Positions 1 to 64,000 of a stretch of 64,000 bases of DNA are shown here, in pieces; positions within the stretch are counted from its first letter, which is position 1, and the number at the start of each line of letters is the position of its first letter. Source of the DNA: Felis catus (lineage: Eukaryota); assembly GCF_018350175.1 (NCBI RefSeq), contig NC_058368.1, positions 44,456,001 to 44,520,000 on the forward strand, in the 5' to 3' direction. The notes beneath the pieces are model-generated. The model was not told the DNA's origin, did not search any database, and worked only from the letters and a program-made list of their open reading frames with translations. The position numbers and the translations under genes were made by a program.

Positions 1-420
1 TACATTGCATTTCCTCTCTCCTACTTTTCTTACCCTCCTTCTTACTTGTTAACTATGCTCAGCAGCACTGACATTTAGATTTACTTTCTCAAATATGCCA
101 GAATCTTTCATATAACAGGACATTTGCAACCTGTAATGTTCTTCTTCTCTTCCTTCTGTTTATTTGGCAATCTCTCTTCATCATGTGTTTATGAGCTTGA
201 ACATCACCTTTATAAAAAAGTCTTCTTTGATTATTCTATGAAAATCCAGGTCCTTTTCTCCATTCTAACTTAGCATTCAATTTATTTTCTGCTTGGATTT
301 TTCTCCAAAAACACCCAAATCATTTTGTCTTTTTAAACATCTATCTCCTCCACAATTATAAGTTCCATGAAGTCAGAAAATGTGTATATATGATTCTTTT
401 AAAACCATGCTATGCACCAA
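1..420 (+). mobile_element. Ancient L2 3' fragment
   Basis: Degenerate L2-like motifs (catcacctt...aagtcttcttt; tctcctccacaattataagttccatgaagtcaga). Confidence 0.5.
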
Positions 421-1595
421 AACAAAACAAAACAAAAAAAACAATCACTGTGGAAAGATTATAAATTATTTTCATTTTTTGTTGTTGGTCTATAGTATTC
501 TAAATTTTCTACACAAAATATACAATATGTTGAAAGATAATAATGGCACCTGTTTAAAGAAAGCTAGAAAACATGACTATAAATGCTATTACTATTAAAT
601 TAATCATTCATATTACAATGAGTTGGTGATATTCTAACCATAAGAGTTTTCAGTGGGTATATTAAAATTATGCAGCTATAATAGTCTCCTTGGGGCACTT
701 TGCTGGCCATTACACTATTTTGCACTAAAGAAAAAACAGTACAGCACTGAAAAAAAAATAGATGCTTTGAATGGACTAGGCACATGTATCATTGCATATG
801 TGATTTCATACTTTACTTAAAATTTAAACTAAACCAACTCTTCCTTTAAGGTGATGATCTGAATTGCAGTGCACAATCATAAGTATCAGCAGAAACCGAT
901 TTGAGCATTTTTACAAATATAAGTATACTATTTTAAACACTGGCATTTAATTTTATTTTTAATCTTATAAAGATTTGATTTTCCGAGCATTTAATCTATA
1001 AATAACCATAACTGATATTCTTACTCCTAACCACAGGAACCACCTGTCTAAGTACACGGATATTCAGCCACACAACCAGTTTCACATTATAGTCTGAAAG
1101 AGCATACACCATTATAATCATCTGACTATATACACTGAAAAGAAAATAAAATTCAATAGCATAAATGAACAAGAAGAAAAAAATCACATCTGTGAAATTA
1201 AAGATTGTCATTTTTGCGAAAAACACAAAAGAGAACATTCTTACTATATCAAACTGTTGTTACCAATTTTATCTGCAAATCATTCTTGAAAATGTTACAT
1301 ATGTTCTGCTATTAGGCAACACAATACATTTAGATTGGATATTCACTATCAAGGAGATTATATCTTTCCTGAATTTACTGAAATGAATAATTAAACAAAA
1401 AGTGTCTTTATTCTGTTCTCAGAATGTAAATTGGCAACTGCAGCAAATATGTAATATCAAAATACATATAAAACAAAGTAACAATTATCTAATATGTTTC
1501 GGCCATGGTGTTATAACAGGATTTAATGCCCTTAATTATTATAAACATTTTCTTTTTATAATTTTTTCAATAAAATTAGTGAAATATCAATATGA

Positions 1596-1788
1596 ATTTT
1601 TTAAGTTTATTTATTTGTTTTGAGAGAGAAAAAAAAAGGAGAGTGAGAACACGATGGGGGCGGGGCACAGAAAGAATCCCAAGCAGGCTCCGCACTGTCA
1701 GTGCAGAGCACGATTCAGGACTCCATCCCAGAACTGCGAGATTATGGCCTGAGCCAACACTTAATTGACTGAGCCACCCAGGGGACCC
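1596..1788 (-). mobile_element. CAN-SINE (older feline subfamily)
   Basis: T-rich tail, GA tract, aatcccaagcaggctcc, and ctgagccacccagg head on the reverse strand. Confidence 0.9.
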
Positions 1789-2656
1789 AAGATGTCTTCA
1801 AATGTTTTCTTGCAATACCTTATGAAATTGTTAGAGTTTCTTAATCATCATTGTTTTAAATATTAGGGGATTATATGTTATTCTGCCTCAGATTCTCTAT
1901 TTGAAAGCTATACTGGCAAGTTCAAATAGCCTGAGTGGCAAACAGGGGTACTGGTTAATATGTGCTTGTCTAACATTTTGGGGGGAAGGAGCTAACATAA
2001 TAAACATATTGTGAAAAATAAACAGAAGAAAAAAAACATGATTAAGCAGTGATTCAAATACTATCTACAACCTTTCTTTAACTCTACATCTTAATAATTT
2101 TAATTATGCATTTAATTATGTATTCAAAATCATTTTTTCACCATCTTTCCAGACATCTGGATTTTTAGTTTTGGCTGTGACTATTTCATTGATGCCAAAA
2201 GGGCTTTTTCAAAATTCATAATTAATTTAACATTTATTCAAATGGCTACTAATTACAATATACTCTGTGGATTTCCTGAAATAAAGACGCCTGTGACATG
2301 ATCACTTTCACCAGGAGCACACAAATGGGTTTTGAACCTTGATGGCATCTGATTCCCATAAATAAAAATAGCCAAGTGGATACACGGACTCCTCTACATA
2401 TCATCTATCATTTTGGTTCCACACCATGCAGAAATTGATGGATTTGACAATTTTATGACAGATTTTAGGGAACTAAAAGGCCATCTTTATTCCAAATACA
2501 AAGCCATCAACAATATTCATGTTCAAGTCAATACTCGTAAAGCATGTAAAATAAATATATGCACATCAAAGGGAATGGCTGAATGACTTTGGATAGAGAA
2601 TGAGAATAATAAGCTACTAGAATCTAGGTCTTTGGCTTTAGAACATTCTTTCATTT

Positions 2657-2880
2657 AAAAAAAAATTTTTTTCAACGTTTATTTATTTTTTTTTGGGACA
2701 GAGAGAGACAGAGCATGAACAGGGGAGGGGCAAAGAGAGAGGGAGACACAAAATCGGAAACAGGCTCCAGGCTCTGAGCCATCAGCCCAGAGCCTGACGC
2801 GGGGCTTGAACTCACGGACTGCGAGATCGTGACCTGGCTGAAGTCGGACGCTTAACCGACTGCGCCACCCAGGCACCCCC
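2657..2880 (-). mobile_element. CAN-SINE, young subfamily
   Basis: Full length and CpG-rich. TSD attctttcattt at 2645-2656 and 2881-2892. Confidence 0.97.
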
Positions 2881-3563
2881 ATTCTTTCATTTTTTAAGCC
2901 TACTGATTTTCAGAAACACATGTCATATTACTCTGTTTTTCTTTTTTTTAATTGAATAAATTCCTAGGAAGAAAAAATTAAGGATATGTATTTAATAAAT
3001 AATGTAAGATCTGAAAAGTGAACATACTTCTATTTTAGTGTTAAAATAGTGTTTAAAATAGTGTTTAATCCATTGGAGTTTCTTTTTTAAATTTTAGTAT
3101 TTTAAGTTAATTTCTTTATATCATATTTGTTTAGCCATTTAAGTCATTTCTTCATTTTATTTTGCTTCTATTTTAACTGTTTGTCTTTATTTTCACTTTA
3201 CTCTTTAACCTTGATTTAGTAACAAAATAAAATTTAAGTATTTTAACATTGTATTTAAAGTGTTTTAACTATGTCTTTATCCAATGCTTCCATTTTACTT
3301 TTCTAATGAAACATATTCCAAATGTGTTTTAGAGAAAAATGTGTGTTTGAGAAAAGGTTGTTTTAGTGATAAAATCATTTCTCCAAAACAGGATTTTCTT
3401 AGAGCTTTGCATAAATATATTGTCAATTTCAAAGGGATGGATGTAGAATATAGTATTGCTGATATTTATTTGACCATCATATTCCTCTTCACTAGAATTA
3501 CTTAAAGGATTGTAATACATTCTGGGAAATAAATGCATGTGATAAGGTCTGAAACATCATGAA

Positions 3564-3895
3564 GAAAGATTCCACTGAGCCAATAGATAGCAGTGATTCC
3601 ATTAGTGAATGCGAAAGTGATCTTATATAATAATCCTCCTCTCTTTTGTCTCCCTCACACCAGCCACAAAGGTAAGTGCAAGCTAATTTGTTCATTCCTC
3701 TTTATATGTTGTATTTTATTTATTTTGTACTATACTACAGTATTATAATCATTTTTATATGAATATTTTTGCGTTGTGGAAAGGATCATCTGAGTTTCCA
3801 TTATTCCTTATGGAGAAATTTGCTTTGATATACAAGTGCTTTGGATTACAAGCATGATTCTGCAATAATTATACTTGCAAACCAAGGTTTTACTG
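3564..3895 (+). mobile_element. Right arm of a TcMar-Tigger-like DNA transposon
   Basis: Aligns by eye to 14071-14408. Ends in a TIR (aaccaaggttttactg) followed by TA. Confidence 0.85.
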
Positions 3896-3934
3896 TATTT
3901 TAAATACTATTGTAAATAAGATTGTTTTCTTTTA

Positions 3935-4100
3935 TACATTTTTAAATGTTTTTTTTAATTTATTTTTGAGAGAGAGAGAGGGAGAGAAAGAGAGAGACAG
4001 AGAGACCTAGCAGGGGAGGTGCAGAGAGCGAATCCCAAGCAGGCTCTGTACAGTCAGCACAGAGCCCAATGCTCAAGTGACTGAGCCACCCAGGCATCCC
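3935..4100 (-). mobile_element. CAN-SINE, internally deleted
   Basis: Tail, GA tract and head are present but the B-box region is missing. Degenerate TSD taaataagattgttttctt / taaataaaactgctttctt. Confidence 0.88.
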
Positions 4101-4282
4101 TAAATAAAACTGCTTTCTTAATTTCCCTTTGGGATTATTCATTGCTAATGTGTATAAAACAACAGATATTTGTGTTGATTTTGTATCCTGCAATATTGCT
4201 GAATTTATTTGTTCTAATAATTTTTGGTGGAATTGGTAAAGTTTTATACATACATCATGCCATCTATAAAGAGATAATTCTA

Positions 4283-4508
4283 GGGGCGCCTGGGTGGCGC
4301 AGTCGGTTAAGCGTCCGACTTCAGCCAGGTCACGATCTCGCGGTCCGTGAGTTCGAGCCCCGCATCAGGCTCTGGGCTGATGGCTCAGAGCCTGGAGCCT
4401 GTTTCCGATTCTGTGTCTCCCTCTCTCTCTGCCCCTCCCCTGTTCATGCTCTGTCTCTCTCTGTCCCAAAAATAAATAAAAACGTTGAAAAAAAATTTTT
4501 AAAAAAAA
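4283..4508 (+). mobile_element. CAN-SINE, young subfamily
   Basis: GGGGCGCCTGGGTGGCGCAG head. Perfect TSD aaagagataattcta at 4268-4282 and 4509-4523. Confidence 0.97.
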
Positions 4509-5382
4509 AAAGAGATAATTCTACTTTTTCATTTCCTATGTGGATGCTATTTATTTCTCTTTCTTGCCTGAATGATCTAGCTAAGACTTCCATCACTGTG
4601 CTGAATGGAAGTAAGAGAGAAAGCATCCTTGCTTTACTGTTGATCACAGTGGAAAAGCTTTTAATTTTTCACCATTGAAAATGATGTGGGCTGTGGCCTT
4701 TTCATATAAGGCCTTTATTATGTTTAGGTAATTTTAACTATTACTAGTGTGTTCAGTGTTTTGTTATTTTTTCCTTCATGAAAAAGTCAAATCCTTTTGT
4801 GAATCAAATGAAATGATCATGTGGTCTCTGTCCTTCATTCTGTTAATGTGGCCTAGTGTGGTTAATGTGACATTTGCTAATGACATTGTTGCTCCTTTCA
4901 GAGAACCAACTATTAGTTCCATTGATTTTTTTGGTTTCTCTATTTCACTTTTTTTTTTCCTGCTGTAGTCTTTATTACTTCCTTCTTTAGCTAAGTTTGA
5001 TTTTAGTTTGTTCCTCTTTTTCTGAGTCCTTAAGGTGTAAAGCTAAGGTGTTGATTTGGGATTTTTCTTCTTTCTTTAATGTAGAAATTTTCATTATAAA
5101 TTTGAGTGTTAGTACTACTTTTGCTGCATCCCATAAGTTTTGATATTTTGTGTTCCATTTTTATCTGCCTCAGTGGGAGTGGAAGTCAGACATCAGCTAT
5201 GAGTATTCTTTCAATTATTTTAGCAATTATTGGTCAATAGACATTTACCATGTCTTGGGTTCCAACACTGCATATCATTTTTCTACAAATTAACCCATTT
5301 CATCCAGGTTTTCAGATGCATTAATATACTCACATTATATTTTACATAATTATCTTGTTATATTTTAACCATGTTATATGTT

Positions 5383-5846
5383 GTGGTTTCAAAAGTGTCC
5401 AAAGATTCTTTGGCCCCCATTCCTTTAATGTATGTTGGACTTACTGACTCACTTCAAACAAACAATGCAATGGAACTGAGAGCATGTGAATGTGGAGAAT
5501 AGGTCATGAAAGGCACTGTAAATTCCTCCTTACTTGGGAGTATTAACTGCTATCTTATGAGGATTCAAGCCACCTATGGAAAACCACATATGGTGAAGAA
5601 TCGATGCCTTCTGTAGAAAACCCTGTGAGTAAGCCATCCTGGAAGTGAATATCCTAACCTCTGTACAAGCCTCAGACAAATTTAGCCTGTAACAACTTAA
5701 CTATAATCACTGATTAGACCCTGATCCACAACCACCCAGCTAAGCCATGCCCTTACTCCTGATCCACAGAAACTGACATCATCAGATCATTGTTTAAAGC
5801 CACTAAAATTGGAGTAATTTACTCTGCAGGAATAGATAAGTAATAT
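5383..5846 (+). mobile_element. MaLR solo LTR (MLT1F-like)
   Basis: ggacttactgactcacttc, aggtcatgaaaggcactg, ccacccagctaagcc, ccacagaaactg and aagccactaaa...aatagataagtaata. Confidence 0.8.
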
Positions 5847-6243
5847 TAACACACATATATATAGTCACTTCTCTATTGTTTCAAATTTGTTTCTGTCTCC
5901 CGCTCTCTCATTTTAGGAAATTCAGCTCTATTATAACTTCAAATTTTTGTGATATTGTGACACATTTTGTCCAGATATTGGCACTTACAGTTCCATTATC
6001 TATATCACTTACTTTCCCTCAGTGCTTTAAAGTGATGTGCCATTGTTTTCTGGCTCCATTGTTTTTTTCATAAAAAAGTGGCTGACAAACTCATTATACT
6101 TTAAAGTTAATATTTAAAAAAATATTCTAATTCTGAATGCTTTGAATATGTCTTCCTTCTTTGTCTTTAGTTATTGTATTATAATAGTCTAGATGTTTTA
6201 TATTTATGTTCATTTTACTTGAATCCAGAATACTATTTTTGTT

Positions 6244-6468
6244 GGAGCACCTAGGTGGTTCAGTAGGTTAAATATCTGACTTTGTCTCAGGTCATAATCT
6301 CACAGTTCATGGGTTCAAGCCCCATATCAGGCTCTGTGCTGACAGCTCAGAGCCTGGAGCCTACTTCGGATTCTGTGTCTCCTCTCTCTATGCCCCTTCC
6401 CTGCTCACGCTCTGTCTCTCTCTGTCTCAAAATAAATAAATATTAAAAAAGTAATAAAAAATTTAAAA
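6244..6468 (+). mobile_element. CAN-SINE
   Basis: tRNA-derived head, gacagctcagagcctggagcc core, CT tract and A tail. Confidence 0.93.
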
Positions 6469-6750
6469 AGTCTGTAACTTCTTCCTACCTCCTTGATTTC
6501 TTCAAATATACCTTAATTGATTCCTTTAAATATACTCTAATATATTTTGTGTAGCTTTTTTAGTTATTTCCAGTCGAAATTTGGGGATAAATCATACTGA
6601 CTGCCATTGCTGGAAGTGATAGCTGACACAACCACTTTCCCTCCTTCTTTGATGGGCAGCTAGTTTGTGAGGCCAAATTCTATTTCTCCATTTTCATTTT
6701 TGACAAGTATGAAGCAATATACATAAAAGACTATTTCTACATCTGTTATT

Positions 6751-7015
6751 TTATTTTATTTTATTTTATTTTATTTTATTTTAATTCTATTTTACTTTAT
6801 TTTATTTTTTGAGAAAGAGAGAGAGAGACAGAGAGAGAAAGAGACCAAGTTGAACAGAGGACGGGCAGAGAGAGGGAGACACAGAATATGAAGCGGACTC
6901 CAGGGTCTGAACTGTCAGCACAGAGCCTGACACAGGGCTTGAACTCGCGAACCGTGATATCATATGACCTGAGCCGAAGCGGGGCACTTAACCTACTGAG
7001 CTACCCAGGCGCCCC
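6751..7015 (-). mobile_element. CAN-SINE with (TTTTA)n tail
   Basis: TSD tacatctgttatt at 6738-6750 and 7018-7030. Confidence 0.95.
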
Positions 7016-7649
7016 GATACATCTGTTATTCTAAAGTGAGGTTAACATGTATGTCCAGCTCATATAATAAGTACTATTTGTACATTATCCTTCAGAATAA
7101 AATTAAAATAAACCTTGATTTTACTTAAGTAGAAATATTTAAGTATAGTACTTATCCCATAATCAATTATTAATCCCATAATCAAGTTAATTATTTATAT
7201 AGGTAGCCAAACATTAGTTAGAAATTGGAACATCTTATATAAATTTATCTTCAATAATATTAAGTTCTCAGAACAAGTATTTTCTTTTTCTATAACAATA
7301 TGTAGACTTCTACACAGATTCTACATATATGTACATATTGGTGTGTGTTTTACATGTGTTAAGTAAACTATTTTTTAATCTTTGAGTTCTTATATGATGG
7401 TTTTATGAAGTGAAAAATCTATTAATCTAAGCAATTCAATATCCATGCATATTCTAATTCAACTGCTTAAAATTATAATACACTTCTGCAGAGTATGTAA
7501 CATTTCCATATGGTAACAAAGTGCATCTGTTTAGGATCTGAATATAGAGTGACAACAAATATCATAACTTAATCTTGGTAAGAAAGTAAAGAATGTTCCA
7601 GACTTCACTGTCTTTAAAATGTATCCCTTTACTACAAAAACAAAAATCA

Positions 7650-7795
7650 GGGGCTCCTGGATGGCTCAGTCAGTTGGACATCAGACTTTCAGCTCAGGTC
7701 AGTTCATGGTCTCATTGTGAGTGGGTTTGGATTCTACAGTGACAGCTCAGAGCGTGGAGCCTACTTTGGATTCTATGTCTCCCTCCCCTACTGGA

Positions 7796-7840
<45 letters not shown>

Positions 7841-7875
7841 AATAAATAAACATTAAAAAGAGAAAGGAAAAAAAT
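7650..7875 (+). mobile_element. CAN-SINE with (CT)n tract
   Basis: ggggctcctggatggctcag head, rearranged middle, (CT)n tract and A tail. Confidence 0.9.
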
Positions 7876-9719
7876 CAAAGGGGGAAAAGAACTTAATCGA
7901 TGTCTATTGGTAATTGTGATCTGCAATAAAAGCTATAGAATGTACTGTATGTATCATGTCCGTTCCAACTGCCAAATGAGAGGCAGCTAGTGTGATAATT
8001 TTAGTAGCAAAATTCCTTAGAGCTCTGACATAAACAGGAAAACAAGCAAACAAAAATAAATGTTCCTGTTGGTTGCAATATTTGCAAATTACTCAGCTTT
8101 TAACAAAGGGACAGAGTGGTTATTTTCAGAAAATGGCTTTTTTCTCTTTACTTGCAGATAAATTGCATGAAATATTAATTCCAAGAGAAGTTTATGATAA
8201 CCATGTAGAATTTGTGTGGGAATGAGCAAAATTTTTAAGTATCCCATTAATTTCTTTTTTAATACAAAATAGCTAGATGGTTCACTGAGGTTTTAATTAT
8301 AATTGCAAAGGATTATACACTGAAAAAAGTAAAATTTAAATATAATCTCAATGATAGAGATACTATTCACTTGATACATATACTGTAACATCACTTTTTG
8401 TGCCCTATGCCTGCAATAAGTGAAAAAAATAAAAAGCTGAGCTAAGCTAAGGTAATATTTTGCATTTTCTAGAATCCCAAACAAAATCAGAACAATAAAG
8501 TTGATTGAAGACTAAAGTTTGAATACACAAACTGCTGAATTTACAATCATCAAATATTTCACATTTTTAAATGATTTACAGCTGTGTTTAAATAAATCTA
8601 TCTAATTATACTGAAGTCTGCCATGTAATCATAGACTAATCCCATTTGCATGCTTAGAAAATGATAACAATGAGCTCCACTGGGCAATAAAGATTTAGAT
8701 AAACAAATTGAGAAGTTTCTACACTAATCCTAGGTATTTTTTTTTCTGATTTTTATTTGGCTCCCTGCTTCCAACAGATCATGTTTTTGACCTTAAACCA
8801 AAAGTAAGAAAGACAGATAAGTCAATGCTTGACACTTCCCCACAAAGACTGGACCATCTGGACGCTTTATATTTGTAACAGGTGCTTCTGGGATTTAGAG
8901 CCTAATTCTGGCCCAGATTCTGTTCTGTATGGGTGACTCTGTTGCTATGTGCAATTGTGCATTGCATTAATTGAAGAGAATAGAAAAGGCCAAGTACAGC
9001 AATTAGTCAGTTGGTCATGCAGAAAAGAGTCTAGTGGCTTTGAGCCATGAAATGTTGGATGCACAGATGCACAGTACCATCAGTTTTGCTCTCTGTGGTA
9101 TGTTCCTAGTCTGTGACAGGTAAAATGCCTTTGTGACATGATCCCAGTTTTCTGTCCCCTTCAAAAACAAACTACATTTTGTAACCACAGGAGAGCGAAT
9201 ATGCTATATTGACACAATATGTCTTGAATATCTAATAGAATACCATACAATAGGCAGAAAACTAAAATATATATATTTTTATATGTATACATTTATATAT
9301 ATTTATATATATATTTATATATTTTAATATATTATATATATTTAATATATCCTTTAGCCATGAACTATTTAGATGTGTTATTTATTGTATGAAAGTACTA
9401 TTTTTAAAAGCGCTTTTCAAAATTAAAGAAATTTTCAAACTCATAACAAGGGTACAAATTTAATTTTGATTAAATGTTTTAAAGTACACAATATAGTTAT
9501 TGAAAACACCGATTTTCTCATTCATAAATTAGTATAGCCAATAATCAAATGATAAAATGAGTGACAAGAATTATAATCCAAATTATTTTACTTGGGATCC
9601 AGTAAATAAACAATAAACAACTCAAAACTCTAAAGGGTTGAGGCTATTTTAACATCTACAATTTCTTTACTTGTTTACAAGTTGAATTATGGTATTTTCA
9701 CACTTTATGGCATTATCAT

Positions 9720-10170
9720 TGTGATAGTTAATTTTATGCGTCAACTTGCCTGAGTTTAAGAGATGCCAGATAGCTGGTAAAATATTATTTCTGGGTGTGG
9801 CTGTGAGGATGTTTCCAGAAGAGATTAGCATTTAAGTCAGTAGACTGAGTAAAGACCACCCTCACCAATACAGGTAGGCATCATCCAATCTGCTTACTGA
9901 GGGCCTGAATAGAACAAAAAGGCAAAGAAGGGGAATTTCCTCTCTCTGTTAAAGTTGGGATATTCATCATTTCCTGCCCTCAGATATCAGTTCTCTGTTC
10001 TGGGGCCTTTGGACTCAGACTGAATTACACCACCACCAGCTTTCCTGGTTTTCGAGATTATAGACAGTAAGTAGATCGTGAAAATTTTTGGCTTCCATAA
10101 TCATATGAGTGAATTCCTACAACTAATATATCCTATTGGTTCTGTTCTCTGAAGAACTTTGACTAATACA
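9720..10170 (+). mobile_element. ERVL solo LTR (MLT2B-like)
   Basis: Starts tgtgatagttaattttatgcgtcaacttg and ends tcctattggttctgtt...gactaataca. 5-bp TSD atcat/accat. Confidence 0.92.
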
Positions 10171-10285
10171 ACCATTATATTCTATACTATTTCCATTATT
10201 TTATTCTGTACTAAAGTATTTCCACTCTTCATTCTTACATATCACTTGTTAATTCAACTTATAATAACTTAAATAACAAAAGTAG

Positions 10286-10753
10286 TGTTAATACAAAATG
10301 GAGCCTGGGCTTAAGAATTCTCTGAGCAGAAAATCCATTTAAGCCATATAATCAAGACCAAATCTAGCTGATTTCATGAACATAAGACTTAATTTAGGTT
10401 ATTTCGTGTAAGTGGCTCTGATAATCAAAAACAAACAAAAAACCTTAAATCATCTTCCTAAAAACGGTATAAGATAATCACTTTTAGCCAATCTCCTGCC
10501 ATCTGGAAACCACCACTATAATGACCAAACACTGGAAAGGTTAAACAATTTCCTCATTTTTCACTTCTTAAGCTATCCTGAAATGCCATACCCCTGAGCT
10601 ACGTATCAATTTTGAATGTGAAATCTCCCAGTTTATGAACTGTTCTTATATGCACAATAAACTCTTAATAAATAAATACTATTTTACTGACTCCATGGTT
10701 TTTTGTTTGCTTTTTGGGGGGGGTTGTTGTTGTTATTTCTGGATTTTTTGACA
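10286..10753 (+). mobile_element. ERV1-class solo LTR, family not identified
   Basis: TGTTA...TGACA termini, caaaatggag near the 5' end, internal AATAAA, and a perfect 4-bp TSD gtag at 10282-10285 and 10754-10757. Confidence 0.8.
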
Positions 10754-10849
10754 GTAGTAACTATTAATTTAATAAAATAAGCAAATACTTTGAATATGTT
10801 CTATAAATTAAAATTGTACTAGGTAGGGGGTATTTAACATTTAAAAAAT

Positions 10850-11190
10850 GTCTCTACTATATAGAGCTAACTGTGTGAGGGAAGCACATTACACATTGAT
10901 TGTTTATTTGTATGTTTTCATATGATAATAAAATTAAGCAATGGTTGGTATAATAAGCAAATAAATCAGAGTAAAAAGGTGGAAATACCAGTGATGCTAT
11001 TTTAGTTGCTGAAATCAGAAATGAAATCTTTGAGGAGGTGATACTTGTGTAGAAACTTAAAATGAGAAAACAAATCTTGAAAATCAATGGATAAAGAGCA
11101 TTACAGGCAAAGATGAACAGAGGAAACAATCAGGAGCTAGGTATCTAAGGTGAAACAGGCTTGTTGTGGATATAGAGCACCTTTTGTGAG
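10850..11190 (-). mobile_element. Ancient L2 fragment
   Basis: Degenerate tttgaggaggtgatacttg...aagagcattacaggcaaag motifs. Confidence 0.5.
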
Positions 11191-11212
11191 CTAGGCAATT
11201 CACTAGATGCTT

Positions 11213-11430
11213 TTTTAAAAAAATCTTTTCAATGTTTATTTATTTTTGAGAGACAGAGAGAGACAGGGTGTGAGCGGGGGATGGGCAGAGAGAGGGAGAC
11301 AGAATCTGAAGCAGGCTCCAGGCACTGAGCTGTCAGCACAGAGCTCAATGTGGGGCTTGAACTCAGGAGCCATGAGATCATGACCTGAGCCAAATTCTGA
11401 CGCTTAACCAACTGAGCCACGCAGGCACCT
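11213..11430 (-). mobile_element. CAN-SINE
   Basis: Perfect 17-bp TSD caattcactagatgctt at 11196-11212 and 11431-11447. Confidence 0.96.
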
Positions 11431-11479
11431 CAATTCACTAGATGCTTGACCTGTTTTATTTTGACATGCAGATAGGTAA

Positions 11480-11700
11480 CTTGACAAACTGATTAAACAC
11501 TAAATCCCTAGAGCCAGATGAAATTATATTTAAATCCAGGTTTTGGTACTTCTTCATTGTTTTCCCATTTGTAAAATACAGATTATAATAACAGGTGGTA
11601 ACATAACGTGTTGGCCAAAATAAATCAATACACTTCTTCCAATATCTGACATACAGTACGTAGTGCATAAATACCAGCAATCATCAGCATCATTATAATC
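11480..11700 (+). mobile_element. MIR fragment
   Basis: ctagagccaga...tttaaatcc and ttttcccatttgtaaaat core-like motif. Confidence 0.5.
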
Positions 11701-12853
11701 ACCTTCTATGAAGTATAAACTACTAGTCCTATTCTCTAAATGGGGAAGTTAAAACTAAGATTTTTTTAACCCTGGTTGTTTTGTTTGTTCTACGACAGCT
11801 TCCAAATAGCTTTTTTTTTTCTTTTTAATAATTTTATTCAATATCTACAGTTGTTCTTATGAGAGGATTAGTATATTATAACTTATTCTTCATAAACAGA
11901 AGAGATCTCAATGCTTAAAAAACATATTGCCATATAATGTTTAAAGTACATTTGAATTAAAATAATATTTGTACTCTTACTGCGTATCAAACATAAAAAC
12001 ACGAAATTGTTACTAAATCTCAGCATATCACAGTTCATAAAATCTTTTCTTGGACAATGTGGTCTATCAAGAACTCAATCCTCAAAGTGTATCATTTTTC
12101 TTTTCTGTCTCATTTGTTTTAACACTCTGAGTATGTATTTAAGACTCCAAAATATCAGGTTTCTAAGGAAAAAGAGTTGTTTTTTTTTAATTTTTTCTCC
12201 AAATTGTTTTTATTTATTATCTGTGAAAGGAATAAAGCAAATAATAATAAAATAGTAACAATGAAAATAATACAAATAAATAATTGTCACAGGAGTTAAA
12301 AGAAAAAAAATGTAGGACATACATCTATTTCAGGAGATGTTCATTCCTTATTGCCAGCAGTGCAGAGACTTCTGAGCAATATCTCCTTATTCAAACCATT
12401 AAGTTTCTGATCCTAGAGAGAACCCTCATGGGCAGCGCTTTTCCCCACTGTGGCTGTTAGTAATGGCTCCTGATAAAGGCTGCATGCAGAATCACTAAGC
12501 TTTCATTCCCATCATATTAGCAACTCCTGGTACTCTGCTTATAGTGGCTGCTTCATATAATTCTCAGATATTCTTGGTAGAAGCATATACCAAAAGCTAT
12601 TCTTATTTGCTGGATCAGTTTCAAAGGGTAATGATTTTTGGTGGCCATATTTCCTTGTGTCCTGGTCCTTGCTTAGTCTTCTGTTGGACCTACTGTGTCC
12701 TAAGAAATTTATAAGATCATGTTGAAAGACATCTGGGGGTTGCAGAGAAATTTTAAAAAATGGTTTTACATTCCTATGTAAACTTTGTTTTGCATTCACA
12801 TGATGGAGGACACAGGTAATTTGATTTCTCTGCATCAAAGCAGGGCACTTATT

Positions 12854-13681
12854 TATTTACTTACTTCTTTTTCATTTTTTTAATTTACTTTTTAATTTTT
12901 TTCTTTTATTTTTTTACCTGAGTATAGTTGACACACAATGCTACATTAGTTTCAGGTGTACAACTTAGTAATTTGATAAATTTGTACACCATGTTATGTT
13001 CACAATTATAGCTATTATCTATCCCATTACATTGCTATTACAGTATCACTGACTGTATTCCTCATGCTTTGCCTTTTATTCCCATAACTTACTTTTTCCG
13101 TAACTGGAGGCCTGCAACTCCCTCTGCCCTCCACCCATTTGCCCAAACCTCCCCTCTGGCAACCATCAGCTGTTCTCCATGTTTACACTTCTGATTCTGC
13201 TTTTTGTTTATTCATTTTTTAGAGTCTACTTATAAGTGAAATTATATGGTTATTTGTCTTTCTCATTTTGACTTATTTCACTTGGCATAATACCCTTTAG
13301 GTTCATCCATGTTGTTGCAAATGACAAGATTGCATTATTTTTTATGGCTATGTAATATTCCGTTGTGTGTATATATACCTTATCCATTTGCCTATTGATG
13401 GACACTCAGGTTGCTTCCATGTTGTGGCTATTGTAAATAATGCTGCAATAAACATAGGAGTTCATATATTTTTTGAGTTAGTGTTTTCATTTTTACTGGG
13501 TAAATACCCAATAATGGAATTATTGGATGGTATGGCAGTGTAAAACCTTGGATTCCAAGTAACTCATTCTGTGAATGTTCCACAAGACAAGTAAATATTT
13601 CTAATATAGTTTAAATTGATGAGCGATGCCTTGCAATGTGGGTTGTATGTCACACCAAATGTCACATGATCACAACTGAGG

Positions 13682-13723
<42 letters not shown>

Positions 13724-15904
13724 TCTCTTACTGTGGGATTGTGGGTGATCATTTCCCATGCTCAGCTGCTCAGTCTCAGGCCACAGTGTTTGGCAGAAAT
13801 CAGTGACTTTTCAGAATGTTGGAAGGTGCCTATAACTGGCACTGGTGTGTTTTTTGTCACTTCAAAGCACCTATGGACAGTCCTTTGTGTTTTCATACAA
13901 GAGTAACCTTAGGAATGCTTTGCTTCATTCTAGGTCAGGCTGCCTGCAAATATAGACCCTTTCCTCTGCACCTTTATTGCCAGTTACATTCAATAATGTA
14001 TATAACAAAAGCTTATTAATACTGTACTGTACTCAACATCCACGCTAGTATATATGATGGCCCCCAGGCAGAAAAAGATCCTATTGAGCCAATAGATAGC
14101 AGTGATTCCATGAGTGATAGTGAAAGTCATCCTACACAATAACCCTCCTCTCTTTTCTCCCTCATACCAGCCACGAAGGTTTTCAAAGGTAAGTGCAGGT
14201 TAATTTTATTTTTCTTTACATTTTGTATTTTATTATTTTGTACTATATTACAGTATTGTAATCACTATTATATGAATATTTTTGGATTTTGGAATGAATC
14301 ATCCATGTTTCTGTTATTTTGTATGGGGAAACTTGCTTTGATATATAAGGACTTTAGATTACAAGCATATTTCCGGAACGAATTGTGCTCTCATAACAAA
14401 GTTTTATGTATTTTTATTTTTAACTTTTTGAGGAACATCTGTATTATTTTCCACAGTGGCTATGCCAACTTACATTCCCACCAACAGTGCAAAAGGATTT
14501 TTTTTCTCCACATCCTTGCCAACACTTGCTTATTGGTCTTCTTGATTTTAGCCATTCTAACAGGCATGAGGTGATAACTCATTGGGGTTTTGATTTACAT
14601 GAGTGATGATGAGTGATGTTGAGTATCTTTTCATGTATACGATAGCCATCTCTATGTCTCCTTTGGAAAAATATCTATTTAGGTTATCTTGCCATTTTCT
14701 TATACAGATTATTTTTTTGGTGTTGAGTTGTATGAATTCTTTATATATTTTGAATATTAACCACCTATTGAATATAACATTTGAAAATATCTTCCCCCAC
14801 TCAGTAGGCTGTCTTTTTGTTTTGTTGATTGTTTCCTTCACTGTGCAGAAGTGTTTGATTTTTAGATAGTCCCAACAGTTAATTTTTGCTTTTGTTTCTT
14901 TTGCCTTAGGATACTTATCTAGAAAAATGTTGCTATGGCCTATGTCAAAGAAATTATACTGCCTGTGCTCTCTTCTAGGGTCTTTATGGTTTCAGGTCTC
15001 ACATTTAAGTCTTTAATCCATTTTGAGTTTATTTTTATGTATGGTTTTAGAAAGTAGTTCATTTTCGTTCTTTTGCATGTAGCTGTCCTGTTTTTCCAGC
15101 ACCATTTATTGAAAAGACTGCCTTTTTCCATTGTATATTCTTGCCTCCTCTATCATAGAGTAATTGACCATATAAATGTGGGTTTATTTCTGAGGTCTCT
15201 ATCCTGTTCCATTGATCTATGTGTATATTTTGTGCCAGTACCATACTATTTGATTACGATAACTTTGTAGTCTATCTGAAATCTAGAACTGATACCTCCA
15301 GCTTTGTTCTTCTTTCTCAGTATTGCTTTGGATATTCAGAGTCTTCTGCAGTTCCATACTAATTTTAGTAATTATTTGTTCTGGTTTTGTGAAAATGTTG
15401 TTGGTATTTTGTTAGAGATCGCACTGAAACTGTAGATTGTTTTGGGTAGTATAGACACTTTGACATATTAATTCTTCTACTCCATGAGCATGGAATATTT
15501 TTTATTTGTTGTATTATCTTCAATTTCTTTCATCCATGTTATAGTTTTCAGAGTACAGGTCTTGTGCCTCTTTGATTAAGTTTATTCCTAGGTATTTTCC
15601 TATTTTTGGTGCAATTGTAAATGGTGTCTTTTATTAATTTCTTTTTGCAACTTTGTTGTTAGTGTATAGAAACACTACCAATTTCTGGGCATTAAGTTTT
15701 ATATCCTGCCATTTCACTGAATTTGTTCATTATTTCTAGTAGTCTTATGGTGGAATCCTTAGTGTTTTCTATGTATACTATCATGTCGTCTGCAAATAGT
15801 GACAGTTTAATTTTTTCTTTACCAATATGGATGCCTCTTATTCCTTCTACTTGTCTGATTGTTGTGACTGGACTTTTGGTACTATGTTAAATAAAAGAGA
15901 TCGG
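12854..15904 (-). mobile_element. 5'-truncated carnivore L1 (L1_Carn-like) containing a nested DNA transposon
   Basis: Poly-T tail and carnivore-type 3' UTR. Degenerate ORF2 peptides KETINKTKRQPTEWGKIF and SLFNKWCW...[21 protein letters not shown] agcagggcacttatt (12839) / agcaaggcacctatt (15905). Confidence 0.95.
13538..14408 (+). mobile_element. Non-autonomous TcMar-Tigger-like DNA transposon (internal deletion derivative)
   Basis: Left TIR-like gtaaaaccttggatt and degenerate right TIR aacaaagttttatg followed by TA. Splits a contiguous L1 motif. Contains (CT)n at 13685-13720 and has a second copy at 3564-3895. Confidence 0.88.
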
Positions 15905-16161
15905 AGCAAGGCACCTATTCTTAACCACTCTCCCTCACTGAGGTTGCAGCTTGCCTTGTTCTATCCTTGCAATGGCCAAATTCAAGGATGGAGAAAACTC
16001 CTAGAAGTCATAAATACATTTTTAGTCCAGCTCATAGGAGTGAAGGGCACTTAGGAAAATCAGGCTCCAGAACAGTAATAGACATGTCATAATTGTTCAA
16101 GATAGATATTCAAATAATGAAAATGAGTTCCATAGAATCTTTCCTAAATATTTCTATATAA

Positions 16162-16162
<1 letters not shown>

Positions 16163-16204
<42 letters not shown>
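16163..16204. repeat. (CA)n microsatellite
   Basis: About 21 perfect CA units. Confidence 0.98.
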
Positions 16205-16208
<4 letters not shown>

Positions 16209-16259
16209 CTCCCTCTTCCTCCCCAACAGGATTATTACACACACATGGTAAAGCATTTT

Positions 16260-16277
16260 AAAGTTTATTTTGTTTAT

Positions 16278-16329
<52 letters not shown>

Positions 16330-16491
16330 TTCAAGCAGGAGAGAGGCAGAGAGAAGGAGAGAGAGAATCCCAAGCAGGTTCCATGTTCTCAGCACAGAGC
16401 CCAAAGCAGGGCTCGATCCCACAAACCATGAGATCATGACATGAGCTTAAATCAAGAGTCAGATGCTAAACTGAGCCACCCAGGTGTCCCC
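16260..16491 (-). mobile_element. CAN-SINE with long (GA)n
   Basis: TSD aagcatttt at 16251 and 16492. Confidence 0.95.
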
Positions 16492-16519
16492 AAGCATTTT
16501 TAATTTAAAACAAAAAATT

Positions 16520-17600
16520 CCTTCACTCAATATCACTCTCCATTAACTTTTTCTTCCAATGCTAAGCTTGTCAAAATAATTCTGTACACTTCTTGCTTCA
16601 ATTTCTTAAACTCATTCACTTTTCAACCAAGTACAATAATTATACTATTTCATTGAAAGTATACTAACAAAAGCATTGAAAAAAATAAAGTTTCCAAATT
16701 CTCACTTATTTGACCATAATGTTCTTCTTGAACCTCTATCTTTATTCTGTAGATAATCTCCTGCTTCTCTGGCCTTGCTTTTCAGTCTTGCTCTGGAAAA
16801 TGACCTTTCTGCACTTATCTTTGCTATATTTCTTTGCACCTAACTGTTCTCCTGGACCTTGGTCTGAACTTGCCCAAACTATGTCATTTACTCCAGTTCA
16901 CCCATATCACATTTTAATAGCTACATCTTTATCTCCAGAGCCCACTTTTTTATTCAGTTGCAGCCTCACAGAGCCAAAAAAGTAAAACACATGAGTTTCT
17001 AGATGGCCCATAAGCACCTCAAACTCAACATCTAGAACTGAATTCATGGGCTTTATTTTTCATTGAAATCTGTGGTTTTCCAAGAGTTACTCTGATGAAG
17101 ATTTATTTTAAGTGGTTGTTTAATATCTGTATTCTCTATTAGACCTTAAGCTCCATATGTATTCTTTATTTATGGATTTATTTCCCACTATATCTCCAAT
17201 TACAGGGATATAGTAAGTCTTCAAAAACACTGGCTACTGGAATGTTACCTAAGTTAAAAACCTGGTTTTGTCATGCTTCATGTTAAAATGTTTATGATTT
17301 TCCATTTAAGAGAAAAATCAATATATTCCAATAAAGCATGATTTGATCCCTTTCCCTTCCCAGTTTCCTTCCCCCCCTTTATTTCAAACCTTTCCTTTAT
17401 ACTTGAGCCATATACTCCAGTTCTTTAAACATAGGAGGTTACTTATGCTAACTCTCAATATGAACTTACTTAAAACTCCTTTTACCTTCCTAGTATCCAG
17501 TTCCTTATTTTTCTGGACTCATTTAAAAATGACCTTTTCCAAAAATCCTAACAGACCCACACCAAGTAAAACTACTGAGTCCCACTGAAGTTGCGACCCT
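16520..17600 (+). mobile_element. Ancient L2 fragments
   Basis: Motifs ttctagatggcccataagcacctcaaactcaacatcta and tagaccttaagctcc. Confidence 0.6.
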
Positions 17601-17698
17601 ACTGTCCTTTGAAGAGCACCAACCCTCTTCAATATGCACATATATATATAAATACACCAAATAGACCTAAATATACATGTATGTATAGGAACATTTTC

Positions 17699-17700
<2 letters not shown>

Positions 17701-17740
<40 letters not shown>
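17701..17740. repeat. (AT)20 microsatellite
   Basis: Perfect dinucleotide run. Confidence 0.98.
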
Positions 17741-17742
<2 letters not shown>

Positions 17743-18326
17743 TTTCAATCTATATCTATACCTATGCCTATACCATACATATATCTATGCAGAGTACATA
17801 ACTTGTACAAGTTTTTAAGGGAAAAGTAGGGTCTGTGACTTTTTTTCATGAAAGACACTTCAATGTGTCAGTGTCAAAAAACTCACTTGAATGTACTCAA
17901 AAAACACAAAATATATATTTAAAAATTAATAATTTTTATTTAATAAAAGTCAAATAAAATTTAATAATTTAATTAAAGAGTGAAAAATATGCTTTTTTGT
18001 CAATGACTGGATTTAAAAATAACAAGGTCATATATAACTTTTGAATCAAGGCATTGTTAAACTATATTAATAATTAGATGTTTCCAAGAGTTTAAATTAC
18101 ATCGAGTGGGATTACCAATACAAATTTTGTAAATAAATTTATATTCTGTTGATTAACTTACACACTTTTTTAGAAATGGGGCTTAGAGACAGAAAAAGCA
18201 GTATCTGCTATTAGGTTGCAGCTTTTTTCTTTTTTTTCAATTTTTCATAACTGATATTCTACTTAAGGAAATCTGTCTTTTGGTAAGAAGGAGCTGATTT
18301 TCTTTGCTTAAATTAGTCTACTATCT

Positions 18327-18545
18327 GGGGTGCCCGGGTGGCTCAGTCGGTTAAGCCTCTGACTTCAGCTCAGGTCATAATCTTGCGGTTTCGTGAGTTT
18401 GAGCCCCACGTCGGGCTCTGTGCTGACAGCTCAGAGCCTGGAGCCTGCTTCGGATTCTGTGTCTCCCTCTCTCTCTGCCCCTCCCCCGCTTGTGCTCTCT
18501 CTCTTTCTCTCAAAAATGAATACATGTAAAAAAAAAAAGGAAAAA
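18327..18545 (+). mobile_element. CAN-SINE
   Basis: TSD aaattagtctacta at 18310-18323 and 18546-18559. Confidence 0.96.
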
Positions 18546-19257
18546 AAATTAGTCTACTACCATTCAGCAGGATGTCACAAAGCAAACATGGGAATTTACA
18601 GGTTATGCTTCGTCTCTAAAAATATAAACAATGAAAATGTTGGTAACATAAAAAGAATAAGAAACATGAGATGGAAAAGTAATGACGATGTATGTATAAA
18701 GCACCATTATTATATAGTTAGGTCTACATTATCAAAACAGCACAATTCTAAAGTGAATGAAATTTTACAGAGGAAATGAAAACAAATGAACTAAGGAATT
18801 TAGGCCAATTTATTGTTCATTTCAGATAAAAAAATGACATACCTACATTCTTTACATCAATGTTTAGGACCAATGTAAAAGTAGAGATATTACAGAATTA
18901 TATTGAATCTTCGTTACTTTGGTGCCTACTATTTTTTTTGCCTCCTTAATATTTCTCACACTGCTTCATGTGTTCATTCTGTCAAGTTATATTAGTTAAA
19001 ATCCTATCTATTTATCCAAGCCCTACCTCAAATGCCTCTTTCCTTGTATTAGCCTATAAGCATTATTGCAGTGTTAATTTCATTCCAATTTAGTATCTGA
19101 GAATATCTGCTCAGCACTAATTATGTGCCATATACTCTCTCAGTGCTTTTTCAGTGCTCTCGGTTAACATTCTGCTTCATGTTTTTCCCAATATCCTCAA
19201 TTAATTGTTCATAACTTAAAGATAGGATCACATCTGATTCACTTAAGAATATTCTAC

Positions 19258-19630
19258 ATGGTGTATTATGCTAAGCGAAGTAAGTCAGAGAAAGACAAAT
19301 ACCATATAATTTCACTCATATGTGTAATTTAAGAAATAAATAGATGAACATATGGGAAGGGGGAACAAATTTAAAAAAGAGCTAGGGAAACAAACCTTAA
19401 GAGAATTATAATGATAGAGAACAAACTGAGTGTTGATGGAGGGATATGGGTGGGGGATGGGCTAGATGGGTGATGGTTACTAAGGAGGGCACTTGTGATG
19501 AGCACTGGGTGTTACCTGTAAGGGATGATCACTGAATTCTACACCTGAAACCAATATTGCACTGTAAGTTAAGTAACTATAATTTAAATAAAAATTAGAA
19601 ACAAAATAAACAAATAAACAAAAAATAAAA
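19258..19630 (+). mobile_element. 5'-truncated carnivore L1 3' end
   Basis: tattatgctaagcgaagtaagtcagagaaagacaaatacc, G-rich 3' UTR, tgatgagcactgggtgtt, A tail, and flanking aagaatat duplication. Confidence 0.92.
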
Positions 19631-19643
19631 GAATATGTACTTT

Positions 19644-19874
19644 CTTCAATGTTTTTTGTTTTTGAGAGAGAAAGAGGAGAGACGGAGCGTGAACGGAGGG
19701 TGGGAGGGGTTCAGGGAGGAGGCGCAGAGAGAAAGGGAGACACAGAATCTGAAGCAGACTCCAGGCTCTGAGCTGTCAGCACAGAGCCTGACGTGGCGCT
19801 CAAACTCACGAACTCATGAGATCGTGACCTGAGCCAGAGTCGGAAATTTAACCGACTGAGCCACCCAGGCGCCC
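19644..19874 (-). mobile_element. CAN-SINE
   Basis: Full body. TSD tatgtacttt / tatatacttt. Abuts the tail of the L1. Confidence 0.94.
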
Positions 19875-20932
19875 TTCTATATACTTTAGATCTAAGTTCA
19901 ATACATATATATATTTCTTATGTAAATTTGAGTTCCTGACAGAAGTAGGTTTTCTCACATCATAAAGGAAAAACAAACTGCCTCCATTCTCCTTTTCCCT
20001 CATCTCCTGTAGCTGTCATTCTCCAGTGTAGGTCTGCTCAAAATTACTACTTCTATTTCTCCTCTACCTCCCTCAGAGAAATACAAGAATGTGTAAATCA
20101 TGGCTAAGGATTTTTACAGGAGTCTTACAAACATAAGCAAGTACTTTGTAACCCTACATCACATAGAGAAATGGAGTCATGGACTGCTTAAACAAATCGT
20201 AGAAGGATTTTCTTTTTTAAGCTCACTTAAAATTAGGAATCAGAAAAAAACATGTCCTTAAATCATAAAAGCTCTTAGCAGAATTTTCACTAGGAAGAAA
20301 TAAACAATTTGATCACATAAATTGAAGTTAGTTATAATATACTGAAAGGTAATCTGTTCTCCATGTCAAACACCTTCAATCTGTTGAAGAGTCTGTTGCT
20401 AACCACTTATATGGCCTTAGTCATGAACCTTAGTCTTTTTTCCACATCAGCATCTTTATCTGAAGTAAAAATGGCAGATTCAATGATCTCTAAATTCTCT
20501 TAAAGCTATGGTAGATGCTATAAAAGGTCACTTTCTTATTACTACTGAGTTATAAACCATTCCTCTATTGTTAAAATTATATCTCTATGTTTTCAACCTT
20601 TCATGTCTATGTTGTTTTATAAATAGGTTAAATTCATATAATCTTTTCTATTCCACATATGTTACAGCATATTTATTTTAAAGAAATGCATCAGTTTCAT
20701 TGAGCTAGTGAATATTATTCTCATGGGGTATAAAGGAAAGAAAAAGATGCACAACTTTTCCTATTCTCTGCTGAAGCTCATCAAGGCTGAATGGAGAGAA
20801 TAGCTGGACATTTACATAATTAATTTCCTTTATTATTTAAATTGTTCTAATCAATTACTTTAGAATAACAGTCCTTTTGTGCATCTCACTTTTAGGCTAC
20901 AGATTCATTAACATTAAATACGAAAACTTGTT

Positions 20933-21149
20933 ATTTTTTTTTTACTTTTTTTTTTTTTTTTTTTTTTGAGACAGAGAGAGACAGAGCATGAACGGGGGAG
21001 GGGCAGAGAGAGAGACACAGAATCCGAAGCAGGCTCCAGGCTCTGAGCCATCAGCCCAGAGCCCAACGCGGAGCTCGAACTCACAGACCCTGAGATCGTG
21101 ACCTGAGTTGAAGTCGGACACTTAACTGACTGAGCCACCTAGGCGCCCC
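20933..21149 (-). mobile_element. CAN-SINE
   Basis: TSD gaaaacttgtt at 20922-20932 and 21150-21160. Confidence 0.96.
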
Positions 21150-21339
21150 GAAAACTTGTTTTTTTAAAAACAAAGTGCAGAATCAATTGGTGCAGTTGCC
21201 CCTTATGGAATCTTAGTGGACCTAAACAAGGTAGCAAAATGAACCTTGTCTCTCTGCCTTTTGCATCATAAGAATTTGTGGGATGGAAACGATTTAGAAA
21301 ATATATGGAGAAATGTTTGCAACAGTTTATCTTAAAATC

Positions 21340-21526
21340 TTTTTTTATTTTTTTATTTTTTTGAGAGACAGAGGGAGAGAGAAAGAGAGAGACACAGAAT
21401 GCAGAGCAGGTTCCAGGTTCTGAGCTGTGAGCACAGAGACCTACGCAGGGCTCCAACTCACAGACTGTAAGATCGTGACCTGAGCTGAAGTCAGACGCTT
21501 AACCCACTGAGCCACCCAGGCACCCC
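21340..21526 (-). mobile_element. CAN-SINE lacking the gcccctcccc segment
   Basis: Head, core and tail are recognisable. Confidence 0.92.
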
Positions 21527-24206
21527 TTTCTCAAAAGCTTCATGTCTCTTCTCTCTTTTGATTGAGACTTTGAAACACCTATTCTATAAGATCGGATCTA
21601 TGGCTTATAAAATGAGGATATATACTAATATTGATAATTTGACTTGCTAGAAATAGTTTAAAGATCTCTTAACTCATATTTTTAGAGAAAGCTGAATAGA
21701 TGATGAAAGTCTCCTATAGCGAAGCTCTCCACCAAAATTTAGGAAAAAAAACTTCTTTAGAAAGTAAATAAGATATGAAAACTGTTCTTCAGTGTATGTA
21801 AAGAAAAGAAAAATACACACACATTCACACACATAAGCACAGTTAAGGACCCACAGGCGATCCAGAATGATAAAGTTACCAATCAACTCCCTTATTGCCT
21901 ATGATATTAATTTATTGCTTACACTAATGAATAAAATAAAGCCTTTTTTCTTCTTCTTTGATTCAGCAACTGAGCCACTTGGTTTATAGCATGTCTGTAC
22001 ATCCGGTCCTCTAGTTTTATTGCATCTTAAACTGTACCAGTCCTCTTTTCTGGGACATCTAAAAATCATGTGTGTACTCAAATATACAATGATGAAGTAT
22101 TTTGGGAGATATTAGCTAATTATATCTAGCAGTCAATCAGAAAAAAAATCCTACTCCACCCAGTGTAGTCTGAAAAAGTTCCCCTAAGATTTCTGAGAGT
22201 CTGAAATCCATTTGATCAGTGAAATTCATAGCACAGAACTGTCACAGATGTGTACCCAAAATCCTGGAGCTCTGCCTTTTCATAATAACCAAGAGACTTT
22301 GAGAAAGTAATAGATATGTTTTGTTTTTAGATTTTATAGGTAGATAAATAGACATTCAAATTTAGAATATTCATCTTATTATTATCTTCATAATAAGCAT
22401 TTAAAATATTTCTGCTGTTGTTACTAACAGTATTTTGTTTTCATTTAGAATTCAAAATACACATTGATATAATAATTGCAACTAATTTCATTCATCACCA
22501 ACCATATATTATTAAATTTTTACATATATCAATTTGTTTAAAACTCAGTAAACCTGAGGATGTGCTATTATTATTACCATTTACTGATGAGCAAAATTAA
22601 TATTAAAATATTAATCAAATGTTCCATTCAATATTTGGCCCTAGAGGTTTCTTAGTGCTTTCATTCTCAAATTTTAAATTTTGTTACCATAAATCAGTCC
22701 AAAATCATTTATTGGGAAGAAAATAACCAGAGTAAAAATGCATGCATATCAGCACTTTTGCTGCCCAAAGAATGAATTATTAAAGATGTGCAGAGAACCA
22801 CAAAACCCTTTAAAAAAATGTAATATGTGAAGTTATTCACATTCTACTTTCTATGTTATAGTGTGACAACTGCAGAAAAACAGTGAAAAAATTCACTAAC
22901 ATGATAATCAGACACAGTAAGAATAGCAGTTGAAAAGGTTAGGTCACCATAAAATGTCCAAATCACATCATAACCTCACATTTTCACTTCCAAATTATCT
23001 TTTCCCAGCAGGGTAGAAATAAGAGATTCAAACTGCATAACCTTTCATCCAACATTATTGCTGTGCTAGAGAGAAGGCTTAAGTAACTTAATTTTTCTCA
23101 CAAAACCTGATGTTGATATTTGGCAGCTTCTAATCTGGCTGGGTGCCCTGACATGAATTGCAGATTCTCTGTGCTCCTTTTGAGAAGAGTTTGAGGAGGA
23201 TAAAAGCAGATGCAGACAAACGCAGATGGAGCCCAGAAGCCAAATAGCATGAGTCTCCTCATGTAGGAGTAGATTTGGCAGCCTCACACTGTTTTAAGGA
23301 GGAAAGGTAATTTTCTATAAAGTAATTAGATAGTCGCTTAACTCAAACAAACCATTGTGGTGATTGTATTTTGTTTTCGTAACTTCAGGAAAAGTACTTT
23401 GGATGCAAGTTAAAATTAAACAGTTGTTTTTGGTTGTTACTGGCTTTGATTATCATTTTTTTTAAAGGCAATAATGAAATTGTAGGGTTGAAAGTGATAT
23501 TTAAATTGGAACATATCCTAACTGATCTCCACAATCAAAGTCAATATTGACCTTTACAAACAGATACAACAAAATGAAAGGCTGCCATTGCCTGGTGCGG
23601 CAATTTTAAGTCTTATTTTCAAGTTTCTTGATTTTCTCATTATTACTCTAAACTTCTTAGGGTTGCATTATTTCTCTTTAATCTTCTATTACAGAGCTGG
23701 AGGCACTCATACCTGTTCCTTCATGCCCTTCCATCAAGTTTTCCACAATGGTGGTTCTCTATTTTCTTGTTACTTGTTGGGGATAAGAAGGGGCATTTTC
23801 TTTTCATTTCCATTGGAAGGTTCTCAATTAGTATACTTTCTGACCCCTCAGCACCACTGTACTCATTCTGCCTTGGGTAGAGGGGTGATTAACTCAACTT
23901 TGTATAACTTTTCTTATGTGCAGGAAATACCTACTATTAATTGATCCTAAAAAGTTTATGCTTTACAAGGTCCTATCAGTCCCTGGCATATTTGCAGTTT
24001 TGCGCAGTTAATTTCAGAGACCTTAAACTTTGATATACCCTTTAGACAGTCTAAAACATAAAACAAAAAAAAAAATTTAACAAAGTGATTAAGGCTACCC
24101 ATGTGTACAGGATATATGACATTAGGCCTTGGATTTTAGTTTGTAGACAAGGTATTTTAAACCTGGAAAAGACTTATGTTTATCCAGGTGATATTTTTAC
24201 AGTTGA

Positions 24207-24330
24207 GCTTATTTATTTATTCATTCATTCATTCATTCATTCAATCATTCATATTTCTGAGGCCTGTGCAAGATGTTCAAGCCAGGTCTCTGGTGACTAC
24301 AGGGACTTGAGCAAAGACAGCACCTTAAGA
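24207..24330 (-). mobile_element. L2 3' end with (TTCA)n tail
   Basis: ttcattcattcattcaatcattcatatttctgaggcct, the typical antisense L2 terminus. Confidence 0.55.
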
Positions 24331-25307
24331 AAAAATGTCTAGACTTCAGAATAAGTGCTGGACATCTACAGGCTTGGCAAAGTTGCTTGGACCTCAGAGA
24401 AAGCTTACAAGGGACCACTTTGGGCGCTGTGGTATTCTGCAAGACAGACCTCACAGGGCTTGACAGATAGCAGAACCCCATGATTGAGGTCTGATAAGTA
24501 AAGAATGGTTGTTGGAGTTTAGCAAGCAAAAGGCATGGAGACTTTGTGGCTACCCTCTGCAAAGGCCAGATTGCTTGTGATCCTGCAAGCAAAGAACCAT
24601 ACCTGTAGTTCGTTCAGGTGGCTTCAGCATGCATGCTTTCATCACTTACTTCACAAGTTCTGCATTTCCTAAATAGGCATAGATGAAGCAAGAGAATCTT
24701 ACATCTGTAAAGATCTTTTAAAATCTTATTTACAGAATATTTGCTACTTTATATCACGTGCCCTCTAAATTTTACGTGTGTTTCACAGCACTAGCAAAGT
24801 TCTGGCTTTAAAATATAAATGCAAAGCCTGTATGGGTAGGGCTAGATTAGCAGCCCCAAATTTTTTCTTATAGTCCCAATGAAGAAAAATATCATGAACG
24901 AGGCCTACCCTGAGTCTCCTAGCCAGTGCAAGGAACCACAACAACTCTAGTTGGTTCTAAATTGGTTAACTTCACATAAGGAAGAAACCTCCTGAGGAGG
25001 CAGATTTCTTAAGTGTAAACAGTTCCATAAGGGCAACAGAAGAAGGTATCCAGAAGAAGAGTTTTCCAGAAGAAACAGCCATTGTGATACATGACTGAAA
25101 ACACCCACTTACAAGGCAGTGTAAATACTGGGTTCCTAGCTAGAGACCAAATGAATATAGAACTGGGTGTCAGAAACCAGAGACTCAAAGGGGTAATAGA
25201 ACTTAGACGATTGTGCAAAATGGTAATGTAGGAAGACCAACACCAGTCAGTTGATGGTTGATATCTTCCAATTTTTTTTTTCAAAACTTAAGAAGAAAAG
25301 GACACTT

Positions 25308-25656
25308 CTATTAGTCTGCTAGGGATGCCATTACCAAATACCACTGACTGGGCAGCTTCTCACAGTCTTGGAGGCTACAAGTTTGAAATTAAGGTGTCAG
25401 GGTTCATTTCTTCTGAGGCTTGGAGAAGGTAGTCTTTTCTCTTTGTCTGCAGATGGTCTTCCTTCTGTGCTGTCTTATATCCAAATTTCCTTTTCTTATA
25501 AGGACACAGTCATACTGGATTAGGACCCACACAATGACCTCATTTTAACTTAATTGCCTCTTTACAGGCTTATCTCCAAATATATTCACATTCTGCAGTA
25601 CTGATGGTTAGGACTTCAACATAGGAATTTGGAGGGGACACAATTCAGACCTAACA
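25308..25656 (-). mobile_element. MaLR solo LTR (MLT1A-like)
   Basis: tattagtctgctagggatgcc, tcttataaggacacagtcatactggattagg and ggggacacaattcag. Confidence 0.9.
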
Positions 25657-26489
25657 AAGCTAACTGTGAATGGTTCCTCAAAACTCCAATGATGCCATGT
25701 TTATCATACTTCATTCCTGCTTGTCCATTGTTTTACTTGTGCCAGTTTCCCAATCTTGGGAGCTCAAATCACTTGTGGAACACAGAATTTAAGATTGCAG
25801 AACAATTTAAATTTTAGGACTTCACCCTTATCTTGTCAAGTGCTTCTGGGCTTGTGTTCCTGAACACTCTTAAGGCTGTCATCTTCAGAAGGCCTGTGTT
25901 TACTTTAGATAAGAGTAATTTAGGCTGATTTTTAGAGTGGAGACAACTCACTGTCAAGAGATGATTTACAAAGCCATAGAACTGGAAAGTGATAGAGTCA
26001 GGGCCAGACTGCACTAGTGTAAATATTCTTATGCAGTCAACATGTGCTAAGTCTTCAACTGAAAAAGCACAGAAAATAAGTCATATTAATTATAAAATGA
26101 TGCTGGATGATTCCTCAGCAGCTGTGGGAAGTTTCCTGAGGACACGATTTTGAATCTTTACTATATCCCATTTTACCCATTAGTCTGCATTATATGGCCA
26201 TTGTGACACTACTATTTAAAACATGACACTAATCAACAGGTTAAAATTAATAAAACGTCTGAAACCAGATAATTCATCTAAAAATTAATAAACAGATGTT
26301 TATAAAAAGTTTGAAAGCTTGGAAATGTTCTAAAATGTTATTAAATGTGATATTTGTTTTCCATTAATTGAGTCTATATCTTCTTTTACTAACTAATAAA
26401 CAGCTAAGGGGTCATTTTTTTTTCCACTCTTTCTCCTATTTGTTTAAATCATACCAAAGCAAGACAACCTTGAAATTTGATTTATGCGA

Positions 26490-27295
26490 AGATATATCCA
26501 TTCATCTATGAATGTGACTCTTGGCCTGTTTCTACAGTTTGGCTATTGTAAATAATATTGCAATAAACATAGGGGTACATGTATCCCTTTGAATTAGTGT
26601 TTTTGTACTTTGAAGGTAAATACTGAGTGGTGCAGTATCTGGACCATAGCGTAGTTCTATTTTTTATTTTTTTTTGAGGAGCCTCCATACTGTTTTCTAC
26701 AATGGCTACACCAGCTTGCATTCCTACCAACAGTGCATATGGGTTCCCTTTTCTCCATATCCTCGCCAACACTGATTGTTTCGTGTGTTTTTTATTTTAG
26801 CCATTCTGACAGGTGTGAGGTGATATCTCATTGTGTTTTGATTTGCACTTGTCTGATTATGAGTGCTGCTGAATATCTTTTCATGTGTCCGCTGTCCATC
26901 TGTCTGCCTTCTTTGGAGAAATGTCTGTTCATGACTTCTGCTCATTTTTTACTTATTGATGCATATAAGAGAGAGACAGCACAAGTTGGGGAGAGGCAGA
27001 GAGAGGGAGAGACAGAGAATACCAAGCAAGCTCCGCACTTTTAGGGCAGAGCCCAACACATGGCTCAAACTCACGAAACCATGAGATCATGACCTGAGCC
27101 AAAACCAAGAGTCAAGTGTCAGACGCTTAGCTAACTGAGCCACCCAGGCACTCCTGCCCATTTTTTAATTGGATTATTTGTTTTGGGGGTATTGAGTTAT
27201 ATCAGTTCTTGATATATTTTGGATATTAACCCTTTATCAGGGGTCATTTGTAAATATCTTCTGCCATTCAACAGGTTGCCCTTTAGTTTAGTTTT
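26490..27295 (-). mobile_element. Carnivore L1 fragment (ORF2 C-terminus) with a nested SINE
   Basis: Peptide [25 protein letters not shown] in the ORF track. Confidence 0.93.
26952..27153 (-). mobile_element. CAN-SINE nested in L1
   Basis: TSD ctgctcatttttta / ctgcccatttttta. Confidence 0.92.
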
Positions 27296-27329
27296 CAATT
27301 TATATACACACCTATACAAACTCCTGACA

Positions 27330-28500
27330 TTATTTTCCTAGGGAATCCGTTGAACATATAAATCAATTTGAGAAAACTTAACATCTTTCCAATATTGAAT
27401 CTTCCAATCATAAACGTGGTTTATTCTTCCTTTTACTTATATCTCTATAATTTCTCTCAATAATTTTTATACTTTTCTATTTAGAGGTCTTGCATAGATT
27501 TATTTCTAGGAGTTTTATTTTTCTTGCCAATGCAAATGATATATAATTACAAAATTCATTTTCCAAATTGTTTCTTGGCTAAATATATGTAAATAACACA
27601 AATTTTTAGATTGACCTTATATCCAGTTGGTTTGCTAAGTCATATTTAATTTTAATAGTTTAGCTATTTTATTATAAATGTTTGCAATATTATTTGCAAA
27701 GAGTGAGAGCCTTTTTTTTTTCTCCAGTCCTACATACTTTATTTCTTATCTTGCAGCAATAAGGAACTCTAGAACAATGAAAAACCCAAGTGGTGACAAT
27801 GGGCATCCTAATATATTTGTGATCTACTAGTATTTCATCATCAGGTATGCCTCTGCAGGTTTTTGTGTGTTTGCCTTGTTTTGTTTTGTTTTAGATTCAT
27901 AATTGAATTAAGTAAGGTTTTTTATACTCCTGCTACGTTAAGTTGATAGTGATAATTGTTGGCTTGATTTTGGTTTTTAATCATGAAACTGTATTGGTTT
28001 TTGCTTTATCAAATCCTTTTTTTCTGAATCTCCTGACATTACTTTCCTCATCTTGGTACAAGCTGAAAGTTTTTTTCCCTTGTTCTGTTAATGTAGTGAA
28101 TTACATTAATTAACTCCCAGTATTAACTCAATCTCACCTTCATGAATTAAACCCATTTTGGTGATAACATATACTTTATCTTATGTATCATTGCACTTAG
28201 TGTGCTTATCTTTTGTTTAGGATTTTTCAACTGTGTTCATGAGATACTTTAGGCCATAGTTTTTCTTTCTTGTAATACTCTTGTGAGATTTTTATGTAAG
28301 GTAATGTGGTCTCAAAACAAAAAGTTGTGCATTTTTTCCTGTCATTTGAAAATTCATGGATATATTAATAGTATTTATTTCTTAAACATTTGGAAGAATT
28401 CACTAATGAAACCATCTGGGTCTGTAGTTAATTTGAAAAATTTTTAAATTATGAATTCAATTTATTCAATAGATAAGGGCTGCAGAGATTTTTTTTTCTT
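27330..28500 (-). mobile_element. Old mammalian L1 ORF2 fragment
   Basis: acatctttccaatattgaatcttccaatc, agtggtgacaatgggcatcct and ttggaagaattcactaatgaaaccatctgggtctg. Confidence 0.8.
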
Positions 28501-29544
28501 CCTTCCTAGTTTGCCCTTAAACTTCAAAACTTATTCATTCCAATATAGAATGTCCAGAGTTCTTTGTCTTTTGGAACTCTTTCTGAATCTTTAGCTACCA
28601 TGGTAGCAAAAGCAAAAGAGCAGAAACACTAATATAAAAAACAAGCTGGTGCATAATCACATAAACTACTTTCACAATTCAATTATAGTTAGAGATGATC
28701 AAATGGATATTTCATTCTCATCAAGTTAAAAACAAAGAAACTGAAAACTTTCACATGGATTTTCTTAATTTTATATTACATTCCATAACATTATGTTTTA
28801 CTATTTTTGTTAAATACAGAGTTACGAATGTGTTAGAAAAAATGTCTTTTTTTCAAACTTGTTAAACAGATAAAAGGTAAGAAGCTACTTAGGTAGCTTA
28901 GGTAAGAAATCTGGTACAGTTAATAAATTGACAGATCTTAATCAGATGTGAGTGGTTTAGGTTTACACGTTTGTATTCAATTTTCAAGTTTATACCTTAA
29001 ACCAAGTATACATTTATATGTATAAATAGTTAAAATATGACATACATAAATACACATATTTTAATATCTCATTAAAAGTTTACATTTTAAAAAATATACT
29101 CTTTTGCTTTATATTCTAGCAGTGAACATATTTTGGGTCACATAAAACTTATCTTAGATAAGATTACTAGAATTAAAATGTTGCTAGTGTTATTTCTTTG
29201 GTATGACATACAAATTTATATTTAATACTAAGTATTCAGCAGTGATCTTAAAATCATTTAAAATACTTTCACCTTTGATTGTATAGTGTTTCCTAACATT
29301 TGTCAATTCTAGGATAAAAAAAGTTACCTTCTTAATAACAAAACTCGGTGTTTGAAACTAATTCTAATACTTTACATCAAAGCAAGGACTAAATACATGT
29401 TCAATTATTAATACAGAAAAACATTAAATAAAACCTTACATTTTAATTTACATTTTTTCCTAAAATGCCTATAAAAAACCAAAAAACAAAAAACAGCCAA
29501 ACACTAAATATAGCACCCATTATATTATTAATGTTAACACTATA

Positions 29545-29583
29545 TGACATCACTATGGATGACATAAAATGTTGCCTAGTTGC
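29545..29583 (+). promoter_or_regulatory. Putative promoter of the coiled-coil gene: CRE-like sites, TATA variant, partial X-box
   Basis: TGACATCA at 29545-29552, TGACATAA at 29560-29567, CATAAAA at 29563-29569 and GTTGCCTAGTTGC at 29571-29583, about 55-90 bp upstream of a consensus splice donor. Confidence 0.45.
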
Positions 29584-29636
29584 TTTCTAGTACTAAAACA
29601 AATCAGGCTTGCTGGAAATTCAGAGACCAAAGAAAT

Positions 29637-30018
29637 GTAAGTGTGAATGTCTGTTTAAATATTTGATAACACTACTAAATATCTAAGTAAATATGGTAAA
29701 ATTATAGTGTATAACAATATATTTGAAAATGTTTTCTAGTTCTTACAAAGCCAAAAATGTTTTTATAAACACATGGTATTTTTCTACAATATCAATAATG
29801 AATAGATTAGTGTAAGATTAATAGTTTAGTGAAAGCAGTTTAACTCAGAGCTTAATTTAACACAAAACAATTCAATGATTTAACCTTGATCAATATTCAA
29901 TATGTAACCTAGAATTATTAATTGGTAATTTAAATGTGTTGAGATTTAAACTTTGTTACATCAACCTAATAGTTAAGTTACTGAATTGTCTTCATATTTG
30001 CCTGTTCTTCTCCTGCAG
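29637..30018 (+). other. Putative 5'-UTR intron of the coiled-coil gene
   Basis: Donor AAT|GTAAGT at 29637. Acceptor cctgttcttctcctgCAG| at 30018 with a strong pyrimidine tract. A weaker alternative acceptor tttttgctCAG| ends at 30192. Confidence 0.55.
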
Positions 30019-30210
30019 TCGGCCTGACTGAGCCTTGTTTAGATCCCTGCTATATTACTTGTATAAGTCAACACAACAGCCAATTCCATATGAACAAATT
30101 CTCAACACATTTAGAACAGCTTTTGTTGTAAATATCACTAGTCCACCTTTGGCTGAACCCAGAACACTTGGAGTGTATATATTTTTGCTCAGATAAAACA
30201 CTAAGAAACA

Positions 30211-30969
30211 ATGGTTGTCTCTCAATCAAAGTGGATAAATAGAGGTAAGATATTGCGATTGTTTTCCTCTTTTTTCTCTTGCACTCAAGATCAAAATAAA
30301 CTCAAACATGAGCCTCATGAGGTGGGAAAAAATCTTCAGAGAGACAATAAGGCATCCAGGGATGAGAACAAGGCTCTTAGAAAAGAAAATAAGTCCCTTT
30401 GGAGAGAAAATAAAGCTCTTCATCAAGAAAACAAAGCCTTCCGAATGGACAACCATTTGATCTGGGAGGTGAATCAATCCCTGAGAGAGCAAAACCAGGC
30501 CCTATGGAAGTTTAAAAATGTGATTTTGGAGAGCCAAAGACCACCAGAGGAAAAAATCAATGCTTTGAACACAGAAAGAAAGTCTCATTGGCAACAGAAT
30601 CGAGCCCTGGAGGCTCAGATCAAGGCTCTCAGAGAACAGGAGAAAGCCTTCCAGAATGAGGCGAAAGCTCTTCAGGAAGAAATACAGTCTCTCCATGAGG
30701 AGATCAAGGCCCTGAAACACCAGGAGAGAGCACTCAAGATGGAGGAACAAGACTTGATGAAAGAAGGAATAGCACTAGAGATGGAAGAACGGGCTCTGTG
30801 GAAGGAGGAGCAGGCCCTTCGTGAGGAGAACAAGGCTCTTAGAGAAGAAAACAGTGCACTTCAAGAGGAGGAAAAAGCCCTTCGGGAAGAGGCAAAGGTC
30901 CTTGAGGAGTGGAATAAGATTCTTCTGGGAGAAGATAAGAAACACACTTACGGGGAAAATGCACAATAA
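30211..30969 (+). CDS. CCDC70-like / Chibby-type heptad-repeat coiled-coil protein, 252 aa, single coding exon
   Basis: Longest ORF in the window and not repeat-derived. Strong Kozak context (acaATGG). Residues 42-251 form 30 uninterrupted heptads (LxxENKA/LWxEExA). Splice acceptor upstream, AATAAA cluster downstream. The resemblance to CCDC70 is recalled from memory. Confidence 0.85.
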   Translation: MVVSQSKWINRGKILRLFSSFFSCTQDQNKLKHEPHEVGKNLQRDNKASRDENKALRKENKSLWRENKALHQENKAFRMDNHLIWEVNQSLREQNQALWKFKNVILESQRPPEEKINALNTERKSHWQQNRALEAQIKALREQEKAFQNEAKALQEEIQSLHEEIKALKHQERALKMEEQDLMKEGIALEMEERALWKEEQALREENKALREENSALQEEEKALREEAKVLEEWNKILLGEDKKHTYGENAQ

Positions 30970-31157
30970 AACAAAGCAGGAGAATTGTGACTTGAAGATG
31001 TAACCAACAAACCATGAAGACCATTGACATTCCAGTAAAAATAAAACTTTTGAAGGTGAAATACTATTGTTAGGATTGAAGTCAAATCTGGAAATTTACA
31101 GTACTTGGTATCCGGTCCTGGAAACTAAATAAAATTCTGAGAATTTAAAAAAATAAA
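30965..31157 (+). terminator. Cluster of candidate polyadenylation signals
   Basis: AATAAA at 30965 (overlapping the TAA stop), 31040, 31128 and 31152, with T/GT-rich sequence downstream. Confidence 0.5.
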
Positions 31158-32207
31158 GGAAATGATTCTTTTAGGTTTACTTAAATTTTACATTACTATT
31201 AGAGGTATATATTTTTCTACAGTGCAAAGATGTATTGTTCAAAACGTGACACTGAATGGGCAAAGGGTTTTCCCTTTAAGTTCAAAAACACTGGATGAAT
31301 ATTATAAGAAATTAACAGAATGGGAAATATTTGTCTCAAAACTCATTCTTAGAATTATAAATATATGAAATATAAAGTTTTGCATACTTCATTCATATGT
31401 ATTGTAGAAGAATATCCTGCCTCTTTATGCTTATTTCAGTAATCTAGTTGGGGAGCTAATCAAATAACAAGAATTTTAAAAATAGGTGATAGTACAACAA
31501 TTGAGTGTTCACTGCCCTCCCCACTTTCTCTTTATTTCTCCTTTCAGCTATTGTCTTTCTCCTTTTGCTTTCGGGGAGGGAGGCTGTTCTCCATCTAATC
31601 AATGTATTAAAGAAAGAAAAGAAGGAGAGAATAGAGTCCAAACTTACAACAAGCATTTTGGAATTTGGAATGTAAGCGTGTAGAGTTCATAATACAAGTT
31701 GGGGGAGAAAGAAATGGAGTTTTCAGAAGTGTTAATGTTGATAATTGATCTAACTGAATGCTCTTCAAAACAAATAAACAACTGAGTCACATGAACTCAT
31801 GGATTAAAGTTACATATGTAATGGCAGAACATTAGATTACAAACCATGTAGAGGGTTGGTGCCATACCTTGCTTTTCATCATTGCAAATTTTGAGCACTT
31901 AATAATCAGGGTAAATGTTTAATGGGTTTTATTGAATATAACTGAAGTTATATCTCATTCTGATTCTTTTCTGGTATTGGGGAATGGAAGAGTAAGAAAA
32001 CTATAGGAAGATAATACTTTATTTGCTGCCGCATCTGCAAAAGCCCAACATACATTTGTCGAATATCTATAATTAGCACTCTATTAAGCAATACACTTAC
32101 ATTTAAGTATAAAAAGTGAAAAAAGACATGTCTCCTGACTTTAACAATTCCACTGAGTATAAAAGAAGAAAAACATTATTACACTATTCCTTAAGAAAGT
32201 CTATCTG

Positions 32208-32324
32208 GCCTCGGGTTCTGTGCTGACAGCACAGAGACTGTTTGGGATTCTCTCTCCTCTCTCTGCCCCTCCCCTGCTCGCACTTACTCACTCTCTGTCT
32301 CTCAAAATAATAAACATTTTTTTT
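32208..32324 (+). mobile_element. 5'-truncated CAN-SINE
   Basis: Perfect TSD aaagtctatctg at 32196-32207 and 32325-32336. The head is absent. Confidence 0.93.
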
Positions 32325-34194
32325 AAAGTCTATCTGCCTGGAAACAGTTTTCAGACCACTGTTTCTAGGAACTTATAGCCACTATTTCAATAAAATAATC
32401 AGCCTTGGAGAAGATTAAAAAGCAAAGAATGTAGATGTATGCTTGACTGATCTGCAGTCCAATCGGGACAGGGAAGAAACACAAATTCATCATTGTTTCT
32501 ACCTCAAAAGATGTGGAAGAAGCCTGCAGGCAGGAGAATGGCCAAATTAATGTTCTATGAATATGTGACTCTAATGCCTACATATTAATTTTGATATTTT
32601 TTTGTTCAGAAAAGAGTCCTTGCTCTGCAAATTCCCTGCTGTAGAATTTAGGACAAATAAACTATTTTATACTTTGGTGATGAGGTCAGGAGAGCAGTGT
32701 CTATGGAGTGGGTGTAGTTATCAATAACTTCCCTTAGTGAGAACGTTGCCATTATTATATCATATTTAAAGTAGTAGCAACTCAGGTTAAACTGTAAGGC
32801 TTAGTACATTTGGATCAGAATTTCAATCTCTCCTCTTAAATTTAAATGCTAACCTGAAAACTGGCACTATTACAAAGAAATCTTGGTTAATGTTTGTAGC
32901 CCACTCTATAAGACAAAAATTACGTAAGTAGAGAATGGATTAAAACAATTTATATCGATATCAACATTGCAGACAAATCAAAAGTTTCTACTAAAATGTC
33001 CAGTTACCATATTTATGAAATACTATATTGGAAAATGTATTTTCCCATATAAGTGGGATACATTTATATGTATATTAAAAATTTTTCATATTTATTGTTA
33101 GATATAAATTTCATGGAAATTGTGTGTTGAAAGGAGAAAATATTTGTGGATGAAAAATGGGGGCATTTGATGCTCACAATGCAGGAACTTTAGTGTATAT
33201 GAACTTTGTTTCTTTGTTGTTCATTTCTAGATTCTTCCTCATAGTTTCCAAAAAGTATGGTCACCTGAATACCTAATGTTCCCAATGGGATTGTCCCTCC
33301 TCCAGATCAGCAGTCATTAACTGCAGGACAGAACAGTGGCATTGATGCTCCAAATATCTTCTTAGAGATGATGGATTCCTTAGCTTTCCCACGGCACCTT
33401 CAGTCTAAACCCATATATATACTAATCTCCATATATTTAAGGCCACAAGTTTCCAGACTCTGAGGTCCATCCATCTTCACTTTGATTTATAATTCATGAT
33501 GCCCTATATGACTTGTAATATATCCCAATTCAACATTATTCCTCTCCTTCCTACACATATCTTTCACTTTTTCTGAATGTTCCTTTGGTCCTCTTAACCT
33601 AGACAGACTTCAGTGTTACTGTTCTCTTAGTATGCCTTGAAGGTGAAGGCATTTAGGCACCAGCAAAGATGGAACTAGTGTAGGCTTCCTCATTTCCCCA
33701 TTTGTAAAAATTTTATCCTGTTTCCTCCTACAAAAGACTTTGTTTCAATGAAGCACATATGAGATACCACTTTGATCTTACGTGATATTTTATATTCAGA
33801 CTTCCTGTTTGCTAATTCAGACATTAAAACCTTTAGAATCTGGCTCACAATATTTCTCTTCACCCTCCTGCTTTTACCTCTTCTGTATGACTTCAAACTG
33901 CACACAGAGGATCAGTCCAGAAATGTTCTACTCAGCATCTTGGATCTTGTTTCCAAAAACCATTGCCTCCATATCACCTCAGTCTCCATCCCCAATGTTA
34001 TATCTCAACACCTTTATGATTAGCAAGTACCCTGACTCTGACCTAATTCTCTGCCTAGTGTAGAGTAATAATTGCCTGTAGGGAATACTAATCTCCAGTT
34101 CACTGTAATTCCTATCCCTAGTTCACATAAATAATTTTATCAGTCCCTGGAGGTCTTTTCATTGGCAGAAGATCTACAAGAATAAGCCAAATCT

Positions 34195-34224
34195 TCCAGG
34201 CCGATAGCACAGTGCCTGCTTGGG

Positions 34225-34301
<77 letters not shown>

Positions 34302-34615
34302 GCCCTTCCCCTCCCCCCTCTCTCTCTTTCTCTCTCAAAATAAATAAAAATTAATTTTTTTTATTTTTATTTTTTAATTTTTTTTTAACGTTTATTTATT
34401 TTTGAGACAGAGAGAAACAGAGCATGAACGGGGGAGGGGCAGAGAGAGAGGGAGACACAGAATCGGAAGCAGGCTCCAGGCTCTGAGCCATCAGCCCAGA
34501 GCCCGACGCGGGGCTCGAACTCACAGATCGCGAGATCGTGACCTGAGCTGAAGTCGGACGCTTAACTGACTGCGCCACCCAGGCACCCCCAAAATTAAAA
34601 ATTTTTAATGAAAAA
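34195..34615 (+). mobile_element. 5'-truncated CAN-SINE (outer element) with long (CT)n
   Basis: TSD aagaataagccaaatct (34178) / aagaataagcaaaagct (34616). Confidence 0.88.
34355..34590 (-). mobile_element. Young CAN-SINE nested in the tail of the outer SINE
   Basis: Full length and CpG-rich, flanked by aaaattaa at 34347 and 34591. Confidence 0.96.
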
Positions 34616-34955
34616 AAGAATAAGCAAAAGCTATTGCTATATTATTTGAAAACAGTGAGACAAGATATTCAAAGACTGAGGGGTACTGAAATGTGCTCAC
34701 AGAGACTCTCCATATTGGCTCAAAGAGAGGACTGTACACATCTTTTCCAACTCGGCATTCGTGATGTTACATTGGTATCTTCAACTCTGCATCCTCCAAA
34801 TCAATGCTTCATTTTTTATTCATTTATTTTTTGGGAAGGTGGTAAAGCTAGTTAAACATTTACCAACCCAAAGTCAAAGTACTTGAAAACTGATTACAGA
34901 AAACAATGAAATCTATATATTTTATAATCCTTGAATTTGTCTATTTTAAATAGAA

Positions 34956-35078
34956 GGGTGCTTGGATGGCTCAGTTGGTTGAGTGACTGACTCTTGATTT
35001 CAGCTCCCTTCATGATGTCAAAGGTCATTGGTGAACCCTGCATTGTTCTCTGTGCTAAGAGAGCAGAGCCTGCTTGGG

Positions 35079-35123
<45 letters not shown>

Positions 35124-35190
35124 GCCCTTCCCCTGCTCACTCTCCCTATCTCTCTCTCAAAATAAATAAGCTTTAAAAATAAATTAATAA
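34956..35190 (+). mobile_element. CAN-SINE (older)
   Basis: Head, gagcctgcttgggattctc, (CT)n tract and A tail. Confidence 0.92.
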
Positions 35191-35421
35191 AGAATACTGT
35201 CCAATTAATTTCAGATATTGGTAGCATCAGTTATTTATGCTGATGACATTAATGATCTATAATTTGCTGACCATGATTCATATTGTAAACAGGAAAAATA
35301 AATGGATAATTGAAACAATGAAGCAAATCGTTTCCCTCTAAAACACCAATATCATTATTTTATTTTTATCAATGTATATATTTTAATATTTACATAACCA
35401 CTTAAGAATCATGTACTAATA

Positions 35422-35637
35422 GGGGCTCCTGGGTGGCTAGGTCGGTTAAACATCTGACTTCACCTCAGGTCATGATCTCACTGTTCGTGGTGGTTCAAGC
35501 CCCACATCGGTATCTATGCTGACAGCTCAGAGTCTGCAGCATGCTTTGGATTCAGTGTCTCGCTCTCTCTCTCTGCCCCTCTCCTGCTCATGCTCTGTCT
35601 CTCTTTCTCAAAAATAAATAAACATAAAAAAAATTTA
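35422..35637 (+). mobile_element. CAN-SINE
   Basis: TSD aagaatcatgtactaa / aagaatcatatactaa. Confidence 0.95.
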
Positions 35638-36452
35638 AAGAATCATATACTAACATTTTACTGATCTTAAAAATATAATTAGATAATTTTATAATGGGAA
35701 TAAAGAGCATAAAGTAACTGGAAAGCCGCACAGATCTGAGAAGGAATTGAGAATAGATCACTAGCTATGTTATGTTCAGGGTACTATACCTTATGTTCAG
35801 GGACTGTAATAGACCAGACTGCAATCCCAAGAAAATGGCTCCCTATGGGTCTCCATAGGAAATCATTGTATAGTTTAAGGATGCTAGGAAAATATTAGAG
35901 CTATCTGAAATTACAGATTTTGCACTGAAGGGGTTGTGATAAATTCACAGTAAAAAGTGAAAAAGACCGACAATTAGATCAACAAAGGAGAACGTATTTA
36001 TGGCTATTTATTTTACTAAATAAAAACAAAATAAAACAATCCTGATTCACATATTTTTGATATTCATATTATTTCTGAAAAAAAATATGTTTACTCAATA
36101 ATATTAAAGTAGAATATTTGATATTATCCAAGATTTTGCTCCAACCTTTATTTTAAATTCTAAAGACCCTGGATCTATCTTTGAGGCAGTAAAATTACAT
36201 GTTTTATATATGTATTTTATACCTCCTAAAAATAGCTAGCAACATTCAGTTTATAGAAACTATCACTATTACCACTGCATAGGGGCAAATTTTAATATCT
36301 TTGATAAAAATTTTAAACACCTTTCTGATTTAAACTCATTAGAATATAAAATTAGAAGTAAAATTTCACTACAACACATAATGCCTTAACAAATGAGACC
36401 AAAATGACCTGTAAAAATCTTTTCTATAAATACTAGGGATTCAATTTCCCAA

Positions 36453-36865
36453 GTGTGATAGTTTGCAAAAACAGTTTTATTATGTCATCATTCCTTATGT
36501 TCACACTCCAATTGTTTTCCCACATTGAATCTAAGCTAAACCACCTGATTTGCTTTGGTCAAGGGGATGTAACCAAATGACACAAGTGGAACCTCAAAAA
36601 AACACTTGGCTATTTCTACTTATATGCTACTATCTCTACCATTGCCCTCAGAGCATTCCTGGGCTAGTTTGCTCTAAGGTAGGAGACTTGTTGATTTGAT
36701 TCATTTTCTACCAGTCATCCCAGTGGAAGCCAACAACCATCTGAGCAAAGGCATATGCATGAGCTCAGTATAAAACAGAAGAAACCAGAAGAGCCAAGTC
36801 TAAATCACCAACCCACACTCCAAATAAATGCTTGTTAATTTTAGAAACCGATATTGAGCTTTTTA
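36453..36865 (+). mobile_element. Old MaLR LTR (MLT1H/I-like)
   Basis: ttgaatctaagct...tgatttgctttggtcaa and aataaatgcttgtt. Confidence 0.55.
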
Positions 36866-37987
36866 TAAAATTAAATCAATAAAGACAATAAGGATTTGAT
36901 ATATTGAAATTTTTGTCTTCCTTCTCATTATTTTATGATATTTGTTTGAAAATTCTAGTATTTAAAAAATGTAAGGCATTTTCAGTTAAACAATGACATT
37001 TTAGTATTGCTGTATACATTTATAATAATAAATGTGCTTAAACACTCATTGCTTTAAATACATTTAATCAGATCATTAGGAAAGTAGCATGGTTAACTGG
37101 AAACTGCAGTGATAATATTGTTTAAAATAGTAATAAACCCTTCAATTTATATGAAATAATTAATCATAAATACTAGTAAATGATAAAATTTCAGAATGTT
37201 GTATATTAATTTAAACTGAAAACAAGATGACATGTATCACTAACGAGTTACAGATGACAAGAAAAGTGCAAGCACTTTAAATTATATGAAGTAAAGAGAG
37301 GTACATCTAAATCACACTTCTAATCTGTATTTAATCTATGAAAATCCATACAAATATAATCTGTGAGAGTATCTTCATACTCAGCAGAAATCATATGATA
37401 GAATGAAGGGGCCAGTATAATTTGAGAAAACTGGGTTATTCTAGCCCAGCTTCATTTATTTGTCTGGTAGAGATAGCCAATTATTAGTAAATCAGAGATA
37501 ATCCATCTTCTTGGATGGCTTCATGACCAGCCACTTTCTGTTACAACAGCATCGAGTCATGTGTCCCACAGTTCCTGAACCAATCTTAATCCAATTACTC
37601 AGTACAGCACTAGGTAAACTTTGGAATTAAGTTAAATCCCACAGATGTCAGATATTAGAACCAACAACATTCACTGTGTTTCCAAGTTCCCTTTATTGAT
37701 GATCTGTTTGAAAACTTGGTTTTCCAGAGACAAACTTCCATATAGCTTCCTCTATAGTGCAGAAAGTGAGTCCAAAATCTGACGCAGGTATATAGGAATT
37801 TAGTGATAAGTGTTATTTAATGCATTGAATAAAAGATGAATTAGCCACTTGATGATTTTCACAATAGACTACTGTCTGATAAAGCGAAGTTAGGTACATC
37901 CTCCACTTCTCACCATCACTACCATCAAAACACAACGTATTTTTGTACGGGTATGTGAAATATCTATACATTGATATCTGTACCCAC

Positions 37988-38333
37988 ATACAGTTGTTTG
38001 CTAGGGCTGTCATAATGAGGTAGCAGAGATTGTAGTGCTGGAGACTACAAGTCTAAAATCAAAATGTGGGCAGGATTGAAGTCTGAAGGCTCTACTTGGC
38101 TTCTAGATGGTCATCTTCTGTGTCTACACATGGTCTTCCTTCTGTGCCTGTGTTTTAATGGATTCTTCTTATATGGACATCAAACATATTGGATTAGGAC
38201 CTGCCCATGTGACTTCATTTTATCTTAATTACCTCATTAAAGTCCCTATCTCCAAATGTAGTCACATTCTAAAGTACTAGGGGTTAGGAACTCAACATAA
38301 AAATTTTAGAAGAATATACTTCAGCCCATAACA
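37988..38333 (-). mobile_element. MaLR solo LTR (MLT1A-like)
   Basis: tttgctagggctgtcataa, tatctccaaatgtagtcacattctaaagtactaggggttagg and ttcagcccataaca. Confidence 0.9.
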
Positions 38334-39710
38334 CCATACATAAAATATAGATATTATTCAAGATACATCATATCATAATATAACAAAACTATCATCATAA
38401 AAAAGATACAATCTAGAATCTATACAAAAAAGATTTATGTATTTGTTAAAATAAAAAACAAAATTCTGCATGTCAAAATTTACTATTATCAAAATGGATG
38501 AACAAAGATTCAGAAAAACAGTTGCAGTATACATCTCATATTATTTATCTCTTAAAAAAAGCTCTAAGTAGTAATATGAAAAAGACAAAGATCTTTGGAG
38601 GAGGAATACAGTCTGGATGGAATGAAGAAGGAAAACAAAAGGAAATCAACAGATTTCCATTCCTGACAAACTATGCCTTTCTGAGCTTGGTATATATACC
38701 CCTTGGCTATTGTATCTAATCTTACCAGTGTCTCTAAGTTAAGATAAGCTTTTCTGGTCAAAACAGATTTTCTCAACCATCACATTCCATTCTGTAGAGA
38801 AAGCTGAGATGCTGACTTCCCTTTTCTAGCTGTTTTTGATGGTTTAAACCTCTCATGCGTCTCTCTTGACATATCAAGATGGGTAACAGCATTATCAGAG
38901 GAGAAAAGTCCAGGTTGGCAGGGGATTGGTTGCTCTAGCTCAATTCTGGGAAATAGAAACTCACTCACAGCCTGTTGCCATTATTTCTTGCTGTCTCAGA
39001 TGACTGTAGTAGTAGTGTGGGTGGTCTGTGTGAATATATCAAGGAGAGAGCAAAGTGGGGATTCAAGTTCCCTACATACTCAGAATATCTGTAAAACATC
39101 CCCAGCATACAGTAGTAATGTGAAGAATGTTTCTGAATAAGCTTTGACCTGTAATGCTTTTTAACTACCCAGAGGATTTAAACTGCAATCTTGTTGAGGC
39201 ATACTCTTAAATATATGTCAAAGCCATATGGAAGTGAATTACTTTGCTGATGAGTGAGTCTTACAGATCCTTTACAATCACATCTCTACATCCCTTTTTT
39301 CTTCCTGATAAATGAGTTATTTTTAATTCTCATAAAACCCTATTAGCTGGGAAGATATTATATTCTAGTTTTGGAATATGTAAAAATCTCAGGCTCTATC
39401 CCTTGACATAAATAAGAACTGAGTTGCCATTCTGCAACATGGGATTATGCCCCTATAAGGATGTTTTCCAAATTGTTTCATGCCCTACCTATAGTGACAG
39501 ATCATGTTAATCCAAGGACTGTTGATAAGCCTTTTATGGCTTAACTTTAGAGAATTTTTCATCCTACGCAGGATGAGTGAATTTACATATTAGCACTCAA
39601 ATAATCATCCCTAGAGTTTTGGTTTGTTGAAATTTCATGATAATGGGGACATTTTTTAAAAAATTTATCATGAACTGTAGACCATTTTCTTCATAAAGAT
39701 TCATGTTTTA

Positions 39711-39929
39711 GGGGTGAATGGGTGGCTCAGTTGGTTCAGTGTCCAACTTTGGCTCAGGTCATGATTTTGTGGTTCATGAGTTTGAGCCCCACTTCAGGCT
39801 CTGTCCTGACAGCTCAGAGCCTGGAGCCTGCTTTGGATTCTGTGTCTCCCTCTCTCTCTCTGCCCCTCCCCCACTCATGCTGTCTCTCCCTCTCTCTCTC
39901 AACAATAAAGACTCATGTTTAATAAACAT
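39711..39929 (+). mobile_element. CAN-SINE with an extra target-site copy in its tail
   Basis: taaaga(t/c)tcatgttt at 39694, 39906 and 39930. Confidence 0.94.
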
Positions 39930-41934
39930 TAAAGACTCATGTTTTAGTCTTTGTCACAATATTATTAATTAGTATGATCCTTCTGTACACAGTATAAATA
40001 CCACAACATAACACACATTAAAGCTTTACAAAGACAGGACACATATTGTTTTCCATTATATGATAAATGACACATTTCTTTCCCAGTAACAGAAGGATAA
40101 ATTTGAAAGAATTAAATAAATTTTGTTAAAGCAGATTTAGATATTGAAGAAATGAATGAGTACATTTTTGAATGTCATTGCAGGGTTACAACAGAGATAC
40201 TGAAAGTAGAAGTCTATTGATAGAATTCCAGTAAGCACGGTTTAATTCCAAATCAGTCACAGTTCTGACTCGGAGAGAAAAAAAATCTTTTTTTTCTTTT
40301 TTTTTTTTTCAATCTACTTTGTGCACGTTGTTAGTGAACATATTAGTTAATGACCTGAAGGCAAATCCCTGACAATGTGATTTTGTGCTAATTGTGTGGA
40401 AAAATATTTCTAGCTTTTAAAAATGCTACATTCTGAGATGCTATAGGGAATTCATCTTCCTTATTTGAGCTATTCTATTCAACCTTCCTCAAGGGCACTG
40501 AATCATATTGAATGAGTCATCCAGTATTCACATCATATCTAAAATCAAGGAAAACTCTCAAGAGGCAATATTAGGGATTAAACACTCTCATTCTGTTTAC
40601 ATTCAGTTGGTATTAAAAAATTAGTTAAAAAATCAATTGTATTAAGACTATAGATATTTTAATATCTCATTTTCAAAGTGCCTTATATTAAAATGTCAAA
40701 ACTTTAGATATATTATAAAAATATTTTTATCTTTACATTTGAAAAAGCTCCTTATTTAAATAATTGTTTTCTTTAAAACATTTTTTCTTGATTGTTAATC
40801 AAATTAACATATATTAGACTCCTATTAAAATAAGTGTATGTTTCATGAGCATGCTTATTAGAGGAAGGCCAGTGCTTTAACAGACTTAGGTTGAAAACTA
40901 TTAAGTTGAGGTATGTTAAAGGATAAGGCTGTAAAATACATGTAAATTTTAAGTTGTTGCCAGAACATTTGTTATTGATTTTAATATGATTATAAAAGCT
41001 TATTTAAAAATACTGAATCTTTGATTTATAGCACATAATAGACTTGAGGATATTTTATATTAAATGTGTGCAATATTTTATTTTCAATTAACTAAATATA
41101 AATATGAATGCTCTAAACACAGAAAAAGTTGAAGTTTATAAGTTAAAATTTCTTGAATTGTCACTGTTCTTATTTTAATTGTATTTTTCACATAATGTGA
41201 ATTCCCATCCTCTACCCCCTGCCAGGCACATCCATGGCACCTTCTCTAATGTATTTAACGCACACATCTAAATTATGCTAATTAGGTCTTTTAAAATGTC
41301 TTTTAAAGATTATATAGATTTGTTTTGAAATCTGTGTTTTCATTCTTGTAAACAGTATTGTCCTATAAACTATATTATATTCTTTTTCCATTCATCATTC
41401 GTTTTTTGGGATACATCAAGCTCTTATACAATAAAATAGAATTCATTCTATTCAATATATTCATTTATCATATCACCAAATAGATCTCACAATATAAATC
41501 CACCTCTCCAGTAATGGACTTGTAATCTGCCTATAGCTCTACGCTACCCAAAACTACGACATTGTGATGACTATCTTTATTAATCTACAAGTCCCTGCAG
41601 ACTTGTCAGAAAGATTTTGGGGAATATTTACTCTGCTGTGATAGTAATTGCTAGATGTGGGGTATTTGCATATATGTTTTTACCAGATGTTACTAAATAT
41701 CTCCAGAATGCCTTGAACAAGTTTATATTCCCATCAGCAATGCTTAAAGTTTCCAATTTCCCCACATTCTTACATTTCAGTGTACTGCCTTTACATGTTT
41801 TGCCAATCTGCTCCTTGCAAGAGGATATGCAATTTTTGTTTTAATCTGTATTTCCATATTTACTGGTTAAGCTGACTGTGAATATATCAGCTATGTGGGT
41901 ATTTCCTCAAAGGAAATGTAACAAACCCATAAAG

Positions 41935-42170
41935 AACACAAATCTTGGACCAAGACAGCTTGAGGGCAAATCATGCCTCCATCACTTACATATACAAATA
42001 TAAACTTGGATATATATTATTTACCTTTCTATGCCTCAGTTTATTCATCTCATATCCTCATATGGTAATGAGGATAACCATAACTCTGTGAATGTTAAAT
42101 AAATTAATATGTATATAATGCTTAGCACAGGGTCTAGTACACAATAATTGCTATACATTAACTATTATTT
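41935..42170 (+). mobile_element. MIR
   Basis: tttctatgcctcagtttattcatct core and aatgcttagcacagggtctagtacac 3' part. Confidence 0.8.
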
Positions 42171-42508
42171 TTTATGCATGTCTTCAGCACACTTTTGCAA
42201 ATATTTCCTTTGGTGTTGAGCTAAATTATTTCCTTCATAATATAGACATTAATCATTGTCCTATATATGCGTGCATTTCACACCTAAATATGCGTGAATT
42301 TCACATTGCATATATCATCTCCAGTCTGTTATACAGCAGTTAACTTTGCCTATAATGAAGTTATTTAATTAAAGATCTTTCAATTTTACTTAACCAAATT
42401 AAAAATTATTTGCACATTGTTTATACTATAAGGGTTTGTTTGAAAATAATCTTCCTAACCCTCTGGTCACAAAAATATTCTATTTTTTATGTCATTAACT
42501 TTAATTTT

Positions 42509-42718
42509 TTTTTTCAACGTTTATTTATTTTTGGGACAGAGAGAGACAGAGCATGAACGGGGGAGGGGCAGAGAGAGAGGGAGACAAAAATTTCGGAAAC
42601 AGGCTCCAGGCTCTGAGCCATCAGCCCAGAGCCTGACGCGGGGCTCGAACTCACAGACCGCGAGATCGTGACCTGGCTGAAGTCGGACGCTTAACTGACT
42701 GCGCCACCCAGGCGCCCC
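42509..42718 (-). mobile_element. CAN-SINE, young subfamily
   Basis: Perfect TSD aactttaatttt at 42497-42508 and 42719-42730. Confidence 0.97.
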
Positions 42719-45259
42719 AACTTTAATTTTACTTTTAACATTTGGGCATTTGATCCATGTAAAGCAATTTTTTAATCCAACTCTGTAATCCAACTTTTAA
42801 AGTCCATATACTGAATCAAATTTCCATATACCATCGACTAAAAAAATGAGGATTTTCTCATAGTTGAACATACTATCTACCTTTTATTAAATATGAAGCA
42901 ATCACATGTTCATGAATTTTTTTCTGGCCTTTCTCTGGTCTATTTGTCAGTTCTTAATCAAAAACTACATTTTTTTACTGTCAAATCTTTGTTGGGTGTC
43001 TTAATGTCTAACAGTGATATATATTATATATATATATATATAATATATCATATATATTATATATATAAATATATATTAAACGTTTCCTTTTAGAATTATA
43101 ATGGATATCCTTACATTTATCTTGAGATATAAATTATATAATAGGCTTAATTTCTCAAAAGTTTCTCTTAGAAATCTCTTGGGATTTCATTGCATGTATA
43201 GATAAATTTAAGTGGAATTGACACATCTAAAACTAAGTTTGCCCATCCATGAACATGTTTTGCCTTTTATTGAGGTTCTCTTTATAAGATTTTTCTATAA
43301 CACAAAGGATCGAATTCTCAAATCCGACTTACTATAATTACAGTTTTTCTTATACAAATTATAGATTTCTTACAAGTAATTTAAAGGGTCCAGGTAATCA
43401 GAAAGCACAGATAAAACATGGCTATGTCTGAGAATTCTCCAGCTCCCTGGGTCCTTTCTTAATATACCAGAATGCACCATATTTTAGAATTCACATGTGA
43501 GATTTCAAATGATTAAAACAGAACATAACTTGCAAAAAGTGAGATAAATCAATTGTGAAATATCTTTCTTGTATATTCCCATAAAATATATTCCTCGTAT
43601 ATTCCAGGGTGTGAAGTCCCATAATTCGTAATTCTGGCTTTATTTACAGTAAACATACTGCAAGACAAGATACATCCTGCTGAAATATCATACAGTTTAG
43701 GACTCTCCATTATCTTTCAACTAATTGCTTCTAATTGCAATTTTTCCCTATTGCTCCTTCTTAGTTAATAAGTTCTTTATATTGTGAGCAAAAAGTTGTT
43801 ATGCATTCTTGTTAGAGTAATTCTTAGGCAATATTTTTGTATTTGGCAGCTTACCTGAACTTTTGTATTAATTCTAATTGTTGTATACTGCTCCTGTATC
43901 AATTATCATACTATGTCTACATGAAGGCAATTTTGTCTCCTCTTCCAATTTTTAGATCTCTAATTTTGTTTTTAATCAAATGTCACCGGCCAGGACTTCC
44001 AGTAAAATAGGAACAATACTGTTAACAGAGATTGTTTTTTTTCATCCATGTCATTAATGAGAAAGCACCTAAAATTTATCTATTAAATATGATGTTAGAT
44101 TTTGTAAATAGCACTTATTAAATTATAAGAAAGTTACTTTCTAGTCCTAGTTTCTTGAGTTTTGAAAATAACAAAGTGTTCAATACTTTATTGGGCCAAC
44201 TAGACTGTTTAAGAAAGAAAAAAGAGAAGACACAAGTTACTAATACCAGCAGTGAAAGAGAGGACATCACTACAGATTCCATGAACATTAAAAAAAAAAA
44301 AAGATTATTATAAACACCTCCATGTCCACAAATCTGATAATCTAGATGAATTGGACCTATTCTTTTAAATATATAATCTACAAGGCTCATACAAGGAGAA
44401 ACAGAAAATTTGACTAGACCTATATCTAATAAAGAAATTGAATCAATAATTAACAACCTTTCAAAAAAAGAAAGCACATGGCCTATATGGTTCACTAGAA
44501 AATTCGACTAAACGAGAATGAAATTATACCAGTTGTCTACAATCTTTTTCAGATATAAAGAGCAGAGGGAATACTTCCTAAATCATTCTGAGGGCCAGCA
44601 TTACCCTAATACCAAACCCAGGCAAAAATATCACAAGAAAAAAAATGCAGACCAATATCTCTTACAAACATAGATGTAAAACCCTTCAACAAAATATTCG
44701 CAAATTCAATACAACAATTATGAAGAGTATTATACAACATGACCAATTCAACTTTTGAAGTTGAACCAAATTGAAGACCAATTCAACTTTCAAAATAATA
44801 TAATCCATCAGATGTATAGGCTAAAGAAGAATCACTTTATCATATCAATATATGTAAAAAGCATTTACAAAATCCAACACCCATTCATGATAAAATCTGA
44901 GCAAACTAGGAATAGAAGAGGATGTCTTTAACATGATAAAGACTACCCATAAAAGCCTACAGCTAACATTATACTTAATAGTAAGAAACTGGAAGCTGTC
45001 TTGGGAAGATCAGGAAAAAGGCAAGGATGTCCCCTTTTACTACTCATTTTCAACATTGTACTGTAACTACTAGCTAATCATATAAGAAATGGAAGTGTAA
45101 GGAATACAGATTGGGAAGGATGTAATAAAATTTTGTTCCCAGATAACATTATTGTCCAGGTAAAAATTCCAAAAGAATTGACAAAAAACCTCTAGGAACT
45201 ATTAAGCTATTGTACTTACGGTTGTGAGATACAAGGTTTATATTAAAAAAATCAATTGA

Positions 45260-45472
45260 GGGGCGCCTGGGTGGCTCAGTCGGTTAAGCGTCCGACTTCA
45301 GCTCAGGTCACGATCTCACGTTCCGTGAGTTCGAGCCCCGCGTCGGGCTCTGGGCTGATGGCTCAGAGCCTGGAGCCTGCTTCCGATTCTGTGTCTCCCT
45401 CTCTCTCTGCCCCTCCCCCGTTCATGCTCTGTCTCTCTCTGTCTCAAAATAAATAAACGTTAAAAAAATTAA
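45260..45472 (+). mobile_element. CAN-SINE, young
   Basis: Perfect TSD aaaaaaatcaattga at 45245-45259 and 45473-45487. Confidence 0.97.
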
Positions 45473-45679
45473 AAAAAAATCAATTGATTTTCTATATATC
45501 AGTAATAAGCAGGAACATGATTTTTAGAGCAGTGAAACTTTTCTGTAAGATACGATAATGGTGGATACTGTCATTATACATTTGTTAAAACCTATAGAAT
45601 GTACACCAATTATGGAATCCAAATGTAAACTATGTGCTTTGGGTGATTATGATGTATCAGTAAAGGTTCATTAATTATA

Positions 45680-45858
45680 TTTATTTTTTTAACATTTATT
45701 CATTTTTGAGAGACACAGACAGAGCATGACTTGGGGAGGGGCAGACAGAGAGGGAGACACAGAATCCGAAGCAGGCATGGGGCTCGAACCCACGAAGCAC
45801 AAGATCATGACCTGAGCCGAAGTCTGACACTCAACCAACTGGGCCACCCAGGAGCCCA
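45680..45858 (-). mobile_element. CAN-SINE, internally deleted
   Basis: TSD aaggttcattaa(t/c)tata at 45663 and 45860. Confidence 0.93.
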
Positions 45859-47984
45859 GAAGGTTCATTAACTATAAAAAAATGTTACCACTCTGGTGGG
45901 GAGTGTTGATAATGGAGAGGATTATTCATATGCAGGGGCAGGAGATATTTGGGAAATCTCTACCTTCTACTAAACTTTTGCTATGAACCTAAAACTGCTC
46001 TAAAAGATAAAGTTTGTTTTTATTTTATCTTTTTCTATATTTAATAAAAATAATAAATTGTTAAAATTTATAGAAAAAAATTATATTGAAGGTAGTATTA
46101 ACTTATTCATTATGATTCGTTGCATACCAACCTCCAGATAAAGGTTTTATTTTGCCCTCCTGAAAGAATCAAGGAAAACAACTACAATCCACTGCTTAAA
46201 ATAATAAATTTTGTTAACCATAGGCTTTGACTCTTCCTGCCCATTCATGCATTGTAAAAGCCTTATAACTTAAGCACTGAAGTTTTTCTCCTGGAACATG
46301 CTATCCAGCCCTCTTGTTTTCTACTGCAGAATGGACAAAGAGGAACCATACAACGGCAACTACTATGGCTTTCATAAGTTTTTAGTAGCTTATGAAATGA
46401 AATATAAAGTAATACAATTATTAAACGATGACCAAACAGGTCCAGTTTGTGTGCTATTTGACCATTTACTCTCATTTGCATAATATAGTTAATAAATGTT
46501 TGGTAAACAACAATTTTGCATTTTGGGCATAAGTGTCACTTGACCATAGCTAATTAGTTTTAATTTCCCATCAGATTAAGGGACATGTTGCATTTACATA
46601 TTTTGCATCTTTGTCAATATATGAAATTAGCTTATAACTATCTTTCCTTGGTTTGCCTTTACCTTATTTTACTAAAATATACTGTAATGTTTTCTTTTCC
46701 CACAATTTTGAAAATTTCTATAAAATAGTGATTATCCGATGCATAGTAGAACTCCCACATAAAAGCCCATATAACTGAAATTATGGGGGTTGATTTTCTC
46801 TAACATTTCATTTATGTAAACAGTTATCCTTCCTTTCAAGTTTTCTATTACTTCAACTGCCAATTTTAGTATTTTACAATTGAAGAAATGTGTCTACATT
46901 AACTATGTTTCCAAACTTATAGACATAGATCAAATAATATTACTGAACAGTTCTTTTAAAAACCTCTGTAGCTATTAGTATCATGACACACCTGAATCCT
47001 ACTTAACTATCACCTGTCTTTACCTTTGAAAAAGAAAACTTTCTGAAGGATCCCAGAAAAGTGCCATATGATTGAGAATGAAGACACAAAAATCACTTAA
47101 TTTCCATGAATAATAAAAGTAAAAAAAAAAGTGAATTTTCCAATCTAGGGAACACACAGTAATAAATGTTTTGAAGAATAAAGATAATTTTAGACACAAT
47201 TGAGTGAAACTATTACACCAAAAACAATGTGAAATTTTGTTGAAGAAGCATCACTGAAAACTGGCCGTCAAATTTGGAAGCACAGAAGCAACTGATACAT
47301 TTATACATTTATTAAAATAATAGCAACTATACTTTAAAAATAAGCAAAGGATATAATTTTGACACTCAGAATAGGCAGAAGTAGTGGTCTTATTTGTTTA
47401 TAGTAGGTATAATAGCAGGACGGGTCACTATACAATTCTGCAGCACTTCTAATGTAAGGGACATTAGAATGTCAGGATTAGAAGAAAGGGAGGTGGACTT
47501 ATTGAGGAAAACATTTTGTTCCATGAGCTGTTACGTAGTGATTTTTACATAAAGATTCCTTGCGTAAACTCAGTAAATACTTTCCATAAATCTTAAAACA
47601 ACTAATTTTCATGTTTGATATGAATTACCAGGCTGTACGTGATTGTGGGGAAATATGTATTTGTAATCTTTGGAAGTATATCATATGAATGCATTTTATG
47701 TATAAATAACTAGAAAATTAGAATATATACTTCAATAAAAACATCTGGTATGTTACATGGAAAAAAGTCTAAAGTTCCAGTATATGCAAAGATACAGAGT
47801 ATAATTTGGGGATATGTTATATCTAAAGGACTAATGTAAAGATGACAGCTGATGGCAAAAGAAGGTGAAACAAGTGGCAACATGCATATTGACAAGAAAT
47901 GTAGAAATTTATGACAAATGAAAGGAGATAGAAAAAGGGAATTGTGGAGATAAAAGTTATCATTATCAAATACCACACACTCCC

Positions 47985-47987
<3 letters not shown>

Positions 47988-48041
<54 letters not shown>
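47988..48041. repeat. (TA)n microsatellite
   Basis: About 27 perfect units. Confidence 0.98.
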
Positions 48042-48043
<2 letters not shown>

Positions 48044-48048
48044 TTCTC

Positions 48049-48258
48049 GGGGAACCTGGGTGGCTCAGTCGGTTGAGCATCCAACTTCGGCTTAGGTCAT
48101 GATCTCACATCCCGTGAGTTTGAGCCCCGCATCAGGCTCTGTGCTAACAGCTCGGAGCCTGGAGCCTGCTTCAGATTCTGTGCCTGCCTCCTCTCTCTCT
48201 GCCCCAACCCACTTGCATTCTGTGTCTGTCTCTCTCAAAAATAAACATTAAAAAAAAT
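48049..48258 (+). mobile_element. CAN-SINE
   Basis: Full body, flanked by tatattcatt / tatattcaat. Confidence 0.95.
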
Positions 48259-49299
48259 TATATTCAATGACCTTCCCTAGAAAAAAGTAGTTGGGCCTGA
48301 AATCTATACTCTTGATTTCCATGTTACAATGTTTTAATTCTAGACCTCTACTAGGAGAGACTTTTCAGGGCTACCTCACAGATCAGTTGTATTATAGAGG
48401 TTGTGTGTGCCATTAACTCTCTTGGATAGAAAATGGTAGAGAAAAAGAAAGCAGTCTCTAGGGAAGAAAAGCAGACAGTGGGATAGATAAAAATAGGCTA
48501 CCAGAAGGCCAATCTTACTCTCTTATCTGGTATCATTGCCAAACTCACTTATCTTCTGTTTCCTTGAGTTTCAGCTGCCTGAGGCTTGAAAGTCACTTAT
48601 CTGAGGCACCATAGCCCCCAATCTAGACAGAAAAAAAAAAAAAAACTGGAATCCTACTCTCCCTGGAAGCTGTTTGCCCTCGAAGTGTCATATGCAAAGT
48701 CACTTGTCATTGCTGCCAAATCACTCTTGTGCACAATGCTACAACTCAAGAAAAATAAGTATTCATTTCTACCCTTTGGCATGTTTTTGGAATTTGTACT
48801 CACCCTGTTAATTTAAAGTTTGTGAACCACCTTAAAATCCTTGAAGTTGACACACACATTGTAAAAATAGAAACTACCTAATATAACAAGGAGATTGTTA
48901 AGGAATACCTTAGGTAACTAGCATTCTCTGGAGGATACCTATCAATGACAAAGTTGACCCAGAGAATACATAGGGGTCATGCTGAAGACCTCCAACAAAT
49001 TAATCTGTGTTCTTAATTCAAACACATATAGTTCTTTACAAAAAGTAATAGCACCCTTAAAGAGATCTTTAAAGTTTAATAGCAAATATTAATTTTTGAG
49101 TTGTGCTGCTGTTTTGAATTTTTCCTGCTTCTCTATGTAGAGTTTGTTTACCATAATTCCCCAAATTACATTATTTAGTTTAGGTAGATTTTATTTTAAT
49201 TATTGATACAATATTTATTTACTTATCAAGTAATTAGAGAGACTAAAATGTAATGACAACTATAATATTTTGATTTTTACTTAAAAATCAAGGAGGGTC

Positions 49300-49425
49300 T
49301 GGCGCCTGGGTGGCTCAGTCAGTTAAGCACCCGACTTCGGCTCAGCTCATGATCTTGCAGTTTGTGAGTTTGAGCCCTGGGTTGGGCTCTGTTCTGACAG
49401 CTCAGAGCCTGGAGCCTGCTTCAGA

Positions 49426-49470
<45 letters not shown>

Positions 49471-49538
49471 TCCGCCCCTCCCCTGATCACACTCTGTCTC
49501 ACTCTCAAAAATAAACATTAAAAAATTTAAGAAAAAAA
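49300..49538 (+). mobile_element. CAN-SINE with internal (TG)n
   Basis: TSD caaggagggtc at 49289-49299 and 49539-49549. (TG)~20 at 49429-49468. Confidence 0.96.
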
Positions 49539-50091
49539 CAAGGAGGGTCACATAAAGGGTATATAATCACATAAGGGTATTTTTATGAAGTTTCTTTATA
49601 GAGAAGGATATAGTGTTAGCCTATATCAAGATATGGTGTATGATGTGTAAGTCTATCAACAGAATATTTCAATTCTAATTTTCATATATTAAAAACTGGT
49701 AATTATTTATTTAGACATTTCTAATTTTATATCGGGTCATTAGCAGCTATTAGTAAATAAAAATTATGAAATGCTCAAAAGATTTCAATTTGATTTATAA
49801 CACAGTGTTGCCCTTTCAATTCAGTTCTAAATTAAAGTACTTCTAATATAAAATTATTAAAACATTTAAAACAAAGTGGTGCATTAATAGAAAATTGCAA
49901 TATATTATGAGCAATCGACATCGATAACAGATTATATCATTTAAAACTTCGCACCTTAGGGGATTTGAAATTAGGAAGAACGTACTAATTAACACTGCAT
50001 ATAGTTGCCATCATTTTATATGAATCAGTCTTTTATTCTATCTTAATGACTGATTCCCTTTCTAGCTGTATTTTTACTCTAAAGAAAGATA

Positions 50092-50180
50092 CCATGTAAG
50101 TGTTGAATCACTAAATTGTACACCTGAGATGAACATTACATGTACGTTAACCAACTGGAATGAAAATTAAAACTTAAGAA
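50092..50180 (+). mobile_element. Very short carnivore L1 3' terminus
   Basis: gtgttgaatcactaaattgtacacctga...gttaaccaactggaa. TSD aaagaaagata / aaagaaaggta at 50081 and 50181. Confidence 0.8.
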
Positions 50181-51859
50181 AAAGAAAGGTAGAAAACGAA
50201 TATAATGATTTCTCTTAAAAACACAAACCGGCAATCAACCGTAATATTCCTGTAGGTACTCTGGTTTTAGATCATGTTCTCCTACATTGGTATAACATAG
50301 TTAAAATGATTACCATTCCCTAACCTGTGATTTTCATGTTGCTGGAGGGAGACAAGCATCACTAGGAAAGGTAGGACACTATTCTGCATGGAGGAGATGA
50401 CCATCATCTTCCTCTTCCTTATTTGTGTACTCGTTCTCAGTACTGGATGGGGGTGGTAGAAAATGAGGAGGCATGGTGGCACACCCAAAATCCATATATC
50501 TTTATATGCTGATCATTCAATGGTACAGCTGAGGACTATGCCACCAATATTCACAATAACTTAGTGTTTTTGTTCTATATCACTGTAGAAAGCTCTCTTT
50601 CTAAAAGAAGGGAAAGAACACAACGGAACATTTCTAAGTTGCAGATATGAAGATATATACAAACACATTGATCTTTCCCTCTTTGTTACCCTTCTATTTT
50701 CTCCTCCTCCTTTGAGTTTATTCTCCATCATCCTTTTTATCTTTCTGCTCTTTAACTGAAACTTCTTATTATTTCCCTATTTTTCACATGTCCCTTCATT
50801 GGCTATTCAGCTTTGTTAGTACAGTGCTTCTGGAGTGGTTGGATAAAGAAATTTTATTTGCAATCTCCCCACCACGGACAGACAATTTTTTTCTCTATCT
50901 ACTAGACATAACCTTATTATACTACCTATTATAGTATATCTAGTACTTTCAAAATAATGTAAAATACATAATATATATATATATGTATATATATATGTAT
51001 ATATATTAACATCTCATAAGGCGTTGATCTTAGGCAAATAATTAAATTATTTTAATTTTAATAATTAAAATCAGCATTTAGGAATGAACTGGGTTCATTG
51101 ATTGTGTCTTCACCTTCAGATATCTATATATTTACCTGTCTTTACCTTCAAATATGTACATAACAATTAAAGTTAGGAGCATAAAATCAGCATTCACTAC
51201 TTTATTTAAATATATTTAAAGTAATATAGAATTCCATATCCAAATGCTTAAAATAGAGTGCGATAATTTACAATGCCATCCTAGTTCTTAGAGTGTTAGA
51301 ACCACCTTAAATATATGTTAGTGCATAAAGAAATTGCTATCATACCACTTCCCTGTGTCTATTTGAAACAATGCACAAACCATCCCACTTCCCTTTGCTC
51401 ATTCCTGAAACACGACATAAATATACATACATACACCCACTCCTAACAAAGCAGCCAAATGAACCAGGCAACAGATGGGAAACTGAGAGTCCATGTGTTC
51501 ACATTCCTACTATGCCAATAACTTGCTGGGTGATCTCAGGCAAGCCACATATCTTCAGCTAATTGCCTTCTCTATAAAAGAACAGAGCCATAGGGCCTGA
51601 ATATTAGCTCTCAGAAGCCAGTAATGAATTTGTCCCATCATCCTTCTTAATGCGGAAAACATATTCAAATAATAAAGAGCTAGAATTGATCTTATTATTA
51701 TTGCATAATCTCACCAGGTCTTCCCTGCTGTTCTGAAGGCTATAACCAAATGCTTTGCAAAACCCACTTAAATAAAAAAGAACTTTCTTCACCACTACTA
51801 CTGTAAAAATAACTTTTTATACTAACACAAGCAACAAAAGAAAAATAGGTATACATATA

Positions 51860-52630
51860 TCTAATTTGTTCAAAGAAGATATACAAATAAGCAATACAAG
51901 CATGAAATAAACCTCAACCATTAGGGAAACGGAAATCAAAATCACAATGAGATTTCATTTCACAGCCACTAGAATAACTATTTAAAACAAAACAAAACAA
52001 ATATATATTATTAAATATATATATAGATATAGATAGATATAGATATAGATATAGATATAGATATAGATATAGATATAGATATAGATATAGATATATAGAT
52101 AGATATATATAGATATACACACACACACTCACCCACACGTATAAAATAACAATAATTGGTAAGGATGTTTAAAAGCTAGAATGTTCATAAACTGATATTA
52201 TGATTGTAAATGTTACAGCCACTTTAAAAACCTTTGAATGTTCTTCAAAATGTTAAATGTAGAGTTAGCAGAAATTTCACTATTAGTATATATCTAGGAG
52301 CATTGAAAATACTTGTCCACATAAAAACATATAAACAAATGCACACAGCAACAATATTAATAATCACAAAATTTAAAAATCCAAATGTCTATCAACTGAT
52401 AAATGGATAAATGAAATGTAGTATATTCATATAATGGAATATTATTCAGCCATAAAGAACAATGACATACTGAAACATGCTACAGCATAGATGATCCTTG
52501 TAAAGCATGCTAAATGAAAGAAGCCAGCCATAAAATGCCACATATTATATAATATCACTTATATAAATGTTCAGAATAGGCATATCAACAGAGAAAGAAA
52601 TTAGATTAGCAGTTGCCAGAGACTGGCTGG
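51860..52630 (+). mobile_element. Old L1 3' region
   Basis: attagggaaacggaaatcaaaatcacaatgaga, ccaaatgtctatcaactgataaatggataaa and atggaatattattcagccataaa. Confidence 0.85.
52015..52130. repeat. Compound (ATATAG)n/(CA)n microsatellite
   Basis: Direct inspection; lies inside the L1. Confidence 0.95.
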
Positions 52631-53130
52631 CTCAACACTGCTCAACATCACCTCAATTTACCCCCATAGACTTTAATAACTGACTTTCAGGAAGATATTG
52701 GGATGTCCCAGGCTGCTTTCTTTAGATAGCAGAGCCTAAGAAAACATTTTTGTGCAGGTTGCATTTGGGCAACACGCTGGGGAACTACCGCCCAATCCTG
52801 GTGGGAGCACATGAAACCCTCCACAGTCCCTGTAATGATCTATGTAAAATGCAACTCAAGGTATCTGTTGAAGGGATAAAAGAACATAATTGACCTGTAA
52901 ATAACCATTGACCATTGGTCAACTGAGGCTTTGAAGAAGCACCTACTCAGAAGCAAGTCATATAGGCTATAGCTGAGATTAGGCACTGTCAAGTTACATG
53001 TGTTTGAAACATTATGCAGCATTGGCTAAAGAAAAAATAAATTGAAAGGCTATATCATGCCAAGCACAAGGAACATGTAATACCGAGTTTCTACCTACAG
53101 AGTTCTTTCTTAATTTAACCCAAATATGTG

Positions 53131-53322
53131 TAGTGGTGTATTAGAGCTGTGTGTACCAACTCATGAGAGTTCAATGTGTACATCACTTGCTAACTCTGCA
53201 TTCAGCAGCATCCTTTTAGTAGCTTGATATTGACCATGATGGGAGTATTTGCACAATAGAAATGGGCAAACACTAAAATTCAGCTTTTAGAGGGACATTA
53301 ACCATTTACCAGTGTATCTCCT
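53131..53322 (+). mobile_element. MER63-like hAT-Blackjack MITE
   Basis: agtggtgt...tagcttgatattgaccatgatgggagtatttgcacaatagaaatgggcaaacact...catttaccag matches the recalled MER63A consensus. Confidence 0.75.
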
Positions 53323-53569
53323 ATCCATTATTCTTCAAAGTTTTTTCTAAATAGACACTATGTTAGGGAAATCATATATTTATCTGAGAAATAAGAAACT
53401 ACCACTGGCCTCCTTCTTTGTTCTTATTGAGACAAAAGGTAAGGAATATGAGGGGAGGAAGACAATGGCAGTATATATTAACAGCAACAAAGATGTTGAC
53501 AAATCTGACGTATGCATTTATATATCATGGATATTTAAGACATGTATGTCACTATTTAAAAGTAAATAA

Positions 53570-53800
53570 TATCTATAGAACACTTAATATATACAAAGCA
53601 CTGTACTAGATTTTTTTGTTTTACTTAAGCTATTTTTTGTTGTCCTCATGATGACCCTATGTGATAGGTAGTTTTATTATCCCCATTTTGCCAACAAAGA
53701 AACTACGAATAAGAGAGACAGAACAATTTACACAAGGCGACAGAGTTAGAAGTTATTTCACAACAATTTCAGATTCCGAATGTCAGCAATTTTCCTACTA
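53570..53800 (-). mobile_element. MIR
   Basis: accctatgtgataggtagttttattatccccattttg...aagaaact core. Confidence 0.75.
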
Positions 53801-54330
53801 TACTTCAGACTTCACTTTTATAACATATGATTATCAAGAATTAAGGTAGGGTTTTATTAAAGGAATTATTCTTGTATCTTTTGCTAAACAATCATAACGA
53901 TATTTGCCTATTTTTTTCCTTGTATGTGATGAACTTCATGGATAAGTTTAATTATCAATTTCACTGATATGTATGAATTATTTTTGGGTCTGCAAGAATA
54001 AATTTTTAGGAGAGCAAGGTGGTTACTTTCTGTTCCCTTTCCTCATGAGGAAGAACAAACATTGTTATCCATACTCTTTGCTGCTCTTACTGCCTTATCT
54101 ACATTTTATTTATTTATTTATTTTAAGCTACTGTCAAGTTCGGAACTAAGTATACCAGGATCAGAGGTCAGGGGCTAGGGTCCCTAAGACAACTTACACC
54201 CAAAGTGGGGGAAAATATGGTTTTCTTGCTATATGTTTATAACTGGGGCTGTACATAAGGCTGGCCTTCTCATTCATTGCAGTGGTATAAATTTACCTTT
54301 AGTTTGGGGAGTTAAAAATGCAGGGATTCA

Positions 54331-54550
54331 TGGCACCTGGGTGGCTCAGTCAGTTAAGCATCTGATTCTAGATTTCATCTCAGGTCATGACCTCATGGTT
54401 CATGGGTTCAAGCCCTCAAGTCAGGCTCAGTGCTGACAGCATAGAACCTGTCTGAGATATTCTCTCTCTCTCTCTTTCTCTGGCCCTCCTGGTCTAAATA
54501 AATAAATTAATTAATTAATTAATTAATTAATAAAACAAACTTTTTTTTTT
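54331..54550 (+). mobile_element. CAN-SINE with (TAAT)n/T-run tail
   Basis: Perfect TSD aaatgcagggattca at 54316-54330 and 54551-54565. Confidence 0.94.
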
Positions 54551-55990
54551 AAATGCAGGGATTCAATGAGTGAAAATAAGTCTTCCTACAGGCCAATGGG
54601 CAACTCAATCCACAGAATCCTGAAACTAGGGGATTGGGGCAGGAAGGGGAATACAGAGGGAAAAAAGATCAAAGGTTTGCCAAGCCATTTAAAAAATCAG
54701 CCTTTGTTCTCCTCTTGACAAGGAAGAAAGAAAATAACAAAGAATATATTCCATCTGAACCATTTATATATCACAGGTTGATTTGAAACCATATGAGTGC
54801 ATTTAAAAAGAAATAAACTTTGAAGCAAAGGTTTGTGAGAAGAGCCTGAAGATCTTCAAGTGGCAGAGGTGATACCATAAACACGTCTGTTGCTGCATTA
54901 TTGATGAAAATATTTCCATGCCAGTAAGGTTCATCTCAGAAAAGGCAAATATAGGCAGATTCTGTGACAGTCATAAGTAGAAAAGTTTGTTTTTTGTCTT
55001 GTTTTAGGTTTTCTTGCTAACTCTGTTTTAATTTTTCTCATTCAGGTATGCAAAATGAGACTTTAAAATAAAAATTAAAAATTAAAAAAAAGCAATGAGT
55101 ACTCACACATGACTTTAGGGATATGTAAAGATTAAGACATTGATCTATAGCAGCATGGGGTGAGGACTGCTACACAGTTTTCCTCTATAACTTTGAACGA
55201 CATTCAAGGCCCAGGAAAGCATTGTCTTAAGTTAAATCCCTGTGGCACTCCTAGAAGTTCTTGTAGTTACCTCCCATCTGGTTTCCAAACCAGCTCTGAC
55301 ATCCACCCAGATTACAATTGTAGATTTCAGGAAACCACAGTCTGTGGATAAATCAACATCACAGTGGGATGGATTTGTTCAGTGAACAGAAAATGCACAT
55401 GAAGATTTGATACCATGAGATATCATGCTACTAAGATGAGATCGAGAAAAAAAATCATTGTAATTATTATAAACTGATGGGTTAAGTGATAATTTAAAAC
55501 TACTGTTCTCATAACACTTTGTCAGTTGGATTTAAGAGTATACAGAGACATAGTGAAGAATGAAATGAGTTTAATAACCAGTTTGTTTGTTTTTTAGTCA
55601 GAATTGGAACTGTGTTGAAAATGAAAAAGAAAAGCAAAGGAAAGCATGTTGATTTAGCAAAAGAAGAGATTTGCTTAAAAAAATGTGAAGGTCTTAAACA
55701 AATCTATAAATTAGGGAAAAATAAAGATAATATGCCATACTTAACTACTTTTGAAATTAAAACTAGGAAAGTTGAAGCTACACTTGCTTTCTGGATGAGG
55801 ATTCAAAGAGATATCATATATAAGAAAGAGTCAATGTGTTAGAAACAATAAGAAAAAAGGTGAAGACTTCCATAAGAAGGTTGGGAGGCATGAAAGTATA
55901 GAGTTGTATCCTCTAACTGTTCATTACTAATTAGAACAATTGCACTAGTTTATTAGGTAAGATGTGGACACATTTCAGAAAGAGACCATC

Positions 55991-56200
55991 GGGGCACCTG
56001 GCTGGCTTAGTCAGTTAAGTGTCCAACTCTTGATTTTGGCTCAGGTCATGATCTCACAATTTACTGAGTTTGAGCCCCACGTCAGGCTTTGCGCTGACAG
56101 CATGAAGCCTGCTTGAGATTCTCCCTCTCTCTCTGCTCCTCCCCTACTTGCACTCTCTCTCAAAAACATAAATAAATAATATATTTAAATTTTTTAAAAA
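55991..56200 (+). mobile_element. CAN-SINE
   Basis: ggggcacctggctggcttag head, core, CT tract and A tail. Confidence 0.94.
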
Positions 56201-56752
56201 GATAAAAAAGAAGATTTGAGAATATCAGCATGAAATTCAAGCATTTGTTGAGTTTCTCGATTAAAATAACAGAATCCTAAGTGAAGTAAAATAAAAATAG
56301 AATACTAAGTAGGAAAGCAGGTAATTCTTATACCGTAAGAGACTCTAAATGGGACTTGATGGATGATGAGATGCTAAAGTTAAGCAAAATATAAAAATAA
56401 ATTAAATCCAGCTTTTTGGAATTCTGAACAAGTAGTTGGTAATCTTTTCAGTGGAATTACCCTATTTGGGGAAGAAAGAAATTTTTTGAAATAAGTGGAT
56501 GCTTTTGTAGTCAAAATACATATAATACAGAATCATGAAATATATTAGCAAAACAAATATCTGGATTCAAAGCGAATTGAAAAAGAAGGAAAAGATAATC
56601 CTTCAATAGCAAATAGTGTTTTTCCTTCATCAGGTAGAGAAGGATGAAACTAAGGTTGAAAGCAAGTTATTAAAATTTTTTCCAGGTCTTGCTTGAAAGG
56701 TATAGGAAACTAACAGAAAGTAAATGAAACACACAAAGCATTCACTTGTAGA

Positions 56753-56814
56753 TGTAAATGTGTCCTGCAGCTACTATAACAAAGCACTACAAACTCAGTG
56801 GCTTACACAACACA

Positions 56815-56854
<40 letters not shown>

Positions 56855-57207
56855 AGTTTTGGTGACAATTAAAAGTCTGAAATGAAGGTGTCAGTAGGAT
56901 TGGTTTCTCCTAGGGCTGTGATGGAGAATCTGCTCCATGACTCTCCTATCTTCTGGTAGCCACAAGCATCCTTATGAATGCCATTCTCCCTCTGTCTGCA
57001 TATAGTCTTCCCTCCACTCATGTCCATCTCTGTGTCCAAATTTCCCTTTGGTATAAGGACATCAGTCACACTGTATTAGAGTTCAACCTAATGATCTCAT
57101 CTTAACTTGATATTTGCAAAGAACCTATTTCCAAATAAAGTTGCATTCATAGGTACTGGATGTTAGGGTGGGCAATTTTTGAGAAAACACAAATCAATCT
57201 GTAATGC
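56753..57207 (-). mobile_element. MaLR solo LTR (MLT1B/C-like) with internal (TG)n
   Basis: tataacaaagcactacaaactcagtggctta, tataaggacatcagtca and cctatttccaaataaag. (TG)n at 56817-56850. Confidence 0.9.
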
Positions 57208-57282
57208 CAGGAAAGAAGGTAATAGACAGGAATGTTTCTGATGTTTTTGAAACAGCTCAAATTACTCAAGTCTTGTCAACTT

Positions 57283-57494
57283 ATTTTTTTACGTGTATTT
57301 ATTTTTGAGAAACAGAGACAGAGTGAAAATGGGGGAAAGGCAGACAGAGAAGGAGACACAGAATCCGAAGCAGACTCCAGGCTCTGAGCAAGCTGTCAGC
57401 ACAGAGCCCGATGCAAGGCTCAAACCCACGAACCACGAGACCATGACCTGAGCCAAAGTAGGACATTCAACCAACTGAGCCACACAGGCGCCCC
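57283..57494 (-). mobile_element. CAN-SINE
   Basis: Flanking gtcttgtcaa(c/t)tta duplication at 57270 and 57500. Confidence 0.94.
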
Positions 57495-59176
57495 ATTATG
57501 TCTTGTCAATTTAAAAAGAAAATACTGAGGAAAAGAAAGATTTTGCTGTACATATTACAGTACAGCCTATAGAGGTTCTCATTAGAACTTTACTTCTTCA
57601 AGCTTCTGAAGCCAAGCAAACAGTTTTAATTAAGAACAGTGTTGAGGGCGATTCTGAAATACAGAAACGAAACGATTAGGAAGAAAATATCTTAGGAAGC
57701 AGAATTATGGACTGAGAATTATCTTTTTGGAATCTGCAGCACACTTGTTAACACTGAGACAAAACAAGAGTGCTATGGAATGTTTCCAGAGAAGGAAATA
57801 CAGAAAACCCTAGATATGAGAGGTCATTGGGACTTAAAGGAGTACTACGGTTTTATGTTTCATAGTGGGGCATCTTGGTAGTAGAATTAAATACAGTCTG
57901 TTTCCCTACAAAATCCTCACACATATTTCAACTGTGCAGTGCCTTGAATTCACGGACTATCTCAAAGTACAGGTTTGTAAATACATGAGGTGAGAACCAA
58001 GAGAATGCAGGAGCCTCAGGGGAGCACAGCAGACAAGCATAGTGTCCCTTTATAAGTTCACATTTGGGCAAAAACAACCACTTCAAATGCTAAGAGAGAA
58101 TCGAGTTATGGATGGATGCACAACTTTTTAAACAAGATGTCATAATTGACATTTTGATGGGTGATTTTCCCAAGTATAGTATAAATTCTAAACAGTGGGC
58201 TGGCATCTTGTAAAAGCTGAAGCCTAAATAATTGTTTTCTTCTTTCTTATGCTTTTTGTCTATACCCACTTTTGAATAACACTGTGTCATCGCTTTTTCT
58301 TTGAAATATATTATAGTGGTTGCACTGAGGTTAACTTTGGAAGAATGGTGTTGTCGTCTTAGAATTTTTGGAGTGTGAGAGATGTGAAGAACTTGAAGTT
58401 GGTTTAATTCAAATTTTGAGGTGTTATTCTTAGAAAGACAAAAGCTGAAGAAAGTACCCAGAAATCTCACAAGCACTGAAATGAGACCTCTGTGACTGCC
58501 TTATGAAGTGAAGCAAAACAAAACAAAACAAAAAAATAAGGAAAAACTTTTTGAAGTCTTAATTGCATTAAAAAGAAAGTTTGAGTTAGGAAATATTGGG
58601 AATCAACTAAAATGGGAATTTAACTTTGACATTTTCTACTCAGACATTTTCTACTCAGTTATATGTTCAAAGCATTTTAATTGTTTTGTTATATTCACTG
58701 GAAAATTTCAAATGATCTATATTGAGAAAGTTATCTTCTTAGAATATGCCATGGGAAATAGAATTGACTAATCCTTGGCAAAAAGTTAAGGTACTGTCCA
58801 ATTTGGATTTCAGATTCTTATGGGAAACAGGTGAAATATTTGCTACCATATATTTGGATAATAAACCTACAGTGCTGAGGAAAAAAGTTGAGTATTACTA
58901 CAAAGGTATTTTTTTTAATTTTTTTAATACAGACACTATCTTTTTAGTATACTTACATAATACAATATGTGCACACACAGCAGTCTACAAACCTATTCTA
59001 ACCTAAAGACATTTTGGTATCTTTTATTTAGTCTTGTAACTATCTGATTTCATCTATTTTGACAAATTATAAACAATAATCTATTATAATACTTTATTAG
59101 AGAAATTTATATAGGTCTAGGGAAATACCTTACCACTTATGCCAAAGTTAAAGAAAGTTCAAGTTTGCATACTGAG

Positions 59177-59396
59177 TTTTTTTTTTAACTTTTTTAAAGT
59201 TTATTTATTCTTGAGAGAGACAGAGTGTGAGTGGGGGAGGGCAGAGAAAGGAAGAGAGAAAGAATACCAAGCTGGCCCCATGCTGCCACCACAGAGCCCC
59301 ATGTGGGGCTTGAACCCACAAAACCATAATATCATGACCTGAGCCAAAACCAAGAGTTGGACAAGAGTTAACCGACTTGAGCCACCCAAGCACCCC
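59177..59396 (-). mobile_element. CAN-SINE
   Basis: Full body with degenerate TSD gcatactgagtttt / gcatatttagtttt. Confidence 0.93.
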
Positions 59397-59463
59397 AGCA
59401 TATTTAGTTTTAATTAGACTATTTGCTTTGACTGTTTTCACCCCAAAATCATAAAATATTTCA

Positions 59464-59830
59464 TGTATTAGTCAACTATTGCCATATAACAAATGACCCC
59501 AGAAATTATTGGTCTACAATTAGAAGTTTTGGGTTTTTTTTTCTGAAAAGTTTATAAGTTAGCTGTGATAATTCTGCTTCAGGCTACAGATCAGCTGTTT
59601 TTGACTTCAATTTTCAGATCAGATCCGTGTCATTTCTGCATGCCTCCATATTCTCTGGCTCTGGCTGCTACCCAGGTATATTTTCTTTATGGCAAATCTC
59701 ATGAGAACCAGAGCACAATATAAACCAAATAAGCATATGTCAAGACATTGCCCTCCCCCACCAGCTAAAGTAATTTATAAGACCAAGCCTAAAGTCAGTG
59801 GGACAGAGATGTATGTCACCTATTGCAACA
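59464..59830 (-). mobile_element. Old MaLR LTR (MLT1H-like)
   Basis: tgtattagtcaactattgcc...taacaaa and ccaagcctaaagtcagtggg. Confidence 0.6.
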
Positions 59831-60179
59831 TTATAAAACTCTGTAAAACAAAGTTTTATTTGTGACTAACATCATTTTGTTTATTATTTTCAAAATTATA
59901 ATTTTCTCACCTTAATTCCAGGTTTATCTCCACAGGTTATTTTTTATTTTCAATTACATATATAATAACCAATTTGTTTTACAATCTTTAAAATTTTACT
60001 ACCCAGAAATTGTTTCTCACTGCTTTAATTTGTGCTTTTATAGGTACCACTATTTTATGGTTCACATAGACCCACATCCCATGTTTTTGAGTTTCTATCT
60101 TCTGTAATCAAATGCTCTGACTCAAGTCCCCCCCCCCCCCAAGTATTTCTCATTTGTACCTTTTGGTCATCTTGCTTCT

Positions 60180-60372
60180 GTTTTTTTTTTAATGTTTATT
60201 TATTTTTGAGAGAGTATGTGTGGAGTGGAAGAGACAGAGGGATACAGAGGATCTATCTGTGGGCTCTGTGCTGATAGCAGACAGCCCAACATGGGGCTCG
60301 AACTCACCAGCCATGAGATCGTGACCCGAGCTGAAGTCAGACGCTTAATCTACTGAGCCATCCAGGAGCCCC
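60180..60372 (-). mobile_element. CAN-SINE
   Basis: TSD tcatcttgcttct / tcatcctgcttct. Confidence 0.92.
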
Positions 60373-60769
60373 TCATCCTGCTTCTTTTAATTTGAATATC
60401 CTTCCCATCATTCCAGAATCCTTGCTTATATGAATTCTATTCACCCATTAAAATCTACCTCATCAAACCTTCTAACAAGAAAAGGTGTCTTCCTCTTTGG
60501 TGGTGAACTCCCACTACACGTTTTTCATTTTTTTTTTTTTTTTTTACACTTTACTGATTACATTTTGCTTCAAAGCAATAATACAGGAAAGTTAATTGAG
60601 TCTGGGAGTTATGCCATTAATGACCAAAAAATCATAATGAATAAGAATTATTAACAATTGTTAACAAGAATTCATAACAATTATTCATTGTTATATTATA
60701 ACAAGCCTTACCAATTAAAATAGTATTCACCACATTTTTATTATAAGATATGCAATATTAAATAACTCA

Positions 60770-61415
60770 GACTATAATCAAGAGACAGATATTTGCATTA
60801 GTTGGTTTAACAGCAAGAATTTACTACAAAGGATTCTAGATACTGAAAAACTGAAAAGGCAAAAGGGATCACTGAGATATAACAAAAGTAGCAAATTCCA
60901 GAAGCAGATACTGCTCCTAGGGTTGGAAAATAGAGGGAAGAATTTTTGATGATTATTAAAATTTAGAGGCCTATACAAAGGATACAGTGGAGCTTCAACT
61001 CATACTTTGAAGAAAGTAGTGTTGCTGAACTGTACCAGTGCCTCTGAGCTGAGAAGATGGCACCATGGGGTTAGACCAAACATCGGAAAATGGGACACTA
61101 GCCATCTGGTGCTGATTTCTCTCAGAGGGCACAACAAGACTAGTTCTGTGACAGGTGGTAAACTGCTCAGTGTAACAAACTACTGGTTTAGGGATGAAAA
61201 GGCAGGACAGGTGACATTCACAGGAACAGGAAGCACAAACAGAAAATTCCAACGGAAAGTAACCTATCAATCTCTCCTCCAGCCTTGCAGACTTCCTTCC
61301 CGAACACCTTACTGGAAGAGACTAACATGGAACAAAGTGACAAAGCAGAAATATAGGTTTTCCAGCTATAGGTCCTGTGCCACAAAGCCAACCTTAGAAG
61401 GGAAGATTTTGGAAT
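60770..61415 (-). mobile_element. Ancient LTR (LTR78-like)
   Basis: aactgaaaaggcaaaagggatcactgag...cctagggttgg and actaacatgg...caaagcagaaat...cacaaagc...agaaggg match recalled LTR78-type motifs. Confidence 0.55.
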
Positions 61416-61481
61416 CATCATTTTTTCCATCTATAGACATATTCAAATATGAAGAAAAGGGCTTAAAATTTTTTTTACCTT

Positions 61482-61703
61482 GGGGTGCCTGGGTGGCTCA
61501 GTCGGTTTAGTGTCCGACTTTGGCTCAGGTCATGATCTCATGGTTTGTGTGTTCAAGCCCCACATTGGGATCTGTGCTGACAGCTCAAAGCCTGGAGCCT
61601 GCTTCGGATTCTGTGTCTCCCTCTCTCTCTGCCTCTCCCCTGCTTGCATTCTGTATCTCTCTCTCTCTCAAAAAAAATAAATACTTTAAAAAGACTTAAA
61701 AAA
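61482..61703 (+). mobile_element. CAN-SINE
   Basis: Full body with degenerate TSD taaaatttttttta / taaaatttgtttta. Confidence 0.95.
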
Positions 61704-62593
61704 TAAAATTTGTTTTATCTGATTTTACATTTTCTAGAAAATATGTAGTCTTCATCACTGTAGATCTTTGAAAACTAAACTATCAACATTTATTAATATT
61801 AATGTGATTAACAGTAATCATTTACTAACACTGTGCTTAAACAGTATAATAATTTACTTATATTTAGGGATAAAGAATATCATTCTATCAAGAAGTTGCT
61901 GAATCTGTTAAGATATGAGCTCTCCATATCTCTTAGCCTTCTATAATTTATTGTTTTTTGTTAGTTTTCTAACAAGATATAAAGAACAAATAACATTTTC
62001 TTTTGTCTAGCTTACCTTCTTGTAAGAACACAGAATATAATACACAAAACATGCAAAATATGTGTTAATTGACTGTTTTATGTTATTTGTAAGGCTTCTG
62101 GTCAACAGTAGGCCATTATTAGTTATGTTTTTGGGAAGTTGATAGTTATACAATGTCGCTAATTCCCACATTGTTCTAGAGTCAAATCTACATTATAAAT
62201 ATCGAAGCACAAATTTGAAAAATGAAGCAAACAGCAGGGTGATATTGAGAAATGTGTTCATAAATGTAGAAACTCATGGTCAGGTTAGAGATATAGAAGA
62301 GATAGAAATAGTATTCTATATTCTTCAAGGTTTTGCTGTTTATTTTATAAGTTTCAAAATGGGAGATACAATTCTTTTAAAATTATTTTAATTCACCATC
62401 TCTTATACAGTGTGCACAAACTTATCTTAGATTCCAAAGAAAAGTTCATTCAATTGTTTATCATATATAATTTACTAATTATGGGAAAAATAGTTTATTT
62501 TGAAATAAATGAAGAATGCCATGAGTTACTGGTTGTACTATTCTTTTCCCACCAAAATTAGATCACTTTAGGCTCAAAAAAAATTGAAGATAT

Positions 62594-62861
62594 GTTTTAT
62601 CTCTTAAAGTCCTCATATGAGTGACAAACAGATGAACATAAGGTAAGGGAAACAAAAATAATATAAAAACAGGGAGGCAGACAAAACAGAAGAGACTCAT
62701 AAATATGGAGAACAAACTGAGGGTTACTGGAGGGATTGTGGGAGGGGGGATGGGCTAAATGGGTAAGGGGCACTAAGGAATCTACTCCTGAAATCATTGT
62801 TGCACTATATGCTAATTTGGATGTAAATAAAAAAATATAAACAATAAAACAAGTTAATAAT
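62594..62861 (+). mobile_element. Feline L1 (L1_Fc-like) 3' end with a 5' inversion
   Basis: Feline L1 3' UTR (gggtaaggggcactaaggaatctactcctgaaatc). Perfect 17-bp TSD aaaaaaattgaagatat at 62577-62593 and 62862-62878. Confidence 0.95.
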
Positions 62862-64000
62862 AAAAAAATTGAAGATATACGTATAGGTTTTTTGAGCTCA
62901 TAATTATTAATTTAAGAAGACTGAGAGTCCTATTTATCAGCATTCAGTTATATAGACAATATGTACCTACTTATCAATGTGAAACACTTAATGCTATGGT
63001 ACCCACCTTGGTACATTACATTTCAAGTACTTACTTAACTGGCAGAAATTATAACATTTAAAAGTGATGGAATGAGTACAAAATATATAAAGGACAATGA
63101 ATGACAAAATTTTGGACCAAGTCAATATATAAAAAAAATTATAAGATATATTAATTATTAATGTTTTCAAGAAAAGTTATAAGACAAACCTGCTGACATC
63201 CTAAGACTTTTAGAGTTAAAAGATTTTTTTTATAATTTCCTACTTACACACTACACCAAATCTTCAATATTGGTTGAACTAATTAATGGTTCAAATTATG
63301 GATGAGTTGCTGTAATAACCTCAATCCTTCAGAGCTGAGAAATAGTATGTTTTAAAACTAGAATATTTATAAATCTAAAAGTCTTGAATTCACTATAACC
63401 CTATAGGCAAATTCTAAAAGTACAGCAAAAATTCATAAGAACATGTACAATTCCAGAAGAAGCTAACTGACTCTGCATTCATTTGAAGGTCAGTTCTCTC
63501 TTACTGATTAAGTCTTATTGCTGATTCTGGCCCCATGAAAACATTCTTTCACACAAGTAAATATTTACAATATGTTTGGATAAATATTTCAATTCTAACC
63601 TACTAACCAAAATTATTTAGTTCAAATAATAACCCTTTCAACTCTTTCATACTCTTCCTTCAACTGTGAAAAATTCAATAAAAAACATGAATCAGTTTTA
63701 AATTAATTTATAAAATTATTGATTTTCTAAATAGTTTTGATGGTTATTTTCTTCATGAAACATCACAAGGGATTAAGTATAGTGTGCACAATGAGTAAGA
63801 GAAGAAAGTATTTACAAACTTGGAAACCTTGGGAATGGAAGAAAGGGATTGAGACCATAGCCAGTTAAAGGATTTAGTATTTTCTTACCACAAATTAGAA
63901 TGTATGGTTAGGCACTTGTAGCTTTCCTCTCAATATATTCTGCCATTTGTCTTTAGTAAAAGAACTCATATGTTAAACTTAGCACTCTAAAACCTGGCTA

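What the first reader, a model, noticed from the sequence alone, without database searches (positions are those of the whole stretch)
30211..30969. Isolated CCDC70-like gene built from 30 unbroken heptads, likely a poorly characterised paralog
Seen: the only non-repeat long ORF in 64 kb. After a 41-aa leader, residues 42-251 fall into 30 consecutive 7-aa units (LQRDNKA SRDENKA LRKENKS LWRENKA ... LREENKA LREENSA LQEEEKA) with no stutter, stop or frameshift, despite strong divergence between units. That pattern suggests purifying selection. Recalled: CCDC70 has the same (L/F)W-EE-KA heptads and a similar leader (SRW...QKKLMH versus SKW...QNKLKH here). Chibby-family proteins (CBY1, CBY2/SPERT) use LxEEN zippers. 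Inference: the sequence differs too much from recalled CCDC70 to be its ortholog, so this is probably a separate germ-cell-expressed family member.
Basis: partly seen in the sequence, partly recalled or inferred. Interest (0 to 1): 0.8.

Follow-up and report, generated by a model that had tools for sequence, protein, structure and literature searches.

The report
Expressed CCDC70-like coiled-coil gene, Chibby relative
This is a real, spliced and abundantly transcribed gene for a 252-residue leucine-zipper protein, a separate and uncharacterised relative of CCDC70 and the Chibby family that sits alone in a gene desert and appears broken in several other mammals.

Summary
Leu falls in one heptad register in 22 of 30 units, which 0 of 10000 shuffles reach.

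It is not CCDC70. In the same genome the true CCDC70 lies 24.8 Mb away, about 106 kb from ATP7B-type exons, and CBY2 lies 19.2 Mb away. The window sits between a protocadherin exon and a DACH-type exon, in a gene desert.

One RNA-type run holds a 1066-nt contig at depth about 1888, against 7-34 nearby. It joins a 56-nt upstream exon to the ORF exon across a GT..AG intron of 1142 nt. So the gene makes a spliced mRNA; the tissue is unknown.

The closest full-length relatives are bird proteins auto-named "CCDC70". These find this ORF, not true CCDC70, as their best match in this genome. Another relative carries a Chibby domain, and profile comparison links the group to CBY2 (96.8%).

The 12 closest matches from other, unnamed sources are pieces of 45-166 aa, and most read as frame-shifted or truncated.

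A protein atlas holds this sequence, and its nearest cluster is named "CCDC70-like". The gene therefore seems auto-annotated but unstudied. Function is inferred: a two-helix leucine-zipper scaffold.

The parts
28821..28876 (+). Exon 1, non-coding, about 56 nt. Its 5' end is approximate. It holds two tiny upstream ATGs at 28828 (2 codons) and 28842 (7 codons).
   Evidence: the X15 contig (depth 1887.6) carries 54 letters upstream of the joint, starting at 28821, with 8 loose letters before it. Sequence; upstream ATGs. This stretch (28450-28900) occurs only once in the genome.
28877..30018 (+). Intron of 1142 nt with GT..AG ends. The donor reads AAAAG|GTAAGA and the acceptor TTCTTCTCCTGCAG|T.
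   Evidence: joint 28874->30017 'skips 1142, GT..AG (cut +2)', 1 contig at depth 1887.6. Splice-site sequences.
30019..31020 (+). Exon 2 as far as the contig shows it. The true 3' end is unresolved and lies somewhere between 31020 and about 31090.
   Evidence: contig record 4 covers 30017-31020 with 0 differences at depth 1887.6. The bin 30917-31117 still averages 1596.8, while flanking bins are at 7-37.
30090..30131 (+). Upstream ORF of 13 codons in the 5' UTR.
30211..30969 (+). Coding sequence, 252 aa plus stop. The start context is GAAACAATGG, with A at -3 and G at +4.
30211..30324 (+). Leader, residues 1-38. It is predicted disordered and is basic, with no acidic residue before D27. It is a remnant of the C-terminal part of a Chibby domain (...SKWINRG...QNKLKH).
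   Evidence: pLDDT below 50 for residues 1-34. (against P0002 residues 90-150: z 5.9, 0 of 2000). (tblastn alignments with P0002 and dog CBY2).
30325..30534 (+). Helix 1, residues 39-108. It has 8 LxxxNxA heptads, with Leu in unit column 1 and Asn in column 5, followed by weaker units.
30535..30552 (+). Helix break, residues 109-114 (RPPEEK).
   Evidence: Bird relatives have a similarly placed break, HRGSSE / KMGSFE.
30553..30924 (+). Helix 2, residues 115-238. From residue 133 on, Leu or a similar hydrophobic residue sits in register in 16 of 17 units. It ends ...EEWNKIL.
   Evidence: The EWNKIL motif is shared with bird P0030 (z 4.7, 2 of 2000).
30812..30891 (+). The only stretch where the heptads are still detectable as a DNA tandem repeat: 21-nt period, 3.8 copies, 66% matches.
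31040..31045 (+). AATAAA, a candidate polyadenylation signal. Others lie at 30965, 31128 and 31152.
   Evidence: Which one is used was not shown.

Best explanation
The window holds a real two-exon gene. It has a short non-coding exon 1, a 1142-nt GT..AG intron, and an exon 2 that carries the whole 252-aa coding sequence.

The product belongs to the CCDC70/Chibby superfamily but is neither CCDC70 nor CBY2. It is the mammalian counterpart of the avian genes that pipelines label 'CCDC70', and it matches what a protein atlas calls 'CCDC70-like'.

Compared with Chibby-domain relatives, it keeps only the last part of that domain as a disordered basic leader, with translation starting at about the position of an internal Met. 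It lacks the conserved C-terminal Chibby helix.

The rest is two long helices (39-108 and 115-238) separated by a Pro-Pro break. Leu recurs every seventh residue, Asn occupies the other core position through the first helix, and the flanking positions are Glu/Lys-rich.

Inferred mechanism: the protein acts as a leucine-zipper coiled-coil scaffold or adaptor. It would pair with itself or with the near-identical LxEENxA zippers of CBY2 or CCDC70, probably in male germ cells, where all its named relatives are expressed.

Shown: locus, splicing, abundance in one run, relationships, helical prediction. Inferred: translation, pairing, tissue, and role. The gene appears to be kept in some lineages and decaying in others.
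For: Gene and transcript:
- Run X15 has a contig at depth 1887.6 with 0 differences over 30017-31020, plus a GT..AG joint to 28821-28874. Neighbouring bins are at 7-34.
- No processed copy exists in the genome. The protein has only 2 matches, itself and CCDC70, and the exon-1 region has 1 match.
- The start codon has a strong context. 5.9% of point substitutions would give a stop, and the other frames are closed.

Not CCDC70 or CBY2:
- CCDC70 lies at C1:19.656 Mb beside HMA (ATP7B-type) exons at 19.537-19.550 Mb.
- CBY2 lies at 25.28 Mb.
- The window lies between a protocadherin exon at 42.63 Mb and a Ski/Sno DHD exon at 46.65 Mb.

Relationships:
- The best full-length hit of the exhaustive search is bird P0018, at 5.8e-18 and 46% identity. 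Its source names it 'LOW QUALITY PROTEIN: CCDC70', Leptosomus.
- Searched back against this genome, P0018 hits the window ORF at 6.2e-18 and 74 bits. True CCDC70 scores 0.005 and 25 bits, and CBY2 scores 0.035.
- The BLASTP matrix gives window-bird 96.7 bits, window-P0002 79, window-CCDC70 59-69 and window-CBY2 38.9.
- P0002 passes Pfam Chibby at 26.0 bits against a cut-off of 24.8, and its best match in this genome is the window ORF.
- hhalign of the group against CBY2 gives 96.8%, E 2.5e-10.
- Gaps inside the helices against P0018 and P0002 include exact 7-residue gaps.
- The atlas holds the sequence. Its top cluster is 'CCDC70-like', score 0.94, 64 members, Chordata. CCDC70 itself does not land there.

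Fold: AlphaFold2 gives mean pLDDT 82.6 and two helices.

Family biology, from passages read:
- Cby1 homodimerises through its coiled coil, and Cby3 self-interacts and is testis-exclusive (PMC10783431).
- Cby2 is testis-predominant (PMC9226692).
- CCDC70 is described as highly expressed in mouse testis (PMC9913471).
Against: - Translation has not been shown.
- Three upstream ATGs precede the main start.
- Pfam finds no family above its cut-off in the protein itself. The best is bZIP_1 at 16.5 bits against 27.6, and Chibby is not listed at E up to 1.
- The 5.8-billion-protein index holds no full-length close relative.
- The 12 closest matches in the exhaustive search are pieces of 45-166 aa at 48-81% identity, on contigs of 759-7244 nt. 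As I read their sequences, most switch into unrelated sequence or simply stop. At least three different sequences cover residues 79-119, so the gene seems broken in several other sources. I did not see their DNA, and their organisms are unnamed.
- A second run (X16, unspliced contig, depth 6.8) differs at 3 ORF positions, all amino-acid-changing (E114A, K115N, M177V), against 5 differences in 771 flanking bases. The numbers are too small to test selection, but they give no sign of constraint.
- An oligo-dT RNA run of the same organism, about 2% sampled, tissue unknown, gave no reads on the ORF.
- The tissue of the expressing run is unknown, so 'germ cell' rests on relatives only.
Confidence: 0.6

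Rival explanations
1. It is a decaying relic. The locus is transcribed, but the ORF is no longer under selection and stays open in this genome by luck, so in effect it is a long non-coding RNA.
For: The closest matches elsewhere are short, apparently frame-shifted or truncated pieces. All 3 ORF differences in run X16 change the amino acid. There are three upstream ATGs. The large protein index holds no close full-length relative.
Against: 5.9% of point substitutions would give a stop and any frameshift meets stops quickly, so 252 open codons are unlikely to survive long neutral drift; this is an inference from general mammalian rates, not a computed result. Bird relatives keep 46% identity, the same break and the same tail motif. 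Indels within the helices include exact 7-residue gaps. The mRNA is very abundant and spliced, with a strong start context. The atlas cluster has 64 members.
Confidence: 0.2
2. The protein is made, but it works as a stiff single alpha-helix or an intramolecular hairpin spacer rather than as a dimerising zipper.
For: Only one position per heptad is strongly hydrophobic (Leu). The other core position is mostly Asn in helix 1 and often Glu in helix 2, and the rest is Glu/Lys/Arg-rich. The model shows two long helices around a Pro-Pro break, a layout that would permit a hairpin.
Against: The strict 7-residue Leu periodicity (22 of 30; 0 of 10000 shuffles) is the signature of packing against another helix. 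Relatives Cby1 and Cby3 self-associate through their coiled coils (PMC10783431, passages).
Confidence: 0.15
3. It is CCDC70 itself: the ortholog, misjudged because the gene evolves fast.
For: The architecture is similar, with a short leader, heptads and a short tail, and BLASTP gives 34% identity over 158 aa.
Against: A separate CCDC70, near-identical to a CCDC70 sequence from another source (P0042, 429 bits), lies 24.8 Mb away beside ATP7B-type exons. Trp fills the second unit column in only 5 of 30 units here.
Confidence: 0.01
4. It is a retrocopy of CBY2 that has lost its N-terminus.
For: All 13 word-index hits are CBY2 proteins. Dog CBY2 residues 92-365 align along the whole ORF.
Against: The gene has its own spliced 5' exon and intron. 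It scores only 38.9 bits against the genome's own CBY2, compared with 96.7 against the bird gene. It lacks the long CBY2 middle region and the C-terminal helix.
Confidence: 0.02

Closest known systems
[quoted passage not shown]
   Same: Both are small proteins, 222 and 252 aa. Both have a short basic leader containing SKW, then a long run of (L/F)x(E/K)(E/D)xKA heptads and a short tail (ED[KR][KH]H...Q). Both have a putative acceptor site shortly upstream of the ATG. They lie on the same chromosome.
   Different: The locus differs: CCDC70 is next to ATP7B-type exons, whereas this gene is in a desert 24.8 Mb away. CCDC70 is Trp-rich (FW/LW) and has no Pro-Pro break. Identity is only 34% and is driven by the repeats. 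Leader similarity is not above chance, and there is no DNA similarity in the 5' region. Bird 'CCDC70' proteins prefer this ORF over true CCDC70.
Avian proteins auto-named 'LOW QUALITY PROTEIN: coiled-coil domain-containing protein 70' (P0018 Leptosomus discolor; P0030 Ammospiza maritima; P0096 Passerculus sandwichensis)
   Same: They are the best full-length matches in both directions. They show 43-46% identity over about 180 residues, a helix break at the same place, a shared EWNKIL tail motif, and a one-heptad indel.
   Different: The bird models are longer (343-393 aa). Their N-terminal parts look partly like mis-predicted or transposon-derived sequence; P0018 has a weak endonuclease/reverse-transcriptase match. 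Their synteny could not be checked.
CBY2 (SPERT/Nurit), Chibby family member 2
   Same: The LxEENxAL zipper heptads are the same. The group profile aligns with CBY2 from the last part of the Chibby domain through the first zipper (96.8%). CBY2 lies on the same chromosome at 25.28 Mb. Cby2 is testis-predominant in mouse, and its knockout is fertile (PMC9226692, passages).
   Different: CBY2 (413 aa of its frame read here) has a Pfam Chibby domain at 47.4 bits, a long non-helical middle region and the conserved C-terminal helix ...[20 protein letters not shown]. The window protein has none of these.
P0002 (UniParc UPI0007042E91, organism not given)
   Same: Its heptad region is 37-45% identical, and its best match in this genome is the window ORF. 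The window leader aligns with its ...GKWLNNGSSFHP...NKVQH segment (z 5.9).
   Different: P0002 still has enough upstream sequence to pass the Pfam Chibby cut-off (26.0 against 24.8 bits). In the window a stop codon lies two codons upstream of the ATG, and no upstream match to P0002 residues 1-121 exists within the 64 kb.
CBY1 and CBY3
   Same: They are small coiled-coil proteins that self-associate through a Leu heptad coiled coil. Cby3 is testis-exclusive and acts with ciBAR1 at the sperm annulus (PMC10783431, passages).
   Different: Both have a full Chibby domain and only a short coiled coil; the genome's CBY3-like frame matches all 114 profile positions. The cited paper counts only three family members and does not mention CCDC70 or this gene.

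Membership tests
CCDC70 (orthology) | Position next to ATP7B (the human arrangement is recalled, not looked up) | tested here: not met
   ATP7B-type HMA exons lie at C1:19.537-19.550 Mb and a CCDC70 ORF at 19.656 Mb. The window ORF is at 44.486 Mb.
CCDC70 (orthology) | Best mutual match with CCDC70 proteins | tested here: not met
   A CCDC70-type protein (P0042) appears only at E 6.3e-6 and matches the other locus at 429 bits. The window ORF's best full-length match is the bird group.
CCDC70 (orthology) | Trp-rich (F/L)W-EE-KA heptads | tested here: not met
   Trp is in the second column of only 5 of 30 units. Compare the own CCDC70 sequence.
'CCDC70-like' group (automatic cluster name; avian 'CCDC70') | Closest to that cluster or group in both directions | tested here: met
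   Atlas top cluster 0.94, 209 of 256 features, 64 members (a lead only). P0018 against the genome: window ORF 6.2e-18 versus CCDC70 0.005. Window against the library: P0018 is the best full-length hit.
'CCDC70-like' group (automatic cluster name; avian 'CCDC70') | Shared synteny with the bird genes | not testable with these tools
   No bird or other vertebrate genome was available. Only the contig sizes of the bird records are known.
Chibby family (Pfam PF14645) | Chibby domain above the Pfam cut-off | tested here: not met
   PF14645 is not listed for P0001 at E up to 1, and no PF14645 match lies near the window in the genome. Relatives pass: CBY2 47.4 bits, P0002 26.0 bits.
Chibby family (Pfam PF14645) | Detectable homology to family members outside the generic heptads | tested here: met
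   hhalign of the group profile against the CBY2 profile: 96.8%, E 2.5e-10, 92 columns spanning the end of the Chibby domain and the first zipper. Leader against P0002: z 5.9. Leader against own CBY2: z 2.4, marginal. The profile signal rests largely on P0002.
Chibby family (Pfam PF14645) | Conserved C-terminal helix (...[12 protein letters not shown]... in CBY2; ...MLTETTARMHLL... in the CBY3-like frame) | tested here: not met
   It is absent from the window protein, which ends ...EEWNKILLGEDKKHTYGENAQ.
Leucine-zipper coiled coil | Heptad periodicity of a hydrophobic core residue over long predicted helices | tested here: met
   Leu 22 of 30 in one register, 0 of 10000 shuffles. Helices 39-108 and 115-238 with pLDDT mostly above 90.
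Leucine-zipper coiled coil | Self- or hetero-association | not testable with these tools
   This needs a biophysical or pull-down experiment.

The most novel reading that the evidence does not exclude
This gene, not CCDC70, would be the conservative descendant of an old amniote fourth branch of the Chibby family. Birds still carry it with a Chibby-like N-terminus. Mammals shifted the start to an internal Met, leaving a domain-less zipper protein. CCDC70 would be its fast-evolving Trp-rich mammalian offshoot. Avian 'CCDC70' would then be misnamed, the Chibby family would have five rather than three mammalian members, and this member would be dying out lineage by lineage in mammals. As a zipper without the Chibby head, it could titrate or extend CBY2-type zippers in spermatids.
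Probability: 0.3. Interest if true: 0.5.

Novelty: new member of a known kind. Interest (0 to 1): 0.35.

Why it matters
CCDC70 and Cby2 are testis-enriched proteins with no known mechanism, and the literature read here counts only three Chibby members (PMC10783431). No paper in the library mentions CCDC70 together with Chibby, and none contains 'CCDC70-like'.

If this gene and CCDC70 are head-less Chibby relatives, they become candidate partners or back-ups. That could help explain why the Cby2 knockout is fertile (PMC9226692). The case also warns that avian 'CCDC70' labels probably point to the wrong mammalian gene.

Beyond that, it is an ordinary case: a small, fast-evolving coiled-coil gene kept in some lineages and apparently lost in others.

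Tried and rejected
1. Homodimer prediction for residues 42-251, two copies. The outcome was 'no answer', score 0.02 against a mark of 0.42, and the controls were not run. It counts neither for nor against pairing.

2. Fetching orthologous DNA from metagenome contigs. The single protein P0001 gave 47 pattern matches, none confirmed. Piece P0016 gave 384 pattern matches, none confirmed. As a result I never saw the DNA of the apparently broken copies.

3. Similarity of the leader to the CCDC70 leader was not above chance. DNA similarity of the acceptor/5' UTR and of the first 135 coding bases to the CCDC70 locus was also not above chance (522 of 1000 and 333 of 1000 shuffles score as high).

4. 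Earlier notes of this scan, searched by place, by sequence and by words, held nothing relevant.

5. I searched for remains of the upstream Chibby part near the ORF. tblastn of P0002 and dog CBY2 against the 64 kb found matches only inside the ORF. The genome-wide PF14645 search found 4 matches, none near the window.

6. A recent tandem-repeat origin is rejected: only 3.8 diverged 21-nt copies are detectable.

7. A repeat-derived promoter is not supported: the region 28450-28900 occurs once in the genome.

8. Run X20 (organism B) gave a single 177-nt identical contig inside exon 2, which is too little to show expression or conservation.
Full report
**Observation.** The ORF is exactly as described: window 30211-30969, + strand, 252 aa.
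- With ATG starts and a 120-aa threshold, the 64-kb window has only two ORFs. The other (4148-4678) reads through SINE-like sequence. The window is AT-rich, with GC between 0.27 and 0.39.
- Cut into sevens from residue 42, Leu fills the first column in 22 of 30 units and Ala the last in 19 of 30. No shuffle out of 10000 reaches 22 Leu in one register.
- The DNA no longer looks like a repeat. Only 3.8 copies of a 21-nt unit, at 66% matches, are detectable at 30812-30891.
- The frame is fragile rather than protected by composition. 5.9% of possible point substitutions create a stop, and the other two forward frames carry 11 and 18 stops.
- '30 unbroken heptads' is too strong. Units 9-13 are poor and contain RPPEEK. 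The AlphaFold2 model (mean pLDDT 82.6) gives two helices, 39-108 and 115-238, with a break at 109-114 and disordered ends.

**It is a transcribed, spliced gene.** I laid four public runs on window 27500-33500.
- Run X15 (same organism label; its RNA status is the tool's guess) has a 1066-nt contig at word depth 1887.6. It matches 30017-31020 without a difference and continues upstream across a joint that skips 1142 nt with GT..AG ends.
- This gives exon 1 at about 28821-28876, an intron at 28877-30018 and exon 2 from 30019. The splice sites read AAAAG|GTAAGA and TTCTTCTCCTGCAG|T. Neighbouring bins have depths of 7-34.
- The joined form cannot come from a processed copy in the DNA. The genome has only two matches to the protein, itself and CCDC70, and one match to the exon-1 region.
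- The 3' end is not resolved. The contig stops at 31020, yet the 30917-31117 bin still averages 1596.8. AATAAA occurs at 30965, 31040, 31128 and 31152.
- The main ATG has A at -3 and G at +4. Three upstream ATGs, with ORFs of 2, 7 and 13 codons, precede it.
- Run X16, a gut metatranscriptome, has an unspliced contig at depth 6.8. It carries three differences in the ORF, all amino-acid-changing (E114A, K115N, M177V), and no indel.
- Run X24 (oligo-dT RNA, raw reads, about 2% sampled, tissue unknown) has no read on the ORF. Run X20 has one identical 177-nt contig. The tissue of X15 is not known to me.

**It is not CCDC70 and not CBY2.** The window is C1:44456001-44520000 of a 2.43-Gb, 71-contig assembly.
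- The only other match to the protein is C1:19656235-19656696 on the minus strand. That frame holds a 222-aa protein, MFPFKVSKWMGLSCF..., with Trp-rich heptads. It lies about 106 kb from a row of HMA-domain exons at 19.537-19.550 Mb. This fits the CCDC70-ATP7B neighbourhood as I recall it from human.
- A near-identical protein from another source (P0042) confirms that this other locus is the conserved CCDC70.
- Chibby-domain matches lie at C1:25.28 Mb (a 465-aa frame, CBY2), at C1:90.56 Mb (a full-length single frame, CBY3-like) and on C16 (two exons).
- Other markers on C1 are Caudal 7.60 Mb, BRCA2 repeats 11.57 Mb, large protocadherin exons at 29.79, 33.97 and 42.63 Mb, and a Ski/Sno DHD exon at 46.65 Mb.
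- From the recalled human order, the last two are PCDH9 and DACH1. That places the window in the gene desert between PCDH9 and KLHL1. The gene names of these markers are my recollection; the coordinates are tool results.

**Relatives.**
- Pfam finds nothing above its cut-off in the protein.
- The word-index search gave 13 hits, all CBY2/Chibby proteins. The best was P0002, 303 aa, 39% identity.
- The exhaustive search gave 82 hits at E up to 0.001, 12 at up to 1e-10 and none at up to 1e-30.
- The best full-length hits are P0018 (5.8e-18, 46%), P0002 and P0030. P0018, P0030 and P0096 are bird records named 'LOW QUALITY PROTEIN: coiled-coil domain-containing protein 70'. P0002 is a UniParc record without an organism.
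- Searched back against this genome, P0018 hits the window ORF at 6.2e-18, true CCDC70 at 0.005 and CBY2 at 0.035. P0002 hits the window ORF at 4.5e-14, then CBY2 at 3e-10 through its Chibby part.
- In a BLASTP matrix the window protein scores 96.7 bits with P0018, 79 with P0002, 59-69 with the genome's own CCDC70 and 38.9 with its own CBY2.
- The similarity is not only generic heptads. The helix break sits at the same place, the tail motif EWNKIL is shared with P0030 (z 4.7; 2 of 2000 shuffles), and gaps inside the helices include exact seven-residue gaps.
- P0002 passes the Pfam Chibby cut-off (26.0 against 24.8 bits). The window leader aligns with that part of it (z 5.9; 0 of 2000). It aligns only marginally with the genome's own CBY2 (z 2.4; 64 of 2000) and not with the CCDC70 leader (z 0.37; 665 of 2000).
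- A profile of the window protein plus P0002 and the bird proteins aligns with a CBY2 profile at 96.8% probability (E 2.5e-10). The alignment covers 92 columns, from the end of the Chibby domain through the first zipper.
- In the tblastn alignment with dog CBY2, the window's start Met falls next to the Met of ...SDEMFVFQDGRW.... A stop lies two codons upstream of the window ATG, and no upstream Chibby remnant was found in the 64 kb.
- A protein atlas holds the window protein letter for letter. Its nearest cluster, at 0.94, is named 'coiled-coil domain-containing protein 70-like' and has 64 chordate members. The genome's CCDC70 does not land there. These atlas rows are leads, not tests.

**State in other sources.**
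- Twelve of the 82 hits are short proteins of 45-166 aa at 48-81% identity to parts of the ORF. None covers more than 93 of its 252 residues. They sit on contigs of 759-7244 nt.
- Reading their sequences against the window, I see four patterns. Some run from homologous into unrelated sequence (P0015, P0019, P0029, P0035, P0036, P0039, P0065, P0075). One ends in what I recall as a ruminant SINE frame and has lost two single residues, which would break the heptad register (P0017). Some simply stop where the window has Trp or Gln codons (P0024, P0016). One (P0032) simply stops.
- Three different sequences overlap residues 79-119, so at least three sources are involved.
- I did not see the DNA, and the organisms are unnamed. 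'Broken in several other mammals' is therefore my reading, not a demonstrated fact. The 64-member atlas cluster argues that intact copies exist elsewhere too.

**How it probably works.** The following is shown.
- The gene makes an abundant spliced mRNA.
- The frame is open and fragile.
- The protein is predicted to have a disordered basic leader and two long helices with Leu every seventh residue. Asn sits four residues after each Leu through the first eight units. The flanks are Glu/Lys-rich.

The following is inferred.
- The protein is made.
- It packs through the Leu seam as a leucine zipper, with itself or with the almost identical LxEENxAL zippers of CBY2 or CCDC70.
- It serves as a scaffold or adaptor in male germ cells.

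The inference leans on relatives. Cby1 homodimerises through its coiled coil, and Cby3 self-interacts, binds ciBAR1 and is testis-exclusive (PMC10783431, passages). Cby2 is testis-predominant and its knockout is fertile (PMC9226692, passages). CCDC70 is said to be highly expressed in mouse testis (PMC9913471, passages). Because the window protein lacks both the Chibby head and the conserved C-terminal Chibby helix, it should not be expected to do what Cby1 or Cby3 do through those parts.

**Comparison with what is known, and novelty.**
- The gene fails the tests for being CCDC70: locus, mutual best match and Trp-rich units. It also fails the Pfam test for a Chibby domain.
- It nevertheless shows profile-level homology to CBY2 and is the mutual best match of the avian 'CCDC70' group.
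- No paper in the searched library contains both CCDC70 and Chibby (0 papers), and none contains 'CCDC70-like' or 'CCDC70L' (0 occurrences among the 39 papers returned for the three terms). Only listings and the named passages were read.
- The sequence itself is already in a public protein collection under an automatic 'CCDC70-like' cluster name. This is therefore a new, unstudied member of a known kind, not a new kind.

**Verdict.** The claimed leader resemblance to CCDC70, the unbroken 30 heptads and the germ-cell expression are not shown. Interest is modest.

Noticed in passing
window 32211-32320: A 3' part of a carnivore-type SINE (family recalled, not tested) ends in an A-rich tail. It is flanked by a near-perfect direct repeat, AAAGTCTATCTG, at about 32197-32208 and 32326-32337, which looks like a target-site duplication. 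Reads and contigs pile up here at depths up to about 1e5, showing that it is a high-copy repeat.
   Followed up: partly
window 4148-4678: The only other ORF of 120 aa or more (176 aa). Its middle reads ...GAPGWRSRLSVRLQPGHDLAVREFEPRIRLWADGSEPGACF..., which I recall as a translated carnivore SINE. It is very likely not a gene.
   Followed up: no
window 29309-29509 (inside the intron): A short stretch has raised depth in three runs (116.6, 66 and up to 12.4) and joints leading to the SINE at about 32257-32276. It is probably another fragment of the same repeat family.
   Followed up: no
window 34229-34336 and 35081-35158: Two long (TC)n microsatellites, of 55 and 38 copies.
   Followed up: no
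L002 (G000:C1:19654735-19658196), minus strand: The genome's true CCDC70 sits in a 323-aa stop-to-stop frame, and the 222-aa protein starts at an internal Met. An acceptor-like TGTCCCTGCAG lies 78 nt upstream of that ATG, which parallels the two-exon layout of the window gene. No RNA evidence was looked at.
   Followed up: partly
G000:C1 marker order: ATP7B-type exons (19.54 Mb) lie between the BRCA2 repeats (11.57 Mb) and CBY2 (25.28 Mb). By my recollection of the human chromosome 13 order, the ATP7B/CCDC70 block is rearranged relative to human.
   Followed up: no
P0018 (bird record), residues 87-140: The N-terminal part of this 'CCDC70' model has a weak endonuclease/reverse-transcriptase match (PF14529, E 0.002, below the cut-off). 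The bird gene model probably fuses transposon sequence to the real coiled-coil exon.
   Followed up: no
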